Shown one piece after another: positions 1 to 64,000 of a stretch of DNA of 64,000 nt. Both the position numbers and the translations under genes were made by a program. Origin of the DNA: Planctomycetaceae bacterium (lineage in GTDB: Bacteria; Planctomycetota; Phycisphaerae; Phycisphaerales; SM1A02); assembly GCA_947492385.1 (NCBI GenBank), contig CANLMX010000007.1, positions 4,877-68,876 on the forward strand, in the 5' to 3' direction. Position 1 is the first letter of the stretch, and each line of letters begins with the position of its first letter. The notes under the pieces are model-generated. The model was not told where the DNA came from and did no database searches. It saw only the letters and a program-made list of their open reading frames with translations.

Positions 1-108
1 CCATTCGGGCTGCTGCAGCGTCGGCCGCGCGCGCCACGAGGAGGGCGACCACCCGTCGACGGCGAACGTGCGCGGCGCGGCGGACGGATCGGTGCGGGGA
101 ACGCTCAT
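1..108 (-). CDS. class II 3-deoxy-7-phosphoheptulonate (DAHP) synthase, first 36 codons only (gene continues off the window)
   Basis: Too short for the ORF track. The reverse strand from ATG at 108 reads MSVPRTDPSAAPRTFAVDGWSPSSWRARPTLQQPEW. The W-x-P-x-SWR...P...QQPEW stretch is the characteristic N-terminus of class II DAHP synthases. Confidence 0.4.
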   Translation of the reverse strand, partial: MSVPRTDPSAAPRTFAVDGWSPSSWRARPTLQQPEW

Positions 109-122
109 GGGCTGCCTTCGAA

Positions 123-206
123 TGCGGGCGACAGGACTTGAACCTGCACGGGGTTGCCCCCATCAGAACCTAAATCTGATGCGTCTGCCAATTCCGCCAC
201 GCCCGC
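123..206 (-). tRNA. tRNA-Leu (anticodon UAG), 84 nt, long variable arm, CCA not encoded
   Basis: The reverse complement folds as a cloverleaf. Acceptor GCGGGCG/CGCCCGC; anticodon stem UCAGA/UCUGA with loop UUUAGGU (anticodon UAG); variable arm UGGGGGCAACCCCGUG; T arm CAGG-UUCAAGU-CCUG; discriminator A. Confidence 0.85.
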
Positions 207-249
207 GCGCGGACTCCCGGGATCGTACGCGCGCGCGGGGCGCCGCCGG

Positions 250-1275
250 TCACAGCAGCTTCATCCGCCGCATGACCACGATCAGGCCCAGCACGATGGC
301 GAGCGCCGCGATCCAGAACCCGCCGTATCCCCACGCCCACTTCAGCTCGGGGATGACCTCGAAGTTCATGCCGTAGACGCCGCAGAGGAAGGTGAGCGGC
401 AGGAAGATCACGCTCACGACCGTGAGCTTGCCCATCACCTTGTTGGTGCGGTGCGCCACCATCGACATGTAGTTGTTCAGCGCTCCCGAGAGCACGTCGC
501 GGTCGACGAGCACGTCCTGCAGCACGCGCTCGACCGTACCGACCATGTTGGCGAGGTACGGCTGCGTGGCCTCGCTGACGAACGTCGACTTGCGGGAGGA
601 GAGATCCGTGAGCACGGCGCGCGCCGGCAGCACCACCTTGCGAAGGTGCAGCAGATCGACGCCGAGCTCCGACGCCTCGCCGAAGATCGACTCGTCCGCG
701 TCGCCCACGAGCGCGCGCTGCACGGCCTCGACGCGATCCTCGAACGCCTTGTGGACGTTCAGGTAGTTGTCGATCAGGTGGTCCCAGAGCTCGTAGAGCA
801 GGAAGCTCGGGCTCTGCGCGTGGCGCATGAAGTCGGACCGGTACTCGCGGCGCACGGCGGCCAGGAACTGCGGCTGCCCGCGCCGGAGCGTCAGCATGAA
901 CCGCTCGCCGAAGAGCACGTCAACGCGCTCGAGGTCGAACGACCGGTCGCGCAGCCGGCACCCCGTGAGCACGAGGTGGATGAAGTCCTCGTACCGCGCG
1001 ATCTGCGTGGCGGGCTCGCGGCTTTGCGCGTCCTCGAAGAGGTCCGCGGGGCACAGCCCGAGCGACTCGACGAACCGCCGCGCCTCGTCGGCACGCGCGA
1101 GGTTGACGTCGATCCACACGAAGCGGCCGGCGTCCATGGCGCCACGCGCGTCCGACGGCTCGATGGACGGACACTCCTTGGTCCGGAAGTCGAATGAGAC
1201 GGCGGTCGCGACCGGCTCCTGGGCGGAAGCGGCCGTGTCGGGGCCGGGAACGTTCGTTGGCGGTTGGTTGGTCAT
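250..1275 (-). CDS. corA: CorA-family Mg2+/Co2+ transporter
   Basis: 341-aa ORF. The C-terminus has two TM helices flanking the GMN signature (LCGVYGMNFEVIPELKWAWGYGGFWIAALAIVLGLIVV). Confidence 0.85.
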   Translation of the reverse strand: MTNQPPTNVPGPDTAASAQEPVATAVSFDFRTKECPSIEPSDARGAMDAGRFVWIDVNLARADEARRFVESLGLCPADLFEDAQSREPATQIARYEDFIHLVLTGCRLRDRSFDLERVDVLFGERFMLTLRRGQPQFLAAVRREYRSDFMRHAQSPSFLLYELWDHLIDNYLNVHKAFEDRVEAVQRALVGDADESIFGEASELGVDLLHLRKVVLPARAVLTDLSSRKSTFVSEATQPYLANMVGTVERVLQDVLVDRDVLSGALNNYMSMVAHRTNKVMGKLTVVSVIFLPLTFLCGVYGMNFEVIPELKWAWGYGGFWIAALAIVLGLIVVMRRMKLL

Positions 1276-1341
1276 TGCGTGCGTGGATCTGCCGCGAGCA
1301 TATCCCCCGCCCTTCCCGGCTCGGCCCTAGACTCCGCGCCC

Positions 1342-2130
1342 ATGACCCCGAGCCAGTTCGCAGCGACGAACATCCTGCCGCTCCTGGCCCGGCTCGTCCT
1401 CTGCCTGGCGTTCCTGCCGCAGGGTTGGAACAATCTGATGCGCGACGTGGAGTACACCGGCCCCGAAGCCCGCCGGCTTCGCGAACTCGGCGTGCGAGGC
1501 ATCACCGACCCGGACCCCGCGAAGTCGGACGTCGCGCTCGGGGCCGTGCGCGGATGGGCCTCCGAGCCGTGGCAATCGCCACCCGAGCCGTCCGCCGCGC
1601 CGGCCACGGATGCCCCGCAACCCGCAGAGCCCGCGACAAACTCCGCACCGTCGCCCGGGGCCGCGGCCCCGGCGGCCCCCGCGACACCCACGACCGTCCC
1701 GTCGGCGACCCCCTCGGCCGCCGCGCCCGCGCGTGCCAGCGCCTTCGCGCCGCTTACGCAACGGGGCCTCTACACGCTGGCGCTCCTCGTCGATCGCGCG
1801 TCGATCCCCTTCCCGGTGGAACTCGCCTGGGGCGCGGCAGCGGTGCAGCTCGTCGGCGGCGTGTGCGCGCTGCTCGGCATGTTCACGCGCGTGTGGGGCC
1901 TGCTGATGTCCGTGATGCTCGCGGGCCTCTTCGTGATGACGGCGCTCCCGGGCCTCAAGTCGAGCGGGCCGTTCGCGATGGGCGCCGACCTTTCGAACCT
2001 GGTGTTCGCGCAACTCGGGCTCTTCGTCCTGGCGCTCGGCCTGTTCCTGATCGGCCCCGGCGCCATGAGCCTCGACCGCGCCATCTTTCGGCGTTCCCGT
2101 CGCTCGGGCGCGAAGCCAAAGCAGGCATGA
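1342..2130 (+). CDS. DoxX-family membrane protein with a long Pro/Ala-rich insert
   Basis: In-frame ATG at 1342 (MTPSQFAATNILPLLARLVLCLAFLPQGWNNL). Hydrophobic segments are typical of DoxX (LVGGVCALLGMFTRVWGLL...FAQLGLFVLALGLFLIGPGAMSLD). The stop overlaps the next start (ATGA at 2127-2130). Confidence 0.65.
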   Translation: MTPSQFAATNILPLLARLVLCLAFLPQGWNNLMRDVEYTGPEARRLRELGVRGITDPDPAKSDVALGAVRGWASEPWQSPPEPSAAPATDAPQPAEPATNSAPSPGAAAPAAPATPTTVPSATPSAAAPARASAFAPLTQRGLYTLALLVDRASIPFPVELAWGAAAVQLVGGVCALLGMFTRVWGLLMSVMLAGLFVMTALPGLKSSGPFAMGADLSNLVFAQLGLFVLALGLFLIGPGAMSLDRAIFRRSRRSGAKPKQA

Positions 2131-3143
2131 GCGAACCCGCCGCGGACACGGGCACCCACGCCGAGGCCGGCATCGCGCCGCGAAGCCCGGTCGTCGCCGT
2201 GCTCGCATCCACGGTGTTCCACGTGGCGATCGCGGCCGCGCTGGCAGCGATGGGCGTGACCGCCGCGCGCGCGATGCGCCGCGAGGCTCCGCCCGTGCTG
2301 GTCGCCGAATGGACGCCTCCCCCGCCGCCCGGAGTGGTGCCCGCCCCGCCCGAACTGCCCGTGCCCGGCGGCTCGCCGATGCACATGGGCCCGGCAGGGC
2401 GCGCCAAGGTGGACGCGGCCTCCGCCGCACGCGCCGCAGCTGACCGACTGGCCCGGATGGCACCCGAGCCGGCGGGGCCATCGGCGCCGGCCCCCCGCAT
2501 CGCGACGGGACTCGGCTTCGAGGACGTGCCATCGGGCAGCTTCCGGGCCGCCAGCTTCGCCACCGACCGTGCGCGCGTCGCGTTCGTGGTGGACGCGGGC
2601 GGTCGCCTGCTCGGGGCGCTGCCTGCCGCGCGCTCGGTGCTTGCGCAGCGCCTGGCCGCGCTCGACGCGCAGCAGCGGTTCGTGCTCGTGGTCGCGCGGG
2701 GCGGCGGGGTCGAGACGGCGCCGGGCACGCCGGCCCTGGCGACGCGAGGCAACGTGGCCGCCGCGCTCGCCTGGTTCACCGAGCGCGCGGCCCCGGGCGG
2801 CACCGCGGACCTCGGCGCCGCGCTCGAACGCGCGTGGGACGGGTTCAGCCCCGACGCCGTGTGCATCGTCGCGCGCGGCGTGCCTGCATCGCGCCGACCG
2901 GCAGCACGCTCGCCCTTCGCCGGGCTCGCGCCCGCGGCCGACCGACTGAATCCGCCGGGCCCAGGGGGGGCGCGCGCGGCGTCGTTCCTCTGCATCGAGC
3001 TCGCCGACGCATCGGCGGATGGGATGCTCCGCTCCGTGGGAACCGCGCACGGCGGGACTGCGGGCTACCTTCTCCTCGACCGCGCGGCGCTGGGCCTGGT
3101 GCCCGCGCGGCGCCCCGCATCGGCGACGCAACGATCACCATGA
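2127..3143 (+). CDS. membrane-anchored protein with TonB-like topology (TM anchor plus Pro-rich spacer) and a vWA-like C-terminal domain with a degenerate MIDAS
   Basis: ATG at 2127. N-terminal TM segment VVAVLASTVFHVAIAAALAAMGV, then EWTPPPPPGVVPAPPELPVPGG. The C-terminal alternating beta/alpha pattern (VAFVVDAGGRL ... FVLVVARGG ... GGTADLGAALERAW ... AVCIVARG) resembles a von Willebrand A fold lacking DxSxS. It sits directly upstream of exbB with an ATGA overlap. Confidence 0.55.
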   Translation: MSEPAADTGTHAEAGIAPRSPVVAVLASTVFHVAIAAALAAMGVTAARAMRREAPPVLVAEWTPPPPPGVVPAPPELPVPGGSPMHMGPAGRAKVDAASAARAAADRLARMAPEPAGPSAPAPRIATGLGFEDVPSGSFRAASFATDRARVAFVVDAGGRLLGALPAARSVLAQRLAALDAQQRFVLVVARGGGVETAPGTPALATRGNVAAALAWFTERAAPGGTADLGAALERAWDGFSPDAVCIVARGVPASRRPAARSPFAGLAPAADRLNPPGPGGARAASFLCIELADASADGMLRSVGTAHGGTAGYLLLDRAALGLVPARRPASATQRSP

Positions 3144-3904
3144 AGACCACCCACCCCCGCACCGTCATCGCCGCCGCCTGCGCGGCATTCCTCGCGTTCG
3201 CGGGCCCTGCACTCGCCGAGTCGAGCTTCGGGACCGCGTTCTTCGTCAGCATGGACCGGACCACCGACGGCGAGGTCCGCGTCGATTGGATCGGCAGCGC
3301 GATGATCTGGGTGCTCATCGCGATGAGCGTGGCGAGCGTCGCGCTCATCTGGATCGCGTTCGCGTCGAACCGTACCGAGGACATCATGCCTCCCGAGGAA
3401 GCCGCGGCGCTCCGGCGCGCGATCGACGACGGGCGGTTCGCCGAAGCGCTCGACGCCAGCCGCTCGAAGGGCGGCGACTACGGCCGCATGCTCCACGCGG
3501 CGCTCGAGGCCGCGCCCGGCGGCCATGATGCAATGCTGCGCGCCACCGAGTCCGCGGCGGACGAGCTCGTCGTGGCGCGACTCCGGAGGATCGAGGTGCT
3601 GAACGTGTTCGGGCAAGTCGCACCGATGATCGGACTCTTCGGCACGGTCTACGGCATGATCGTCGCGTTCTTCACGATCGCACGCATGGGCGGAACGGCC
3701 GACCCCGTGGCGCTGGCGGGCGGGATCGGAACGGCGCTGGTGACCACCTTCTGGGGACTGCTCATCGCGATCCCCGCGCTCGGGTCGTTCGCGATCGTCC
3801 GTAACCGGATCGACGCGGCCGGCGCCGCCGCAAGCCGTGAGGTCGAGCGGACGGTGGCCCGGTTCCGCCCCGCCGACGCCACGAACGTGCGGGCGAACGC
3901 CTGA
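3140..3904 (+). CDS. exbB: MotA/TolQ/ExbB proton-channel protein
   Basis: ATG at 3140 overlaps the upstream stop. Signal-like N-terminus. Conserved C-terminal core LNVFGQVAPMIGLFGTVYGMIVAF...GGIGTALVTTFWGLLIAIPAL. Confidence 0.85.
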   Translation: MKTTHPRTVIAAACAAFLAFAGPALAESSFGTAFFVSMDRTTDGEVRVDWIGSAMIWVLIAMSVASVALIWIAFASNRTEDIMPPEEAAALRRAIDDGRFAEALDASRSKGGDYGRMLHAALEAAPGGHDAMLRATESAADELVVARLRRIEVLNVFGQVAPMIGLFGTVYGMIVAFFTIARMGGTADPVALAGGIGTALVTTFWGLLIAIPALGSFAIVRNRIDAAGAAASREVERTVARFRPADATNVRANA

Positions 3905-4389
3905 TGCGCGCAAGCCGCATCCACTCCCGAGGTCCCGCGCACATCGAGGCGCAGCTGACGCCGCTCATCGACATGGCGTTCCTGCTGATCGTGTTCTTCG
4001 TGCTGGTGGGCCAGGTGGCAAGTGCGGAGTTCGTCGAGCTGTCGCTGCCCCGCACGGCCTCGGACGCGCCGGGGCGTCCGGGCGACGCACAGCGGCTGGT
4101 CGTGAACGTGGTGCCTGCGCGCGACAGCGGCGCCGCCGCGTACCGGCTGGGACGTCGCGAGTTCGGGCCCGATGCCGGGGGGCTCGCCGAGCTCGCGCGC
4201 ACGCTCGCGGAGGCGATCCGCGCGAAGCCCGCGCTCGAGGTCAACGTGCGGGCGGACCGCGCCACGGCGTACTCGTGGGTACGGCCGGCGATGGACGCGG
4301 TCTCCGACGCGCTGGCGCTCAGCGGCGTCGACCGGTCGCGGGTCCGGGTCCGGCTGGTGGTCCTGCCCGCGGGAGGCGGCGATGGCTGA
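3904..4389 (+). CDS. exbD: ExbD/TolR biopolymer transport protein
   Basis: 161 aa. N-terminal signature QLTPLIDMAFLLIVFFVLVG followed by a periplasmic domain. 1-nt overlap with the exbB stop (TGATG). Confidence 0.85.
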   Translation: MRASRIHSRGPAHIEAQLTPLIDMAFLLIVFFVLVGQVASAEFVELSLPRTASDAPGRPGDAQRLVVNVVPARDSGAAAYRLGRREFGPDAGGLAELARTLAEAIRAKPALEVNVRADRATAYSWVRPAMDAVSDALALSGVDRSRVRVRLVVLPAGGGDG

Positions 4390-5005
4390 TGCGACGGCGG
4401 CAGAGGACCGCGCGCGCACGCTCGGGGCGCTGGAACGCCTGGCGGCCACCGCCCGTGAAGGTGGGCCCGCGCAGGCGCGCACGCTGCCCGGGCGGCCGTC
4501 GCGCCGACGCGCGCGCGGCGTCGGCACGACGTTGCGGACCAACCTGACGCCGATGATCGACGTCGTGTTCCTGCTCCTCATCTTCTATATGGCGACGACG
4601 CGCTGGGGAACCGACGAGCGCGTGATCGCGATGGACCTGGCCCGCCGCACCGCGCAGGCTCCGGCGGCCGATGGCGCCGCGCCGGCGCCCGCGCCTGCGC
4701 GCGACCCGTTCGCGCTCGACGACGAATCGCTCCGCATCGAGGTGCTCGCGGACGGATCGGTCCGCGCGGGCACCCCGCTCGGACGCACCATGAGACTGAC
4801 CGAGCTGCGCGAGTTGCTCGCACGCGAATGCCGCGGGGTCGGCAGCCCGGGCGGCATGTTCGAGCCGTCGTTCCCGATCGTCGTGGCCCCGGCGGAGGAT
4901 GCCCCCTGGGAGGCCGCGGTCGCGGTGCTCGACGCGGCCACCGCTGCCGGGTACCGAAACGTCGGGTTCGAACGGCGCACCGCACCCGCGGGGGCAGCGC
5001 GGTGA
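4382..5005 (+). CDS. exbD: ExbD/TolR biopolymer transport protein (second copy, extended N-terminus)
   Basis: In-frame ATG at 4382. Signature NLTPMIDVVFLLLIFYMATT. 8-nt overlap with the upstream gene. Confidence 0.8.
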   Translation: MADATAAEDRARTLGALERLAATAREGGPAQARTLPGRPSRRRARGVGTTLRTNLTPMIDVVFLLLIFYMATTRWGTDERVIAMDLARRTAQAPAADGAAPAPAPARDPFALDDESLRIEVLADGSVRAGTPLGRTMRLTELRELLARECRGVGSPGGMFEPSFPIVVAPAEDAPWEAAVAVLDAATAAGYRNVGFERRTAPAGAAR

Positions 5006-7266
5006 GCGTGCACTCGCGCGGCACCGCCGCGGCGGTCGTGCTCGTCGCGTCCCTTGCGGGAGCGGGATGGACGCAGGAACCCGCGGCCGCACCGACGCTC
5101 GATGACGTCGCGCGCACGGTCGACTCCGCGCGCGCCGATGCACGGCGCGAATTCGGCACGGATGCGGCGGCCGCGGCGGCCTACGCTCGGCTCCGCCGGC
5201 TTCGCGAGCCCCTGCTCGAGGCGGCTGACCCACGCCGTGCCATCTGGCAAGCCGACGCCGCCGAGGATGCGCTGACCCTGGGGCTGGGCGCCGACGGCTC
5301 CGGCATCGCGTCCATCGTGGGCCTTGCCGACGACGCGCAGCGCGCACGCGCGGCCGAGCTCATGCGGGAGGCGCTGGCGCGCGTGCGCGACGCCGATGCG
5401 GCGGCTCGCGAGGTGCTGGCCGACGGAAGCGCGGACCCCGAGCTCATGCGGCGGCTCGACGACGTGGAGTTGGTGCGGCGGATCCCGCTGGTGCGTGCGT
5501 GCGCCGCGACGCTCGCGGCGTGGGCGGGCGCGCTGCCGGAGGCCGATGCGCCCGGAATCACCGCGTCCGCGGCCGCGCGGCTCGAGTCGCTCCGCCCGGG
5601 CGTGCCGCCCGCGGCCCGGCCGCTCGCCGAGACGTGCCTCGGGCTTGCGCTCGCCAAGGGTGACCGCCGCGCGGAGGCGCCGGCCATCCTCCAGCCCATC
5701 TTCGCGGACGCCCGCGTCGCGCAGGGCCTTCGCCTGCTTGCCATCGCCGGCTCGGTGGACGCGAGCGCCCCGGACGCCGCGGGGCGCCGCCGCACGCTCG
5801 ACGCGCTGCGCGGGCGCGCGGCGCCGGGGCTCGACGACCAGGGTCGGCTGCTGCTGGGCGATCTGGACTACCGCCTTGCCCGAGCCGCGGCGCTCGACGC
5901 CACGGCGGGCGCACGCCCGATGCCCGCGCCGTGGACCGGGTGGCTCGACGCCGTGACCGCCGCGTCGCCTGCGACGCGCGAGTCGGTGCGGATGGCCGCA
6001 CTTGGACGCATCGCGCGCCACGCCGAGGGGCTCGACGACGCGGTCGCGCGTGCGGCCCGTGCGCTGGCCCAGTCGCGCGAACCGGCCACCCGCGCCGCCG
6101 GGGTGGACGCCCTGCGCGCAGCGGTCGCCGATCCTGCCCTCGACGAGCGCGTGCGGCCCGCGGCGATGCTGGGCCTCGGGCGTGCGCTGCTTCTTCAAGG
6201 CAGCCCGGCCGAGGGCGCACGTGCGCTGCTCGACTACGCGCGCGCCTGCCCGGCGGAGCCGTCGTCGCGCCACGCGATCGACGCGGCGGTCTCCGCGGCA
6301 CGGGGCACCGGCGACGCCGCGCTGCTGTCGGACGTTCTCACGACCGCCGTCGCGCGATTCCCCGACCACCCCGACCACGGCGCATGGCGCGTCGAGCTGG
6401 CGGCGGTCTCGCTGAGCCCCGACGCCCCCGCCGCCGCGCGCGAGCCGGCCGCGGTCCGGGCCGCACGCGCGCTCGACGCGCTCGACCGCGCCGACCGCGG
6501 CTCGATGCCCGACCCCGCCATGCGCGCGGACCTCGCCATCGCGGCAGCCGACGCGCTCTCGGAGCAGTCGGCGCCCGACCGGGCCATCGCGGTGCTCGAC
6601 CGCGTAGCGACCGACGCGGCACTCCCGAACGCCCTGCGCGACCGCCTGCTCGAGGAGCGGATCCGCGCCCTCACGCTCTCGGGCCGCGGCATCGAGTCGG
6701 ACGCACGGGTCGCGGGTGCCGTGCGCGCCGATCCCGTCGCCGCGGCCGACGCCGCCGCCCGTGTCCTGCGGCGGATGAGCGCCGTCGACCTCGGCACCCT
6801 CGCATCCGAACGTCCGGACGAACGTCGCGCGGCCGAGACCGGGCGGCTCGCCACCGCCATCGGACGGATGGCGCCTCCCTCGCCCGACCGCGACGAGGTG
6901 CTCGCGCGCGCCCTGGTGTCGGCGGGGCTGCACGGCGACGCGCTGCCCGTCGCGCGCCGCGCGATCGCGGCGCGCGGCGAGCGGGCCGACCTGCTGCTGG
7001 CGCTTGCCGAGGCGCTGTGGGGCATCGGCGCGCCGGACGGCCTTGCAGAGGCGATGGCGGCCTACGACCGCGTCGCCCGCAGCGTGCCGGAGCGCTCGGC
7101 GTCGTGGTGGCTCTGCCAGCTTCGGCGGCTGCAGGTGCTCGACCGAACGGGCCGGTCGCGCGAGGCGATCGCCCCGCGCATCGCACGGCTGCGCGCCATG
7201 GATGACGCACTCGGCGGGCCTGAGTTCGCCGCGCAGTTCCTCGAACTCGCCGCGCGAAACGGCTGA
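5002..7266 (+). CDS. secreted Ala/Arg-rich all-helical (TPR-like) repeat protein, function unknown
   Basis: GTG at 5002 overlaps the upstream stop (GTGA). Signal peptide VSVHSRGTAAAVVLVASLAGAGW. About 750 aa of helical-repeat-like sequence. It is the last gene of the ExbB/ExbD chain. Confidence 0.6.
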   Translation: MSVHSRGTAAAVVLVASLAGAGWTQEPAAAPTLDDVARTVDSARADARREFGTDAAAAAAYARLRRLREPLLEAADPRRAIWQADAAEDALTLGLGADGSGIASIVGLADDAQRARAAELMREALARVRDADAAAREVLADGSADPELMRRLDDVELVRRIPLVRACAATLAAWAGALPEADAPGITASAAARLESLRPGVPPAARPLAETCLGLALAKGDRRAEAPAILQPIFADARVAQGLRLLAIAGSVDASAPDAAGRRRTLDALRGRAAPGLDDQGRLLLGDLDYRLARAAALDATAGARPMPAPWTGWLDAVTAASPATRESVRMAALGRIARHAEGLDDAVARAARALAQSREPATRAAGVDALRAAVADPALDERVRPAAMLGLGRALLLQGSPAEGARALLDYARACPAEPSSRHAIDAAVSAARGTGDAALLSDVLTTAVARFPDHPDHGAWRVELAAVSLSPDAPAAAREPAAVRAARALDALDRADRGSMPDPAMRADLAIAAADALSEQSAPDRAIAVLDRVATDAALPNALRDRLLEERIRALTLSGRGIESDARVAGAVRADPVAAADAAARVLRRMSAVDLGTLASERPDERRAAETGRLATAIGRMAPPSPDRDEVLARALVSAGLHGDALPVARRAIAARGERADLLLALAEALWGIGAPDGLAEAMAAYDRVARSVPERSASWWLCQLRRLQVLDRTGRSREAIAPRIARLRAMDDALGGPEFAAQFLELAARNG

Positions 7267-7272
7267 GCGTCG

Positions 7273-8181
7273 TCAGTCCTCGAGCGAACGAAGCTCGTCC
7301 CGCAGGATCGCGGCGAGCTCGAAGTTCTCCGCATCCACCGCGCGCCGCAGGCGATCCTCGAGCTCGGACCGCTGGCTTGTCGGAAGGCGCGGAACCAGCG
7401 CGTCGCGCATGCCGCGGAGCAGGTTCGCCTCGTTCGAGCGGTCGAATCCGTCGTGGGGTCCGTGCGCGTCGAAGTGCAGCCGCATCTCGGCGAGCGCGGC
7501 GTCGACGGCCGCGAGCGCCCCACGCGCGTCCGCGACGGCGAGCGCGATCGCGGCCTGCGCACGCGCCCGCATCATCACCACGAAGGGCCGGTACTGCTCC
7601 AGCACCGTGCGGTCGGCGTGGCTCGCGCCATGGTCCCTGCACAGGTCGAACATCCGCAGGTTGCGCATCGTGTCGCGCACCACCGCCTCGTGCTCGCCGA
7701 GCGCGAACAGGGCCACGTAGCGGTGGTAGACCTGAACCCCCTCCTCGCGGAGCCCCTCGCATTCCTTTCCGGACAGTTCGAAGCCCTCGTCGCCTCCGGA
7801 GCGCACGCGGTGCGCGTCGCGGCGCGCGGTGTGCCAGTCGAGCAGCGAGCCGGCCCCGTGCGGCCGCAGTCCGTCGGGGCGCCCCTCGAGCGCCATCTGC
7901 AGGATCCCGAGTTCGAGCCGCACCTGGATCGCACGTCCTCCGGAGGCCGTCCGCACCATGCGGACGGTCGGGCCGTTCCCGCCGACGGGCCACGACTGCA
8001 GCAGTCGGGTCAGGTCGAACTCCGGCCCCAACGAGCCGTCCGGGGACGGCTCTGCACCGTCAGTAACGCCACCCGGATCCCGTGAATCGCCCGATTCCCG
8101 GCCACGGGGCGGGCCCGCGTCTCCCCCGGCCCCCGGAAGGGGCGGTCCGCCTGGGCCGTGATCGTCGTCCGGCAGTTCCAT
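7273..8181 (-). CDS. UVR-domain-containing protein, function unknown
   Basis: 302-aa ORF. The C-terminus RLRRAVDAENFELAAILRDELRSLED matches the UvrB/UvrC (UVR) motif. The N-terminus is low-complexity Gly/Pro/Asp. Confidence 0.6.
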   Translation of the reverse strand: MELPDDDHGPGGPPLPGAGGDAGPPRGRESGDSRDPGGVTDGAEPSPDGSLGPEFDLTRLLQSWPVGGNGPTVRMVRTASGGRAIQVRLELGILQMALEGRPDGLRPHGAGSLLDWHTARRDAHRVRSGGDEGFELSGKECEGLREEGVQVYHRYVALFALGEHEAVVRDTMRNLRMFDLCRDHGASHADRTVLEQYRPFVVMMRARAQAAIALAVADARGALAAVDAALAEMRLHFDAHGPHDGFDRSNEANLLRGMRDALVPRLPTSQRSELEDRLRRAVDAENFELAAILRDELRSLED

Positions 8182-8194
8182 CGGGGAAGGCTCC

Positions 8195-8262
8195 TTGCCG
8201 AAAGTGTGCGATTCGTTCAGGTCCGCGCCAAAGGGGAACCTTGCGATTGCCGAAAGGGTGCG
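8195..8262. promoter_or_regulatory. pair of 16-nt direct repeats in the divergent promoter region between the UVR-domain gene and the sigma factor gene
   Basis: TTGCCGAAAGTGTGCG (8195-8210) and TTGCCGAAAGGGTGCG (8247-8262) differ at 1 position. TGCGATT follows the first copy (8207-8213) and precedes the second (8242-8248). Confidence 0.4.
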
Positions 8263-8326
8263 TACGATGAAGGGCCCAAGTTCCCGAGGATGTGGCCTCG
8301 GGACGGTCCGCTGAATGTGAGGGTGT

Positions 8327-9244
8327 ATGGCGCGGCCCGGTGTCCAGAACGAACTCCAGCTCTACCTCCGCGAACTCAAGGAGGTCTCCCTGCTGACTCC
8401 CGACCAGGAGAAGGAGCTCGGCTGGAAGATCATCAACGACGAGTGCCCGGAGTCGAAGGAGCGGATGATCACCGCGAACCTGAGGCTCGTGGTCTCGATC
8501 TCCAAGAACTATGCGCACCGCGGGCTCCCCCTCTCCGACCTCATCGAGGAGGGGAACATCGGGCTCATCAAGGCGGTCGAGGGATTCGACCCCGCGCAGG
8601 GGGCGCGCTTCAGCACCTATGCAAGCTGGTGGATCAAGCAGGCGATCAAGCGCACGCTGATCAACGCCGTCCAGCCGATCCACATCCCCGCGTACATGGT
8701 GGACCTGATCGCGCGCTGGAAGCAGACCACGCGCAAGCTCGAGGAACGCCTCGGCCGCCAGCCCACCGTCCACGAGCTGGCAGAGGAGATGGGCCTGCCG
8801 GTCAAGAAGCTGCTGATCGTGCGCCGCGCGGTGAAGGCGTACCACGCGCCCAGCCAGTCTCCCGCCAAGGGCGACGGCGAGGACTCCGACCTCGGGGACA
8901 TCTTCGAGGACACGCGCGGCGTGGCCCCCGAGCGCGACGTCGAGCGGCGCGAGGACCTCGCGCTGATCACGAAGCTGCTCGAGTCGATCGACGAGCGTGA
9001 CGCGCGCGTGCTGCGCCTGCGCTTCGGCCTCGAGGGCAAGGAGCCGCTCACGCTGAAGGAGATCGGCCAGGAGGTCGGCCTGACCCGCGAGCGCGTGCGC
9101 CAGATCGAGGTCGAGGCGCTGAAGAAGCTTCAGCAGCAGCTCAACGACGACCGCCCCACGCGGTTCTTCCGCGAGAACATGCCCGTCGAGGCCCCCCGCA
9201 AGCGCCCCGGGCGCAAGCGCAAGGACGCGCCACCTCAGGGGTGA
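8327..9244 (+). CDS. sigma-70 family RNA polymerase sigma factor (regions 1.2-4.2, RpoD/RpoS-like, no long region 1.1)
   Basis: 305 aa. Region 2 is RLVVSISKNYAHRGLPLSDLIEEGNIGLIKAVEGFDPAQGARFSTYASWWIKQAI. Region 4 is LTLKEIGQEVGLTRERVRQIEVEALKKL. Confidence 0.85.
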   Translation: MARPGVQNELQLYLRELKEVSLLTPDQEKELGWKIINDECPESKERMITANLRLVVSISKNYAHRGLPLSDLIEEGNIGLIKAVEGFDPAQGARFSTYASWWIKQAIKRTLINAVQPIHIPAYMVDLIARWKQTTRKLEERLGRQPTVHELAEEMGLPVKKLLIVRRAVKAYHAPSQSPAKGDGEDSDLGDIFEDTRGVAPERDVERREDLALITKLLESIDERDARVLRLRFGLEGKEPLTLKEIGQEVGLTRERVRQIEVEALKKLQQQLNDDRPTRFFRENMPVEAPRKRPGRKRKDAPPQG

Positions 9245-9257
9245 CGGCGCGTTCGCC

Positions 9258-10391
9258 TCACTTCGCCTTCACCGGGTTGTAGAACGGCATCTTGACGATG
9301 CGCGCCGAGGTGCGCGCCTTCCCGAGGTCGATCTCGAACTCGGTGCCCTCGGCCGCGAGCTCGGTGGGCACGTAGCCCATGGCGATCACCTTGTCGAGCG
9401 TCGGGCTGAGGCAGCCGCTGGTCACGTGGCCCACGTGCTCGCCGCCGCGATGGATGCCCATGCCCTGCCTCGCGGCGCGCCGGCCCTCCACCTCGAAGCC
9501 CACCAGCCGGTGACGCGTGCCCTCGGCCTTGATGCGCTCGAGCGCGTCCTGGCCGATGAAGCGGACGTCGCCGTCGGCGCCCTTGTCGAACTTCACCGCG
9601 AACTCGAGCCCGGCGCTCAGCGGGTCGGTCTCCTCATTGATCTCGTGGCCGTAGAGCGGCATCGACGCCTCGGTGCGCAGCGTGTCGCGCGCGCCAAGGC
9701 CGCAGGGACGCACCGCCGCGGCCACGCCGTCCTTCTCCCGAAGGAGCATCGGCAGCACGAACTTGGCCACGGTCGACCCCATCACGAGCTCCACGCCGTC
9801 CTCGCCGGTGTAGCCGGTGCGGCTCACCGTGAGCTTCGCGACCATCAGGCTCTTCTCGGCGAACCGGTAGCGCTTGAGCGACGGGATCTCGCGGCTCATG
9901 GTGCCCACCATCTCGATGACCTTTGGGCCCTGGATCGCGGCCATCGCGGTCGAGAGCGTGACGTCTTCCATCGAGAAGGTCATGTTCTCGCGCTCCTTGA
10001 CGGCACGGAACCAGTCGAGCAGCTTCAGCCGGTTGGAGGCGTTGACGACCAGCATGTAGTCGTCCTCCTCGTAGCAGTAGACGAGCACGTCGTCGCGCAC
10101 GCCGCCCCGCTCGTTGCACACGAGCGAATAGCGCACCATGCCACGCTCCATGCCCTTGACCTGGCGCGTGCACACGCGATCGAGGAACTTGCGGGCGTGG
10201 CGGCCCGTGAAGCGGACGCGGCCCATGTGGCTCACGTCGAAGAACGCCGCTCCCGTGCGGCACGCATGGTGCTCGTCGATGATCGACCCGTACGACATGG
10301 GCATCTCCCAGCCGGCGAAGTCGACGAATCGGGCGCCGCGCTCGGCGCTCCAGGGGTGGAAGGGCGTGCGGGCAAGCGTGGCGGTGGTCAT
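9258..10391 (-). CDS. gcvT: glycine cleavage system aminomethyltransferase (T protein)
   Basis: In-frame ATG at 10391 (MTTATLARTPFHPW...). Motif FDVSHMGRVRFTGRHARKFLDRVCT and overall GcvT-like sequence, 377 aa. The longer ORF-track version is an upstream extension. Confidence 0.85.
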   Translation of the reverse strand: MTTATLARTPFHPWSAERGARFVDFAGWEMPMSYGSIIDEHHACRTGAAFFDVSHMGRVRFTGRHARKFLDRVCTRQVKGMERGMVRYSLVCNERGGVRDDVLVYCYEEDDYMLVVNASNRLKLLDWFRAVKERENMTFSMEDVTLSTAMAAIQGPKVIEMVGTMSREIPSLKRYRFAEKSLMVAKLTVSRTGYTGEDGVELVMGSTVAKFVLPMLLREKDGVAAAVRPCGLGARDTLRTEASMPLYGHEINEETDPLSAGLEFAVKFDKGADGDVRFIGQDALERIKAEGTRHRLVGFEVEGRRAARQGMGIHRGGEHVGHVTSGCLSPTLDKVIAMGYVPTELAAEGTEFEIDLGKARTSARIVKMPFYNPVKAK

Positions 10392-10443
10392 TGCAGCAAG
10401 GGTAGCCGAAGCGTCCGCGGCGCGGTTATCCTCGACGAGACGA

Positions 10444-12897
10444 ATGCGCCCCACGCACCATGAGCCGCCCCGCCGGGACGTGCGCCCGGACGGGCCAGCG
10501 CGCCGCCGCGCGTCATGGCGGCTGATGCTGCTGCTGGCGCTCGCGCTCGCGATGTCGCTCGCGTGGCCGGCGCGCGCCATGGACGTCGAGGACGAGGCGC
10601 TGGCCGATCGGCCCGTCTCGGGCGTGCGGATCGTGATCCGCGGCAAGAACCAGAGCAGCGAGCAGGAGATCCGCAACAACGTCCGCATCGCCGCGGGCCA
10701 GCCGTTCGACGCCAAGGTCGTCAAGCAGGACGTTTCCACGCTTTACCGTCTCGGCCGCTTCGGGCAGGTCTCGGCGGACGCCATGATCCTGCAGGACGGC
10801 TCGGTCGAGGTCACCTACACGGTGGACGAGCAGGCGATCGTCGAGAGCATCGACTTCGCGGGCAACTACGTGGTCACGGACCAGGACCTCCGCAAGGCGG
10901 TGCCCCTGGTCACCGGCGCGCCGCGCGACGACTTCCTGCTCGAGCAGTCGGTGATGCGCATCAAGGAGCTGTACAAGTCGCGCGGCAACTACCTGGTCGA
11001 GGTGAAGGTCGACGAGAGCAAGCTCGACCAGGGGCTCCTCCTCTTCCAGATCATCGAGGGACCGCGAGTCCGCATCCGCGAGATCGAGTTCGTCGGCAAC
11101 GAGTCCTTCCCGGGCGAGCAGCTTGAGGCGCAGCTGAAGACCAAGCCGTGGGTGTTCCTGTTCCGCAAGGGCGAGCTCGACGAGGAGCTCCTCATCGAGG
11201 ACGTGGCGACCCTCGACCGCTGGTACAAGGACAACGGCTACATGGACGTCCGCGTCGACCGGCGCATCGAGCTGAGCAACGACCAGCGCGAGGTGAAAGT
11301 GGTCTTCGTGGTCCAGGAAGGCCGCCGGTACCGGCTGCGCGACATCATCGTGAAGGGCGAGGGCGGCGCCCCGCCTCGCGTGCTCACGCGCGAGCAGATC
11401 GGCAACCTGGCCGTGATCCAGCGCGGCGACCCGTACCAGCGCAACCTGATCGAGAAGACCCGCAAGGCCATCGAGCAGGCGTACCAGGTGATGGGCTACA
11501 TCGACGTCCGGGTCTTCGACAACTACGTCCGGGTCGGCGAGCAGCCCGAGGTCGACATGCTCGTGTCGGTGCGCGAGGGCAGCGCCTTCGTCACCGGGCT
11601 TGTCCACGTCCAGGGCAACGTGGTGACCCGCGACAAGGTCATCCGCCGGCTGGTGCGCTTCCAGCCCGGGCGCCCGATGGACGGCCGCGAGCTCGAGAAC
11701 ACCGAGAAGCGCCTCGAGGCGTCGCAGATCTTCCGCGAGCCGCGCGTGACCCCACAGACGCCGGACGCGGAGGACCCGACGGTGCGCGACGTGCTCGTCG
11801 AGATCAAGGAGAAGCAGACCGGCTCGGTGAACTTCGGCGTGGGCGCCGGCACCGACTCAGGCTTCTTCGGCGAGGTCTCGGTGAAGGCGCAGAACTTCGA
11901 CCTCGCCGACTATCCGCGCAGCTGGGACGAGTTCCTCGGCGGGCGCGCGTTCCGCGGCGCCGGGCAGACCTTCAACCTGGCCATCGCGCCCGGCATCGAC
12001 GTCAGCAACTACAACCTGACGATCGGCGACCCGCACCTGCTCGACGGCGACTGGGGCGGCAACTTCGGCATCAACTACCGCAACCGCGTCTTCCAGGGAT
12101 TCAACGAGAACCGCACCAGCGGCATCTTCGGGCTCAGCCGCCGGATCGGCGACTTCTGGACGTTCAGCCTGAATCCCCGGGTCGAGACGGTCGAGCTGAC
12201 GAACCTCGGGCCGAACACCCCGGTCGACATCTGGGAGCAGCGAGGCCCGTCCTACGTCAGCCAGGTGATGGCGCAGCTCACGCGCACCGAGGTCGACAAC
12301 ATCCAGCGCCCCGGGCGCGGCACGCAGCTCGAGCTGCAGGTGGGGTACCACGGCGCGTTCGGCGGCGACTACGACTACCCGCAGGTCGGCGTCAACCTCA
12401 CGCAGTTCTTCACCGTGCACGAGGACTTCCTCGGCCGCAAGCAGATCCTGCGCCTGCGCGGCCAGGCCGCGTACATCTTCTCCAACGACGCGCCCGTCTT
12501 CGAGCGCTGGTACATGGGCGGCCGGACGATGCGCGGGTTCGCGTTCCGCACCGTCAGCCCGAAGTCGAACGAGGTCATCGGCGACAACCCCCCCGCGACC
12601 ATCGGCCCATCGACCACCTACACCCCGGTCGGCGGCAACTTCATGTTCTTCGCGGGCGCCCAGTACGAGGTCCCGGTACTCGCGAACTTCATCGCCGTCG
12701 TCGCGTTCGTCGACAGCGGCACGGTGAACAACGACAACTGGCTGAACGAGTACCGCGTGGGCATCGGCGGGGGACTGCGCATCTACATCCCGCAGTTCGG
12801 CCAAGCCCCGATCGCGCTCGACTTCGCCTACCCGATCGTGAAGCAGGAACTCGACGAGGAGCAGATCTTCAGCTTCACGATCGACCTGCCCTTCTGA
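10444..12897 (+). CDS. bamA: outer membrane protein assembly factor BamA (POTRA repeats plus Omp85 barrel)
   Basis: ATG at 10444; an alternative start is at about 10525 just before the signal peptide MLLLALALAMSLAWPARA. POTRA-like repeats (VSGVRIVIRGKNQSSEQEIRNNVRIAAGQPFD...) and a C-terminal barrel ending ...QIFSFTIDLPF. Followed by skp-lpxD-fabZ-lpxA as in many Gram-negatives. Confidence 0.85.
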   Translation: MRPTHHEPPRRDVRPDGPARRRASWRLMLLLALALAMSLAWPARAMDVEDEALADRPVSGVRIVIRGKNQSSEQEIRNNVRIAAGQPFDAKVVKQDVSTLYRLGRFGQVSADAMILQDGSVEVTYTVDEQAIVESIDFAGNYVVTDQDLRKAVPLVTGAPRDDFLLEQSVMRIKELYKSRGNYLVEVKVDESKLDQGLLLFQIIEGPRVRIREIEFVGNESFPGEQLEAQLKTKPWVFLFRKGELDEELLIEDVATLDRWYKDNGYMDVRVDRRIELSNDQREVKVVFVVQEGRRYRLRDIIVKGEGGAPPRVLTREQIGNLAVIQRGDPYQRNLIEKTRKAIEQAYQVMGYIDVRVFDNYVRVGEQPEVDMLVSVREGSAFVTGLVHVQGNVVTRDKVIRRLVRFQPGRPMDGRELENTEKRLEASQIFREPRVTPQTPDAEDPTVRDVLVEIKEKQTGSVNFGVGAGTDSGFFGEVSVKAQNFDLADYPRSWDEFLGGRAFRGAGQTFNLAIAPGIDVSNYNLTIGDPHLLDGDWGGNFGINYRNRVFQGFNENRTSGIFGLSRRIGDFWTFSLNPRVETVELTNLGPNTPVDIWEQRGPSYVSQVMAQLTRTEVDNIQRPGRGTQLELQVGYHGAFGGDYDYPQVGVNLTQFFTVHEDFLGRKQILRLRGQAAYIFSNDAPVFERWYMGGRTMRGFAFRTVSPKSNEVIGDNPPATIGPSTTYTPVGGNFMFFAGAQYEVPVLANFIAVVAFVDSGTVNNDNWLNEYRVGIGGGLRIYIPQFGQAPIALDFAYPIVKQELDEEQIFSFTIDLPF

Positions 12898-12948
12898 CCC
12901 GCCGCCGCGGCCGCGGGTCGATCCCGGCCCGACGTACACTCCGACCCC

Positions 12949-13641
12949 ATGCACCGGAACTCCGTCACCGCCGTCGCCGCCGCAGCGGCCGCGATCGGCG
13001 CCATCGTCGCGACGCTCGCCGGCCAGGCCGGCGCGTCCGCCCGAACCGCGCCCGCACCCACGCGCGTCGCCGTCGTCGATCTCGTGAAGGTCATCGAGCG
13101 CCTCGACGAGCGCGCCGACTGGGAGGTGCAGATCGCCGCCCTGGGCAAGAAGATCCAGGAGGAGTTCTCCGCCCGGCGCAAGGGGCTCGAGGAGATGGCA
13201 GGCACCATGGAAGCCGCGGCCGAGTCCGAACGCATGGCCATCCGCGACAAGGTCGCGTTCGAGCAGCTGCAGTTCGAGCAGTGGGAAGCCATCAAGAAGA
13301 TCGAGGTCGACCGCGAGCGCGCGCTCATGTGGCAGAGCATGTACCGCAACGTCCGGGCCGAGTGCCAGAAGCTGGCCGAGGCCGAGGGCTACGACGCGAT
13401 CCTCGTCAACGACGGCGTCGGCGAGATCCAGCTGCAGCGCGAGTCGAAGTCGCCGCTCGAGGCGCAGGCGCAGGAGCAGATCGTGCGCCGCCGCGTGCTC
13501 TTCGCGGCGAAGTCGATCGACGTGACCGACCAGCTGGTCGTGCGCATGAACAACGCGCACGGGAGCGCCGCGCGCCCCGTGGGGTCCGCGCCCGCCGCCG
13601 CACCCGCGCCGGCACCCGCGCCCGCCGCCACGCCGAAGTGA
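12949..13641 (+). CDS. OmpH/Skp-family periplasmic chaperone
   Basis: 230 aa. Signal peptide, then a coiled-coil region and the motif AEAEGYDAILVNDGV typical of OmpH. Located after bamA. Confidence 0.75.
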   Translation: MHRNSVTAVAAAAAAIGAIVATLAGQAGASARTAPAPTRVAVVDLVKVIERLDERADWEVQIAALGKKIQEEFSARRKGLEEMAGTMEAAAESERMAIRDKVAFEQLQFEQWEAIKKIEVDRERALMWQSMYRNVRAECQKLAEAEGYDAILVNDGVGEIQLQRESKSPLEAQAQEQIVRRRVLFAAKSIDVTDQLVVRMNNAHGSAARPVGSAPAAAPAPAPAPAATPK

Positions 13642-13661
13642 ACCGAACCGAGGACCACCCC

Positions 13662-14327
13662 ATGAGCACCGCCCCGCGTTCCCGCCGACTGCCCACGTTC
13701 CTCGCAGGCGCCGCAGTTGCCGCGCTCGCCGCCGCCGCGGCGTTCCCAGACCGCCCCGCGAAGGTCGCGAGCATCGACATCGCGCGCGCGTTCGCCTCGG
13801 TCGACGAGCAGAAGTCGATGGAGGCCGCGATCAAGTCCGTCGGCGAGCGGATGACCGCCGAGAAGGACCGCCTCAGCCGGCAGCTCCAGGACCTCAACGC
13901 CGAACTCGAGAGCTACAAGCCCGGCTCGCCGCCGTACAACGAGACCCTGAAGAAGGTCGAGGCCGCGGTCGGCGCGATGCGTGCCCAGGACCAGTTCGGC
14001 CAGCTCAAGATGGAGGCCGAGCGCGCCTCCGCCATGCGCGAGCTGTACGTGCACATCCGCACCGCCGCATCCGAGGTCGCGAAGGATTCCGGGATCGACT
14101 ACGTCGTCGTGAACGACGCGCTCGTCCCCGTCGAGCCCGCCGGGCTGGCGGCCACCCAGCAGCAGCTCAACTCGCGCCGCTTCCTCTTCGCCAATGCCGA
14201 GATGGACATCACCGAGGCGGTGATCGCCCGCGCCAACGCCGACTTCAAGGCCCGCGGCGGCACCGTGCCCATGGCCCCGGCCGCGCCGCCCGCCGGCACC
14301 GCCACCCCCGCCGCGCCGAAGCCGTGA
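13662..14327 (+). CDS. OmpH/Skp-family periplasmic chaperone (second copy)
   Basis: ATG at 13662 (MSTAPRSRRLPTFLAGAAVAALAAAAA...). Coiled-coil region and AKDSGIDYVVVNDALVP. Paralogous layout to the preceding gene. Confidence 0.7.
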   Translation: MSTAPRSRRLPTFLAGAAVAALAAAAAFPDRPAKVASIDIARAFASVDEQKSMEAAIKSVGERMTAEKDRLSRQLQDLNAELESYKPGSPPYNETLKKVEAAVGAMRAQDQFGQLKMEAERASAMRELYVHIRTAASEVAKDSGIDYVVVNDALVPVEPAGLAATQQQLNSRRFLFANAEMDITEAVIARANADFKARGGTVPMAPAAPPAGTATPAAPKP

Positions 14328-15361
14328 GCCAGGCCGTGCATACGTCCGGATCGATCGCGCAGCTCGTGGGCGGCACGCTCCGCGGTCCCGCGGACCGGCC
14401 CGTCCGGGGCCTCGCGACCGCAGGCGAGGCGGGCGCCGAGCAGCTCACGTTCGTCGGCGACCTCGTGAACGCGAACCGCTGGGCGCAGGGCGCGGCGGGA
14501 ACGGCGATCGTGGCACGCGGCATCGAGCTTCCTGCGCACGACGCCGCCACCCGTGCCGTGATCGAGGTCGAGAACGCCGACCTTGCCATGATCCCGGTGC
14601 TCGAGCTCTTCTTCACGGGCGACCCGCTTCCCGAAGCGGGCATCGACGCCGCCGCACGCGTGCACGCGTCGGCGAAGCTCGCGGCCGGGGTACGCATCGG
14701 CCCCGGCGCGGTGATCTCCGCCGGCTGCTCGATCGGCGAGGGTGCATCGATCCACGCGAACGCCGTGCTGTACGAGGGCGTGTCCGTCGGGGCGCGCACC
14801 ATCGTGCACTCGGGGGCCGTGATCCGCGAGCGCTGCGCGGTCGGCGCCCGCTGCATCGTCGGCGCGAATGCGGTCATCGGGGGCGACGGATTCGGCTATC
14901 GCGCCAGCGCCGACGGCCGGTCGGTGCTGCGCATCCCCCACCTCGGGAACGTGGTCATCGAGGACGACGTGGAGCTTGGTTCGGGCTGCATGGTCGACCG
15001 CGGCAAGTTCGGCGCGACCCGGATCGGCGCCGGGAGCAAGCTCGACAACCTCTGCCAGATCGGCCACAACGTGGTCATCGGCCGCATGTGCATGATCTCG
15101 GGCCAGACCGGGATCGCAGGAAGCACCGTGGTGGGCGACGGCGTGCAGATGGGCGGCGGCGTGGGCATCGCGCCGCACATGCGGATCGGCGCGGGTGCGC
15201 GCATCGCGGCGCGTGCGGCGGTCATGTGCGAGATCCCGGCGGGTGAGACCTGGGGCGGCTATCCCGCGCAGGAGATTCGGGGCGCGTTGCGGGAGGAAGC
15301 CGCGCTGCGTAAACTCGCCGGCAACGCCAAGCCGCTCCTGAAGCTGCTGAAGGACGCCTGA
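14324..15361 (+). CDS. lpxD: UDP-3-O-acylglucosamine N-acyltransferase
   Basis: 345 aa. LpxD N-terminal domain, then left-handed beta-helix hexapeptide repeats (IGEGASIHANAVLYEGVSVGARTIVHSGAVIRE...). 4-nt overlap with the upstream stop. Confidence 0.85.
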   Translation: MSQAVHTSGSIAQLVGGTLRGPADRPVRGLATAGEAGAEQLTFVGDLVNANRWAQGAAGTAIVARGIELPAHDAATRAVIEVENADLAMIPVLELFFTGDPLPEAGIDAAARVHASAKLAAGVRIGPGAVISAGCSIGEGASIHANAVLYEGVSVGARTIVHSGAVIRERCAVGARCIVGANAVIGGDGFGYRASADGRSVLRIPHLGNVVIEDDVELGSGCMVDRGKFGATRIGAGSKLDNLCQIGHNVVIGRMCMISGQTGIAGSTVVGDGVQMGGGVGIAPHMRIGAGARIAARAAVMCEIPAGETWGGYPAQEIRGALREEAALRKLAGNAKPLLKLLKDA

Positions 15362-15414
15362 CGCGCGGCCACGCGCCCTCGGGGCGCCCGGGCCGCGAGA
15401 CGAGCCCGATCGCC

Positions 15415-16788
15415 GTGACCAGCGCCCACGCCACCGCCCAGCCCTCCGCCATGCGGCCCGACGTCGTCGGATCGCCGAGGCAGCGCACGGTCGCGTCAGC
15501 GGCCACCGTCGCGGGCAAGGGCCTGCTGCTCGGGCGCGAGGCGACCCTGACCATCCTGCCCGCCCCGCCGGACCACGGCATCGTGTTCGAGCGCACCGAC
15601 CTTGACCGGCCCGCGGTGATCCCCGCGCTCGTGACGAACGTCGTGCCCAATGCGCGGCGCACGACGCTGAAGAGCGGCCAGGCGACCATCGAGACGGTCG
15701 AGCACTGCCTGTCCGCGCTGCGGGGGCTCGGCATCGACAATGCCCTGCTGCGCCTGCACGGGCCCGAGCTCCCGTGCGGCGACGGCAGCGCCATGCCGTT
15801 CGTCGACGCGATCCGCCCGGGCGGCGTCGCGGAACAGGACGCGCCGCGGCGCACGTTCAAGCTCCTCGAACCGATCGTGGTCGAAGAGGGCGACGCGTCG
15901 ATCGCCGCCATCCCGGCCGACAGCCCGGCGGGCATGCGCGTGATGTACGACCTCGACTACGGGCGCAACGCGACACGGATCCCGCACCAGGCGTGGAGCT
16001 TCGACCCGGCGCGCGACGACTACCTCGCGGAGATCGCGCCCGCCCGCACGTTCTCCCTGCGCGAGGAGGCCGAGGCGCTGTGGCAGGCGGGCATGTGCCG
16101 CCACCTCACCCCGCGCGACGTGCTGGTCATCGGCGAGGACGGCCCCATCGACAACGCGTACCGCTTCCCCGACGAGCCGGTGCGCCACAAGATGCTCGAC
16201 TGCATCGGCGACCTGTCGCTCGTCGGGACGATCGTGGAGTGCCAGGTGGTCGCGAACCGGTCGGGGCACGGGCTGAACCGGCAGCTCGGCATGCGCCTGC
16301 TCCGCGCCGTGCAGCGCTCGCGGCAGGCGCGCGTGCTGGTCGAGGGACGGGCGATGGACGCCCGCGCGATCGGGCGGCTGATGCCGCACCGGTTCCCGAT
16401 GCTGCTCGTCGACCGCGTGCTCGAGCTCGAGCCCGGGCGCCGCGCGACGGGCGTGAAGAACGTCACCATCAACGAACCCTTCTTCCAGGGCCACTACCCG
16501 GGCACCCCGATCATGCCCGGCGTGCTGATCGTGGAGGCGCTCGCGCAGATGGGGGGCATCCTGCTGAGCCAGACCCTGGAACACACCGGCAAGGTCGCGG
16601 TGCTCCTCTCGCTCGACAAGGTGAAGCTCCGCAAGGCCGTGACGCCGGGCGACCAGCTCGTGCTCGAGGTCGAGACCATGCGGGCGACCAGCCGCAGCGC
16701 CGCCGTGCGTGCGCGCGCCGTGGTCGGCGAGAAGGTCGCCGCCGAGGCGGAAATCCGCTTCATGATGGTGGACCAGGACTTCGAGTGA
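15415..16788 (+). CDS. lpxC-fabZ: bifunctional UDP-3-O-acyl-GlcNAc deacetylase / 3-hydroxyacyl-ACP dehydratase (LpxC-FabZ fusion)
   Basis: 457 aa with a GTG start. The N-terminal half is LpxC-like (TIETVEHCLSALRGLGIDNALL..., HKMLDCIGDLSL). The C-terminal half is FabZ (PHRFPMLLVDRVLELEPG...INEPFFQGHYPGTPIMPGVLIVEALAQ). Confidence 0.85.
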   Translation: MTSAHATAQPSAMRPDVVGSPRQRTVASAATVAGKGLLLGREATLTILPAPPDHGIVFERTDLDRPAVIPALVTNVVPNARRTTLKSGQATIETVEHCLSALRGLGIDNALLRLHGPELPCGDGSAMPFVDAIRPGGVAEQDAPRRTFKLLEPIVVEEGDASIAAIPADSPAGMRVMYDLDYGRNATRIPHQAWSFDPARDDYLAEIAPARTFSLREEAEALWQAGMCRHLTPRDVLVIGEDGPIDNAYRFPDEPVRHKMLDCIGDLSLVGTIVECQVVANRSGHGLNRQLGMRLLRAVQRSRQARVLVEGRAMDARAIGRLMPHRFPMLLVDRVLELEPGRRATGVKNVTINEPFFQGHYPGTPIMPGVLIVEALAQMGGILLSQTLEHTGKVAVLLSLDKVKLRKAVTPGDQLVLEVETMRATSRSAAVRARAVVGEKVAAEAEIRFMMVDQDFE

Positions 16789-16807
16789 CGAATCCGCAAG
16801 GAACCGC

Positions 16808-17653
16808 ATGACGCAGACCCGCGAACGAGCCCCCTCGATCCACCCCACCGCGATCGTCGACCCGAGCGCACGGCTCGCCCCGGACGTCGTCGTTGGCCCG
16901 TGGAGCATCATCGGCCCGCAGGTCTCGGTCGGCGAGGGGACGGTCATCGATAGCCACGTCGTGATCGAGTCGCACACGCGCATCGGGCGCCAGAACCGAA
17001 TCTTCCCGTTCGCGTACGTCGGCGGCACGCCGCAGGACAAGAAGTTCTCCGGCGAGCAATGCCACTGCGAGATCGGCGACCGCAACCAGATCCGCGAACA
17101 CGTCACCATCCACCGCGGCACCGGCAACGGAGGCGGCTGGACGCGGATCGGCAGCGACAACCTCGTCATGGGCACCGTACATGTCGCGCACGACTGCGTG
17201 ATCGGCAACGGCTGCATCCTCGCGAACAACGTGATGCTCGCGGGGCATGCCGTGGTACAGGACCATGCCAACATCGGCGGCGGCGCGGGCATCCACCACT
17301 TCGTGGTGATCGGCACGTGCGCGTTCGTCGGCGCGATGGCCCGGGTGTCGATGGACGTCCCGCCGTTCATGATCACCGAGGGCAATCCGGCCGAGGTGCG
17401 CGGCCACAACCACATCGCCATGGCGCGCCGCGGATTCACCGAGACCGACATCGAGGCGATGAAGGAGGCCTACAAGCGGATCTTCCGGGACCGGGGCGGG
17501 AGCCTCGCCGAGAAGATCAGCGGCCTGCTCGCGAAGTACCCGGGCGTGCGTTCGGTGGAGATCCTGGTCAACGCGGTGAACGCGCAGGCCCGTGGCGTCC
17601 ACGGCCGCTCGCTCGAGGCGCAGCGACCTGACGACCGGCACCGCCGCGGGTGA
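16808..17653 (+). CDS. lpxA: acyl-ACP--UDP-N-acetylglucosamine O-acyltransferase
   Basis: 281 aa. IHPTAIVDPSARLAPDVVVGPWSIIGPQVSVGEGTVI hexapeptide repeats and an LpxA C-terminal helical domain. Confidence 0.85.
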   Translation: MTQTRERAPSIHPTAIVDPSARLAPDVVVGPWSIIGPQVSVGEGTVIDSHVVIESHTRIGRQNRIFPFAYVGGTPQDKKFSGEQCHCEIGDRNQIREHVTIHRGTGNGGGWTRIGSDNLVMGTVHVAHDCVIGNGCILANNVMLAGHAVVQDHANIGGGAGIHHFVVIGTCAFVGAMARVSMDVPPFMITEGNPAEVRGHNHIAMARRGFTETDIEAMKEAYKRIFRDRGGSLAEKISGLLAKYPGVRSVEILVNAVNAQARGVHGRSLEAQRPDDRHRRG

Positions 17654-17678
17654 CCCCGGCACGGCTATCATCCCCCGG

Positions 17679-18440
17679 ATGAGCGCCTCGTCCCGTCAGG
17701 AGAAGGTCGACGAGATCATGGACCGTGCCGAGGCGGCGCTTCGGCGGTCGCAGTGGTTCGAGGCCGAGCGCCTCGCGGTGCGCGCCATGGAGCTCGCGCG
17801 CGCGCAGGACGACTTCGGGACGATGGCCCGGGTGGCCCTTCCGCTCCAGGAGGCGCGGCGCCAGCGCGTGCAGGAGGCGCTGGGCGCGAAGAAGCTCACG
17901 ATCCTCGAATCGGGTGCCGAGATCACCGAGGACATGCCGCTGAAGCCCGGGTGCTACCTGGTGCAGCCGCCCGCAGTGGGCGCGGATGCGCGCCGGCTCC
18001 GGTTGGCCGCGCTCAAGCACGAAGTTCCGATCGCCGTGATGTGCCGCGAGCCGCGGTCGCGGCTCGGGCTGTGCCCGGTGGTCGCGATCGGCATGGTGAC
18101 GGTACGCACCCGCATCGAGCCGCCGAAGGCATGGGACAAGCCGGACCCCAAGTGGTTCGTCGGGGCGATGGAGCAGCTCGGCGACGCGGCGATCGCGATG
18201 CTCGACACGGGCATCGAGCTCGACCGCCAGATCGACTTCGTGCTTTCGGCCCTCGACTCCGTGCCGGACCACGAGAAGCTGCACCAGTTGCTGGGGTCGC
18301 TGTGCCGGGAAGCCTCGAAGGGCTTCGTGCGCAGCCAGCACGCGGACGCGCTGGACGAGGAACTCGCGGGCGTCGACGAATCCGAGCTCGCCGCCGACAT
18401 CGAGCCGCCCACCAAGCGCAAGCGCAGCGCCGAGGACTGA
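17679..18440 (+). CDS. hypothetical cytoplasmic protein (no recognisable motif) downstream of lpxA
   Basis: In-frame ATG at 17679 (MSASSRQEKVDEIMDRAEAALRR...), 253 aa, acidic C-terminal tail. It occupies the position often held by lpxB or lpxI. Confidence 0.5.
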   Translation: MSASSRQEKVDEIMDRAEAALRRSQWFEAERLAVRAMELARAQDDFGTMARVALPLQEARRQRVQEALGAKKLTILESGAEITEDMPLKPGCYLVQPPAVGADARRLRLAALKHEVPIAVMCREPRSRLGLCPVVAIGMVTVRTRIEPPKAWDKPDPKWFVGAMEQLGDAAIAMLDTGIELDRQIDFVLSALDSVPDHEKLHQLLGSLCREASKGFVRSQHADALDEELAGVDESELAADIEPPTKRKRSAED

Positions 18441-18473
18441 CGCACCGTTGCGCCGCGGGACCGCCCGCCCGCG

Positions 18474-19628
18474 TCAACGCCAGTCGAGGCCCTCGAAGAG
18501 CGACCCGAGGTTGCGGCAGCCGCCCTCCTCCACGACGACCATGTCCTCGATGCGGAGCCCGCCGTGGGCACGCCCGTACAGCCCGGGCTCGACCGTGACG
18601 GCATCGCCCACGACCAGCGCCGGCCCCTTGAAGTCCAGCAGCGGCGGTTCGTGCACGTCGAGCCCGATGCCGTGGCCCGTGCCGTGGGTCATGCCGCACC
18701 AGGTGTCCGGCGCATCGGCGGGCGGCATCCCGGCCGGGAACCCGTGTGCATGGATCACGCGCAGCGTCTCGCGGTGCACGTCCTCGCCGGTGACGCCGGC
18801 GCGCACCTTCGCGATCGCCGCGCGCTTGGCCTCGGCCACCGCGGCATGCATGCGCCGCACTTCCGGGTGAGGCTCGCCGTTCACCACCGTGCGCGTGCAG
18901 TCGCCGTTGTAGAGCGTCCTCATGCAGCGCGGGAAGATGTCGACGATGACCGGCTCGCCCGTCCGGAGGTCCCCGTGCCCGTGCTCGTGGCAGTCGGCGC
19001 CCTGCGCACCGCACGCGACGATCGACGGCGGGTTCTGGAACCCGAGCCTCAGGAGGTGCACGTCGATCATGAACCGGAGGCGCTCGGCGGTCAGGCGCTC
19101 CCCGTCGTGCACGAGCACGCCGTCACGGCCGGGAACGGCGCGCGCCACGGTCTCGCACGCCATGCGCATCGCGTCCTCGGTGGCGCGCTGGGCGGCGGCG
19201 AGCCACTCCACCTCCTGCGCGTCCTTGGTGCGGCGGCTCATCACGCCGAGCTGGGGGTCGTACTCGACGGCGATGCCGGCCCGGCGGACGTGCTCGGCGT
19301 AGATCAACGGCAGCGTCCGATCGGCCTCGACCCGGTCGATGCCCTGGCGGCGCAGGCACTCGGCCACCGCCTGCGCCGTCGCGGTCTCGCGGTCGCCGGA
19401 TAGTCCTCCGTGCGGCTCGAAGTCGCGCGGGCATGCCACGGCGTCCGCGCGCGCCTGCCGGCGGGCCCGGTCCATCTCGATGTCGCGGCAGATGAAGACC
19501 CGATGCGGTGCCTGGCCGTCGCGCAGGAAGTCGATGCACGCGGCCGGGTCACCCACGTTGAACCGGACGGCATGGAACAGGCTCTTGTTGGTGGCGGGAA
19601 TGCCGGCGATCAGTCGGGCGGTGGGCAT
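18474..19628 (-). CDS. M24-family Xaa-Pro aminopeptidase/dipeptidase
   Basis: In-frame ATG at 19628 (MPTARLIAGIPATNKSLF...). C-terminal metal-ligand motifs HGTGHGIGLDVHEPP and TVEPGLY...GGLRIEDMVVV. Confidence 0.8.
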   Translation of the reverse strand: MPTARLIAGIPATNKSLFHAVRFNVGDPAACIDFLRDGQAPHRVFICRDIEMDRARRQARADAVACPRDFEPHGGLSGDRETATAQAVAECLRRQGIDRVEADRTLPLIYAEHVRRAGIAVEYDPQLGVMSRRTKDAQEVEWLAAAQRATEDAMRMACETVARAVPGRDGVLVHDGERLTAERLRFMIDVHLLRLGFQNPPSIVACGAQGADCHEHGHGDLRTGEPVIVDIFPRCMRTLYNGDCTRTVVNGEPHPEVRRMHAAVAEAKRAAIAKVRAGVTGEDVHRETLRVIHAHGFPAGMPPADAPDTWCGMTHGTGHGIGLDVHEPPLLDFKGPALVVGDAVTVEPGLYGRAHGGLRIEDMVVVEEGGCRNLGSLFEGLDWR

Positions 19629-19694
19629 GGGAAGGAGGATAGGAATCCTCACGGCCCAGGCTGCCCGGGAGCGAGCCCCTCGGCGCATGAAGCA

Positions 19695-19735
19695 CACTCG
19701 CCCTCGGGAACGGTGGTTCCCAAGGGCGAGGAGTG
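19695..19735 (-). other. long imperfect hairpin (about 17 bp) between the ettA stop and the peptidase start
   Basis: CACTCGCCCTCGGGAAC-GGTG-GTTCCCAAGGGCGAGGAGTG, with one mismatch and one small bulge. Confidence 0.4.
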
Positions 19736-19887
19736 TGGCCGCGACGCACGCCTGCGCCGCGGGAGATGCCTGGATTGGCCCCCCAACACCGATGAAGACG
19801 CGAACCAGGCGTCTGGCCCATCACGCCACGGAGGAAATCGCGGCGAATTGCCCGATTCTCGGTCCTTGCCGGGCGGGCGCCGCGCGG

Positions 19888-21594
19888 TCAGCGCGTGAGC
19901 GCCCGGTACTGCAGCCGACGCGGCGGGGCGTCCGCCGGGATTCCCAGGCGCCGGCGGCGGTCCTCCTCGTAGCCCGAGTAGTTGCCGTTGAAGAAGTGGA
20001 CCTTGCTGTCGCCCTCGAAGGCCAGGATGTGCGTCGCGACGCGGTCGAGGAACCACCGGTCGTGGCTGATCACCACCGAGCAGCCGCCGAAGTTCTCCAT
20101 GCCCTCCTCGAGCGCGCGCATCGTGTTGACGTCGAGGTCGTTGGTCGGCTCGTCGAGGAGGATCACGTTGGCCCCCTGGCGCAGCATGCGCGCCAGGTGC
20201 ACGCGGTTGCGCTCGCCGCCCGAGAGGTTCCCGACGACCTTGGACTGGTCGGTACCCGTGAACCCGAATCGCGCCACGTAGGCGCGGCTGTTGACCTCGA
20301 CGCCGCCGAGCATGATCTTCTCGTCGCCGCCCGAGATCGCCTCCCACAGGTTCTTGTCGTTCGGCAGGGTCTCGCGGCTCTGCTCGACGTAGGCGAGCTT
20401 CACGCTCTCGCCGACGCGCAGCTCGCCGCCGTCCGGCCGCTCGGACCCCGTGATCATGCGGAAGAGCGTCGTCTTGCCCGCGCCGTTCGGGCCGATGATC
20501 CCCACGATCGCGCCTGCGGGGATGGAGAAGCTCACGTCGTCGAGGAGCAGCTTCTCGCCATACGACTTGGTGAGCCCCTTCGCCTCCACCACCAGCTGCC
20601 CGAGACGCGGGCCCGGCGGGATGAAGATCTCGACCTCGGCGGCCTTCTCCTTCTGGTTCTGGCTGACGAGCTGCTCGTACCGCTCGACGCGCGACTTGCT
20701 CTTTGCCATGCGGCCCTGCGGGCTCTTGTTGATCCACTCGAGCTCGCGCGCGAGCGCCTTCTGGCGGTTGGACTCCTGCTTCTCCTCGACGGCCAGGCGC
20801 GCCTTCTTCTGCTGGAGCCAGCCGGTGTAGTTGCCCTTGTAGGGGATCCCCTGCCCGCGATCGAGCTCGAGGATCCAGCCTGCCACGTTGTCGAGGAAGT
20901 AGCGGTCGTGCGTGACGGCGATGATGGTGCCCTCGAACCGCTGCAGGTGCTGCTCGAGCCATGCGACGCTCTCGGCATCGAGGTGGTTGGTCGGCTCGTC
21001 GAGGAGCAGCACGTCGGGCTTCGTGAGCAGCAGCCGGCACAGCGCCACGCGGCGCCGCTCGCCGCCCGAGAGCGTGTTCACCGGCTGGTCCGGCGGCGGG
21101 CAGCGGAGCGCCTCCATCGCCATCTCGAGCTGGCTGTCGATGGTCCATGCGTCGAGGCGGTCGAGCCGCTCCTGCACCTCGGCCTGCTTGTTGATCAGCT
21201 TGTCCATCTGCTCGGGGGTCAGGTCCTCCCCGAACTTGGCGTTGATCTCGTCGTACTCCTTCAGGAGCGCGAAGGTCGCCTTGGCGCCGTCGCGCACGAC
21301 CTCGATCACGGTGCGGGTGTCGTCGATCAGCGGCTCCTGCTCCAGGTAACCGATCGAATAGCCGCCCGCAGCGGTGATCTTCCCCTCGTAGGCCTTGTCG
21401 ACCCCCGCGATGATCCGCAGGAGCGTGCTCTTGCCGCTTCCGTTGAGCCCCAGCACGCCGATCTTCGCACCGTAGTAGTACGAGATCGAGACGTTGTCGA
21501 GGATCTTCCTCCGGTCGATCTCCTTGGTGACGCCCATCATCGAGTAGATGATCTGCGTCTCGTTCTTCGGTCCGGACTTCGAGGGTGCTGCCAT
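19888..21594 (-). CDS. ettA: ABC-F ATPase, energy-dependent translational throttle protein EttA
   Basis: In-frame ATG at 21594. The N-terminus IIYSMMGVTKEIDRRKILDNVSISYYYGAKIGVLGLNGSGKSTLLRIIAG closely follows the EttA consensus. Two ABC cassettes (LSGGERRRVAL, LSGGERNRVHL), no TM domain. Confidence 0.85.
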   Translation of the reverse strand: MAAPSKSGPKNETQIIYSMMGVTKEIDRRKILDNVSISYYYGAKIGVLGLNGSGKSTLLRIIAGVDKAYEGKITAAGGYSIGYLEQEPLIDDTRTVIEVVRDGAKATFALLKEYDEINAKFGEDLTPEQMDKLINKQAEVQERLDRLDAWTIDSQLEMAMEALRCPPPDQPVNTLSGGERRRVALCRLLLTKPDVLLLDEPTNHLDAESVAWLEQHLQRFEGTIIAVTHDRYFLDNVAGWILELDRGQGIPYKGNYTGWLQQKKARLAVEEKQESNRQKALARELEWINKSPQGRMAKSKSRVERYEQLVSQNQKEKAAEVEIFIPPGPRLGQLVVEAKGLTKSYGEKLLLDDVSFSIPAGAIVGIIGPNGAGKTTLFRMITGSERPDGGELRVGESVKLAYVEQSRETLPNDKNLWEAISGGDEKIMLGGVEVNSRAYVARFGFTGTDQSKVVGNLSGGERNRVHLARMLRQGANVILLDEPTNDLDVNTMRALEEGMENFGGCSVVISHDRWFLDRVATHILAFEGDSKVHFFNGNYSGYEEDRRRRLGIPADAPPRRLQYRALTR

Positions 21595-21659
21595 GGCGTG
21601 TTCGTCGTGGTTCGGTGCGGAAGGCGCGCGGCGCCGGGCAGGCCATCGTATCCCGCCGC

Positions 21660-22148
21660 GTGCGTATCCTCGCCATCGTGCGCGACTTCCTCGCATGGGT
21701 CAGGGCGAACACGAGCCTCCGGGTGCGGAGGTTCGTCATCGGCGCGGTCGGCGGGAGCATGACCCTCGCAGGGATCCTGCTCCTGGTGCTGCCCGGGCCG
21801 GGCATCCCGCTGCTGCTGGCGGGCCTGGGCGTACTGAGCCTCGAATTCGCCATCGCCCGCACGTGGATCGTCGCGGTGCGGCAGCGGGCCGAGCGTGCAG
21901 GCGTCCCGCGATCGGCGCTGTGGGTGCTGCCCGTCGCGGGCGTCGCGCTCTCGGTGGCCGCCGGGCTCGCACCGGGATTCGTGAGCATCGTGGTCGACGA
22001 CGGAAACGCATGGCACGTCGTGCGCAAGCCGGCGTTTGGATTCGACTACGCGTACGTGCGGCTTGATGCGCTGCGCACCGCAGCGGACGACGATCCCTTC
22101 GCCCGATCGATCCTCGATCGGGCCGGACTCCTCGGCGACCCCCGCTGA
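21660..22148 (+). CDS. PGPGW-motif small membrane protein
   Basis: LLLVLPGPGIPLLLAGLGVLSLEF matches the PGPGW transmembrane family signature. The start is uncertain: GTG at 21660 is chosen because the ORF-track start at 21585 would overlap the divergent ettA start. Confidence 0.5.
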   Translation: MRILAIVRDFLAWVRANTSLRVRRFVIGAVGGSMTLAGILLLVLPGPGIPLLLAGLGVLSLEFAIARTWIVAVRQRAERAGVPRSALWVLPVAGVALSVAAGLAPGFVSIVVDDGNAWHVVRKPAFGFDYAYVRLDALRTAADDDPFARSILDRAGLLGDPR

Positions 22149-22155
22149 GGGCGGT

Positions 22156-24174
22156 TCAGCGCGTGCCGAGCAGGTGCCGCTTCAGGAACTCGCGGCGCTT
22201 CATCGAGCCGAACGGGGTCTCCGCCGCGCCGTGGCCGGCGCCGGGGATCACCACAAGCTCATGGTCCTTCCCCCCCCGCACCAGCGCGGCCGAGACCTGC
22301 AGCGTGCTTGCGGGATCCACGTTGTCGTCGAGCTCGCCGACGACGAGCATCAGCGTGCCGCGAAGCATCGGGGCATCCACCACGTTCGAGCACCGCTCGT
22401 AGCTCTCGTCGACGGGCCAGCCCATCCAGAGCTCGTTCCACCAGATCTTGTCCATGCGGTTGTCGTGGCACCCGCAGTCCGCGACGGCCACGGAATAGAC
22501 GTCCGGATGGTCCAGCAGCGCCCGCATGGCACTCTGCCCCCCGGCGCTTCCGCCGTAGATGCCGACGCGCGAGAGGTCCATCCATGGACGCGTGGCGGCG
22601 GCGGCCCGGAGCCACGAGACGTGGTCCGGCAGGCCCGAGTCGCGCAGGTTCTTCCAGCAGACGTCGTGGAACCGCTTGCCGCGCCAGTTGGTGCCCATGC
22701 CGTCGACCTGCACCACCACGAATCCCTCGCGCGTGAGCTCGCGCACGCGTGGCCACGCCGACCATTGCTTCGGCACGAAGAAGTCCTGCGGACCCGCATA
22801 GACCTGCTCGACCACGGCGCGCGGCGTCAGGTCGCCTGCGGTGCCGCACGGCCGCCACACGACGCCCCAGACGTCGGTTGCGCCATCGCGCCCCTTCGCG
22901 ACCACCCGTTCGGGCACGGTCCATCCCGCGGCGACCAGCGCGGACGCGTCCGCACGCCCGAGCTCGCGCACGAGCCCACCGTCCGACGCGCGGCGGAGTT
23001 CGTGCACGGGCGGGTGGTCGACGCGCGACCACGTATCGACGTAGTGCGCCCCGTCGGGCGACCACTCGAGCCGGTGAGTGCCATCGCCGACCGTCAGCCG
23101 GACGGGCTCGCCACCGTCGATCGGCACGCGCACGACGTGCCGGTGGTACGGGTCCTGCGCCGGGTCGATCCCCATCACGCACAGCCGCAGCATGCGAGCG
23201 CCCGCATCGATGTGCTCCACCTCGCGCACCATCCATGGACCGCTCGTCACCGCGAAGATCTCGCCGGTCGACGCATCGACGCGCAGCACGTGGTTCCACC
23301 CGTCGCGCTCGCTCATCCAGAGGAGCTCTCGCTCGGACAGCCAGTGCATCCAGCCCTTGTGGGCGTAGTCGACGAACGTGGGGGACTCCTCCGCGACGAC
23401 GCTCCGCACCGAGCCGGTCGCCGCGTCGACCGCGCACATCCGGAGCACCTGGTGGCCGCGCTGGTTGTAACGGAAGTAGAACGTGCGGCCATCCTCGGAC
23501 CAGCGGCATTCGTCGATGGACCATGGGTTGGCGAAGAGCGACCGGTCCAGCACGCGCTCCGTGCCGTCGGCGGCGAACAGCCGGGGCCATCGCTGCTCGA
23601 TCCGGTCGCCCGGCTTCAGGTAATCGATCGTGCGCACCTTCGGCTGCAGTTGGTCGCGCGGCGCGCTCTCCACGAGCGTCACTTGCCGGCGGTCGCCGGG
23701 GATCACCTCCCACGCCACGACATGCGCGCGGTCAGGCGACCACATCCACGGACCGGCGAGGGCGCGGGCGACCTCGGGGAGGGGCGGTTCCGGCACGTGC
23801 GTTGCGGGCGGCGCCCCTGATCCCTCGCCAGCGTCCGCGGGGCCTGCTGCTTCAGCTGCCTGGGCGCCCTCGGGCCCCGCCTCGCCCGGGACTCGGACCG
23901 CGCCGGTGGCGGCGTCGACCTCGACCACCGCATGCCCCGTACCCCTCGGGTGAAGCCGGAGCGTCCGCGCGTCGATCCACTCCACGCGGGCCGCGGGATC
24001 GCGCACCAACGCGTCCCAGTCGCGGGCATCACCGGGCCCGCCGCCGGCGCTCGAAGACGCGTGCATCACGAGCGCGGCGACGACCGCCGCAAGGCAAGGA
24101 ACGGTGCGATGCACGGGAAGGAGCCTCCGGGCGAAATGTACCCTCCCTGCCGTGAAATCCGCCGCTTCGTTCAT
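22156..24174 (-). CDS. S9-family serine peptidase (dipeptidyl-peptidase IV-like beta-propeller plus alpha/beta hydrolase)
   Basis: In-frame ATG at 24174 gives a signal-like N-terminus (RRLLPVHRTVPCLAAVVAALVMHASS). Catalytic nucleophile motif GIYGGSAGGQSAM. The DPP-IV-like N-terminal region is followed by a C-terminal GAGHG. Confidence 0.8.
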   Translation of the reverse strand: MNEAADFTAGRVHFARRLLPVHRTVPCLAAVVAALVMHASSSAGGGPGDARDWDALVRDPAARVEWIDARTLRLHPRGTGHAVVEVDAATGAVRVPGEAGPEGAQAAEAAGPADAGEGSGAPPATHVPEPPLPEVARALAGPWMWSPDRAHVVAWEVIPGDRRQVTLVESAPRDQLQPKVRTIDYLKPGDRIEQRWPRLFAADGTERVLDRSLFANPWSIDECRWSEDGRTFYFRYNQRGHQVLRMCAVDAATGSVRSVVAEESPTFVDYAHKGWMHWLSERELLWMSERDGWNHVLRVDASTGEIFAVTSGPWMVREVEHIDAGARMLRLCVMGIDPAQDPYHRHVVRVPIDGGEPVRLTVGDGTHRLEWSPDGAHYVDTWSRVDHPPVHELRRASDGGLVRELGRADASALVAAGWTVPERVVAKGRDGATDVWGVVWRPCGTAGDLTPRAVVEQVYAGPQDFFVPKQWSAWPRVRELTREGFVVVQVDGMGTNWRGKRFHDVCWKNLRDSGLPDHVSWLRAAAATRPWMDLSRVGIYGGSAGGQSAMRALLDHPDVYSVAVADCGCHDNRMDKIWWNELWMGWPVDESYERCSNVVDAPMLRGTLMLVVGELDDNVDPASTLQVSAALVRGGKDHELVVIPGAGHGAAETPFGSMKRREFLKRHLLGTR

Positions 24175-25126
24175 GATCGTCGCCACGCTCGCTCTCGGAG
24201 CCTGCGCCTCCCGGCCCGACACGGCCCACGAGAAGGATGCACTGCGCCGGGAAACGGTGCTCGGGGTCCAGCTCATGGAGGTCGCCGACCTCGGCCATGG
24301 GATCATCCGCGATGTCTACGCGCACGCGGTCGTGGACAGGAAGCTCACCTCGATACAGGTCGCCGCGGTGTCGCGAATCATGGCGGGCGTCGGAACCACC
24401 ATGCGATCGATGGCGATCGCCCCGAGCCCAAGCGATGGGCTCGTCCAAATGTACATCTGGTGCCGTGTCGGACGATTTGCCTCGTGCAATCGCACGCGCG
24501 TGGCGCCCGACTTCATGCCGGACCTCAGCGACGTGCTCTACGGTCGGATCCAGTCGGCTGTCCAACCGATCGCGGAGCAGCACCTCACGGCGCAGCAACT
24601 CGCCGCGCTCGACCGGATGATCGATCAATTCGAACGCGCGAATCCGGACCTGCTGTCGGTGAGCCTCATGCGGCTCGACGACATCGCGCAGTCGCGCGAT
24701 GCAGCCGATCTCGTCCTGCCGGACACGCCGCCCGACATGCTCAGCCCCGTGACGGACGCGGCGCGCCAGCTCGAACTGGCACGGTTGCTCGGCACGCAAG
24801 CGCTGTGGCTGCTTGCCCGGACGCCCGACGCCATCGCGACGGAACTCGATGGGACCACGCGGATGCTGCTCGAAACCGAGTCCGTGCGCCGAATCGTCGA
24901 ACGGGTCGACTCCGTCGAGCACGCTCTCGGAGGCGCAGGCACCCGGCTCGATTCGGTCGCGACGAGCCAGCATCGGATCAGCGATGAACTGCGATCGCTC
25001 TCTGAAGCGGTCGACGGCATCGGCCGCCGAGCGGAGCGCATGGTGGTCATTTCCGCGATCGCGGCCGCGGCCGCGGCGACGGTTGCCGTGGCATGGGTCG
25101 TGCGCGGGCGCCGGAACGTCCAATAA
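24152..25126 (+). CDS. hypothetical lipoprotein with a C-terminal TM helix
   Basis: GTG at 24152 gives VKSAASFMIVATLALGAC (lipobox-like LGAC); the alternative is ATG at 24173. The C-terminus is MVVISAIAAAAAATVAVAWVVRGRR. No recognisable catalytic motif. Confidence 0.45.
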   Translation: MKSAASFMIVATLALGACASRPDTAHEKDALRRETVLGVQLMEVADLGHGIIRDVYAHAVVDRKLTSIQVAAVSRIMAGVGTTMRSMAIAPSPSDGLVQMYIWCRVGRFASCNRTRVAPDFMPDLSDVLYGRIQSAVQPIAEQHLTAQQLAALDRMIDQFERANPDLLSVSLMRLDDIAQSRDAADLVLPDTPPDMLSPVTDAARQLELARLLGTQALWLLARTPDAIATELDGTTRMLLETESVRRIVERVDSVEHALGGAGTRLDSVATSQHRISDELRSLSEAVDGIGRRAERMVVISAIAAAAAATVAVAWVVRGRRNVQ

Positions 25127-25210
25127 TCACTCAACTGGCCCCGTTTGGGGAACGCTGGGAACAGTCCGGAAATACCATCCGAACACACTGGGCGATTCGT
25201 CCGTCTTGAG

Positions 25211-25248
25211 AGTCGACTCCGCGTGGTCACGGGTTAAGGTGATCACGC
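25211..25248. promoter_or_regulatory. cluster of three 8-bp (near-)palindromes / 10-bp inverted repeat upstream of the dockerin protease gene
   Basis: AGTCGACT (25211-25218), GTGGTCAC (25223-25230) and GTGATCAC (25239-25246). GCGTGGTCAC/GTGATCACGC can also pair as a 10-bp stem around the loop GGGTTAAG. About 83 nt upstream of ATG 25331. Confidence 0.3.
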
Positions 25249-25330
25249 AATCCACCACATCCCGGGGGCGGACCGGACGCGACGCCGGGACGTTGCGAGG
25301 CATCGGACCATCGAACGAGGACACCCCCAC

Positions 25331-27655
25331 ATGAAGACGAAGACCATCCTGCGTGCCACGACGTGCACGTTCGCCGCCGCGTTCGCGATCTCGGGTGGCG
25401 TCCACGCCGACGGCTCGGGCGGATTCGGAGGCGGCAAGGTCGGCATCATGGAAGCCAGTGGCCACGCGCTGCGAGGCCCGGCGTGGGCCGCACCGGCATC
25501 GCTCCCGACGCTCGGCGCGGAACTCGGCGTGGACATCATCCCGGCACCCGAGTTCGGGATGCCGAACCAGGACAACGAGTTCTTCCTCGCCGAGGACGAC
25601 CTCGAGGTGCGCATCGGCGGCCGCAAGCCGCTGCGCTTCGCCGTGCCGATCGCGGCGCACCTGACGGTCGATGACGGCCAGTGGCTCGACGTCCCCGGCG
25701 GCCGGCTGTGGCGCACCGAGATCGTCTCGCACAACGCGCACACCGCGCGCCTGTTCCTGACCGGGATCAACCTCCCGGCAGGGCAGCAGATGCGCCTCTC
25801 GAGCCCGGGCTGGCCCGACTCGGTGGTGGGCCCGATCGAGGGCATCGGCGAGTTCGGCGACGGCACGGCCTGGGCGATGTCGACGCCGACGCCGCGCATC
25901 CTGGTCGAGTGGTTCGTGCCCGCCGGGCAGAAGGCGTCGGCCCTGCCCTTCACCGGAGTCGACTACTACCACGGCTACCGGGACATCTGGTCTGCTGTGC
26001 GCGTGACCGAGGGCGGCGTGGCCGTGGGCACCTGCCACCTCGACCCGATCTGCTTCCCCGACTGGTCCAACGAGTCCAACGGCACCGTGCGCCTCATCTT
26101 CACGGGCTCGCTCTGCTCCGGGCAGCTCACGGCCACCACGGCCGCCGACGAGACGCCCTACGTCTCCACCGCGAACCACTGCATCGCGACGCAGTCGATC
26201 GCCAACAGCTGCCAGTTCAACTTCTTCTATCGCCGCAACACCTGCGCCGCCTCGGCCTCCGCGGCCGCCGGAAGCAACGTGACGGGCGGCGACCTGGTCC
26301 GCACCTACGCCGGCAGCGATTGCACCCTGCTGATGGTGCGCCCCACCCTGCCCGCCAACGTCTTCTGGGTGGGCTGGACCAGCGCGTCGATCCCGACGAA
26401 CACCGCGTCGGTCGGCGTGCACCACCCCGATGGCAGCTACCAGCGGATCTCGTTCGGCACGAAGAACGCCAACTCCTTCAACTGCGGCAGCCCCACCAGC
26501 AACTGGTCGTCGCTCTCGTGGAATTCGGCGACGCAGTACGGCGTCACCACCACCGGCGTGACCGAAGGCGGCTCGTCGGGCAGCGCGATCTACCGCGCGA
26601 GCGACAAGAAGATGTACGGCGTGCTCACGTGCGGCGGCAGCTTCTGCGCCACTCCGCAGGCCGACGACGGCTATGGCCGCTGGGACACCGCGGTCAACCT
26701 GTCGAGCACCGGGTTCGCGAGCTCGATGGCCGCGGGTGCAGACGACGCGCTCGAGGACAACGATACGTGCGCTACGGCGCGCGCGGTGGCGCCGGGCACC
26801 TACTCGTCCCTCGTCGTGAAGCGCCTTGACGAAGACTGGTACGTGCTCCAGGTTCCGAACGGCGGGCAGCTGAGCGTCAACATGACGTTCACTCACGCCA
26901 ACGGCAACATCAACGCATCGATCCAGTCGGCGTGCGGTGGCCCCGTGCTCGTGAACCGCACAGGCACCACGAACAACGAGGTCTTCACGTACACGAACGC
27001 ATCGGGTTCGGACACGCTGCTCATGCGCGTGTACCTGGCGGCCGACACGCGCAACGAGTACTCGTTCACCTACAGCGTCTCGACCCCGGCCCCGGCGAAC
27101 GACAACTGCTCGGGCGCGACCGCGGTGGGCGCTGGAACGTTCTCGTTCAACACGGTGGGCGCCACCAACTCGACGCCCGCGATCCCCTCGAGCTGCAACG
27201 CCGCGGCCACCACGACGATCAACAAGGACGTCTGGTTCCGCTTCACCGCCCCCTGCACCGGCACCGCCACCGCGGCCACGTGCGGCACGGCGTTCGACAC
27301 CAACATCGCGGTCTACGCCGGCACCACGTGCCCGACGGGGACGGCGGTGGTGGCCTGCAACGACAACGGATGCGGCACGGCGAGCAGCGCAACGTGGGAC
27401 GTCACCGCGGGAAGCACGTGGTACGTGCGGGTCGGCGCGCCCGGCACCGAAAGCGGCGCCGGTTCGCTCGTCCTGTCGTGCGCGCTCCCGCCCTGCGATG
27501 GCGACATCAACGGCGACGGCAACGTCGACGGACTTGACCTCGGCGGCATGCTGAGCCAGTGGGGCGCCAACGGAAGCGCGGACCTGAACGGCGACCTGAA
27601 CGTCGACGGACTTGACCTCGGCGTGCTGCTCGCCAACTGGGGTGCGTGCAACTGA
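25331..27655 (+). CDS. secreted trypsin-fold (S1) serine endopeptidase with two beta-sandwich (pre-peptidase C-terminal-like) modules and a C-terminal dockerin-like tail ending WGAC
   Basis: Signal peptide MKTKTILRATTCTFAAAFAISGGVHA. Catalytic His (VSTANHC) and Ser (TEGGSSGSAIY). PPC-like module EDNDTCATARAVAPGTYSSLVVKRLDEDWYVLQV. Second module NDNCSGA...DVWFRF...CNDNGC. Tail PPCDGDINGDGNVDGLDLGGMLSQWG...NGDLNVDGLDLGVLLANWGACN. Confidence 0.8.
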   Translation: MKTKTILRATTCTFAAAFAISGGVHADGSGGFGGGKVGIMEASGHALRGPAWAAPASLPTLGAELGVDIIPAPEFGMPNQDNEFFLAEDDLEVRIGGRKPLRFAVPIAAHLTVDDGQWLDVPGGRLWRTEIVSHNAHTARLFLTGINLPAGQQMRLSSPGWPDSVVGPIEGIGEFGDGTAWAMSTPTPRILVEWFVPAGQKASALPFTGVDYYHGYRDIWSAVRVTEGGVAVGTCHLDPICFPDWSNESNGTVRLIFTGSLCSGQLTATTAADETPYVSTANHCIATQSIANSCQFNFFYRRNTCAASASAAAGSNVTGGDLVRTYAGSDCTLLMVRPTLPANVFWVGWTSASIPTNTASVGVHHPDGSYQRISFGTKNANSFNCGSPTSNWSSLSWNSATQYGVTTTGVTEGGSSGSAIYRASDKKMYGVLTCGGSFCATPQADDGYGRWDTAVNLSSTGFASSMAAGADDALEDNDTCATARAVAPGTYSSLVVKRLDEDWYVLQVPNGGQLSVNMTFTHANGNINASIQSACGGPVLVNRTGTTNNEVFTYTNASGSDTLLMRVYLAADTRNEYSFTYSVSTPAPANDNCSGATAVGAGTFSFNTVGATNSTPAIPSSCNAAATTTINKDVWFRFTAPCTGTATAATCGTAFDTNIAVYAGTTCPTGTAVVACNDNGCGTASSATWDVTAGSTWYVRVGAPGTESGAGSLVLSCALPPCDGDINGDGNVDGLDLGGMLSQWGANGSADLNGDLNVDGLDLGVLLANWGACN

Positions 27656-27683
27656 CGCATCCCCGCCCGTACGCATGAATTCC

Positions 27684-27713
27684 GCAGGCGGCGGCCCCAA
27701 GGCCGCCGCCTGC
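27684..27713 (+). terminator. GC-rich hairpin terminator after the protease gene
   Basis: GCAGGCGGCGGCC-CCAA-GGCCGCCGCCTGC, a perfect 13-bp stem 29 nt after the stop codon, with no U-tract. Confidence 0.55.
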
Positions 27714-27745
27714 GCGCGTTCCGGGCGCGCGGATACGCTGCGTCG

Positions 27746-28468
27746 ATGCGCGAAAGCCCAGCAATCCTTGCGCAGGATGCCGTCGCCGCAGGCTCGATGA
27801 GCCTGTTCGAGTACGTCCGCGCGGGCGGGCCGCTCGGCTACCTGCTCATCGGACTCTCGGTGGTGGTGGTGGCACTCATCGTGCGCAACCTGCTTGCGCT
27901 CCGACGCGGCGTCCTGTCGCCGCCGGGGTTCACCAAGGAAGTCTCCGAGCAGCTCCGCAAGGGCGCCGTCGCCGCGGCCGCCAAGGCGTGCGCGGACGAG
28001 CCGGGGCAGTCGTTCGTGGCACGCGTCATGGCCGCCGCGATCAGGCGCTGCACGGCAAGCCCGATGGGCGCGCTCGAAGCGCGATCCGCGATCGAGGATG
28101 CGGCGCAGGTGGAGGCCATGCGTCTCCACCGGCTGAACAACGGGCTCGGCGTGCTCGCGGCGGTCGGCCCGATGCTCGGGCTGCTGGGCACCGTGATCGG
28201 CATGATCGGCGCCTTCAACGCGATCGGGTCGCTGCAGGGCGCGGCGCGGTCCACCGAGCTGGCGCGGTTCATGTCGCTCGCGCTGGTGAACACCGCGCAG
28301 GGACTCGTGGTCGCGGTGCCGGCAACGGTGGCGTTCGCGCTGTTCCGGCAGCGGATCGACCGGCTCGTGACCGACGTCGCGGTGGCCGACCTCGAGCCGC
28401 TTGCGGATGACCTTGCCGCAGGGATCGGTGCCGCCCAGCGCGCCGCAGGCGCCGCGCGGAGGGCGTGA
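27746..28468 (+). CDS. exbB: MotA/TolQ/ExbB proton-channel protein (second set)
   Basis: 240 aa (alternative ATG at 27797, MSLFEYVRAGGPLGYLLIG). Core motif LGVLAAVGPMLGLLGTVIGMIGAF...LVNTAQGLVVAVPA. Confidence 0.85.
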   Translation: MRESPAILAQDAVAAGSMSLFEYVRAGGPLGYLLIGLSVVVVALIVRNLLALRRGVLSPPGFTKEVSEQLRKGAVAAAAKACADEPGQSFVARVMAAAIRRCTASPMGALEARSAIEDAAQVEAMRLHRLNNGLGVLAAVGPMLGLLGTVIGMIGAFNAIGSLQGAARSTELARFMSLALVNTAQGLVVAVPATVAFALFRQRIDRLVTDVAVADLEPLADDLAAGIGAAQRAAGAARRA

Positions 28469-28887
28469 TGGCAGGGGCACCGGATGCATCCGAGGCGTCG
28501 TTCGACCTGACGCCGATGATCGACGTCATCCTGCTCCTCATCATCTTCTTCATGCTGAGCTCGCAGTTCGCCAACTCCGAGCTGCGGCCGATCGACCTGC
28601 CCGCCGAGCGCGGCGCGCGGCCGCCGAGCGAGTCCGCTGCGGCACGGTTGGTGGTCGACATGGACCGCATGGGCGCATTCACGGTGATGGGCGAGCCCGT
28701 CGAGGCGGAAGCGCTTGCGGAACGGGTGGCCGCCGTACAGCGGGGGAGCGGGCCGCGCCACAGCGGCGTGGTGGTCCGCGCGGACCGTGCCGCGCCGGCG
28801 GCCGCACTCAACCGCCTGGCCACACGTCTGGCCGAGGCCGGGGTTGCCAACTGGTCGATCGCCGTCGCGTCGGAGGGCGACCCGTGA
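28465..28887 (+). CDS. exbD: ExbD/TolR biopolymer transport protein
   Basis: 140 aa. FDLTPMIDVILLLIIFFMLS. GTGA overlap with the exbB stop. Confidence 0.85.
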   Translation: MMAGAPDASEASFDLTPMIDVILLLIIFFMLSSQFANSELRPIDLPAERGARPPSESAAARLVVDMDRMGAFTVMGEPVEAEALAERVAAVQRGSGPRHSGVVVRADRAAPAAALNRLATRLAEAGVANWSIAVASEGDP

Positions 28888-29336
28888 GGGTGACGGCCGC
28901 CGCCCGCAAGGACGCGCACCTGCTGCAGCTCTCGGAGATGCGGCTTCCGCTGATCGCGTTCATCGACGTGATCCTCTTCATCCTCATGTACTTCCTGCTT
29001 GCAGGAAGCATCGATGCCGAGGAGCGCGAACTGGCTGCGGCGATCGGGAGCGGCAGCCCGGTGAGCGGGGACTCGGGCGGGTTCACGCCCCAGGTGCTCG
29101 CGCTGGCGCTCGAGGGCGGAGCCGAGGTCGCGCGCATCGGCACGCGCAGCGCGCGGGGCCGCGTCGCGATCGCCGAGATGCTGCGCGGGCTCCCGAAGGA
29201 ACCTGGCATCGTGCTCCGCGCGTCGGACGACGTGTCGGTGGCGGGGGTGGCGGCCGCGATGCAGGCGTGCCGGGATGCGGGGTTCGAGCGCGTCGCGTAC
29301 CAGCCGGGACGCGCCGCAGCGGCGAGCGGGCGCTGA
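28884..29336 (+). CDS. ExbD/TolR-like protein (divergent)
   Basis: GTG at 28884 overlaps the upstream stop. LPLIAFIDVILFILMYFLLAG is followed by an ExbD-like periplasmic domain (VLRASDDVSVAGVAAAMQACRDAGFERV). Confidence 0.7.
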   Translation: MRVTAAARKDAHLLQLSEMRLPLIAFIDVILFILMYFLLAGSIDAEERELAAAIGSGSPVSGDSGGFTPQVLALALEGGAEVARIGTRSARGRVAIAEMLRGLPKEPGIVLRASDDVSVAGVAAAMQACRDAGFERVAYQPGRAAAASGR

Positions 29337-29342
29337 ACGCCT

Positions 29343-30113
29343 TCACTCGAACCGGAGGTGCTTGACGCTCTCGCCACGGTCGCGCAGCTCGCGCAGCGCG
29401 TCGATGCCGATGTCAAGGTGCTGCTTCACGAAGCGCTCGGTGACCGTCTGGTCGCTCGCCGAGGTCTTGACCCCCTCGGGCGTCATCGGGTTGTCGGAGA
29501 CGAGGAGCAGCGCGCCCTTCGGGATGCCGTTGGCGAACCCGACCAGGAAGATGGTCGCGGTCTCCATGTCGATTCCCTCTGCACGGATCTGGAGCAGGTA
29601 GTCGCGGAACCGCGCGTCGTGCTCCCACACGCGGCGGTTCGTCGTGTAGACGGTTCCCGTGAAGTAGTCGCGGTCGTGCTTCACGATCGACGCGCTCACG
29701 GCCCGCTGGAGCCGGAAGCTGGGGAGCGCGGGCACCTCGGCCGGCATGTACTCGTTGCTCGTCCCTTCGCCGCGGATCGCGGCGATCGGAAGCACGAAGT
29801 CGCCCACCTTCGTCTTCTTGAGGCCACCGCACTTGCCGAGGAAGAGCACCGCCTTGGGTGACACCGCCGAGAGCAGGTCCATGGTGGTGGCCGCCATCGC
29901 GCTTCCCATGCCGAAGCTGAGGATCGTGATGTCCTCGGCCGTGGCGGAGAGCATCGGCCGGTCACGGCCCGCGACCGGGACGCCGAACCGCTCGGCGAAG
30001 AGCTCGACGTAGTTCGAGAAGTTGACCAGGAGCACGTAGTGCCCGAATTCCTCGAGCCTGCGCCCCGTGTAGCGGGGCAGCCAATCGCGGACGATCTCCG
30101 CCTTGTCCTTCAT
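29343..30113 (-). CDS. AMP nucleosidase-like / PNP-UDP family nucleoside phosphorylase (short form)
   Basis: 256 aa. ILSFGMGSAMAATTMDLL...VLFLGKCGGLK...IAAIRGEGTSNEY...GIDMETATIF is typical of the PNP_UDP_1 fold, and the N-terminus resembles the catalytic domain of AMP nucleosidases. Confidence 0.65.
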   Translation of the reverse strand: MKDKAEIVRDWLPRYTGRRLEEFGHYVLLVNFSNYVELFAERFGVPVAGRDRPMLSATAEDITILSFGMGSAMAATTMDLLSAVSPKAVLFLGKCGGLKKTKVGDFVLPIAAIRGEGTSNEYMPAEVPALPSFRLQRAVSASIVKHDRDYFTGTVYTTNRRVWEHDARFRDYLLQIRAEGIDMETATIFLVGFANGIPKGALLLVSDNPMTPEGVKTSASDQTVTERFVKQHLDIGIDALRELRDRGESVKHLRFE

Positions 30114-30158
30114 TCCCGCAGGGTACGCCGCGGCTAGCCTTCACGCGTCCGAACGGCC

Positions 30159-31808
30159 ATGCACGACGCACTCGTCGCCATCCTCGTGCTGCTCGGTGCG
30201 GCGCTCGCGCTCGGGGCGCTGGCCGAACGGCTTCGGCAGACCGCGGTGCTCGGATACCTGCTGGCAGGAACCGTGGTGGGCCCCGGCGTGCTCGGATGGG
30301 TGAGTTCCGAGGGCAGCATCTCGGCGCTTGCGGAGCTCGGTGCCGCCACGCTCCTCTTCTCCATCGGGACCGAGTTCAGCATGGGCCGGCTTCGCGCGCT
30401 CGGCACGCGGACCTTCGCGACCGGTGCCGTGCAGGTCGCGGTCACGTGCGCGGGCGGCATGACGGCGGGGCTTGCCCTCGGGCTCGAGTGGCGCGCCGCC
30501 GCGGCGCTCGGGGCGATCACAAGCCTGTCGAGCACGGCGGTCGTGATGCGGCTCCTGGTCGAGCAACGCGCGATCGACTCAGCCCACGGGCGGCTTTCGA
30601 TGGGCGTGCTGCTGACCCAGGACCTCGCGGTCGTGCCGCTGGTGGTGATGGTGGCGCTGCTGGCCGGAGGCGGGAGCGCGGCCGATGCGGCGTCCACGCT
30701 TGCGCGGACGGCCGGGTGGGCCGTGGTGCTCGTCGCCGGGTACGTCGTGCTCGTGCGCTGGGTGTTTCCTTGGTTCCTCGGCGGCCGCGGCGTCGCCCGC
30801 AATCGCGACCTGGTCGCGGTGTTCGCGGTGACTTGCGCAGTGGGAAGCGCGCTCGGCGCCGAGGCCGCGGGCCTCTCCCCCGCACTTGGCGCGTTCGTCG
30901 CGGGCGTGCTCCTCGGCGGATCACCCTTCGCCGCACAGGTCCGTGCGGAGGTCACGCCGCTCCGGACGATCTTGCTCACGCTCTTCTTCGCGTCGGTCGG
31001 CCTAGCGGGCGATCCTGCCTGGGCATGGGAACACCGCTGGGCGACGCTCGCAGCGGTGTCGGCGATCGTGGCCGGGAAGTCGCTGCTTGCATTCGCAGCC
31101 GCACGCATGTGCCGAACCTCGCCACGAAGCGCCGCGGCTGCGGCGCTCTGCCTTGCGCAGATCGGTGAGTTCAGCTTCGTGATCGCCGAGGTCGCGCGAG
31201 ACGGGGGATTGCTCGACGGCGATGCGCACCGGCTCGTCGTGACGTCGACCATCGGATCGCTCGCGCTCGCGCCGTTCATGGTGACGTGGGCGCAGCGGCT
31301 CTCGCGCTCGGTGCCGCGTGAACCTGGCACGGGCGCACCAGGCACGCCGCAGGCCCCCGGCGACCACGCCCCGGGCCAACGGCCCGACGTCGTGATCGTC
31401 GGGTTCGGTCCTGCCGGGCAGCGCGCGCTCGCGCAACTGCCGCCGCGCCGACGCGCATCCGTGGCAGTCGTCGATTCGAACCCGGCGCTCGTCGCGCAGG
31501 CCCGGCAGGCGGGCGCGCACGCGCACCTCGGCGATGCACGCCGCACGGACGTGCTCGAGCACGCCGGCGTGCGCAGTGCCCGCGTGGTCGCGGTGACGAC
31601 GGCCGACGTGGACGTGGCCGGCCACGTCGCGTCGCTCGTGCGCCATCTGGCGCCCACGGCCATGGTCATCGCGCGATCCCGCTACCGCGACACCGCGGAG
31701 GACATCGCACGCCAGGGAGCCCACCGCGTGGTCGACGAGGAGTCGCTGGTGGGAATCCGGCTGGCCTCGGCAATCGAGGCCGCTCTGCGGGGCCCGCGCG
31801 CCGGGTGA
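30159..31808 (+). CDS. CPA2-family cation:proton antiporter with a C-terminal TrkA-N (Rossmann) domain (Kef/YbaL-type)
   Basis: 549 aa. The N-terminus ALGALAERLRQTAVLGYLLAGTVVGPGVLG and about 12 TM segments, then VVIVGFGPAGQRAL (GxGxxG). Confidence 0.8.
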   Translation: MHDALVAILVLLGAALALGALAERLRQTAVLGYLLAGTVVGPGVLGWVSSEGSISALAELGAATLLFSIGTEFSMGRLRALGTRTFATGAVQVAVTCAGGMTAGLALGLEWRAAAALGAITSLSSTAVVMRLLVEQRAIDSAHGRLSMGVLLTQDLAVVPLVVMVALLAGGGSAADAASTLARTAGWAVVLVAGYVVLVRWVFPWFLGGRGVARNRDLVAVFAVTCAVGSALGAEAAGLSPALGAFVAGVLLGGSPFAAQVRAEVTPLRTILLTLFFASVGLAGDPAWAWEHRWATLAAVSAIVAGKSLLAFAAARMCRTSPRSAAAAALCLAQIGEFSFVIAEVARDGGLLDGDAHRLVVTSTIGSLALAPFMVTWAQRLSRSVPREPGTGAPGTPQAPGDHAPGQRPDVVIVGFGPAGQRALAQLPPRRRASVAVVDSNPALVAQARQAGAHAHLGDARRTDVLEHAGVRSARVVAVTTADVDVAGHVASLVRHLAPTAMVIARSRYRDTAEDIARQGAHRVVDEESLVGIRLASAIEAALRGPRAG

Positions 31809-32705
31809 TCAGCCCGGGCGCCCGGCGGACGGCCCGGTCCCGGGCTCGCCGGGCGGCGGCGCCAGGTCGTGTCCGCCGTCCTCGTGGAGCGCCCCCATCT
31901 GCGCGCGGTACGGCAGGATGTGCGGGTCGTCGCTTGCCGCGAAGGCGTCGAACGACCCGTCGAACAGCACACGACCCGCATGCAACATCACCACGCGCGG
32001 CCGGAGCCGGCGCAGCAGCTCGGTGTCGTGCGTGACGATCACGCTCGTCCGTGCCGCACCCTCGCGGCCGGCCGCGAACGCGGGCTGCGCACGATGGGTC
32101 GCGCCGATGAGCGCGTGGATTTGCGCGGACATCTCGGGATCGAGCCCCGCGGTCGGCTCGTCGTACATCACGATCACCGGATCCATGACGATCGCGCGCG
32201 CGATCGCGACGCGCTTGGCCATGCCGCCGGAGAGCTCCTCGCGGTCCCGGTGCATCACGGCATCCGGGTCGAGTCCGACGTCCGACAGCGCCTTCCGCGC
32301 AAGCGGCATGATGGCCTCGTCGGACATTCCCTTGACCTCCCGCGGAAGCACCGCGAGGTTGTGGAACACGTCGCCCGTGACCAGGGCATTGCGCTGGAAG
32401 ACCACCGCCCAGTGGGTCCGGATCCGGTCGAGGCCCGCCTCGTCGAGGGTGGCCATGTCGACCAGGGGCGCGGCCCCGCCCGGCCCTGTCGGGGATTCAT
32501 GGTCAGCCACCCGCACCCGCCCCGAATCCGGCGGGTAATGGGCCATGACCAGCTTCAGCAGGACCGTCTTGCCGCACCCCGACCCGCCCACGATCGCCAC
32601 CATCTCCCCGTTCTCGACGGTGACGTCGACCCCTTGAAGCACGGGCTTGCCGCCGAACGACTTATGGAGCCCTTCGACGACGATTTCGGGGCGGACGGAG
32701 GCCAT
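31809..32705 (-). CDS. ABC transporter ATP-binding protein (MlaF/Ttg2A-like), no permease gene adjacent
   Basis: 298 aa. Walker A GGSGCGKT, signature LSGGMAKRVAIARA, Walker B VIVMYDEPTAGLD. Confidence 0.8.
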   Translation of the reverse strand: MASVRPEIVVEGLHKSFGGKPVLQGVDVTVENGEMVAIVGGSGCGKTVLLKLVMAHYPPDSGRVRVADHESPTGPGGAAPLVDMATLDEAGLDRIRTHWAVVFQRNALVTGDVFHNLAVLPREVKGMSDEAIMPLARKALSDVGLDPDAVMHRDREELSGGMAKRVAIARAIVMDPVIVMYDEPTAGLDPEMSAQIHALIGATHRAQPAFAAGREGAARTSVIVTHDTELLRRLRPRVVMLHAGRVLFDGSFDAFAASDDPHILPYRAQMGALHEDGGHDLAPPPGEPGTGPSAGRPG

Positions 32706-32894
32706 CGGCGGAGGGTACCCCCTGCTTGAGGCGGGAACGCGCCGGCCCCGCCGAAGGCGTGGACTGGACGGAATCGGGCGTCAGGCCCCCCTGGAGGCCC
32801 AGGAAGCCCCGAATGGACCCATCAGGAAGAAATCTCGTTCGGCCGTGATGGCCGGGGAGTTTCGATTGCGTTCAGTAGGTCGTCGGGGGCACTT

Positions 32895-33086
32895 CTGGAT
32901 GGCGGACGGGAACCCGCCGACAGAACTGAAGGCCACTCAGTCGACGGGAAACCGACTGACGGCCGACAACGCGACGCGCTCCTGAACGGGAGACTCAGGG
33001 ATGCGTCAAACGCCGACGGCTCGACGGGAAACCGAGCCTGAAGCAAAGGAGTGTGGCCCTGAGAGATCGGGGCCTACACCTTTTTT
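32895..33086 (+). ncRNA. candidate small RNA: three hairpins displaying an ACGGGAA(A)C loop plus an intrinsic terminator (5' end undefined, may start further upstream)
   Basis: Hairpins GGCGG-ACGGGAAC-CCGCC (32901-32918), CAGTCG-ACGGGAAAC-CGACTG (32938-32958) and GGCTCG-ACGGGAAAC-CGAGCC (33018-33038). The terminator is at 33051-33086. The region is lower in GC, has no credible ORF, and there is no + strand gene upstream that the terminator could serve. Confidence 0.45.
33051..33086 (+). terminator. rho-independent terminator (possibly bidirectional, also downstream of icd)
   Basis: GTGTGGCCC (33051-33059) pairs with GGGCC-t-ACAC (33070-33079) around the loop TGAGAGATCG, followed by C and T6 (33081-33086). 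On the minus strand the A6 precedes the stem and UCCUUUGCUU follows it. Confidence 0.65.
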
Positions 33087-33137
33087 GGGGAACCCATCGA
33101 TGCGCCGCGGAACGACGGGGAGGCCGCCGTGCCGCCG

Positions 33138-35863
<2,726 letters not shown>

Positions 35864-35867
35864 TCGA

Positions 35868-37271
35868 ATGATTGATCGTCGGACGCTACTCTCGGGCGCC
35901 ACCTTCGCGGCCGGGGCGGCGATGGCGCTGCCCGCGGTTGCCTCGGTCACGGCTGCATGGGATGCGGCATCGGCCCCACGCAGGCGCATCCGCTCGGGCG
36001 CGCTCGGCAAACTGCAGCTCCTGCAGGTGGGCGTCGGCGGCAGCATCGCGCCGGCCGATCGGCACGAACTCAAGCAGCATCCCGACGTGGCGTTCACGGG
36101 CTTCTGCGATGTCGACGCGGACGCGCTGGCGGGCGTCGCCAAGGACCATCCCGACGCATTCACGTGCCGCGACTTCCGCGAGGCGTTCGACCGGCACGGT
36201 GACCGCTTCGACGCGGTGGTGGTGTGCACGCCCGACCACAACCACGCACTGATCATGCTCTGGGCGCTGCGCGCGAACAAGCACGTCTACGGCCAGAAGC
36301 CGCTGGTGCAGCAGCTTTCGGAGGTTCCGGCCATGCTGGACGCGGTGGCACGGCGCCCGGCGCTGGTCACGCAGGTGGGCAACCAGCGGATGGGGCCGGC
36401 CGGTCGGCAGCACGCCGTCGACATCCTCCGGCGCGGGCTCCTCGGGAAGGCCGTCGAGGCCCATGTCTGGATCAGCGGCCCCGGCGACCGGGGCGACGGG
36501 TACTTCTGGTACGGCGGGCTGAAGGACCCGACGCCGCCGCCCGCCAACCTCGACTGGACCCTGTGGCTCGGTGCCGCGCAGGATGCGCCCTACCGCGAAG
36601 GCCTGGTCCCGCTGCGGTGGCGGTCAAGCTGGGATTACGGAACCGGCCAGCTGGGCGACTGGTGCACGCACCTGCTCGACGTCCTGTACTTCGCGTACGA
36701 CCTGCCCGCGCCGGTGGCGGTCATCTCGCACACGCGCACGCCGAGCGACTTCTACCACGCCCAGCACGTGCACTCGACGCTGACGTACCCCGTGACGGGC
36801 GAACGGTTCGCGCGGGAACGGTTCGTCGTGCACTACTGCGACAAGAGCCAGGCGCCGTCGCGCGCCGCGCTCGGGCTTCCCGCAGGCGAGTGGCCGGGCA
36901 TCGGCACGCTGGTGGTGTGCGAAGGCGGCGTGCTGCTGGTCGAGCCCGAAGGCGCCATCCAGTGCTGGATCGGCGGCACGCCGGTTGACTGGAAGTCCAT
37001 CCCGGGCCAGGGCGAGGTCGTGGCGCGCAACCATTGGCACGCCTGGGTCGACCGCATCATCGGGAAACCGGGAGCGTTCGTGCAGTCCCCGTTCACCGCC
37101 GCGGCGGGGATGGCGGAGGCGGGCGTGCTGTGCTGCCGCGCGGCACGCTTCCCGGGCCAGGAGCTTCGGTGGGACCGCACCGCCTGCGCCATCACCAACC
37201 ACGCCGAGGCGAATCGCACCATCGTGCGTCGGGAGTATCGACCGGGGTTCGAGCTTCCGACCGTGTCATGA
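35868..37271 (+). CDS. Gfo/Idh/MocA-family oxidoreductase with a twin-arginine signal peptide
   Basis: 467 aa. Tat-like MIDRRTLLSGATFAAGAAMALPAVA. Rossmann segment LQVGVGGSIA...FDAVVVCTPDHNHALI...KHVYGQKPL. Confidence 0.8.
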   Translation: MIDRRTLLSGATFAAGAAMALPAVASVTAAWDAASAPRRRIRSGALGKLQLLQVGVGGSIAPADRHELKQHPDVAFTGFCDVDADALAGVAKDHPDAFTCRDFREAFDRHGDRFDAVVVCTPDHNHALIMLWALRANKHVYGQKPLVQQLSEVPAMLDAVARRPALVTQVGNQRMGPAGRQHAVDILRRGLLGKAVEAHVWISGPGDRGDGYFWYGGLKDPTPPPANLDWTLWLGAAQDAPYREGLVPLRWRSSWDYGTGQLGDWCTHLLDVLYFAYDLPAPVAVISHTRTPSDFYHAQHVHSTLTYPVTGERFARERFVVHYCDKSQAPSRAALGLPAGEWPGIGTLVVCEGGVLLVEPEGAIQCWIGGTPVDWKSIPGQGEVVARNHWHAWVDRIIGKPGAFVQSPFTAAAGMAEAGVLCCRAARFPGQELRWDRTACAITNHAEANRTIVRREYRPGFELPTVS

Positions 37272-37439
37272 GCGGCTCATGATCGCGGGCGGCGATGCAG
37301 CCGGCCGATCACGCGGGGGATCTTCCTCCTGACGAGGGCCCTGTCGGATATTCTTGGACCGAATGCTGGCATTTCGAGGCATCATTCCAATATTGGACGC
37401 TCGCTTGGATGGAGTCTTGCTTACCCTTGGCGCCTGGCC

Positions 37440-39737
37440 ATGAGCAACTCCCCTTCGCAGACATCGATCGCCGCCACGCGCGAAGAAGGGCCCACCCTTC
37501 TCCGTGACCTCATCGCCGGCCTCGTGGTGTTCCTGGTGGCATTGCCGCTGTGCCTCGGCATCGCGCATGCATCCGGTGCCCCGCTAATGGCGGGCCTGGT
37601 GTCGGGCATCGTGGGCGGGCTGGTGGTGGGCCTGTTGAGCGGCTCGCAGATCAGCGTTTCGGGGCCCGCAGCCGGGCTTGCGGCGATCGTCCTCACGCAG
37701 ATCACCTCGCTCGGCTCGTTCGAGACGTTCCTGGTGGCGGTCTGCATCGGCGGCGCGCTGCAGCTGGTGCTCGGCCTAGTGAAGGCCGGCGCGCTCGCGA
37801 ACTACTTCCCGACCAACGTCATCAAGGGCCTGCTCGCCGCGATCGGCGTGCTGCTGATCCTCAAGCAGGTGCCGCACCTCGTCGGCCATGACAAGGACTA
37901 CGAGGGCGACTTCAGCTTCTTCCAGGAAGACGGCGACAACACGTTCACGGCGCTCGCCTCCGCGGCGCGCGCGTTCCTGCCCGGTGCGGCAGCCGTCGGC
38001 CTTGCGTCGCTTGCGGTGCTGGTCGTCTGGGACCGCACCCCGCTCAAGCGGACGCTCTTCCCCGGCCCGCTCGCCGCGGTGCTGGCAGGGACCGCGATCT
38101 CCGAGATCATGGCTCGCAACGGCGCGGCCTGGGCCATCGAGCCGAGCCACCTCGTGTCGGTACCCGTGGTCGGTGAGAACGGCCTTGCATGGTCCAGCCT
38201 CCTGACCACGCCCGATTGGTCGGGCCTCGCGAAGCCGGCCGTCTGGACCGCGGGCATCACGCTTGCGATCGTCGCGTCGCTCGAGACGCTCCTCAACCTC
38301 GAGGCCACGGAGAAGCTCGATCCGCTGCGCCGAAGCGCGCCGCCGAACCGCGAACTCCTCGCGCAAGGCACCGGGAACCTTCTCGCCGGCGCGCTCGGCG
38401 GGCTTCCGATGACCTCGGTCATCGTGCGCAGCTCCGTGAACGCGAACGCCGGGGCCCGCACCCGCTGGTCGGCGGTGTTCCACGGGATGCTGCTGCTGGC
38501 CAGCGTGCTCTTCATGGGCGCGCTCCTCAACCGCATCCCGCTCGCGACCCTCGCCGCCGTCCTCGTGGTCACGGGATGGAAGCTCGCGAACCCCAAGCTC
38601 TTCCGCTCGATGTGGGCCGAGGGCTGGACGCAGTTCCTGCCGTTCGTCGGCACCGTCGTGGCCATCGTGGCGACCGACCTCCTCACCGGCGTCATCTTCG
38701 GCCTGCTCGTGAGCCTCGGCTTCGTCCTGCTCAGCAACCTCCGCCGCGGCTTCAAGGTGATCCGCGAGGAGCACGCCAGCGGCATCGTCCATCGCGTCGA
38801 GCTCGCCAGCCAGGCGACGTTCCTGAACCGGGCGCAGCTCTTCTCGACGCTCAGCGGCTTCAAGCGCGGCGAGCACGTCCTCATCGACGGCCGCATGACC
38901 GACTACGTCGACCCGGACATCCTGGCGCTCATCCACGAGTTCGTGAACGAGACGGCCCCCGGCCGCGGCGTGGTCGTCAGCCTCGTCGGGTTCAAGTCGC
39001 GCTACCCGATCGAGGACATGGTGCAGTACGTGGACGTGAGCACCCGCGAGGTGCAGGCGTCGCTGACGCCTGCAAAGGTGCTGGCGCTCCTGAAGGAAGG
39101 CAACGACCGGTTCACGTCGGGGCGGCGCCTGCACCGCGACCTGGTGCGCCAGGTGGATGCCACCAGCACGGGCCAGCACCCGATGGCCGCGATCCTCAGC
39201 TGCATCGACTCGCGCGCCCCGGCCGAGCTGCTCTTCGACCAGGGCATCGGCGACATCTTCAGCGTGCGCCTCGCCGGCAACGTGGCCAGCCCGAAGGCCC
39301 TCGGAAGCCTCGAGTTCGCGTGCAAGGTGGCCGGTTCCAAGCTCATCGTCGTGCTCGGGCACACGCGCTGCGGCGCCGTGAAGGCCACGTGCGACTTCGT
39401 CGCCAAGGGCCTTGACCCGGTGCAGGCGACGGGCCTCACGAACCTGGGCTCGATCACCGAGCCGATCTCCGAGGCCGTGCGCATGGAGAGCCGGACGAAG
39501 GAAGGACGCGACGCGTCGAACCCCGAGTTCGTCGACCGCGTGGCCGCCATCAACGTGCGGAACACGATCCGATGGATCGAGGACCACAGCCCGACCCTGG
39601 CGTCCATGGCGATCAACGGCGAGATCGCGATCGTCGGCGCGATGTACGACGTGGCCACCGGCAAGGTCGAGTTCCTCGACGGCGTCGGGTTCGGGGTGAT
39701 GGCCCCGAAGCCGGAGGCATCGCCGGTCGGGGCCTGA
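37440..39737 (+). CDS. SulP-family anion transporter fused to STAS and beta-carbonic anhydrase domains
   Basis: 765 aa. SulP TM core (LIAGLVVFLVALPLCLGIAHASGAP...), a STAS-like segment (VHRVELASQATFLNRAQL...HVLIDGRMTDYVD), then beta-CA motifs (AILSCIDSRAP..., VVLGHTRCGAV). Confidence 0.85.
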   Translation: MSNSPSQTSIAATREEGPTLLRDLIAGLVVFLVALPLCLGIAHASGAPLMAGLVSGIVGGLVVGLLSGSQISVSGPAAGLAAIVLTQITSLGSFETFLVAVCIGGALQLVLGLVKAGALANYFPTNVIKGLLAAIGVLLILKQVPHLVGHDKDYEGDFSFFQEDGDNTFTALASAARAFLPGAAAVGLASLAVLVVWDRTPLKRTLFPGPLAAVLAGTAISEIMARNGAAWAIEPSHLVSVPVVGENGLAWSSLLTTPDWSGLAKPAVWTAGITLAIVASLETLLNLEATEKLDPLRRSAPPNRELLAQGTGNLLAGALGGLPMTSVIVRSSVNANAGARTRWSAVFHGMLLLASVLFMGALLNRIPLATLAAVLVVTGWKLANPKLFRSMWAEGWTQFLPFVGTVVAIVATDLLTGVIFGLLVSLGFVLLSNLRRGFKVIREEHASGIVHRVELASQATFLNRAQLFSTLSGFKRGEHVLIDGRMTDYVDPDILALIHEFVNETAPGRGVVVSLVGFKSRYPIEDMVQYVDVSTREVQASLTPAKVLALLKEGNDRFTSGRRLHRDLVRQVDATSTGQHPMAAILSCIDSRAPAELLFDQGIGDIFSVRLAGNVASPKALGSLEFACKVAGSKLIVVLGHTRCGAVKATCDFVAKGLDPVQATGLTNLGSITEPISEAVRMESRTKEGRDASNPEFVDRVAAINVRNTIRWIEDHSPTLASMAINGEIAIVGAMYDVATGKVEFLDGVGFGVMAPKPEASPVGA

Positions 39738-39747
39738 GGCGCGCCGC

Positions 39748-40728
39748 TCAGTCACGCCACTTCACGTGGCAGTCCTTGCAGCCGGCGCCGATGCGCGCCA
39801 GCTGCGGGCTGAGCATTGCCGCATCGCGCGGGTCCGCCAGCAGTGCGTCCTCGAGCCGCTGCGCCTCGGCCGCGTTCGCCGCAAGCATGGCCCCGAACTC
39901 CGCGGGCCTTGCGCGCGCGCGATCGCCGTCGACGTGCAGCCGCAGCAGGTCGGCCAGGCGGCCGGCCTCGGCCGCGGGGACCAGGTCCGGATGGTCGGGC
40001 GGCACGGCCCAGCCCGCGCGCTCGACGGCCTTCAGGTGTTCCATGGCCTCGTCCGCCTCGACCATGGCACGCACGAAGCCGGCGGGTGGCGTGACCTCCG
40101 GGAAGTCGGCGGGGACGGCATCGATCGCCGGCGCGGGCTCGGGAACGGAGCGCGCGGCGCACGCATAGAGCCCCGTGTAACCGGGCGCGGTTCCCGAGAC
40201 CTTCATGCGCTCCATCGACGCATCGGGCGTGAGCCACCCGAGCGCGACCGCCACCGTGGCGGCCGCCCCGGCGCTGCGGTGCTTCCCATGGTGGCAATGC
40301 ATGTAGACCGGGCCGTCACGCATGGCGTCCCGCACCGCACGCACCAGCTGCATGCGGCGGCCGGCGTCGAATCCGTCGTACCCGATCGGAAGGTGCACGT
40401 ACCGGATGCCGCGCGCGCGCGCGCGCGCGACATCGGTCGCGGCACCGTCGACGCTGACGATCGTGCGCACGCCCATCGCCCGGAGCGTGTCGAATCCCGC
40501 ATCGCCTTCGGGCACGGAACCGGACACGAAGCCCTCATGGAAGGCCACCGCGTTGTGGATGCCGGGATAGTCGCGGGGTGCGCCATCGGCGGGAACGGGG
40601 AGCGCGAGGGTCCCCACGACGGTCGCGGACCGCGTGGCGGGCGAAGCGGGCCCCGGGTCGGCCCCGGGCCCGCACGACGCGGCCACGAGGGCCACCGCCA
40701 TCGCGCACGCCGTGGCCCCGATCCTCAC
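39748..40728 (-). CDS. lipoprotein: Cys-based (CX5R) phosphatase-like domain fused to a C-terminal helical domain ending in a CxxCH heme c motif (class II cytochrome c-like)
   Basis: GTG at 40728 overlaps the OsmC stop (GTGA). Signal/lipobox VRIGATACAMAVALVAASCG. P-loop VYMHCHHGKHRSGAAA. The last roughly 120 aa are helical and end ...RIGAGCKDCHVKWRD. Confidence 0.6.
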   Translation of the reverse strand: MRIGATACAMAVALVAASCGPGADPGPASPATRSATVVGTLALPVPADGAPRDYPGIHNAVAFHEGFVSGSVPEGDAGFDTLRAMGVRTIVSVDGAATDVARARARGIRYVHLPIGYDGFDAGRRMQLVRAVRDAMRDGPVYMHCHHGKHRSAGAAATVAVALGWLTPDASMERMKVSGTAPGYTGLYACAARSVPEPAPAIDAVPADFPEVTPPAGFVRAMVEADEAMEHLKAVERAGWAVPPDHPDLVPAAEAGRLADLLRLHVDGDRARARPAEFGAMLAANAAEAQRLEDALLADPRDAAMLSPQLARIGAGCKDCHVKWRD

Positions 40729-41135
40729 CCGTTCCACACGAACTCCACGCCGGCGTCGATCTCGGACGCCAGGCTCTTGTGCACCGGGCACGTGTGCGCC
40801 GCGCGCTCGAGTTCCTCGCGGCGCGGATGCGACGCCGGAAGCGGCACCTCGATGCGCGTCCGAAGCGAACGGATTCGCCGCGGGCCCTCGGTCGACATCT
40901 CCTTGCGCGTGGTGGCACGCATGCCCTCGAGCCGCAGCCCGTGCCGCTCGCCGACGATGCCGATGATGGTCATCATGCAGGCAGGCAGTGCGGCCGCCAG
41001 CAGGTCGGTCGGCGAGAAGGCCTCGCCCTTGCCATGGTTGTCGACGGGGGCATCGGTGAGGATGGTCGACCCGGACGGGCCATGGACGGCCCGGCAACGC
41101 AGGTTTCCTTCGTACGAAACGGTGACTTCGACCAT
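40725..41135 (-). CDS. OsmC/Ohr-family peroxiredoxin-like protein
   Basis: In-frame ATG at 41135, preceded by GGAGGA. 136 aa. The two family cysteines sit in LLAAALPACMM and ERAAHTCPVHKSL. Confidence 0.8.
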   Translation of the reverse strand: MVEVTVSYEGNLRCRAVHGPSGSTILTDAPVDNHGKGEAFSPTDLLAAALPACMMTIIGIVGERHGLRLEGMRATTRKEMSTEGPRRIRSLRTRIEVPLPASHPRREELERAAHTCPVHKSLASEIDAGVEFVWNG

Positions 41136-41169
41136 GGCGGCATTCCTCCGCGTGGAGTCTAATGCGGGC

Positions 41170-42282
41170 ATGACCGCCAACTGGCTGCTGGCCGCCGTCC
41201 TGGGGATCGCGTCCGCGTCGCATTCCGCGCCGCCCGCGATCCCGGACGCCTGGTTCTTCGAGGGATCGAACCGCCCCGCTCCGCTCAAGCAGCTCGAGGG
41301 CAAGCCGGCGCCCGAACTGCAGGTCGAGTCGTGGATCGGGGATGAGGTGAAACTCAGCGACCTGAAGGGCAAGGTGGTGGTCGTGGACTTCTGGGCCACC
41401 TGGTGCGGCCCATGCATGGCGTCGATCCCCGAGAACGTGAAGCTCGTGTCGGACCGCAAGAACGACGGCCTGGTGTTCATCGGCGTCCACGACTCGAACT
41501 CGGGCTGGCAGAACGCCGCTCGGACGGTCAAGGACAAGAAGGTCAATTACGCGGTTGCGAAGGACAAGGCGGGAGGGCCCTCGGCCGCCGCATACAAGGT
41601 GCAGTTCTGGCCGACCTACGTGGTGATCGACCGCGAAGGAACCGTGCGCGCCGCAGGCCTCATGCCCGGCCACGTGAAGGACGTGGTCGACCTCCTGCTG
41701 AAGGAAGCGGCGCCGGCTGCGGCGGGCAGTTCGGAGGCGGCAGGCGGCCCACCCTCGGACTCCATGCTGGGCGGAACCAAGCGCCCCGCGTCGCTGCGCG
41801 CCTGCGAGGGACGACCGGCGCCTCTGATCTCCGCGCGCGAGTGGATCGGCGAGGAACCGTCACAGGCCCGGCGTGCAGGCTCCGTGATGGCGATCCACTT
41901 CACGTCGCCGGGCGGCGGGCTCGCGGCTGCACAGCTGGCCGAGTTCGCGAAGCTCGAGCACGAGCTTGCGTCCCAAGGCGTGATCTTCATGGTCGTGTGC
42001 GACTCGGCGGCCGAGCGGGCGGCGATGGAGGCCGCGCGCACCACCGCCAAGAGCGGCGCACCCGTCGCGATGGACGCCCCCCCGAAGGCCGCGCCTGCGG
42101 CGGAGGGTGCCGCGTCGCGCGGCGAGACCATGCGTGCGTGGGGCGTCGAGTTCCTGCCGGCCACCGTCCTGGTGGACCGCTCGGGCGTCGTCCACGCCGC
42201 GGGCGTGCGCCCGGACCGCGCCAAGGCCATGATCGAGGAACTGCTCGCCGGCACCGCGTCGGACGCCAAGGAGAAGCCATGA
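41170..42282 (+). CDS. secreted TlpA-like thiol:disulfide oxidoreductase with a second, CxxC-less thioredoxin-like domain
   Basis: ATG at 41170. Signal peptide MTANWLLAAVLGIASASHS. Active site VVVDFWATWCGPCMASIP. The second half repeats the layout (GRPAPLISAREWIG...VMAIHFTSPGGG) without cysteines. Confidence 0.75.
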   Translation: MTANWLLAAVLGIASASHSAPPAIPDAWFFEGSNRPAPLKQLEGKPAPELQVESWIGDEVKLSDLKGKVVVVDFWATWCGPCMASIPENVKLVSDRKNDGLVFIGVHDSNSGWQNAARTVKDKKVNYAVAKDKAGGPSAAAYKVQFWPTYVVIDREGTVRAAGLMPGHVKDVVDLLLKEAAPAAAGSSEAAGGPPSDSMLGGTKRPASLRACEGRPAPLISAREWIGEEPSQARRAGSVMAIHFTSPGGGLAAAQLAEFAKLEHELASQGVIFMVVCDSAAERAAMEAARTTAKSGAPVAMDAPPKAAPAAEGAASRGETMRAWGVEFLPATVLVDRSGVVHAAGVRPDRAKAMIEELLAGTASDAKEKP

Positions 42283-43271
42283 CTGTCGCACCCATCCAGC
42301 CCGCCACCGGGCGCTGCCCCTTCGTCGACCACGTCCGCGCCGAGGTCGCGCGCACGGTCGTCGGCCAGGACGCCGTGGTCGAGCGCGTGCTCATCGCGCT
42401 GCTGACGGGTGGCCACCTGCTGCTCGAGGGCGTGCCGGGAATCGCGAAGACGCTGCTGGTGCAGAGCGTGGCGAAGGCCATCGACCTTCGGTTCGCGCGC
42501 GTGCAGTTCACGATCGACCTGCTGCCCGGAGACATCGTGGGCAGCGAGATCCTCGACCAGCGCTCAGGCGAGTTCCGCATCCACCGGGGCCCCATCTTCA
42601 CCAACCTGCTGCTGGCCGACGAGATCAATCGCGCATCGCCGAAGGTGCAGTCGGCGCTGCTGGAAGCCATGCAGGAGCGGCGCGTGTCCATCGGCGACAC
42701 GACGCACGAACTCCCCGCCCCGTTCCTGGTGATCGCGACGCAGAACCCGGTCGAGCAGGCCGGCACGTTCGAACTGCCCGAAGCGCAGCTCGACCGTTTC
42801 ATGCTCCGGCACCGCCTGACCTACCCGGCCCCGGCCGACGAGGCGGAGGTCGTGCGCCGCAGCCTGGCGCTCCGCCTGAAGCGCCAGGGCGAAGGGGCCA
42901 TCCCGATGTCGGCGTTCGACGCGATCGGCGACGGCCGCCGCACCGGCATCAAGGACCTCACCGAGGCGATGGCCGCGGTCCAGCGCGTGCACGTGAGCGA
43001 CGTCCTGGTCCGTGACTGCGTCGAGCTGGTCAACCTCACGCGCGGGCACCCCGAGATCGAGCTCGGCTGCAGCCCGCGCGCGGCGATCGGCCTGGTGCAC
43101 GCATCGCGCGCACGCGCCTACATCCACGGGCGCGACTACGCGATCCCCGAGGACCTCTTCGCGCTTGCCGAGGACGTGATGCTCCACCGCATGCGGCTCA
43201 CCTACCGCGCGCTCGCGGCGGGACGGACGTCGTCGGCGGTGCTGCGCGAACTGCTGGCCAACCTCGCGTGA
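42279..43271 (+). CDS. MoxR-family AAA+ ATPase
   Basis: ATG at 42279 overlaps the tlpA-like stop (ATGA). Walker A LLEGVPGIAKT, Walker B LLADEINRASPKVQSALLEAMQE, then VIATQNPVEQAGTFELPEAQLDRF. Confidence 0.9.
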   Translation: MTVAPIQPATGRCPFVDHVRAEVARTVVGQDAVVERVLIALLTGGHLLLEGVPGIAKTLLVQSVAKAIDLRFARVQFTIDLLPGDIVGSEILDQRSGEFRIHRGPIFTNLLLADEINRASPKVQSALLEAMQERRVSIGDTTHELPAPFLVIATQNPVEQAGTFELPEAQLDRFMLRHRLTYPAPADEAEVVRRSLALRLKRQGEGAIPMSAFDAIGDGRRTGIKDLTEAMAAVQRVHVSDVLVRDCVELVNLTRGHPEIELGCSPRAAIGLVHASRARAYIHGRDYAIPEDLFALAEDVMLHRMRLTYRALAAGRTSSAVLRELLANLA

Positions 43272-44152
43272 ACATGAAGGCGGCCGAGCCACCCGCTTCG
43301 ACGCTTCCGCCCCCCGAAGGGTTGGCCGGCGGCAACTTCGAGATGGTGGTGCGAAGGCTGGCCGACGACCTGGCGTTCGGAAGCGATGCGTCCCGGCTGG
43401 TCGGGAGCGGGCTCGAGTACGCGGGCAGCCGGCCCTACGTGCCGGGCGACCCCGTGCGGAGCATCGACTGGCGCGTTACCGCCCGCGCCGGGCGCGCGTT
43501 CATCCGCGAGCACGAGGCGCTCAAGCGGACCGCCGTGTACCTGGTGGTCGACACCTCGGCCTCGATGTCGGTCGGGTCCGGACCGATCAGCAAGCACGGA
43601 CTCGCGGTGTGGGTCGCGGCGTCGCTCGGTCTCGTCGCGCAGCGGCGCATGAGTCCCGTGGCCATCGTCGGCGGTGGCGAGCGCTCGGTGCCCGTGGTTC
43701 CGAGCCTCGCGCGCGCGGACCTGTGGAACGCGCTCGAGCCGCTGCGCGGCATCGGGCATGGCGAAGGGACGAACGTGGGCGAGCGGCTGCGGACCGTCGC
43801 CGCGCGCGCGGCGCGGGCGAGCGTGGTCGTGGCCATCACCGACATGCACTGCCCCGAGGCGCTGCCCGCGCTTGGGCAGGCCGCGCAGCGGCACGACTGC
43901 GTGGTCATCCACGTGGTCGACCCGGCTGAGTCGGGCCCTCTGCGCGCCGGCTTCGTCCGCGGGCGCGAGGCCGAGACCGGCCGCGCGTTCACGGCCTCAC
44001 CGTCGACCGCGCTCGGCCGGCCCGAGGACGTCCATGCCGCGGTCCTTCGCTGCGGCGCCGACTGCCTGCAGCTGGCGACGGACCGACCGTTCGTTCCCGC
44101 GCTGCGCGGGTTCCTGGCGACGCGGGGCATGCTCGCGCGGGGGCGCGCGTGA
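43268..44152 (+). CDS. DUF58-family protein (vWA-like, MoxR partner)
   Basis: 294 aa. GSGLEYAGSRPYVPGDPVRSIDWRVTAR is the DUF58 signature. MIDAS-like VVDTSASM. GTGA overlap with moxR. Confidence 0.85.
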   Translation: MNMKAAEPPASTLPPPEGLAGGNFEMVVRRLADDLAFGSDASRLVGSGLEYAGSRPYVPGDPVRSIDWRVTARAGRAFIREHEALKRTAVYLVVDTSASMSVGSGPISKHGLAVWVAASLGLVAQRRMSPVAIVGGGERSVPVVPSLARADLWNALEPLRGIGHGEGTNVGERLRTVAARAARASVVVAITDMHCPEALPALGQAAQRHDCVVIHVVDPAESGPLRAGFVRGREAETGRAFTASPSTALGRPEDVHAAVLRCGADCLQLATDRPFVPALRGFLATRGMLARGRA

Positions 44153-44991
44153 CGGGCCGCCGCGTGCATGCATGCGCGCTCGGCGCGGCGCTTGCGGCCA
44201 TGACCGCGTTCGATGCCGCGGCGGCTGCGGCGACGCAGGACGCCCCGGGCGTCGTGCGCGCCTCGGGCACCGGCCATCGCGGCGCGTCCGGGTCGGTCGA
44301 GGTGGACCACCCCGGCATCACCATCCGCGCCAAGCCGGTGCGCGACGACGGGGCACCGCTCACGATCCGCGTGATTCCCCTGGGCGCGGGCCGCTCGCGC
44401 GTCGAATACGTCGGCCTCGTCGCGGGCACGCACGACCTGCTTCCGCTGCTCGAGCGCACCGACGGCCGTGGCATCGATGGCGTGCCTCCGATCATCGTCT
44501 CGGTCGAGACGCAGCTTCCGCCGGATGCCGGCACCGACCTGTACGGGCGCATCGGTCGTGAGCTCAACGTGGGCACGCCCTACCGGGCGATCATGGTCGC
44601 GGCCGCGATCGCCTGGTGCGCCGTGCCGGCGGTGGTGCTGGCGCGGCGTGCGCTCCGGCGCCGGCCCGCCCCGACGCAGACCGAGGGCACGCGCGCGCCC
44701 ACCGCGGTCGAACGCCTGCTCGGCGAGGTCGCGCGCGCCCGGGAGGCCGAGCCGTCGGTCGACGCACGCGGGCGTCTCGAGCTGCTCCTCATCCAGGCCG
44801 TCCGCGAGGCGCACGGCGACGGGCCCGGGGTCGACGCCGCCCACGGTGCGGCGCGCATGCGTGCCGACCCCCGCACGGCGCGCGCGGTGGCCGCGGTCGA
44901 GCGCTGGCTGCATGCGCCGACGCCGGGCGACCGCGCCACGGCACTTGCCGAGATCGACGCGCTCCGCCTCGGGACGGGGGCCGGCGAATGA
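44149..44991 (+). CDS. hypothetical single-pass membrane protein (secreted N-domain, TM, cytoplasmic tail)
   Basis: 280 aa. Signal-like N-terminus and a TM segment YRAIMVAAAIAWCAVPAVVLARRALRRR. It occupies the position of the small membrane protein in Bat-type operons. GTGA overlap. Confidence 0.5.
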   Translation: MTGRRVHACALGAALAAMTAFDAAAAAATQDAPGVVRASGTGHRGASGSVEVDHPGITIRAKPVRDDGAPLTIRVIPLGAGRSRVEYVGLVAGTHDLLPLLERTDGRGIDGVPPIIVSVETQLPPDAGTDLYGRIGRELNVGTPYRAIMVAAAIAWCAVPAVVLARRALRRRPAPTQTEGTRAPTAVERLLGEVARAREAEPSVDARGRLELLLIQAVREAHGDGPGVDAAHGAARMRADPRTARAVAAVERWLHAPTPGDRATALAEIDALRLGTGAGE

Positions 44992-45887
44992 CGTTCGCGC
45001 ACCCGTGGGTCCTGCTCCTCCTCGCGGTCCCCGTGGTGCTCTCATGGACCGTGCTCGCGCGCGAACCGGGAGTGACGGTGCCCGTCGATGGCGCGCGCGC
45101 GGGTGATCGTCCGTGGCTTCGCCGCACACTCGCCGCCTTCGACCTGGCGCCGATCGCGCTGATGGCCGTCGCGATCGCCGTGCTGGCGGGCCCGCAGGTG
45201 ATGGCCCAACCTCGGGCGGAGCGGTCGCTCACGAACATCCAGATCTGCCTTGACGTGTCCGGCAGCATGGGGGGCCGCAACTACGAGCTCGCGACGAAGG
45301 CGATCGAGGAGTTCACGCACGCACGCGAGGGCGACGCGTTCGGGCTGACCATGTTCGGCGTGCAGCAGGTGCGGTGGCTGCCGATCACGAAGGACCTGCA
45401 GGCGATCCGCGATGCCCTGCCCTTCGCGGACCCGATGAACCAGCCTTCCCACATGGGCGGCACGATGATCGGCGCCGCGCTGCGCTTCTGCGCGCGCAAC
45501 ATGGTGGCGGAGACGAAGGACGGCGACCGGCTCATCGTGCTGGTCTCGGACGGCCAGAGCGGCGACCTCTCGGGGGGTGCCGCACGCGAGATCGGCCAGG
45601 AGCTGCGCGATGCGGGCATCGTCGTCTACCACGTCCACATCGACGAATCCGCGGTCCCACAGGATGTCGAGGACCTCGTCGAGGAAACCGGCGGCGAGGC
45701 GTTCGCGACCACCGACGCCGCGAGCATGCGCGCCATCTTCGCGCACATCGACCGCATGAAGCCCGCCCGCTTCGCGCCCGCCGGCACGGTGCCGCTCGAC
45801 CACTTCCGGCCGTTCGCGATGGCGGCGCTGGCGCTCGTCGCGATCCACGCGGTCGGCCTCCTGGGCATGAGGTACGTCCCATGGTGA
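44988..45887 (+). CDS. membrane-anchored von Willebrand factor A protein (BatA-like)
   Basis: ATG at 44988 (ATGA overlap). N-terminus MTFAHPWVLLLLAVPVVL plus a second TM. MIDAS ICLDVSGSMGG. LIVLVSDGQ. C-terminal TM. Confidence 0.8.
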   Translation: MTFAHPWVLLLLAVPVVLSWTVLAREPGVTVPVDGARAGDRPWLRRTLAAFDLAPIALMAVAIAVLAGPQVMAQPRAERSLTNIQICLDVSGSMGGRNYELATKAIEEFTHAREGDAFGLTMFGVQQVRWLPITKDLQAIRDALPFADPMNQPSHMGGTMIGAALRFCARNMVAETKDGDRLIVLVSDGQSGDLSGGAAREIGQELRDAGIVVYHVHIDESAVPQDVEDLVEETGGEAFATTDAASMRAIFAHIDRMKPARFAPAGTVPLDHFRPFAMAALALVAIHAVGLLGMRYVPW

Positions 45888-46885
45888 TCGCGCTCGTCAC
45901 GGGACTGGCCGCTGCGCTGCTTGCCTTCGCGGCGGAGCGCCGGCATGCGCGCCGGACCGCGCGCGTCGCACGGCTTGCCTTCGGTCCCTCGGGCACGCCC
46001 GCGCGCTGGGCGCGCGCCGCACCGGCCGTGCGCACCGCCGGCATGGGGCTCGCCGCGTTCGGGGCGGTCGTCCTGGCGCGCTGGGACCCGACGGCGCACC
46101 GCGCCGAACCCAATCCGCGCGCGGCCCGGCAACTGCTGGTGGTGCTCGACGTCTCGCCGAGCATGAACCTGACCGACGCCGGCCCGGGAGTCCAGAAGCA
46201 AATGCGCGGGGTGTGGGCCGGAAAGGTGCTCCGCGGCGTCCTCGACCGGCTCGACATGGCCGACACGCGCGTCACGCTCGTGGCCTTCTACAGCAAGGCC
46301 GCCGTGATGCTGCGGACCTCGGACGACAAGGACCTGGTCGCCGGGCTCATGGACGGTCTTCCGCTTTACACGGCATTCAAGCCGGGCGAGACCGACATGC
46401 AGTCGGCGCTTGACGAGGCCTTCGACATCGCGCGACCATGGGCACGCGGTTCGACGACGCTCGTGGTGATCTCCGACGGCGACCTCGCCAAGCCCGTGAA
46501 CCCCGGACGCAGGCCCGCGTCGATCGCCGACGCGATCGTGATCGGCGTGGGGGATCCGGGCCGGCCGACCGTGCTCGCAGGCCATGCGTCGCGCCAGGAC
46601 GCATGGACGCTGAAGGCACTGGCGGGTCGGCTCGACGGCCTGTACCACGACGGCAACGTGCGCCACTTGCCGAGCGACGTGCTCGACAGGCTGACGTCGA
46701 TCGCGCCGCGCACCGCATCGGGCGTGGGCGAGCGAGAGCTCGGGCTCGCGTCGCTCGCGGCGGGTGCGACGATGCTCGGGGCCCTCGCACCCGCCCTCGT
46801 GCGTTTCGGCGCGCCCGGCGCGTGGCACGCACAGCCGGGTGCTCGGCGCCGCCGCACCGAACACCCTGAAGGGAGATTCGCATGA
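45881..46885 (+). CDS. membrane-anchored von Willebrand factor A protein (BatB-like)
   Basis: ATG at 45881 (7-nt overlap). Two N-terminal TM segments. MIDAS LVVLDVSPSMN. LVVISDGDL. C-terminal TM GLASLAAGATMLGALAPALV. Confidence 0.8.
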   Translation: MVIALVTGLAAALLAFAAERRHARRTARVARLAFGPSGTPARWARAAPAVRTAGMGLAAFGAVVLARWDPTAHRAEPNPRAARQLLVVLDVSPSMNLTDAGPGVQKQMRGVWAGKVLRGVLDRLDMADTRVTLVAFYSKAAVMLRTSDDKDLVAGLMDGLPLYTAFKPGETDMQSALDEAFDIARPWARGSTTLVVISDGDLAKPVNPGRRPASIADAIVIGVGDPGRPTVLAGHASRQDAWTLKALAGRLDGLYHDGNVRHLPSDVLDRLTSIAPRTASGVGERELGLASLAAGATMLGALAPALVRFGAPGAWHAQPGARRRRTEHPEGRFA

Positions 46886-47739
46886 ACCGCAACGGCCTGC
46901 TCTGGACCGCCTGGGCCCTGGTGCCCGTCGGGCTCCTCGCCTTCCACTACGGACCCGGCCAGCGCGCGTCGCGCGTGGAACAGGCCGCGTCATGGGTCGC
47001 GAAGGCCGATGCCGCGCAGGAGGAAGCCGAGTCGCTGCAGTCCGCGGCGCACGCATTGCACGTCGCGGCGGTCGCCGCGCGGGCGCGGGCGGCGGAGTCC
47101 GGCGGCGACGCGGCGCTGCATCGCGCCGCACTCGACGCCGTCGCGGCCGAGGAAGCCGCATACGCCGCATCGAGCGCGGCGTGGATGGGCGTCGCCGACG
47201 CGCTCGGCTCGGCGCAGGCGCTGCTGGCCGAATCCGGTGCGCCGCAGGCGGAAGAGGTTCGCATGGCGAAGGCCGTCGCACTGGTACGCGCGGGCGAGGT
47301 GGCATCCGGCGCCGACGAGCTCGAGGACATGCTGGCCGCGGGCATGCCGCCCGGTTCCGCGCTCGACCAGGCCGTGCGCGAGGAACTTGCGACGGCGTAC
47401 TACCACGGCGCGCGGCTGCAGCGGCTCGCGGGCGGTCCGGAGGACGAATGGCGCGACACCGCACGTCATGCGCGCGAGCAGTTCCGGTACCTCGCCGAGG
47501 GCGCGCGCGCGCGCGGCGCGTCCGCCGAGCGCATCCGCGACCTCGAGCGCAACGTGGAGCTGGTGCTCGACCTCGAGCAAAGCGCAGGCGACCAGGTCGC
47601 GCTCAAGGTGAAGCCCAAGGACTGCCCCTCCGGTTCATGCAAGGGGCTGACACCGCGAAAGGGCAAGGGCAAGCGGCCCGGACAGGGCCAGCCCTCGAAG
47701 GGCGCGGGAATGCAGGGTGAGATCGGGGACGGCTGGTGA
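46882..47739 (+). CDS. hypothetical membrane-anchored helical (TPR-like, BatC-position) protein with a Lys/Gly-rich tail
   Basis: 285 aa, ATGA overlap. N-terminal TM LLWTAWALVPVGLLAF, an Ala-rich helical body, and the tail CPSGSCKGLTPRKGKGKRPGQGQPSKGAG. Confidence 0.5.
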   Translation: MNRNGLLWTAWALVPVGLLAFHYGPGQRASRVEQAASWVAKADAAQEEAESLQSAAHALHVAAVAARARAAESGGDAALHRAALDAVAAEEAAYAASSAAWMGVADALGSAQALLAESGAPQAEEVRMAKAVALVRAGEVASGADELEDMLAAGMPPGSALDQAVREELATAYYHGARLQRLAGGPEDEWRDTARHAREQFRYLAEGARARGASAERIRDLERNVELVLDLEQSAGDQVALKVKPKDCPSGSCKGLTPRKGKGKRPGQGQPSKGAGMQGEIGDGW

Positions 47740-50700
47740 ACACGACGGGAACTTCCATGCACATCGACACTCGGATCGCGCTGATTGCGCTGCTTGCCTC
47801 GACCCTCGCCCCCTGGCCGCACGTTTCGGGCCAGGTGATGCCTGCCGCCCGGATCATGCCGGCGAGGATGGCCGTCCCGCCGGAGCCGCCGCTCGGAATG
47901 GAAGCCGGCGACGAACCCGACATGTCCGCCGAGCCCCCGCCCGAGGAACCGGAACCGGCGGCCGGGTCGATGGCACCCCCGCCCGCAGGCATGGCCACGC
48001 CGTTCACGCCGCAGGAAACCGAGGTGCTGAAGCGGATGCTCGAATCGCTCGACCCCGCCGGGCAGGAGTCGATGCGCGCGTACTACCGCGACCTCGGGGT
48101 CGACCTCGACCAGGCGCTTGGCCTCGCAGCCGCGAGGTCGCAGCAGGCGCAGCGCGGGCAGGCGATTGCCGGCGCGATGCGCGGCATGGACTTCATGCGC
48201 AAGCCCGAGGCGGTCCTCGCGGCCCGGGCGAAGCTCGGCTTTGGCCAGGTGCCGCACCCGAACGCGGAGGCCGCGCAGCCGCAGGAGATGGCCAAGTGGC
48301 TTCACCTGCAGGTGATGGCCGGCGAGTGGGGGGCCGTGCGCGAGTTCCTCGCCAAGCTTCCGGCGGCGGTCGCGGAACCGATCTACGCGGCCATCCTCCA
48401 GTCACTGAACCGGGGCGACCAGGGGCTGCTGCCGGAGGAGGTGCTTGCGCTGGCGGACGCGTCCCCCGCCGAACTTAAGCCGTGGCAGCTCGCGGCGCTG
48501 TCGAAGATCCTGACGCAGGCGGCCGCGCGCAACGGCACCGGTCCGCTCATGGCGGCGCTGCGTTCCGGCGAGGGCCGCTTCGGCTCGCGCGATGCCGAGT
48601 CGCGCCGCCGGACCGTCGACCTGCTGGCGGCGGCCGGGCTGCTCGCGGAATCGACCGAGTTCATCACGCCCGTCGAGGAGGCGCGCGCCGCGGGCGATGC
48701 CGCGCTCCTGGTGGTGCACGCGCGCCACGCGCTCATGCTCGCACAGCGCGCCGGCGAGGGCCAGGAGGCGGATGCGCTCCGTTCCGAGGCCTTCCGGCTG
48801 CTCGCCGAGGCAACGCTCATGGAGCGCGCCGCCATCGACGTGCGCCGCGAGTCGCTGGGGCTCGCGATCGCCGAGCTCGGATCGGTCCCGCGTGCGCAGG
48901 CCACGGAGTGGCTGGCCCGGGTGTTCGCGAATCCGGCGCTCGGCCCCGCGGCGCTCGAGAAGCTGGCGCTCACGGCGTCGGCGATCGGGAATATGCAGCT
49001 CGAGGTCGAGGAGCGCGCCCAGGCGGTGCTTCGCCTCAAGGAGTCGATCGACGTGCTGCTTGCCCGTGACGACGTGGACCTCCAGTCGCTGCGGATCCCG
49101 CTGCGCATGGTCACGTCGGCACTCGTCGGCGAGATGGAGCAGGCGGTGGCCGAGAAGGGAGCGCAGCAGTTCGTGGCGCGCGAGTCGCAGCTCCTCCAGC
49201 GTGCGATCCCCGGCGAGCGGTGGCTCGGCGCGCTCGAACCGAGCCTGGCGGTGCGCGCACGCAAGGCGTGCATCGGCATCGCGGTGGCCGCGGACGAGCC
49301 CGAGCGCGCACTGCGGATGCTCGACCAGGCCGTGGCGGCATCGCCCGCGGACGCCCGGGCGTTCGCCGATGCGTTCCTCTCCACGTGGACCAAGCGACTC
49401 CGGCCCGAGACCGGGATGGATGAACGCATGGCGATGTTCTTCGCGTTCTACCGGGACGCCATGCCCATGGCACCCCTCACGCGCGGTCGGCAGCGCCGCA
49501 ACCTCGAGCAGCTCGATGCCCTGCTCGCCACGCTGCGCACCGCCGGCATCGAGCCTCGCGAACTTCCCAGCGTGGTCGGCGCGTTCGAGGCATGCCATGC
49601 CCGCACGGAGGCGTACGAACGCGAGGCCATCGAACGAACGTTCGGGCCGATCCCGGCGATGCCTCCGGCGACCGCGGTGCGCCTGGCCGCAACGATGGCA
49701 CAGGCACTGTCAGGCGACTGGCGCAGCCGCGAGGCGCAGAACGCGTCCGGAACGAAGCGGTCCGACTCCGAGATCGCCGAGCTCGTCGACCGCGGGTATG
49801 GCGTGGCGATCGACCTGGTCGCATCGGCCGCGGCGCAGCAGGATGAATCGTGGCAGCTCGCCGCGATGCAGGCGTCGCTGACGTTCGACCGCTTGCAGTT
49901 CCGGCAGCAGGCGAAGAAGGTGGATGACCCCGCGCGGCAGGACGAGTACCGAAAGGCGGCCTTCGCGGCGTTCGCCGACGCGGCGAACCGATACGTGGAT
50001 GCGCTCGCGCGCGGCGATGCACGCGACGAGCCGGACGTGTTTCTGCGGTGGTTCGGGTCCGCGATGGGCACGGCGCAGCTGAACTTCATCCGGCCTGACG
50101 ACCTACCGCGCGCGGGCACCGCGCAGGACGACCAGGTCGACCTCCTGCGCAAGGCGATGCTGCGGCTCGACGCCGAGGCATACGAGCGGCACGTCGCGGC
50201 GTTCGCGGCCGCCGTGCAGGACGCGGTGGCGCAGTCGGCGCCCGAGGTGAAGCAGCGGCTCGTGCACCATGCGCTCCGCGTGATCGGCGACCATCCTGCA
50301 GGCGCATCACTCCGGTCGATGGACGAGCTCTACCGCGACCTCGTGAAGGACGAGATCAAGCTGCGGCTTGCCGTGGACGGCGACGACCGCGTCGGCGCGG
50401 GCCGTCCCTTCGGCGCCCTGGTCTCGCTCCGCTTCACCAACTCGGTCGACCGCGAGACCGGCGGATTCTCGAAGTACCTGATGAACGGCGTGTTCGCGCG
50501 CGTCGGGAACCAGTTCCGCCAGGTGAACCACCGCGACGAGCTCCAGAAGTCGATCGAACGTGCGCTGGCCGACCGGTTCGACATCGAGGCCATCGGGTTC
50601 TTCGATCCTTACATGCCGCCGCGTGGCGTCGTCGAGGGCGGAGAAGGCGGCTGGATGGAGAAGCCGTTGGCGTACCTGGTGCTTTCGCGCAAGGATCCCG

Positions 50701-51626
50701 CCGTCGCCGCGCTTCCCGCGGTGGGCGTCGACATGCAGTTCACCGACCAGGCCGGCCCCGTGACGCTCGAGATCGTCAGCAACTCCGTCCCGCTGGTCGT
50801 GGGCGATGCTGCCACGTCCCGCCCCTGCGAGGGCCTCGAGGTCGAGCAGCTCGTCGACGTCCGAGGTGCTTCCGAGGGTGCGAAGGACGGCGTCACGCTC
50901 GAGGTCCGCATGCGGGGCAAGGGCGTCGTTCCGAACCTGCGCGACGCGCTGGCGGGGCTGGACGCGCCGCTGGCCGGGTTCGAGCTCGGGGCGGATGGCA
51001 TCGTCGCGGATCCGCCGGTGGTGGTCACGGCGGGCGACCCCGCATCGATGCGCACGATGATGATGACCGGGCAGCCGAGCGCCCCGAAGGACGGATACCC
51101 CGAACCGGACGCCGACGGCATGTACCGGCTCCCGATCGAACGGACCTGGCGCGTCACGTACGTCCCCACGGGCATGCCGTCCGGCGGGGAGTTCGTGCTT
51201 CCGCGGCTCGCGGCGGACCGTGATGCGACGCTCGTCTCGAAGGCCTACCAGGACCTGGACGTTGTCACGGTCACAGGCAGCTCCGTGCCCGTCGAACGAC
51301 GGATGGGAGTTGCATGGGTCCTCGGCGCCGTCGGTGCCGGACTCCTGGCCGTGGCGTCGTGGTTTGTGCTTCGAAGGAAGCCTGGTGGCCCGCGTGCAAT
51401 ACCCGAGGTGCGATGGGCGCCCGGCCGCCTCACCGCGCTCGGCGTGGTGACGTCGCTGAGGAGGCTCGAGCGCGAACGCGCCGCGGCGCTCGGCGACGCG
51501 CAGGTCGGAGGGCTCCGCGACGAGATCCGGACCCTCGAACTCAAGTGGTTCGGACCCGATGCCGCGGAGGCATCCGAGACGGAACTCCGCGAGGTGGTTG
51601 CCCGGTGGTCCGAAGCCGTGCGTTGA
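47736..51626 (+). CDS. 1296-aa secreted/membrane-anchored protein (BatD-position): long helical N-region, beta-rich C-region, single C-terminal TM and cytoplasmic tail
   Basis: GTG at 47736 overlaps the upstream stop (GTGA). Signal peptide ...IALIALLASTLAPWPHVSG. Pro/Glu-rich linker. C-terminal TM VAWVLGAVGAGLLAVASWFVLRRK followed by about 85 cytoplasmic residues. Confidence 0.6.
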   Translation: MNTTGTSMHIDTRIALIALLASTLAPWPHVSGQVMPAARIMPARMAVPPEPPLGMEAGDEPDMSAEPPPEEPEPAAGSMAPPPAGMATPFTPQETEVLKRMLESLDPAGQESMRAYYRDLGVDLDQALGLAAARSQQAQRGQAIAGAMRGMDFMRKPEAVLAARAKLGFGQVPHPNAEAAQPQEMAKWLHLQVMAGEWGAVREFLAKLPAAVAEPIYAAILQSLNRGDQGLLPEEVLALADASPAELKPWQLAALSKILTQAAARNGTGPLMAALRSGEGRFGSRDAESRRRTVDLLAAAGLLAESTEFITPVEEARAAGDAALLVVHARHALMLAQRAGEGQEADALRSEAFRLLAEATLMERAAIDVRRESLGLAIAELGSVPRAQATEWLARVFANPALGPAALEKLALTASAIGNMQLEVEERAQAVLRLKESIDVLLARDDVDLQSLRIPLRMVTSALVGEMEQAVAEKGAQQFVARESQLLQRAIPGERWLGALEPSLAVRARKACIGIAVAADEPERALRMLDQAVAASPADARAFADAFLSTWTKRLRPETGMDERMAMFFAFYRDAMPMAPLTRGRQRRNLEQLDALLATLRTAGIEPRELPSVVGAFEACHARTEAYEREAIERTFGPIPAMPPATAVRLAATMAQALSGDWRSREAQNASGTKRSDSEIAELVDRGYGVAIDLVASAAAQQDESWQLAAMQASLTFDRLQFRQQAKKVDDPARQDEYRKAAFAAFADAANRYVDALARGDARDEPDVFLRWFGSAMGTAQLNFIRPDDLPRAGTAQDDQVDLLRKAMLRLDAEAYERHVAAFAAAVQDAVAQSAPEVKQRLVHHALRVIGDHPAGASLRSMDELYRDLVKDEIKLRLAVDGDDRVGAGRPFGALVSLRFTNSVDRETGGFSKYLMNGVFARVGNQFRQVNHRDELQKSIERALADRFDIEAIGFFDPYMPPRGVVEGGEGGWMEKPLAYLVLSRKDPAVAALPAVGVDMQFTDQAGPVTLEIVSNSVPLVVGDAATSRPCEGLEVEQLVDVRGASEGAKDGVTLEVRMRGKGVVPNLRDALAGLDAPLAGFELGADGIVADPPVVVTAGDPASMRTMMMTGQPSAPKDGYPEPDADGMYRLPIERTWRVTYVPTGMPSGGEFVLPRLAADRDATLVSKAYQDLDVVTVTGSSVPVERRMGVAWVLGAVGAGLLAVASWFVLRRKPGGPRAIPEVRWAPGRLTALGVVTSLRRLERERAAALGDAQVGGLRDEIRTLELKWFGPDAAEASETELREVVARWSEAVR

Positions 51627-51648
51627 GTCCGTCCCTAGCATCCGCGCC

Positions 51649-52101
51649 ATGAGAACCGCCCGATTCGTGCTTGCGCTTCCCGCAGGACTCGTCATCATGA
51701 TGGCGACGATCGCCGCGGTCGAATCACTTGGTCTCCGTGCGTTCCCACCGGGCGAGACCATGGCTGCGGCCGTGGAACTGGCCAAGACGGACGTCGAGGC
51801 GGGGCGCGCCGCCATGCGCGATGCGCTGCCGACCGTCCCCGTGGGCACGTTCGTGAACGTGCTGGCCGCATGGATGCTGGGCGGGGCGGCGGGCGCGTTC
51901 CTCGCCGGAAGCATCGCGGCGCGGGCGCACCTGGCGCTCGGCGTCGCGGTCGCGGTGCTGCTGCTCGTGGCGTGCGTCACGAACCTGGCGCTGATCCCGC
52001 ACCCGGCATGGATGTGGCCCGCAGGCATCGTGCTGCCGGCCGGTACGGCCGTCACGGTGGCTGCGTGGACGCGCCCGCGTGGGGCGGCCGCGCTGCGGTG
52101 A
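51649..52101 (+). CDS. hypothetical small integral membrane protein (about 4 TM)
   Basis: In-frame ATG at 51649 (MRTARFVLALPAGLVIMMATIAAV...), 150 aa, hydrophobic throughout. Confidence 0.5.
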   Translation: MRTARFVLALPAGLVIMMATIAAVESLGLRAFPPGETMAAAVELAKTDVEAGRAAMRDALPTVPVGTFVNVLAAWMLGGAAGAFLAGSIAARAHLALGVAVAVLLLVACVTNLALIPHPAWMWPAGIVLPAGTAVTVAAWTRPRGAAALR

Positions 52102-52170
52102 CGCCCTTCCCCCGGCCGCAAGGCGCGCGAACGCACCGTGCGACCGGGGATGAGCGGGCGATTGAAGCGC

Positions 52171-52806
52171 TTACTGTGGGCGCCGACGCGACCCCACCAG
52201 CCCAGCCGCCGCAAGCAATGCAACGGCGCCCGGTGCGGGAAGTGCGCAGCCGACCACCTTGTCGGACCAGTCGCCGATGCCGCCCCGGAACCGGACGGCC
52301 ATCGCATACCCCTCGCCGCCGAGGCAATCCTCGGCCGTGAGCATGGCCAAGTCCACGGCGGATCCGACCATCGTGAACACGAAGGTCGTCGTCGTCCCCA
52401 CCGAGATGCCGGCGACGGGGCTGCCGCCACCGAGCCAGCTCGAGCCGATCGCGGCCCCGACCATGAAATCGCCGTAGGGCGCCGCCGACACCGGCGCCGA
52501 AAGGCCGTCGAATGACCGGTTGTCGCAGGTGACGAACGACATGGACGTGACGCCCATGCCGCCGTTGAGGGCCAGACCCGTGATGAACCCGCCCAGTCCG
52601 GGGCCCGTGTCGTTCAGCAGCGCGATGGTCAGCGTCGCGCTTGTGCCGCCCCCATGGTCGTACACGACGGACGCGCGGAACGAACCGAGCCCTTCGGTGG
52701 AACCGCACGGTGCATAGTTGGCGGTCGAGACCGCGGCGGATGCGGCAGAGACGAACGCGGATGCGATGAGGGACGGCACGACGCTTCGTGACACGGACTG
52801 GTGCAT
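52171..52806 (-). CDS. secreted protein with a PEP-CTERM-like sorting tail (PAP variant)
   Basis: In-frame ATG at 52806. Signal peptide MHQSVSRSVVPSLIASAFVSAASAA. C-terminus CALPAPGAVALLAAAGLVGSRRRPQ (motif, TM, Arg cluster). Confidence 0.65.
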   Translation of the reverse strand: MHQSVSRSVVPSLIASAFVSAASAAVSTANYAPCGSTEGLGSFRASVVYDHGGGTSATLTIALLNDTGPGLGGFITGLALNGGMGVTSMSFVTCDNRSFDGLSAPVSAAPYGDFMVGAAIGSSWLGGGSPVAGISVGTTTTFVFTMVGSAVDLAMLTAEDCLGGEGYAMAVRFRGGIGDWSDKVVGCALPAPGAVALLAAAGLVGSRRRPQ

Positions 52807-53026
52807 GGGCGAATCCTCGGGTCGATGGCGCTTCAGCCGCCGCCGCGCCACGCCACGGACCGACCGTTGCGCGCACGACGCCGACCGAGACGCAAACCTA
52901 CGGAGGCCCCCTGCAGCTTTCACCGTCCCCGGCCGGGGCACGCCGAACTTCGCACGTTTCGGCATGCCCCATCAGGGATCCGTCCGCAGGGACATCACCC
53001 CGCCCCGCGGACGAATCCACCACGCG

Positions 53027-53818
53027 TCACGCGTTCGCGATGCCCTCGCGGATCGCCCACCGCATCAGCTCGTTGCGCGTATCGATCCCCAGCTTGCGCA
53101 TGATGCGCTCCTGGTGCCCGTCGATCGTCTTCGGGCTCCGTGACAGGGACTTGCCGATCTCGACGCGCGACATGCCGTTGCCGATGCACCGGAGCACCTC
53201 GATCTCGCGCGAACTCAGGCGGTCGACCGCGCTCAGCACCTGGTCCCCGTCCTTCGCCGCACGCCGCGTCCGCCGAGCCGAACGCACCGCGCGCGCGGCG
53301 GGGCACTGAGCCATCACCTTGGGACCCATCACGAATGTGCCGCGCTTGCTGCGCGCGATGCGCTTCAGGCCATCAAGGATGTCGCGCAGGTCGTCGCCCT
53401 TGGCGAAGTACCCGGACGCCCCGCACCGGTAGGCGGCGCTGAGCAGCGTGTCGCGCACGTGCGCGCTGAGGAACGCGAACCGCACCTCGGGAAAGCGGTG
53501 CCGCAGGCGATCGGCGGTCTCGAACACGTCCGGACCGGGCATCTCGATGTCGAACGTGACGACGTCCGGCTGCACGCGCGCCACCTCGTCAAGCACCCGG
53601 GACGGATCCGGCAGGCTCGCGACGAAGTCAATGCCGGGGTCGAGTTCGGCCTGCACCTTGAGTCCCTGCACCAGCAGCGCATGATCATCCACGCACATCA
53701 GGCGCACCACCACCTCCGACGTCCCCGTCGACGGGATCATCGCCTTCTTGCGGGCAAGCACTCGCTGGATCGGGGCCTCCGTGGCCTCCATGGCAACCGT
53801 CGCAGTCGGGAGTTCCAT
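53027..53818 (-). CDS. NarL/FixJ (LuxR-type HTH) response regulator
   Basis: REC domain (VVVRLMCVDDHALLV..., DVVTFDIEMPGPD) plus HTH (LSSREIEVLRCIGNGMSRVEIGKSLSRSPKTIDGHQERIMRKLG). The start is uncertain (ATG 53818, ATG 53740 or later). All options overlap the 3' end of the kinase gene. Confidence 0.8.
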   Translation of the reverse strand: MELPTATVAMEATEAPIQRVLARKKAMIPSTGTSEVVVRLMCVDDHALLVQGLKVQAELDPGIDFVASLPDPSRVLDEVARVQPDVVTFDIEMPGPDVFETADRLRHRFPEVRFAFLSAHVRDTLLSAAYRCGASGYFAKGDDLRDILDGLKRIARSKRGTFVMGPKVMAQCPAARAVRSARRTRRAAKDGDQVLSAVDRLSSREIEVLRCIGNGMSRVEIGKSLSRSPKTIDGHQERIMRKLGIDTRNELMRWAIREGIANA

Positions 53819-55874
53819 GATCTGGTTCCTTCTTTTCCCTGAGAATGACGTTGCACGCCCGGTCGACGCAGACCAGGAGTGCATCGAAGTCGTGTCCGTG
53901 ATCGAGCATCAGGCGGGCAATCCCGCGCCAGCGCGCACGCGCCACGGGAGTGAGGCGACCGAAGAGGATGACGACGCGCCCCGCGCGCGCGTCGACCCAT
54001 CGCCTTGCGACCGCGGCACTGACGATGCGCGGATCGGCGATCCACGCGTCGGTGTCGGGCCCCGCATCGTCCGCTGCAATTGCCACGAGCCCGCGCGCCT
54101 CGAGCGCGGCGCACGCGAACGCACCCGCCCGACCGTCCGCCAGGCTCACCGTGACCCGTCCCCCGGTTCCCCGTGGCACCAGCTCGACGACCGGAAGCCG
54201 CAGGCGCATCGTGGTTCCGACGCCAGGTGCCGACTCAATCGATGCAGCGCCTCCGGCCTCGGTGACCACGCGGTGGACGAGCGCAAGCCCCAGGCCGGAG
54301 CCGACCCCACGGGCCTTCGTCGTGAAGAACATGTCGAACGCGCGCTTGCGGACATCCTCGTCCATGCCGACGCCGTTGTCCGTGACCGAGACGTCCAGCG
54401 AGCGTCCATCCGACGAAGCATGGGCTGCCACCGAGACGCGTCCTCCACCCTGCCGGTTCGCCGACTTGATGGCCTCGCCCGCGTTGACGAACAGGTTCAG
54501 CACGGCCTGGGTGAGCGCCTGCTCGGAAACCTGGACCCTCGGCAGGTCGGGCCGGATGGCGCTCTTCACGACCGTGAGCGGAGGCAGCGCGCGCGACAGG
54601 AGCGATCCCGTGCTCGCCCACCAACGCGCCAGGTCCGTCCCGTTTCGATGATCACGGGCCGGCCCGGAGTCCGTCGCGAGGTAGTGAAGCCCGTCCGCGA
54701 GTTGCTGCAGGTAGTCGACGCCGCGGCGGATCTCGCCGACGTGCGCCGCCGTCCGTGGCGTCGCAGGCACCGCGATCGACTCGATCGCGTTCAGGTGGGC
54801 GCGGATCGGCAGCAGCATGTTGTTCATGTCGTGCCCGAGCCCTGCCGCAAGCGTCCCGAGCGCCGTCAGGCGATCGGATTGGCGCAGGCGCGCCTCCGTC
54901 GAACGGCGATCGTCCACGTCGCGGATGATTCCGACGAACCGGGCGCGCGGCTCGATCTCGCAGATCGTGAGTTCGGCGTGGATGGCGCGGCCGTCCTTAC
55001 GGACCACGCGAACCTCGTGGCTGCGCCCGAACGCGACGGGGCCTCCGCGCGCCGCACGCTCGGCAATGGGGTCGAGAACCCGTGCGCGGTCAGCTGGATG
55101 CAGCAGCGCATGGAACGGATGCCCGATCAGGTCCTCGGCCGGATGGCCAAGGATCACGGTGGCCGAGGGGCTTGAGGATTCCACCGTTCCGGCCGCGTCG
55201 AACCGGATGATCGCCTCGGGGAGGCTGTCGACCAGCGCGCGAAGCTGCGCTTCGCCCACTCGGCGCCCGCGCAGCTCCTCATGGATGATCGCGAGTTCGA
55301 CGGCATGTTCACCGATGACCTTGGCGGCATCCAAGGCGGTGCGTGCGAACCGGGCCCGCTTGCGCCCCATGACTGCCAGCACGCCCGCAGTGTCCCCAGC
55401 CACGGTGGTCAGCGGAATGGACGCGAAGCTCCGGAATCCCGCGGGTTCGAGCGCCAGCAGCGTGAAGCCGCAACGGCCGCTGCGGTCGCGGGATACGTCC
55501 GGCACGGCCCACGGCTTCGCAAGGGCGATGAGCTCGTGATCCGACTGCATGAACGGCAGCACGCCGACGGCCTGTTCGGGCGTCAGGCCACACCATGAGG
55601 CAGCGCGCAGATGCCGGTCGTCAGTCGCGCGGATGAGGAGGATTGCGGCATCCGAGTGCAAGTACGACGCCGCGAGTGAAAGCAAGGGGCCGAAACGAAT
55701 GAAGGGAGCGGAATCCCCCGAAGGCAGGGGCGCCAGCCCCACTTCCCGGGCAGCCAAGGTAGGAACCGTCGCACGGGGTCCCCTGGCCTTCCGAACCTTG
55801 CTTCGCGTGCGATTCGCGGCTTGGGCAGGTCGAATCGCACCGAGCACTGCGTGATTCGTGACGTGGTGCATCAA
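53685..55874 (-). CDS. GAF-PAS sensor histidine kinase with a degenerate receiver-like C-terminal extension
   Basis: 729 aa. GAF-like N-region, PAS (ESSSPSATVILGHPAEDLIGHPFHALLHPAD), H-box TLAAGLGHDMNNMLLPI, and ATPase boxes NLFVNAGEA, TDNGVGMD, GSGLGLALV. Confidence 0.8.
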   Translation of the reverse strand: MMHHVTNHAVLGAIRPAQAANRTRSKVRKARGPRATVPTLAAREVGLAPLPSGDSAPFIRFGPLLSLAASYLHSDAAILLIRATDDRHLRAASWCGLTPEQAVGVLPFMQSDHELIALAKPWAVPDVSRDRSGRCGFTLLALEPAGFRSFASIPLTTVAGDTAGVLAVMGRKRARFARTALDAAKVIGEHAVELAIIHEELRGRRVGEAQLRALVDSLPEAIIRFDAAGTVESSSPSATVILGHPAEDLIGHPFHALLHPADRARVLDPIAERAARGGPVAFGRSHEVRVVRKDGRAIHAELTICEIEPRARFVGIIRDVDDRRSTEARLRQSDRLTALGTLAAGLGHDMNNMLLPIRAHLNAIESIAVPATPRTAAHVGEIRRGVDYLQQLADGLHYLATDSGPARDHRNGTDLARWWASTGSLLSRALPPLTVVKSAIRPDLPRVQVSEQALTQAVLNLFVNAGEAIKSANRQGGGRVSVAAHASSDGRSLDVSVTDNGVGMDEDVRKRAFDMFFTTKARGVGSGLGLALVHRVVTEAGGAASIESAPGVGTTMRLRLPVVELVPRGTGGRVTVSLADGRAGAFACAALEARGLVAIAADDAGPDTDAWIADPRIVSAAVARRWVDARAGRVVILFGRLTPVARARWRGIARLMLDHGHDFDALLVCVDRACNVILREKKEPDHGTPDCDGCHGGHGGPDPASACPQEGDDPVDGDVGGGGAPDVRG

Positions 55875-56014
55875 AACGCGAACTTAAGGTGTTGCGCCCT
55901 GAAACGCAATGCCCCTTCTCGCAAATGGGGCGATTTGGAAAAAATCCATCTTCTCCGGAATTTGGATGCGAGCAAACTTCCCAGTCGCGCGCATTCTCCT
56001 TTGCAAGGAGCATC

Positions 56015-56278
56015 GTGTCCATGCTTCCGCATCCAAATCCAACCGCCGCACGCCCCTCGATCTCCTTTGAACCGCACCACGACGGCCGCATCGTCGTGCG
56101 ACCGTTCTCCGATCCTGCACACGCCATCGACGTGACGGAGTCGGTGATCCGTTGCATTGCGTCGGCCATCGAGGATGCCGTTGGAGGCAATCCCGTCCTC
56201 AACCGCCTTGAGGCCGAGCGCGCGGTGCATGCCATGACGCAACCACCGCAGCACGGCCTCGTGGAGGCCGGCCGATGA
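56015..56278 (+). CDS. small hypothetical protein, translationally coupled to the pcm fusion gene
   Basis: AAGGAG at 56005-56010, then GTG 56015 or ATG 56021. About 86 aa (MLPHPNPTAARPSISFEPHHDGRIVVRPF...). The stop overlaps the pcm ATG (ATGA at 56275-56278). Confidence 0.4.
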   Translation: MSMLPHPNPTAARPSISFEPHHDGRIVVRPFSDPAHAIDVTESVIRCIASAIEDAVGGNPVLNRLEAERAVHAMTQPPQHGLVEAGR

Positions 56279-58281
56279 GCGTCCACGCCGCCATCGCCAT
56301 GAGAAGGGGAATGGTACGTGCACAGATCGTCTCGCGCGGCGTGGTCGATCCACGCGTGATTGCCGCGATGGAGCTCGTTCCGCGCGAGGAGTTCGTTCCC
56401 GAGCAGCATCGGGCGTTGGCCTACGAGGACCTCCCGCTTCCCATCGAGGACGGCCAGACCATCTCGCAGCCCTACGTGGTCGCGCTCATGGCGGAAGCGG
56501 CATGCATCACCCCGGCCGACCGGGTCTTGGAGGTCGGCGCAGGATCCGGGTACGCAAGCGCCGTGCTGGCCTGCTTGGGCGCCGAGGTGGTGGCCATCGA
56601 GCGCCACCCCGCGCTTGCGGAGCTTGCCCGCTCCCGCCTCGAGCGACTTGGATTCCGCAAGGTCACCGTGTTGCAGGGTGACGGCTCGGTCGGCGTGCCG
56701 ACGCGCGCTCCGTTCGACGCAATCGTCGTCTCGGCGGGCGGCCCTGACGTGCCGCCGCACCTCGTCGAGCAACTGGCTCCCGGTGGCCGCTTGGTGATCC
56801 CGGTGGGCCGTCGCCCGCAGGAGCAGGAGCTCCTGCGCATCACGCGCCAGGCAGACGGCACGCTGCGACGCGAATCGCTCGGCGCGGTGCGGTTCGTGCC
56901 CCTTGTCGGCGCCGCAGGCTGGAGCTCGGGCCCACCGCGGCCAGCGACCAAGCGACGCCAGTCACGGGAGTCGACCGTGCGTGCGGAGATCGCCGCCGCG
57001 GCGATCGACGTGGCGTGCGAGCCGTTCGAATCGGTCGACTCCATCGATCTCAGGCCCATGATGTCACGCATCGGCAGTGCCCGCGTGGTCCTCATCGGCG
57101 AGTCGACGCACGGGACGAGCGAGTTCTACCGGCTCCGGGCCCGCATCACGCGCGAGCTCATCGAGCGCAAGGGATTCACCGTCGTCGCGCTCGAGGCCGA
57201 CTGGCCCGACGCCGCCATCGTGGACCGCCACGCGCGCGGCCTTGCATCGCCCGAAGAGCGCGCCCGCGCATTTCCACGATTCCCCTCGTGGATGTGGCGA
57301 AACCGCGAGACGGCCGAGTTCGTCGACTGGCTCCGCGCGCGCCATGGCGCACCGGGAATGTCCGCGACGCGTGTCCGTGGGCTCGACATCTACGCGATGC
57401 ACCGCTCGATCGAGGCCGTGCTCGCCTTCCTGGACGCCAATGATCCTGCGGCTGCCGCCCGCGCACGCCGCCGCTACGGCTGCCTCTCGCCGTGGTCCGA
57501 CGACCCGGCGCGCTACGGACGCGCCGTCGCCGCAGGTTCGCTCGACGGGTGCGAGCAACAGGTGGTTGAGGCACTCGAGGACCTGCTGCGCACCCGCCTG
57601 GACGGCGCGCGCACGCCGCACGACGACCTCTTTGACGCCCAGCGCAACGCGGCGCTCGTCTGCAGCGCGGAGCGCTACTACCGGGCGATGTACGTCGGTT
57701 CGCGCGAGTCGTGGAACCTGCGCGACTTGCACATGTTCGAGACGCTGCAGGCGGCCATCGACCACGCGGGCCCCGCAGCCCGGGCCGTGATCTGGGCGCA
57801 CAACTCGCACGTCGGCGACGCCGCCGCGACCGACATGGGGGCCCGCGGCGAGACGAGCCTCGGGTCCCTTGCACGGACCGCGTTCGGCGACGGCGCCTAC
57901 CTGATCGGCATGGGCACCGACCGCGGCACGGTCGCCGCGGCGTTGGAGTGGGACGGCCCGATGCAGGTGCGCGAACTCCGCAAGTCGCACCACGAGAGCT
58001 ACGAGCGCGCCTGCTCGCTTGCCCGCCCAGGCCCCTTCCTCCTGCCCATGCGAGGACTCGGCCGCGATCCCATCCGCGAGGCGCTCGCCCAGCCGATGCT
58101 CGAACGTGCCGTGGGCGTCGTCTACCGATCCGACACCGAGCTCGCGAGCCACTACTTCTCGGCATCGCTTCCGGCGCAGTTCGACGAGTGGGCGTGGTTT
58201 CCCGAGACCCATGCGGTGGACGCCCTTCCGTGCGGCGCGACCGACGACCCCGAGCCGGGGACGTACCCATTCGGTCTTTGA
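56275..58281 (+). CDS. pcm: protein-L-isoaspartate O-methyltransferase fused to an erythromycin-esterase-family domain
   Basis: 668 aa. The N-terminal roughly 210 aa are Pcm (PLPIEDGQTISQPYVVALMAEAA...VLEVGAGSGYASAVLA...LAPGGRLVIPVG). The C-terminal roughly 420 aa carry Ere-family motifs (VVLIGESTHGTSEFYRLRARITRELIERKGFTVVALEADWPDA..., WMWRNRETAEFVDWLR, IWAHNSHVGD). Confidence 0.75.
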   Translation: MSVHAAIAMRRGMVRAQIVSRGVVDPRVIAAMELVPREEFVPEQHRALAYEDLPLPIEDGQTISQPYVVALMAEAACITPADRVLEVGAGSGYASAVLACLGAEVVAIERHPALAELARSRLERLGFRKVTVLQGDGSVGVPTRAPFDAIVVSAGGPDVPPHLVEQLAPGGRLVIPVGRRPQEQELLRITRQADGTLRRESLGAVRFVPLVGAAGWSSGPPRPATKRRQSRESTVRAEIAAAAIDVACEPFESVDSIDLRPMMSRIGSARVVLIGESTHGTSEFYRLRARITRELIERKGFTVVALEADWPDAAIVDRHARGLASPEERARAFPRFPSWMWRNRETAEFVDWLRARHGAPGMSATRVRGLDIYAMHRSIEAVLAFLDANDPAAAARARRRYGCLSPWSDDPARYGRAVAAGSLDGCEQQVVEALEDLLRTRLDGARTPHDDLFDAQRNAALVCSAERYYRAMYVGSRESWNLRDLHMFETLQAAIDHAGPAARAVIWAHNSHVGDAAATDMGARGETSLGSLARTAFGDGAYLIGMGTDRGTVAAALEWDGPMQVRELRKSHHESYERACSLARPGPFLLPMRGLGRDPIREALAQPMLERAVGVVYRSDTELASHYFSASLPAQFDEWAWFPETHAVDALPCGATDDPEPGTYPFGL

Positions 58282-58423
58282 TCGGTTGAACGCGGAAACA
58301 TCCCGCGCGCCACCCGCTTCAAACCACGCCACGCGTTCCATAGGGTGTGATGGTGCCCGATGATTCGGCCCGAAGTCCGGGCCGACGGCACCAACGACGC
58401 GCCGCGCGCCACACGGAGGAGCC

Positions 58424-59110
58424 ATGCCGATCACTGCCACGCCGATGGTCAAGTCCGACGTCCGCATCCGGGCCGACGTCATCTCGGAGATCGAGTGGGA
58501 TCCGTACATCCGCGACATCCCGGTGAAGGTGTCGGCCGAGTCCGGCGTCGTCACCGTGACCGGCCAGGCGCCGTCGCTTGCCTCGCGCATCAGCCTGGTC
58601 GATGCCGTCCACCGCGTGCAGGGCGTGCTCGACGTCGTCGACGAGATGACGGTCGCGCCCACCGCACAGACGATGCGCAGCGACGCGGACATCGCGCGTG
58701 CCGTGCGCGACAGCCTGCAGTGGGACTCCTACCTGCCGGACGACCGCATCGCGTGCACCGTGTCCGGGGGCATCGTGACGCTCCGGGGCACCGTGGACAC
58801 CTGGGCCCACCGGGGCGACGCCGAGCGCGCTGTCGCTCGCATCGCCGGCGTCCGGCAGGTGGTGAACCGCATGACCGTCGAGACGCGGCCCATCGACCCG
58901 TCCGCGATCCGACTGCAGATCGAGCGCGCACTCGAGCGGCGGGCCGAGCGCGAGGCACGGAAGATCACCGTGGCCGTCAAGGATGGCGTGGTGACGCTCA
59001 GCGGCACCGTCCAGAGCTGGGCCGACCGAAACGCCGTCGAGCGCGTCGCAGGCTCCGCCGCGGGCGTCACGGGCATCGACGACCGCCTGGTGGTCGATCC
59101 GTACTCCTGA
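58424..59110 (+). CDS. BON-domain protein (three BON repeats, OsmY-like)
   Basis: 228 aa. Three repeats of the pattern D..I...V...L.WD.......I.V.V..G.VTL.G.V (for example VKVSAESGVVTVTGQAPS, ACTVSGGIVTLRGTVDT, TVAVKDGVVTLSGTVQS). Confidence 0.8.
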   Translation: MPITATPMVKSDVRIRADVISEIEWDPYIRDIPVKVSAESGVVTVTGQAPSLASRISLVDAVHRVQGVLDVVDEMTVAPTAQTMRSDADIARAVRDSLQWDSYLPDDRIACTVSGGIVTLRGTVDTWAHRGDAERAVARIAGVRQVVNRMTVETRPIDPSAIRLQIERALERRAEREARKITVAVKDGVVTLSGTVQSWADRNAVERVAGSAAGVTGIDDRLVVDPYS

Positions 59111-59168
59111 ACCACGGATCGAAACCGCACCGGAAGCAACGCACCGAACCCCCGACGAAAGGAACGCC

Positions 59169-59654
59169 ATGACACTCACGATCTCGCGCCGCACGGCGCC
59201 CACCGATTCGCAGCTCAGCCGTTTCCGCGAGGAGATGGAACGGACCATCGAGACCATGCTCACCGAACCAATCATCGAGCCAAAGCTGTTCCGCATCGAG
59301 GGCTGGGCGCCGCTGGTTGATGTCAGCGAGTCCGACGCCGAGTTCATCGTGCGAGCCGAGATGCCGGGCCTTGCCGAAGCCGAGATCGAGCTCTCGATGG
59401 TCGGGAACGCCCTGCTCATCGCGGGCGAGAAACGCGCCGAGGAGGAAACGTCGGGCGAGGACTGGTACCGGTGCGAGCGCCGGTTCGGCTCGTTCCGGCG
59501 CATCGTCGACCTTCCGCAGACGGTCGACCCGGACCGCGCGTCCGCCGAGATGAGCGACGGGATGCTGACCGTCCGGGTGCCCAAGCGGCCGGAGATCCGA
59601 CCCAGGAACATCCCGATCTCGCCGGCCGGCAATGCCGGACCGTCGAAGCGCTGA
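59169..59654 (+). CDS. Hsp20/alpha-crystallin small heat-shock protein
   Basis: 161 aa. WAPLVDVSESDAEFIVRAEMPGLAEAEIELSMVGNALLIAGEKR...ERRFGSFRRIVDLPQTVDPDRASAEMSDGMLTVRVPK. Confidence 0.9.
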   Translation: MTLTISRRTAPTDSQLSRFREEMERTIETMLTEPIIEPKLFRIEGWAPLVDVSESDAEFIVRAEMPGLAEAEIELSMVGNALLIAGEKRAEEETSGEDWYRCERRFGSFRRIVDLPQTVDPDRASAEMSDGMLTVRVPKRPEIRPRNIPISPAGNAGPSKR

Positions 59655-59679
59655 GCGCCGAAGTGCGCCAGGCCAGCCA

Positions 59680-59712
59680 GGGGCGGCCGCCGAGGATGCC
59701 GGCGGCCGCCCC
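59680..59712. terminator. bidirectional GC-rich hairpin between the convergent hsp20 and LPMO genes
   Basis: GGGGCGGCCGCCG (59680-59692) and CGGCGGCCGCCCC (59700-59712) form a perfect 13-bp stem around the loop AGGATGC. Confidence 0.55.
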
Positions 59713-59725
59713 GGGGAGATCGCCG

Positions 59726-60904
59726 TCACTTGCATGCGCCCCACGCTGCGAGCAGCACCGCAAGATCAAGCCCGTCGGTCGTGCCGTCGGCATTCATGTC
59801 GAACTCCGAGGTGCGGCCCCAGGCGGCAAGCAGCATTCCCAGGTCCGCCGCATCGACCGATCGGTCGCCGTTGCCGTCTCCCGCGCACGGTGGCAGGCCG
59901 CCCGGGACCGTCCCCCAGGCGACGAGGCTCGTGGGTAGCAGCCCCGGCACGGGCACCGTCGCGACGCAGCCGACCTCGACGCTGGCACCGGGCGCGATGG
60001 TCTCGTTCCATCCGACGTTGACCACGGAGTATCGGGTTCCGTCCCGAGTGAACGACCCGCCCCACAGGCTGTTGACGTCGGCACTCCAGTCGAAGCCGAG
60101 CCTCCAGCCGCGGACCTCGTACGGAGTCCCGTTGGTGAGCGTGATGCTCGCCTGCCCGCCGCCGGCCCATTGGTTGGTCCACGCGAACGATGCCGTGAGC
60201 GGCGCCTCGCGAAGGTCCGGCCCGTCGTCGCCGTCACCATAGTCCACGCCCCCGAAGTCGACGTCGCTCGCCGAGAAGAAGACTTCCGCGGCCGGATCGA
60301 CGCGCTGCCACGCCACGAACAGCACGTGGCGCCCGATCCGCTCTGGAATCTGCAGCGTCATGTAGTAACTCAGGCCGGCACCCGACGTCCCGCAATGGCA
60401 GTCGCCGCTCCCCTTTCCGCATGAACCCCTCAGTTCGGCCGTCTCGCCGCCGGGGATCTCGACCAGGTCGTCCCACTTCAGCGGCTGTCGCGGGTCGTAC
60501 CCAGCCCGCGTGATGAAGGCCCGGAAGAAGCTCGGGTCGTGCGGCGTGGCCGCAAAGAAGCGGCACATGCGCGGACCCGCAGTGACGGGGGTGGCGAACC
60601 AGTCGGTGCGCGCCAGGTTGAGACCGGCGTACTTCTCGCGCCCTGCGCCCGCGAGCTGGCCATCCGGGATGGCCGCCCGATAGTCGTAACCGGGGATGTT
60701 GCGGGAGACCTCGTGCCAGTCGTAGAACGCCTGCGTTCCCGACACGGCGATCGCGGCCCGGGCTGCGTCGGATTGCGGTGTCATGGGCCCGTCGAGGAAG
60801 ATCTTGTAGACCCTGCTCGGTGGGTCGGCCATCGATCCGTGGCCCAGGACTGCGGAACCGAGGCAGAGCGCGGCTGCGGCGGCAACGGCGATGGCATGTC
60901 GCAT
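59726..60904 (-). CDS. AA10-type lytic polysaccharide monooxygenase, CBM2-like binding module and dockerin-like tail ending WGAC
   Basis: In-frame ATG at 60904, preceded by AAGGAG. Signal peptide MRHAIAVAAAAALCLGSAVLG is followed directly by HGSMADPPSRVY (mature N-terminal His). CBM2-like SFAWTNQWAGGGQASITLTNGTPYEVRGWRLGFDW...VGWNETIAPGASVEVG. Tail PPCAGDGNGDRSVDAADLGMLLAAWG...NADGTTDGLDLAVLLAAWGACK. Confidence 0.75.
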   Translation of the reverse strand: MRHAIAVAAAAALCLGSAVLGHGSMADPPSRVYKIFLDGPMTPQSDAARAAIAVSGTQAFYDWHEVSRNIPGYDYRAAIPDGQLAGAGREKYAGLNLARTDWFATPVTAGPRMCRFFAATPHDPSFFRAFITRAGYDPRQPLKWDDLVEIPGGETAELRGSCGKGSGDCHCGTSGAGLSYYMTLQIPERIGRHVLFVAWQRVDPAAEVFFSASDVDFGGVDYGDGDDGPDLREAPLTASFAWTNQWAGGGQASITLTNGTPYEVRGWRLGFDWSADVNSLWGGSFTRDGTRYSVVNVGWNETIAPGASVEVGCVATVPVPGLLPTSLVAWGTVPGGLPPCAGDGNGDRSVDAADLGMLLAAWGRTSEFDMNADGTTDGLDLAVLLAAWGACK

Positions 60905-61029
60905 CGGTGACTCCTTGTCGAACGGAGGTCCACGCTCCTCCACCCCACTACGCACCCAAGCGGACGAGGGTCAGCGGAATCCGCCGAAGATTCCCCGATT
61001 GTGCGGCCCGACGGCCCGAGAACGGCACC

Positions 61030-62784
61030 TCAGGCGCGCGGGACGCGGCACCGCTCGCGCCAGCAGTCCCGCAACGCCGCGTGGAATCGTGCGCCATACA
61101 CGGCCGCATCCATGAGCGCCGAGCGTTCCATCGCGGGTCGCATGCCCACCCGAATCGCCGCAAGCGCCTCACGACTTCCCGCAAGCCGCGCCGCCGTCGC
61201 GACGAACCCGTCCGCATCCGCCGCCGCCCACTCGGGACGCCCCGCCGCCGTGACCAGGCTCGCCGACACGCGCGATGCGTGCCGGTCGCCGAGCATGCAG
61301 ACGACGGGAACTCCCATCCACATTGCCTCGCAGGTGGTGGTCGTGCCGTTGTAGGGGACCGTGTCCAGCGCCACGTGCACGCGCGAATACAACGCAAGAT
61401 GCTCTGCACGCGACGCGGTACGGGCGACCAGTTCCAGCCGTCCCGATGCGATTCCCGCTGCCTCCATGCGTGCGACGACCGTCGCACGCACCGCGGCGTC
61501 GGCGAGCGATGCCGACTTGAGGAGCAATCGCGATCCCGGCACGGCCGCGAGCACGCGCCCCCAGAGCGCAGCGCACTCGTCGCCGACCTTCGCCGCGTTG
61601 TTGAAGGAAGCGAACGTGACCGGCGCGTCCGGCGCCGGCATGGCGGGCTCGGGGGCGTCCAGCGGCGCGCGGTAGCAGAGGAAGCACGGATCGATGCGCA
61701 CCAGGCGCTCGGTGCAATGCGCATCCGACCCGGACGGGTCGGTCACCGAGTCCACGATCCTCCAGCCGACCGCCGGCAGGCCAGTCGTGTTGGGATATCC
61801 GATCGCCGTGACGATCACGGGCGCGGGTGCCGACCGCAGCGCCGCAAGGCGCGAGCCCGAGGTGTGCCCGGAGAGCTCGAGCAATACGTCGATCTCCCGG
61901 GCCCGGATCGCCTCGTCGAGGCCGTCGTCGGTGAGCCTCCACGCATCCACCCACTCGCCGAAGCGTCCACGGAGCCGGGCCGCGGCCGCGTCGCCCTCGG
62001 GCGCCACCATCGTCGAGAAGGCCGTGCAGGTCGATCCTTCCGGGACCGCGTCGAGCACCGCGTCGACGAAGAACGCCACCGAGTGGTCCTTCAGGTCCCC
62101 CGAAAGCACCCCGATCCGTAGCGGACGGTCCGGGTCGGGAGTGGTCGACGCGGCCGCCCGCGCGGGCGGGCACGCGGCGCCGAAGGCGCGATGCTCCCGG
62201 GCCAGTGCCTCGGCAGGCATCGACGCGTAGTTCATGAAGAGCAGCATCTGGGACCGCAGCCGCGGATCGTCGGGCTGCAGCCGGACGGCCTCTCGCGCGG
62301 CCTCGACGGCATCCGCCATCGATCCCGCGTGCTTCAGTGCGCTCGCAAGCGCATTGTGCGCCGCCGGCGAACCGGGATCAAGCTCGATGCCGCGACGGCC
62401 GGCCGTCACGCCGTCTGCGGCACGCTCGATGCGGGGAAGCGTGCCCGCAAGCGAGATCCATGCGAGCGGGTTGCGCGGATCGACGGACGTCGCCCGTTCC
62501 CATGCCGCCACGGCGTCGTGCAGGCGGTTCATGAACGAGAGCGTGACGCCGAGGTTGTTGAGGAAGGAGCCGTTCGCCGGCTGCAGCGCCACCGCACGTT
62601 CCAGGGACCGCAGCGACTCGTCGAGGCGACCGGTGCCCCAAAGGAGAACCGCCATCAGGTTCATGAGGTCGGGGTCGCGCGGCCGCAGCCGCTGCTGCAC
62701 GCGCACCATGGCGATCGCGTCCTCGGCCTTCCCGGCCGCCTGCATCGCCATCGCACGGTCCCAGACCGCGGGATCCATGTGCAT
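61030..62784 (-). CDS. TPR-repeat protein fused to a GT41 (SPINDLY/O-GlcNAc-transferase-like) glycosyltransferase domain
   Basis: 584 aa. N-terminal TPRs (AVALQPANGSFLNNLGVTL..., SVDPRNPLAWISLAG...). C-terminal motifs RIGVLSGDLKDHSVAFF, VTFASFNNAAKV, LDTVPYNGTTTTCEAMWMGVPVV. Confidence 0.75.
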   Translation of the reverse strand: MHMDPAVWDRAMAMQAAGKAEDAIAMVRVQQRLRPRDPDLMNLMAVLLWGTGRLDESLRSLERAVALQPANGSFLNNLGVTLSFMNRLHDAVAAWERATSVDPRNPLAWISLAGTLPRIERAADGVTAGRRGIELDPGSPAAHNALASALKHAGSMADAVEAAREAVRLQPDDPRLRSQMLLFMNYASMPAEALAREHRAFGAACPPARAAASTTPDPDRPLRIGVLSGDLKDHSVAFFVDAVLDAVPEGSTCTAFSTMVAPEGDAAAARLRGRFGEWVDAWRLTDDGLDEAIRAREIDVLLELSGHTSGSRLAALRSAPAPVIVTAIGYPNTTGLPAVGWRIVDSVTDPSGSDAHCTERLVRIDPCFLCYRAPLDAPEPAMPAPDAPVTFASFNNAAKVGDECAALWGRVLAAVPGSRLLLKSASLADAAVRATVVARMEAAGIASGRLELVARTASRAEHLALYSRVHVALDTVPYNGTTTTCEAMWMGVPVVCMLGDRHASRVSASLVTAAGRPEWAAADADGFVATAARLAGSREALAAIRVGMRPAMERSALMDAAVYGARFHAALRDCWRERCRVPRA

Positions 62785-62803
62785 CAGCCTCGGGCCGGCG
62801 CGC

Positions 62804-63637
62804 TCATCGCCGCACCGCCACCACTTCGAGCACGGTCGGCGCCACCAGCATGGACTCCGCGCGCGCGACCGCCCGCTCGAGCTCCTCGTTCAACGCGCGC
62901 ACCCACGATTCGTCGACGCGCCCGAGCTCGAGCAGGCGCCTTGAATACGTCCGGATGAACCCCGCAGGCCAGTTCCACAGCAGGTCGGAGGGCCGCGCCA
63001 CGCGCGCGATGGGACGCAACGAGGAAACCTCCATTCCGGATTCCGCGAGGAGCGCGGGAAGGCGCCTACCCACGTCCGCATCCCCGCCCTCGGCCGCATA
63101 GCTCGCCATCGCATGCTCCACGAACTCGCGCACGCGCCCGCCGTGGGGATGCAGTCCGTACGTCCCGTAGTGCACGTACTCATGGAACACCACGCACCCG
63201 CCGGGATGCAGCGCGTCGTGCACCGCGCGCACCAGCCTCGACGGGTCGCGCACGAACATGGCCACCCAGCGGCACCACACTGCGTCGAATGCCCCGTGCA
63301 ACGGCTTCGGGAGCGGTCCAGACATCAGGTCGAACTCGTGCACCTCCACGTCGGGACGCGCATGCGAAGCGGCACGCGCGCGCGCCTGCGCCGCGAACTC
63401 GGGCGAGAGCTCGATCCCGGTGACGCCGCCCGTCGGGCCGACCAGGGCAAGCAGCGCCTCCATCGCGTGGCCGGGCCCGCAGCCCATGTCGAGCACGCGC
63501 GACCCGCGCCCGATTCCGGCTGCGCGCCAGCCTTGCCGGGCCTCATCAACCCACAGCGAATGCTGCAGGGCCAGCCGGTCACGTTCGGCGCCGTGCGTGC
63601 CGAGGACGTACTCGTGTCCGGGCCGGGGCGCGCCCAT
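62804..63637 (-). CDS. class I SAM-dependent methyltransferase
   Basis: In-frame ATG at 63637, 277 aa. Motif I is SRVLDMGCGPGHAMEAL. The post-I acidic residue is in GIELSPEF. Confidence 0.75.
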   Translation of the reverse strand: MGAPRPGHEYVLGTHGAERDRLALQHSLWVDEARQGWRAAGIGRGSRVLDMGCGPGHAMEALLALVGPTGGVTGIELSPEFAAQARARAASHARPDVEVHEFDLMSGPLPKPLHGAFDAVWCRWVAMFVRDPSRLVRAVHDALHPGGCVVFHEYVHYGTYGLHPHGGRVREFVEHAMASYAAEGGDADVGRRLPALLAESGMEVSSLRPIARVARPSDLLWNWPAGFIRTYSRRLLELGRVDESWVRALNEELERAVARAESMLVAPTVLEVVAVRR

Positions 63638-63639
63638 GG

Positions 63640-64000
63640 TCACTGCGCCATCAGGAGCACCGCTCCCACGCAGAGGATGAAGTACGGCACCAGCACCGCG
63701 GCACCCACGTAGTCCTTCGCCACGCGCTGGCCGAAGAAGAGCATGGTCACGGTGGCCGCGGCGGCCTGCGAACCCCAGAGCGCAAGCTGCGTCGAGCCCG
63801 ACGCCGCCACCTGCAGCGCACCCAGCGCGCACACTGCGCCAGCCGTCACCTCAAGCACCGTCACCGTGACCAGCATCGCCTTCACCTGGCCGCGCAGCGG
63901 CGTCTTCGCGAAGTGCCCCTGCAGCCATGACAGGTTGCCGCCGAAGTCCAGCACCTTGTCGATGCCGGACTGCAGGAACAGCACCGCGATGAACGCGGCC
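63640..64000 (-). CDS. DoxX-like membrane protein, C-terminal part (gene continues off the window)
   Basis: The reading frame is open to the window edge. Hydrophobic sequence FLQSGIDKVLDFGGNLSWLQGHFAKTPL...MLVTVTVLEVTAGAVCALGAL...VLVPYFILCVGAVLLMAQ. The stop is 2 nt before the methyltransferase start. Confidence 0.5.
   Translation of the reverse strand, partial: AAFIAVLFLQSGIDKVLDFGGNLSWLQGHFAKTPLRGQVKAMLVTVTVLEVTAGAVCALGALQVAASGSTQLALWGSQAAAATVTMLFFGQRVAKDYVGAAVLVPYFILCVGAVLLMAQ

What the first reader, a model, noticed from the sequence alone, without database searches (positions are those of the whole stretch)
32791..33086. Intrinsically terminated, GGA-rich multi-hairpin RNA candidate with covarying stems and an identical ACGGGAA(A)C loop
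About 430 nt of visibly lower-GC DNA with no credible ORF lies between the start of the ABC ATPase gene (32705, minus) and the stop of icd (33138, minus).

- **Terminator:** on the + strand the region ends in a textbook intrinsic terminator. The stem is 33051-33059/33070-33079, followed by T6 at 33081-33086. This is rare in a genome of this GC content. No + strand gene upstream could use it: the nearest one ends at 31808, with a minus-strand gene in between.
- **Hairpins:** three lie upstream, GGCGG-ACGGGAAC-CCGCC (32901-32918), CAGTCG-ACGGGAAAC-CGACTG (32938-32958) and GGCTCG-ACGGGAAAC-CGAGCC (33018-33038).
- **Covariation:** the loops are conserved. The outer stem pairs differ yet stay complementary (CAG/CTG vs GGC/GCC vs GGCGG/CCGCC). 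That pattern is expected of functional RNA hairpins, not of DNA operators, where the arms rather than the spacer are conserved.
- **Other motifs:** a fourth ACGGGA lies in CTCC-TGAACG-GGAG (32979-32992). I count 13 GGA trinucleotides in 32791-33050.

Several GGA-bearing loops plus a terminator is the architecture of protein-titrating sRNAs (CsrB/RsmY/RsmZ class). The loop sequence is not the canonical CsrA site, so the partner, if any, may be different.
Basis: partly seen in the sequence, partly recalled or inferred. Interest (0 to 1): 0.72.

Follow-up and report, generated by a model that had tools for sequence, protein, structure and literature searches.

The report
New multi-hairpin small RNA in Phycisphaerae
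This intergenic stretch encodes a previously uncatalogued small RNA, conserved in freshwater Phycisphaerae (Planctomycetota), that displays four to six hairpins with an almost invariant CGGGAA loop before a terminator, an architecture best known from RNAs that soak up RNA-binding proteins such as CsrA.

Summary
The three hairpins, the terminator hairpin plus T6 and the 13 GGA are at the stated coordinates. One correction: the fourth ACGGGA motif is the loop of a proper hairpin, CCTGA-ACGGGAGAC-TCAGG (32981-32999).

I found homologues in at least 10 further distinct loci, 62-91% identical to the window. All known flanks place it divergently upstream of a lone MlaF-like ABC ATPase gene, while the other flank varies. 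Two contigs carry tandem copies.

Across 53 hairpins the loop is (A)CGGGAA(A)(C), and the rare variants all keep GGA. The stems are 4-7 Watson-Crick pairs in 38 different sequences. For the 3' half, 94.6% of cells pair, 11 of 28 pairs show compensatory change, and no shuffle reaches the covariation score.

T5-6 tails and 33 G-U against 7 A-C cells put the RNA on the + strand. An invariant TGATGG-N17-CGTT motif lies upstream and looks like a promoter. Rfam 15 has no match. The hairpin is not dispersed in the window, and there is no conserved ORF.

So a new structured sRNA gene is well supported. Its function as a protein decoy, possibly for CsrA, is inferred and untested. A multi-seed base-pairing sRNA is the main rival.

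The parts
32825..32837 (+). A/T-rich block (GGAAGAAATCTCG) upstream of the promoter-like motif. Homologues often have it inside a short GGAA..TTCC-type inverted repeat. It may be an UP-element or an operator.
   Evidence: An A/T-rich block at the same offset is seen in all homologues (sequences). Its role is inferred only.
32846..32851 (+). TGATGG, the upstream half of an invariant bipartite motif. It is the candidate -35 element.
   Evidence: Invariant in all members. Exactly 17 variable nucleotides separate it from CGTT in every member. It occurs once in the window, against 0.23 expected.
32869..32872 (+). CGTT, the downstream half of the bipartite motif. It is the candidate -10 element, resembling the CGT of ECF-sigma promoters.
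   Evidence: Invariant. The sigma-factor assignment is an inference from general knowledge of ECF promoters; the usual AAC in the -35 position is absent.
32879..33086 (+). Predicted sRNA transcript of about 200 nt. The 5' end is uncertain by about 10 nt.
   Evidence: The 5' limit is set by the promoter-like motif and by the conserved lower stem of hairpin 1, which starts at 32893. The 3' end is the T6 tract. Fold z = -5.3. Homologues appear.
32893..32925 (+). Hairpin 1: lower stem UUCUG/CAGAA, apical stem GGCGG/CCGCC (32901-32905/32914-32918), loop ACGGGAAC (32906-32913).
   Evidence: The lower stem recurs as GUUCUG/CAGAAC or UCUG/CGGA in homologues.
32931..32964 (+). Hairpin 2: lower stem GGCC/GGCC, apical stem UCAGUCG/CGACUGA (32937-32943/32953-32959), loop ACGGGAAAC (32944-32952).
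   Evidence: The lower stem covaries in homologues (GCUUG/CAAGC, GCUC/GAGC). The apical pairs covary (columns 151-155/165-169).
32973..33007 (+). Hairpin 3: lower stem GACGCG/UGCGUC, apical stem (U)CCUGA/UCAGG(G) (32980-32985/32995-33000), loop ACGGGAGAC (32986-32994). This is the one variant loop in the window.
Evidence: It is helix 1, where 5 of 6 pairs show compensatory changes.
33018..33038 (+). Hairpin 4: stem GGCUCG/CGAGCC, loop ACGGGAAAC (33024-33032).
   Evidence: It is helix 2: the inner four pairs are invariant and the outer pairs show G-C/A-U/G-U changes.
33047..33086 (+). Intrinsic terminator: stem GGAGUG-U-GGCCCUGA / UCGGGGCC-UACACC, loop GAGA, then T6 (33081-33086).
   Evidence: Conserved in all members, each with a T5-6 tail. 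It is helix 3: 97.4% paired, 4 pairs with compensatory change and an invariant G-U. There is only a weak partial resemblance to the Rfam sX12 terminator (26.6 bits against a gathering score of 106).
31809..32705 (-). Divergently transcribed lone MlaF-like ABC ATPase gene. It is the constant neighbour of the sRNA, not part of the RNA.
   Evidence: Linked in every locus with a known flank. The family assignment is generic ABC_tran/MlaF-like. A TACCCT hexamer lies 6 nt upstream of its ATG, which suggests a leaderless mRNA.

Best explanation
The region is a gene for a trans-acting small RNA of about 200-260 nt on the + strand. The gene is conserved in a clade of Phycisphaerae-like (Planctomycetota) bacteria known here from metagenomes; the closest contigs are from freshwater samples.

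**Anatomy.** The RNA is probably transcribed from a promoter marked by the invariant TGATGG-N17-CGTT motif and ends at a conserved intrinsic terminator. Almost all of it folds into four to six extended stem-loops spaced about 40 nt apart. Each presents the same apical loop, (A)CGGGAA(A)(C). The stems differ from one another, which keeps the repeated units from mispairing.

**Proposed mechanism.** The RNA is a multivalent decoy: it binds and sequesters several copies of an RNA-binding protein that recognises a GGA-containing hairpin loop. A CsrA homologue is the most likely partner. Sequestration would relieve that protein's hold on its mRNA targets whenever the sRNA promoter is induced.

**Shown and inferred.**
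- Shown: family conservation, structure with covariation, strand, terminator and absence from Rfam.
- Inferred: the promoter and transcription start, trans action, protein binding and the identity of the protein.

**Confidence by part.** I put about 0.9 on this being a real structured + strand sRNA gene. I put about 0.45 on the decoy mechanism and about 0.3 on CsrA specifically. The confidence given for this statement refers to the decoy mechanism.
For: **Family**
- A two-loop DNA pattern scan of metagenomes recovered L142, L149 and L157.
- Neighbourhoods of ABC ATPase homologues recovered L203-L215 and L236.
- Members are 62-91% identical to the window.

**Structure**
- 53 hairpins carry the loops ACGGGAAAC (31), ACGGGAAC (14) and CGGGAA (4). 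The stems are 38 distinct sequences and hold 303 Watson-Crick pairs.
- In the 3' half, 94.6% of cells pair and 11 of 28 pairs show compensatory change. The covariation score is 0.317 against 0.161 for shuffles (0 of 500 reach it), and slid controls reach at most 0.096.

**Strand**
- Every member has a T5-6 tract after the terminator hairpin.
- There are 33 G-U cells against 7 A-C cells, so 94.6% of cells pair on the + strand against 87.1% on the - strand.

**Independent gene**
- The tandem copies in L157 (three) and L212 (two) each have their own upstream motif and terminator.
- The 3' neighbour varies between icd, an epimerase gene and an acetyltransferase gene.

**Decoy-like features**
- GGA sits in the apical loop of every unit.
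- Every loop variant keeps GGA: ACGGGAGAC, AAGGGAAC, ACCGGAAAC and ACGGGGAC.
- GGA occurs 9-14 times on the + strand against 1-5 on the - strand.
- Spacing of about 40 nt lies within the range a CsrA dimer can bridge (my recollection of the CsrA literature, not checked here).
- The loops are purine-rich and Shine-Dalgarno-like, not anti-Shine-Dalgarno.
- CsrA is reported as widely present in Planctomycetota (PMC13443453).

**Not something known or trivial**
- Rfam 15 has no match at gathering thresholds. At E<=10 on the window region and E<=1 on six homologous loci it has no match to any Csr/Rsm model or other relevant family.
- No other such hairpin occurs in the 64 kb window.
- There is no conserved ORF.
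Against: - The loop core is CGGGAA, with C rather than the canonical A two bases before GGA. It is also far more uniform than the degenerate GGA sites of CsrB/RsmZ, which suggests a different or more specific partner.
- CsrA in Planctomycetes is expected to be controlled by the protein FliW, not by sRNAs (PMC4682653).
- I could not show that csrA exists in any genome carrying this RNA. There is none in the 64 kb window.
- There is no expression data. The promoter and transcription start are inferred.
- The TGATGG -35 candidate lacks the AAC typical of ECF promoters.
- A copy of the bipartite motif with a 16-nt spacer persists next to the ABC gene in L216-L218, where there is no sRNA. This is unexplained.
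- GGA enrichment beyond the loops is modest. I estimate about 7 expected by composition against 10 observed (count).
Confidence: 0.45

Rival explanations
1. It is a multi-seed base-pairing sRNA. The repeated CGGGAA(AC) loops act as identical seed regions that pair with (GU)UUCCCG motifs in one or several mRNAs. This resembles the repeated C-rich loops of sX13, RsaE or the CcsR ('cuckoo') sRNAs, but with the opposite, purine-rich polarity.
For: - The 6-9 nt loop sequence on otherwise free-to-vary stems is what a conserved seed looks like.
- The terminator hairpin with a U-tail is typical of trans-acting sRNAs.
- Tandem gene copies also occur in multi-seed families such as CcsR (my recollection).
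- A GUUCCCG lies 32 nt upstream of the ABC ATPase start codon in the window.
Against: - The complementary motif near the ABC gene is not conserved in homologues such as L149.
- TTCCCG is not enriched near start codons in the window: about 5 of 67 occurrences, against about 3 expected.
- Known repeated-seed sRNAs carry C/U-rich anti-Shine-Dalgarno loops, whereas these loops are Shine-Dalgarno-like.
- Genes in this clade appear largely leaderless, which leaves little 5' UTR to target.
- Every loop variant keeps GGA rather than the whole seed.
Confidence: 0.25
2. It is a structured RNA with another role built on multivalent hairpin display. Examples are a scaffold or assembly platform for a ribonucleoprotein, or a precursor that is cut into units of about 40 nt, each carrying one hairpin.
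For: - The regular period of about 40 nt and the near-complete involvement of the RNA in extended stem-loops with internal loops.
- The number of units varies between 4 and 6 among lineages, as expected for a modular array.
Against: - No processing enzyme or partner gene is linked to the locus. The only constant neighbour is an ABC ATPase.
- The units differ in stem sequence, unlike processed repeat arrays such as ToxI or CRISPR.
- No toxin or cas gene lies downstream.
Confidence: 0.15
3. The functional strand is the minus strand. On this reading the hairpins, with loops GUUUCCCGU, form a long 5' leader or cis-regulatory element of the ABC ATPase mRNA. The hairpin with the T-run would then be only the terminator of the convergent icd gene.
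For: - The element keeps a fixed position and orientation relative to the ABC ATPase gene in every locus.
- Hairpin stems are almost purely Watson-Crick, so by themselves they fit either strand.
- The loop-closing A...C would be a G-U pair on the minus strand. In L213 it becomes G-C.
- Minus-strand folding of 32791-33090 has a similar z-score, -3.50 against -3.51.
Against: - The terminator keeps its T5-6 tail on the + strand even where the downstream gene is not icd (L142, L205, L212, L213, L236).
- On the minus strand there is no U-tract after the hairpin in most members.
- 33 G-U cells would become A-C mismatches on the minus strand.
- Tandem copies each carry their own upstream motif and terminator.
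- The ABC gene has a -10-like TAnnnT hexamer 6-10 nt from its ATG, which suggests a leaderless transcript that excludes the array.
Confidence: 0.05
4. It is a DNA-level element: repeated protein-binding sites (iterons or operators) or a REP/MITE-like palindromic repeat, with no RNA function.
For: - There are four regularly spaced copies of a conserved 9-mer between two genes.
- The region lies between divergent promoters.
Against: - The spacer, not the arms, is conserved, and the arms covary to keep pairing. That pattern selects for a single-stranded fold.
- There is no other copy in the 64 kb window.
- The element sits at one syntenic locus across lineages that are 62-75% identical.
- It is always followed by a conserved terminator.
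Confidence: 0.03

Closest known systems
CsrB/CsrC and RsmX/RsmY/RsmZ, the CsrA/RsmA-sequestering sRNAs of Gammaproteobacteria
   Same: - It is an independent sRNA gene ending in an intrinsic terminator.
- It carries several stem-loops that each expose a GGA-containing loop.
- The stems are free to vary.
- The gene can be present in tandem or multiple copies.
- The spacing between sites is compatible with bridging by a dimeric binder.
   Different: - No sequence or covariance-model similarity.
- A different phylum, where CsrA is thought to be antagonised by FliW.
- The loop motif is a nearly invariant CGGGAA(AC) rather than a degenerate A(N)GGA / CAGGAUG.
- There are only 4-6 sites, on long extended stems at a regular 40-nt period.
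- No GacA/UvrY-type upstream box. Instead there is a TGATGG-N17-CGTT motif.
Repeated-seed base-pairing sRNAs: Xanthomonas sX13, Staphylococcus RsaE, alphaproteobacterial CcsR ('cuckoo') RNAs
   Same: - Several hairpins in one sRNA carry the same short loop motif.
- The genes end in a terminator.
- CcsR genes occur as tandem copies.
   Different: - Those loops are C/U-rich (CCCC, UCCC, CCUCCUCCC) and pair with G-rich Shine-Dalgarno regions. Here the loops are G/A-rich.
- I found no conserved complementary target.
- There is no Rfam match to those families.
ECF-sigma-dependent envelope-stress sRNAs (E. coli MicA, RybB, MicL)
   Same: This is a lead only. A strictly spaced bipartite upstream motif has CGT(T) in the -10 position, as in many ECF promoters. 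The neighbour is an MlaF-like envelope-lipid transporter ATPase gene.
   Different: - The -35 half (TGATGG) lacks the usual AAC.
- No sigma factor has been identified.
- Those sRNAs are short, single-seed and Hfq-dependent, with no repeated hairpins.
Rfam RF02231 (Xanthomonas sRNA sX12)
   Same: The best Rfam alignment falls on 33000-33084, essentially the terminator hairpin with its U-tail and one preceding stem.
   Different: The score is 26.6 bits against a gathering score of 106, with E = 0.013 on a 551-nt query. This is generic terminator resemblance, not membership.

Membership tests
CsrB/Rsm-type CsrA-sequestering sRNA | Multiple GGA motifs exposed in hairpin loops of one sRNA | tested here: met
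   There are 4 loops in the window and 4-6 in homologues. GGA is retained in every loop variant.
CsrB/Rsm-type CsrA-sequestering sRNA | Loop sequence fits the CsrA consensus A(N)GGA / CAGGA(U/A/C)G | tested here: not met
   The loops are (A)CGGGAA(A)(C). The base two positions before GGA is C, not A, in 52 of 53 hairpins. The consensus itself is recalled from the literature.
CsrB/Rsm-type CsrA-sequestering sRNA | Independent transcription unit with a Rho-independent terminator | tested here: met
   A conserved, covarying terminator with T5-6 is present in all members. Tandem copies each have their own upstream motif. The promoter is inferred, not mapped.
CsrB/Rsm-type CsrA-sequestering sRNA | Homology to a described Csr/Rsm RNA family (Rfam covariance models) | tested here: not met
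   No Csr/Rsm model matches at gathering thresholds on the window, at E<=10 on 32650-33200, or at E<=1 on six homologous loci.
CsrB/Rsm-type CsrA-sequestering sRNA | A CsrA/RsmA protein encoded in the same genome | not testable with these tools
   Only 64 kb of the genome is available, and tblastn with E. coli and B. subtilis CsrA finds nothing in it. The literature reports CsrA as widespread in the phylum (PMC13443453, PMC4682653).
CsrB/Rsm-type CsrA-sequestering sRNA | High-affinity binding and titration of the protein | not testable with these tools
   This requires EMSA, pull-down or genetics.
Repeated-seed base-pairing sRNAs (sX13 / RsaE / CcsR type) | Identical short motif in several hairpin loops | tested here: met
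Repeated-seed base-pairing sRNAs (sX13 / RsaE / CcsR type) | C/U-rich loops complementary to Shine-Dalgarno or G-rich mRNA sites | tested here: not met
   The loops are G/A-rich (CGGGAA).
Repeated-seed base-pairing sRNAs (sX13 / RsaE / CcsR type) | Conserved complementary sites in target mRNAs | tested here: inconclusive
   TTCCCG is not enriched near start codons in the window. The site upstream of the ABC gene is not conserved in homologues such as L149. Only 64 kb was searchable.
REP / BIME-like dispersed palindromic repeats | Many copies dispersed in intergenic regions of one genome | tested here: not met
   No other (A)CGGGAA(A)C hairpin occurs in the 64 kb window. The element sits at one syntenic locus in all relatives. 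The whole genome was not available.
Type III toxin-antitoxin antitoxin RNA (ToxI-like repeats) | Near-identical tandem direct repeats followed by a toxin gene on the same strand | tested here: not met
   The units share only the loop (38 distinct stems). The downstream neighbours are icd, an epimerase gene or an acetyltransferase gene.
Guanidine-II riboswitch (mini-ykkC) | Two hairpins with ACGR tetraloops upstream of a regulated gene | tested here: not met
   The loops begin with ACGG but are 6-9 nt long. There is no Rfam hit. The RNA ends in its own terminator, with no co-directional downstream gene in the window.

The most novel reading that the evidence does not exclude
This is the first protein-sequestering (CsrB/RsmZ-like) sRNA family outside the Proteobacteria. 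It would be a multivalent decoy in Planctomycetota that titrates either a diverged CsrA, in a phylum where only FliW was expected to antagonise it, or a so-far unknown RNA-binding protein specific for CGGGAA hairpin loops. It would be switched on by an alternative (ECF-type) sigma factor.
Probability: 0.35. Interest if true: 0.8.

Novelty: new variant of a known kind. Interest (0 to 1): 0.66.

Why it matters
- **Few planctomycete sRNAs are known.** One review counts only 8 distinct sRNAs for the whole PVC group (PMC9029176). This is a well-supported new family with unusually clear anatomy.
- **It would widen the known range of CsrA antagonism.** If the RNA is a decoy for CsrA, RNA-based antagonism of CsrA would not be confined to Proteobacteria. 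It could also coexist with or replace the FliW mechanism assumed for other phyla.
- **It could reveal a new RNA-binding protein.** If the partner is a different protein, the near-invariant CGGGAA loop gives a direct handle for identifying it.
- **The hypothesis is testable now.** The family has a defined motif, strand, boundaries and a dozen natural variants.

Tried and rejected
1. **Orthologous icd downstream regions.** I took them from 80 genomes. The nearest relatives (76-83% ICD identity) have other genes there and no hairpins, so icd synteny was the wrong anchor.
2. **Rfam.** I searched at gathering thresholds and at permissive E-values, on the window and on six homologous loci. The only hits were a sub-threshold sX12 terminator-like hit, a mir-940 hit (E = 7.1) and a spurious lncRNA hit.
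3. **Noise in the metagenome scan.** Most of the 120 pattern hits were CRISPR arrays, coding repeats or tandem repeats without stems. A scan of viral contigs gave no true member.
4. **CsrA by tblastn.** There is none in the window. The two hits (L199, L116) lie in unrelated loci where the pattern falls inside coding repeats, so I treat them as coincidence.
5. **A structured 5' domain.** RNAalifold finds no supported helix between TGATGG and hairpin 1. I therefore reinterpreted the invariant TGATGG and CGTT, at a fixed 17-nt spacing, as promoter-like.
6. **A small ORF from the conserved ATG in RTGATGG.** Lengths range from 9 to 84 codons, and the frame is not kept relative to the hairpins, so it is not coding.
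7. **Strand from hairpin stems alone.** My first script was flawed because it counted the loop-closing A...C as a pair. Redone with fixed loops, the stems are uninformative, with 4 G-U against 6 A-C. The strand call comes from the terminator and the 3'-half alignment.
8. **Complementary target motif.** There is no enrichment near start codons.
9. **An ECF sigma gene in the window.** None of the ten proteins scanned, mostly the small ones, is a sigma factor.
10. **Supplementary tables listing CsrA by taxon.** They are not held for either version of the Swarm-seq paper.
11. **Literature searches.** Neither the loop sequence nor planctomycete structured RNAs turned up a prior description.
Full report
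**1. What is in the window**

The 432-nt gap between the ABC ATPase gene (31809-32705, minus) and the monomeric isocitrate dehydrogenase gene (33138-35399, minus; TIGR00178) has a G+C of 0.62-0.63. The flanks are at 0.70-0.78.

Three tests show this is not chance:
- ACGGGAAMC occurs 4 times in 64 kb against 0.68 expected, and three of the four are here.
- TCGACGGGAAACCGA is an exact repeat 80 nt apart.
- The segment 32879-33088 folds with z = -5.3, and all the loops are exposed.

**2. Source organism and the first dead end**

The ICD protein is closest (76-83%) to Phycisphaerae/Phycisphaerales MAGs. Near-identical contigs occur in an ENA assembly and in a JGI metagenome. I take the JGI sample to be a freshwater one from its contig naming, which I did not verify.

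The regions downstream of icd in the nearest relatives hold other genes and no such hairpins. icd is therefore not the conserved partner.

**3. A conserved family**

A scan of metagenome contigs for two loops at flexible spacing returned mostly CRISPR arrays and other repeats. It also returned three true homologues: L142, L149 and L157.

These showed that the constant neighbour is the divergent ABC ATPase gene. I collected ABC homologues and read their neighbourhoods. Every homologue at 73% identity or more had the element:
- L203/204
- L205-207
- L208-210
- L211
- L212, with two tandem copies
- L213-215
- L236

Homologues at 68-72% identity (L216-222, L237) did not have it.

The members are 62-91% identical to the window and fall into at least seven lineages. 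The 3' neighbour varies between icd, an epimerase gene and an acetyltransferase gene. L157 is a 1.1-kb contig made of three tandem copies with a period of about 450 nt.

**4. Anatomy**

From 5' to 3':
- an A/T-rich block;
- an invariant TGATGG, exactly 17 variable nucleotides, then an invariant CGTT;
- four to six extended stem-loops at a period of about 40 nt;
- a conserved terminator, GGAGUGUGGCCnnGAGnnAUCnnGGCCUACUCC, followed by T5-6.

Over 53 hairpins the apical loops are ACGGGAAAC (31), ACGGGAAC (14), CGGGAA (4) and CGGGAAA (2), plus single variants. The single variants are ACGGGAGAC in the window, AAGGGAAC, ACCGGAAAC and ACGGGGAC, and each keeps a GGA. The apical stems are 4-7 bp and almost purely Watson-Crick (303 pairs), in 38 distinct sequences.

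Comparison corrects the window's fourth motif. It is the loop of CCTGA-ACGGGAGAC-TCAGG (32981-32999), sitting on a lower stem at 32973-32978/33002-33007. Lower stems with internal loops also recur and covary. For hairpin 2, for example, they read GGCC/GGCC, GCUUG/CAAGC and GCUC/GAGC.

**5. Covariation and strand**

I built a covariance model of the 3' half (the last two loop hairpins and the terminator) from five members and used it to align 14 instances. On 13 distinct sequences:
- 94.6% of cells pair;
- 11 of 28 pairs carry compensatory changes;
- the covariation score is 0.317 against 0.161 for shuffles (0 of 500 reach it);
- sliding the partners by 1-3 columns gives at most 0.096.

The alignment is fitted to the model, which favours the structure somewhat. 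The MAFFT/RNAalifold result shows the same compensatory pairs.

The apical stems do not reveal the strand. The 3' half does: 33 G-U cells against 7 A-C cells, so 94.6% of cells pair on the + strand against 87.1% on the - strand. The T-tract also follows the hairpin only on the + strand, in every member, including those whose downstream gene is not icd.

**6. Excluding trivial or known explanations**

- Rfam 15 has no match at gathering thresholds. Permissive searches give only a 26.6-bit, terminator-like alignment to sX12 (gathering score 106) and noise.
- No other such hairpin occurs in the 64 kb window, so nothing suggests a REP-like repeat.
- The ATG inside RTGATGG opens ORFs of 9-84 codons with no conserved frame.
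- The viral collection holds no member.
- Literature searches found no description.

**7. The promoter-like motif**

TGATGG and CGTT are invariant, the 17 nt between them vary freely, and no helix is supported there. That is the signature of a bipartite promoter rather than of RNA structure.

CGT in the -10 position is typical of ECF-sigma promoters (general knowledge), but the -35 half lacks the usual AAC. The sigma assignment is therefore weak.

The conserved lower stem of hairpin 1 starts at 32893, so the 5' end should lie at about 32879-32890. That gives an RNA of about 200 nt in the window.

One observation is unexplained. A copy of the motif with a 16-nt spacer lies next to the ABC start codon in L216-L218, where there is no sRNA.

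**8. The minus-strand rival**

Many genes of this clade, including the ABC ATPase gene, have a TAnnnT hexamer (TACCCT, TAGCCT) ending 6-10 nt before the start codon, and no Shine-Dalgarno sequence. This suggests leaderless mRNAs.

The ABC transcript would then not include the antisense of the array. Together with the terminator orientation and the self-contained tandem copies, this makes a minus-strand leader unlikely.

**9. Mechanism**

What is shown is a conserved, structured, terminator-ended + strand RNA gene that displays 4-6 copies of one loop. What it does is inferred.

A multivalent protein decoy fits best, for these reasons:
- The only feature kept in every loop variant is GGA in a hairpin loop, which is the CsrA recognition element.
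- The stems diverge between units, as expected when only loop display matters.
- The loops are Shine-Dalgarno-like rather than anti-Shine-Dalgarno.
- The gene is amplified in tandem in some lineages.
- CsrA is reported as widespread in Planctomycetota (PMC13443453).

Several points argue against CsrA specifically:
- The motif is CGGGAA, not A(N)GGA.
- It is unusually uniform.
- The phylum is thought to use FliW as the CsrA antagonist (PMC4682653).
- I could not check for csrA in carrier genomes. None is in the window.

The main rival is a repeated-seed base-pairing sRNA. I found no conserved complementary site, but only 64 kb could be searched.

**10. Verdict**

- It is a new sRNA family. It is absent from Rfam 15, and I found no description in the papers searched.
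- It resembles CsrB/RsmZ in architecture but is not a member of those families.
- Its partner is unknown.

I rate it a new variant of a known kind, with interest of about 0.66.

Noticed in passing
window 32712-32717 (minus strand) and gene starts in L081, L205, L211, L212, L236: Many genes of this clade have a TAnnnT hexamer (TACCCT, TAGCCT, TAGGCT, TATCCT) ending 6-10 nt upstream of the start codon, with no Shine-Dalgarno sequence. This looks like a -10 box placed for leaderless mRNAs.
   Followed up: partly
L216 2473-2498 (minus strand); also L217 and L218: The sRNA's bipartite upstream motif, GTGATGG-N16-CGTT with a similar extended -10 region, sits directly beside the ABC ATPase start codon in a Phycisphaerales MAG that has no sRNA. 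It points into the 3' end of a convergent 413-aa ORF. It is either a relic of a lost sRNA gene or an element tied to the ABC gene.
   Followed up: partly
L157 1-1105; L212 1730-2462: The sRNA gene is tandemly amplified in some lineages. L157 is a 1.1-kb contig holding three copies at a period of about 450 nt. L212 has two copies that are 90% identical, one of them overlapped by a probably spurious 155-aa gene call.
   Followed up: partly
window 32732-32758: A further CGGGAAC on the + strand lies 27-33 nt upstream of the ABC ATPase start, on the other strand. It is 74% similar over 27 nt to the 3' half of hairpin 1 plus its linker. It does not form a hairpin and is not conserved in L149. It is either a degenerate remnant of a unit or chance.
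   Followed up: partly
window 32818-32823 and 32846-32851; L209 upstream region: In the window and in L209 the TGATGG element is matched by an upstream inverted copy (CCATCA, and GCCCATC in L209) that flanks the A/T-rich block. It is not present in most other members. It may be a lineage-specific operator or chance (sequences).
   Followed up: no
window 123-206 (minus strand): A tRNA gene is the only Rfam match at gathering threshold in the window.
   Followed up: no
L194 (75 repeats), L155, L200 and other metagenome loci: Several unrelated CRISPR-like arrays have repeats ending in ...AGACGGGAAAC, which is why they matched the two-loop pattern. They lack flanking stems and are unrelated to the sRNA.
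   Followed up: no
window 58424-59654 and 12949-13641: Envelope or stress genes are present in the window: a BON-domain protein, an Hsp20 and an OmpH/Skp-like chaperone. ExbB/ExbD genes lie at 27746-28887.
   Followed up: no
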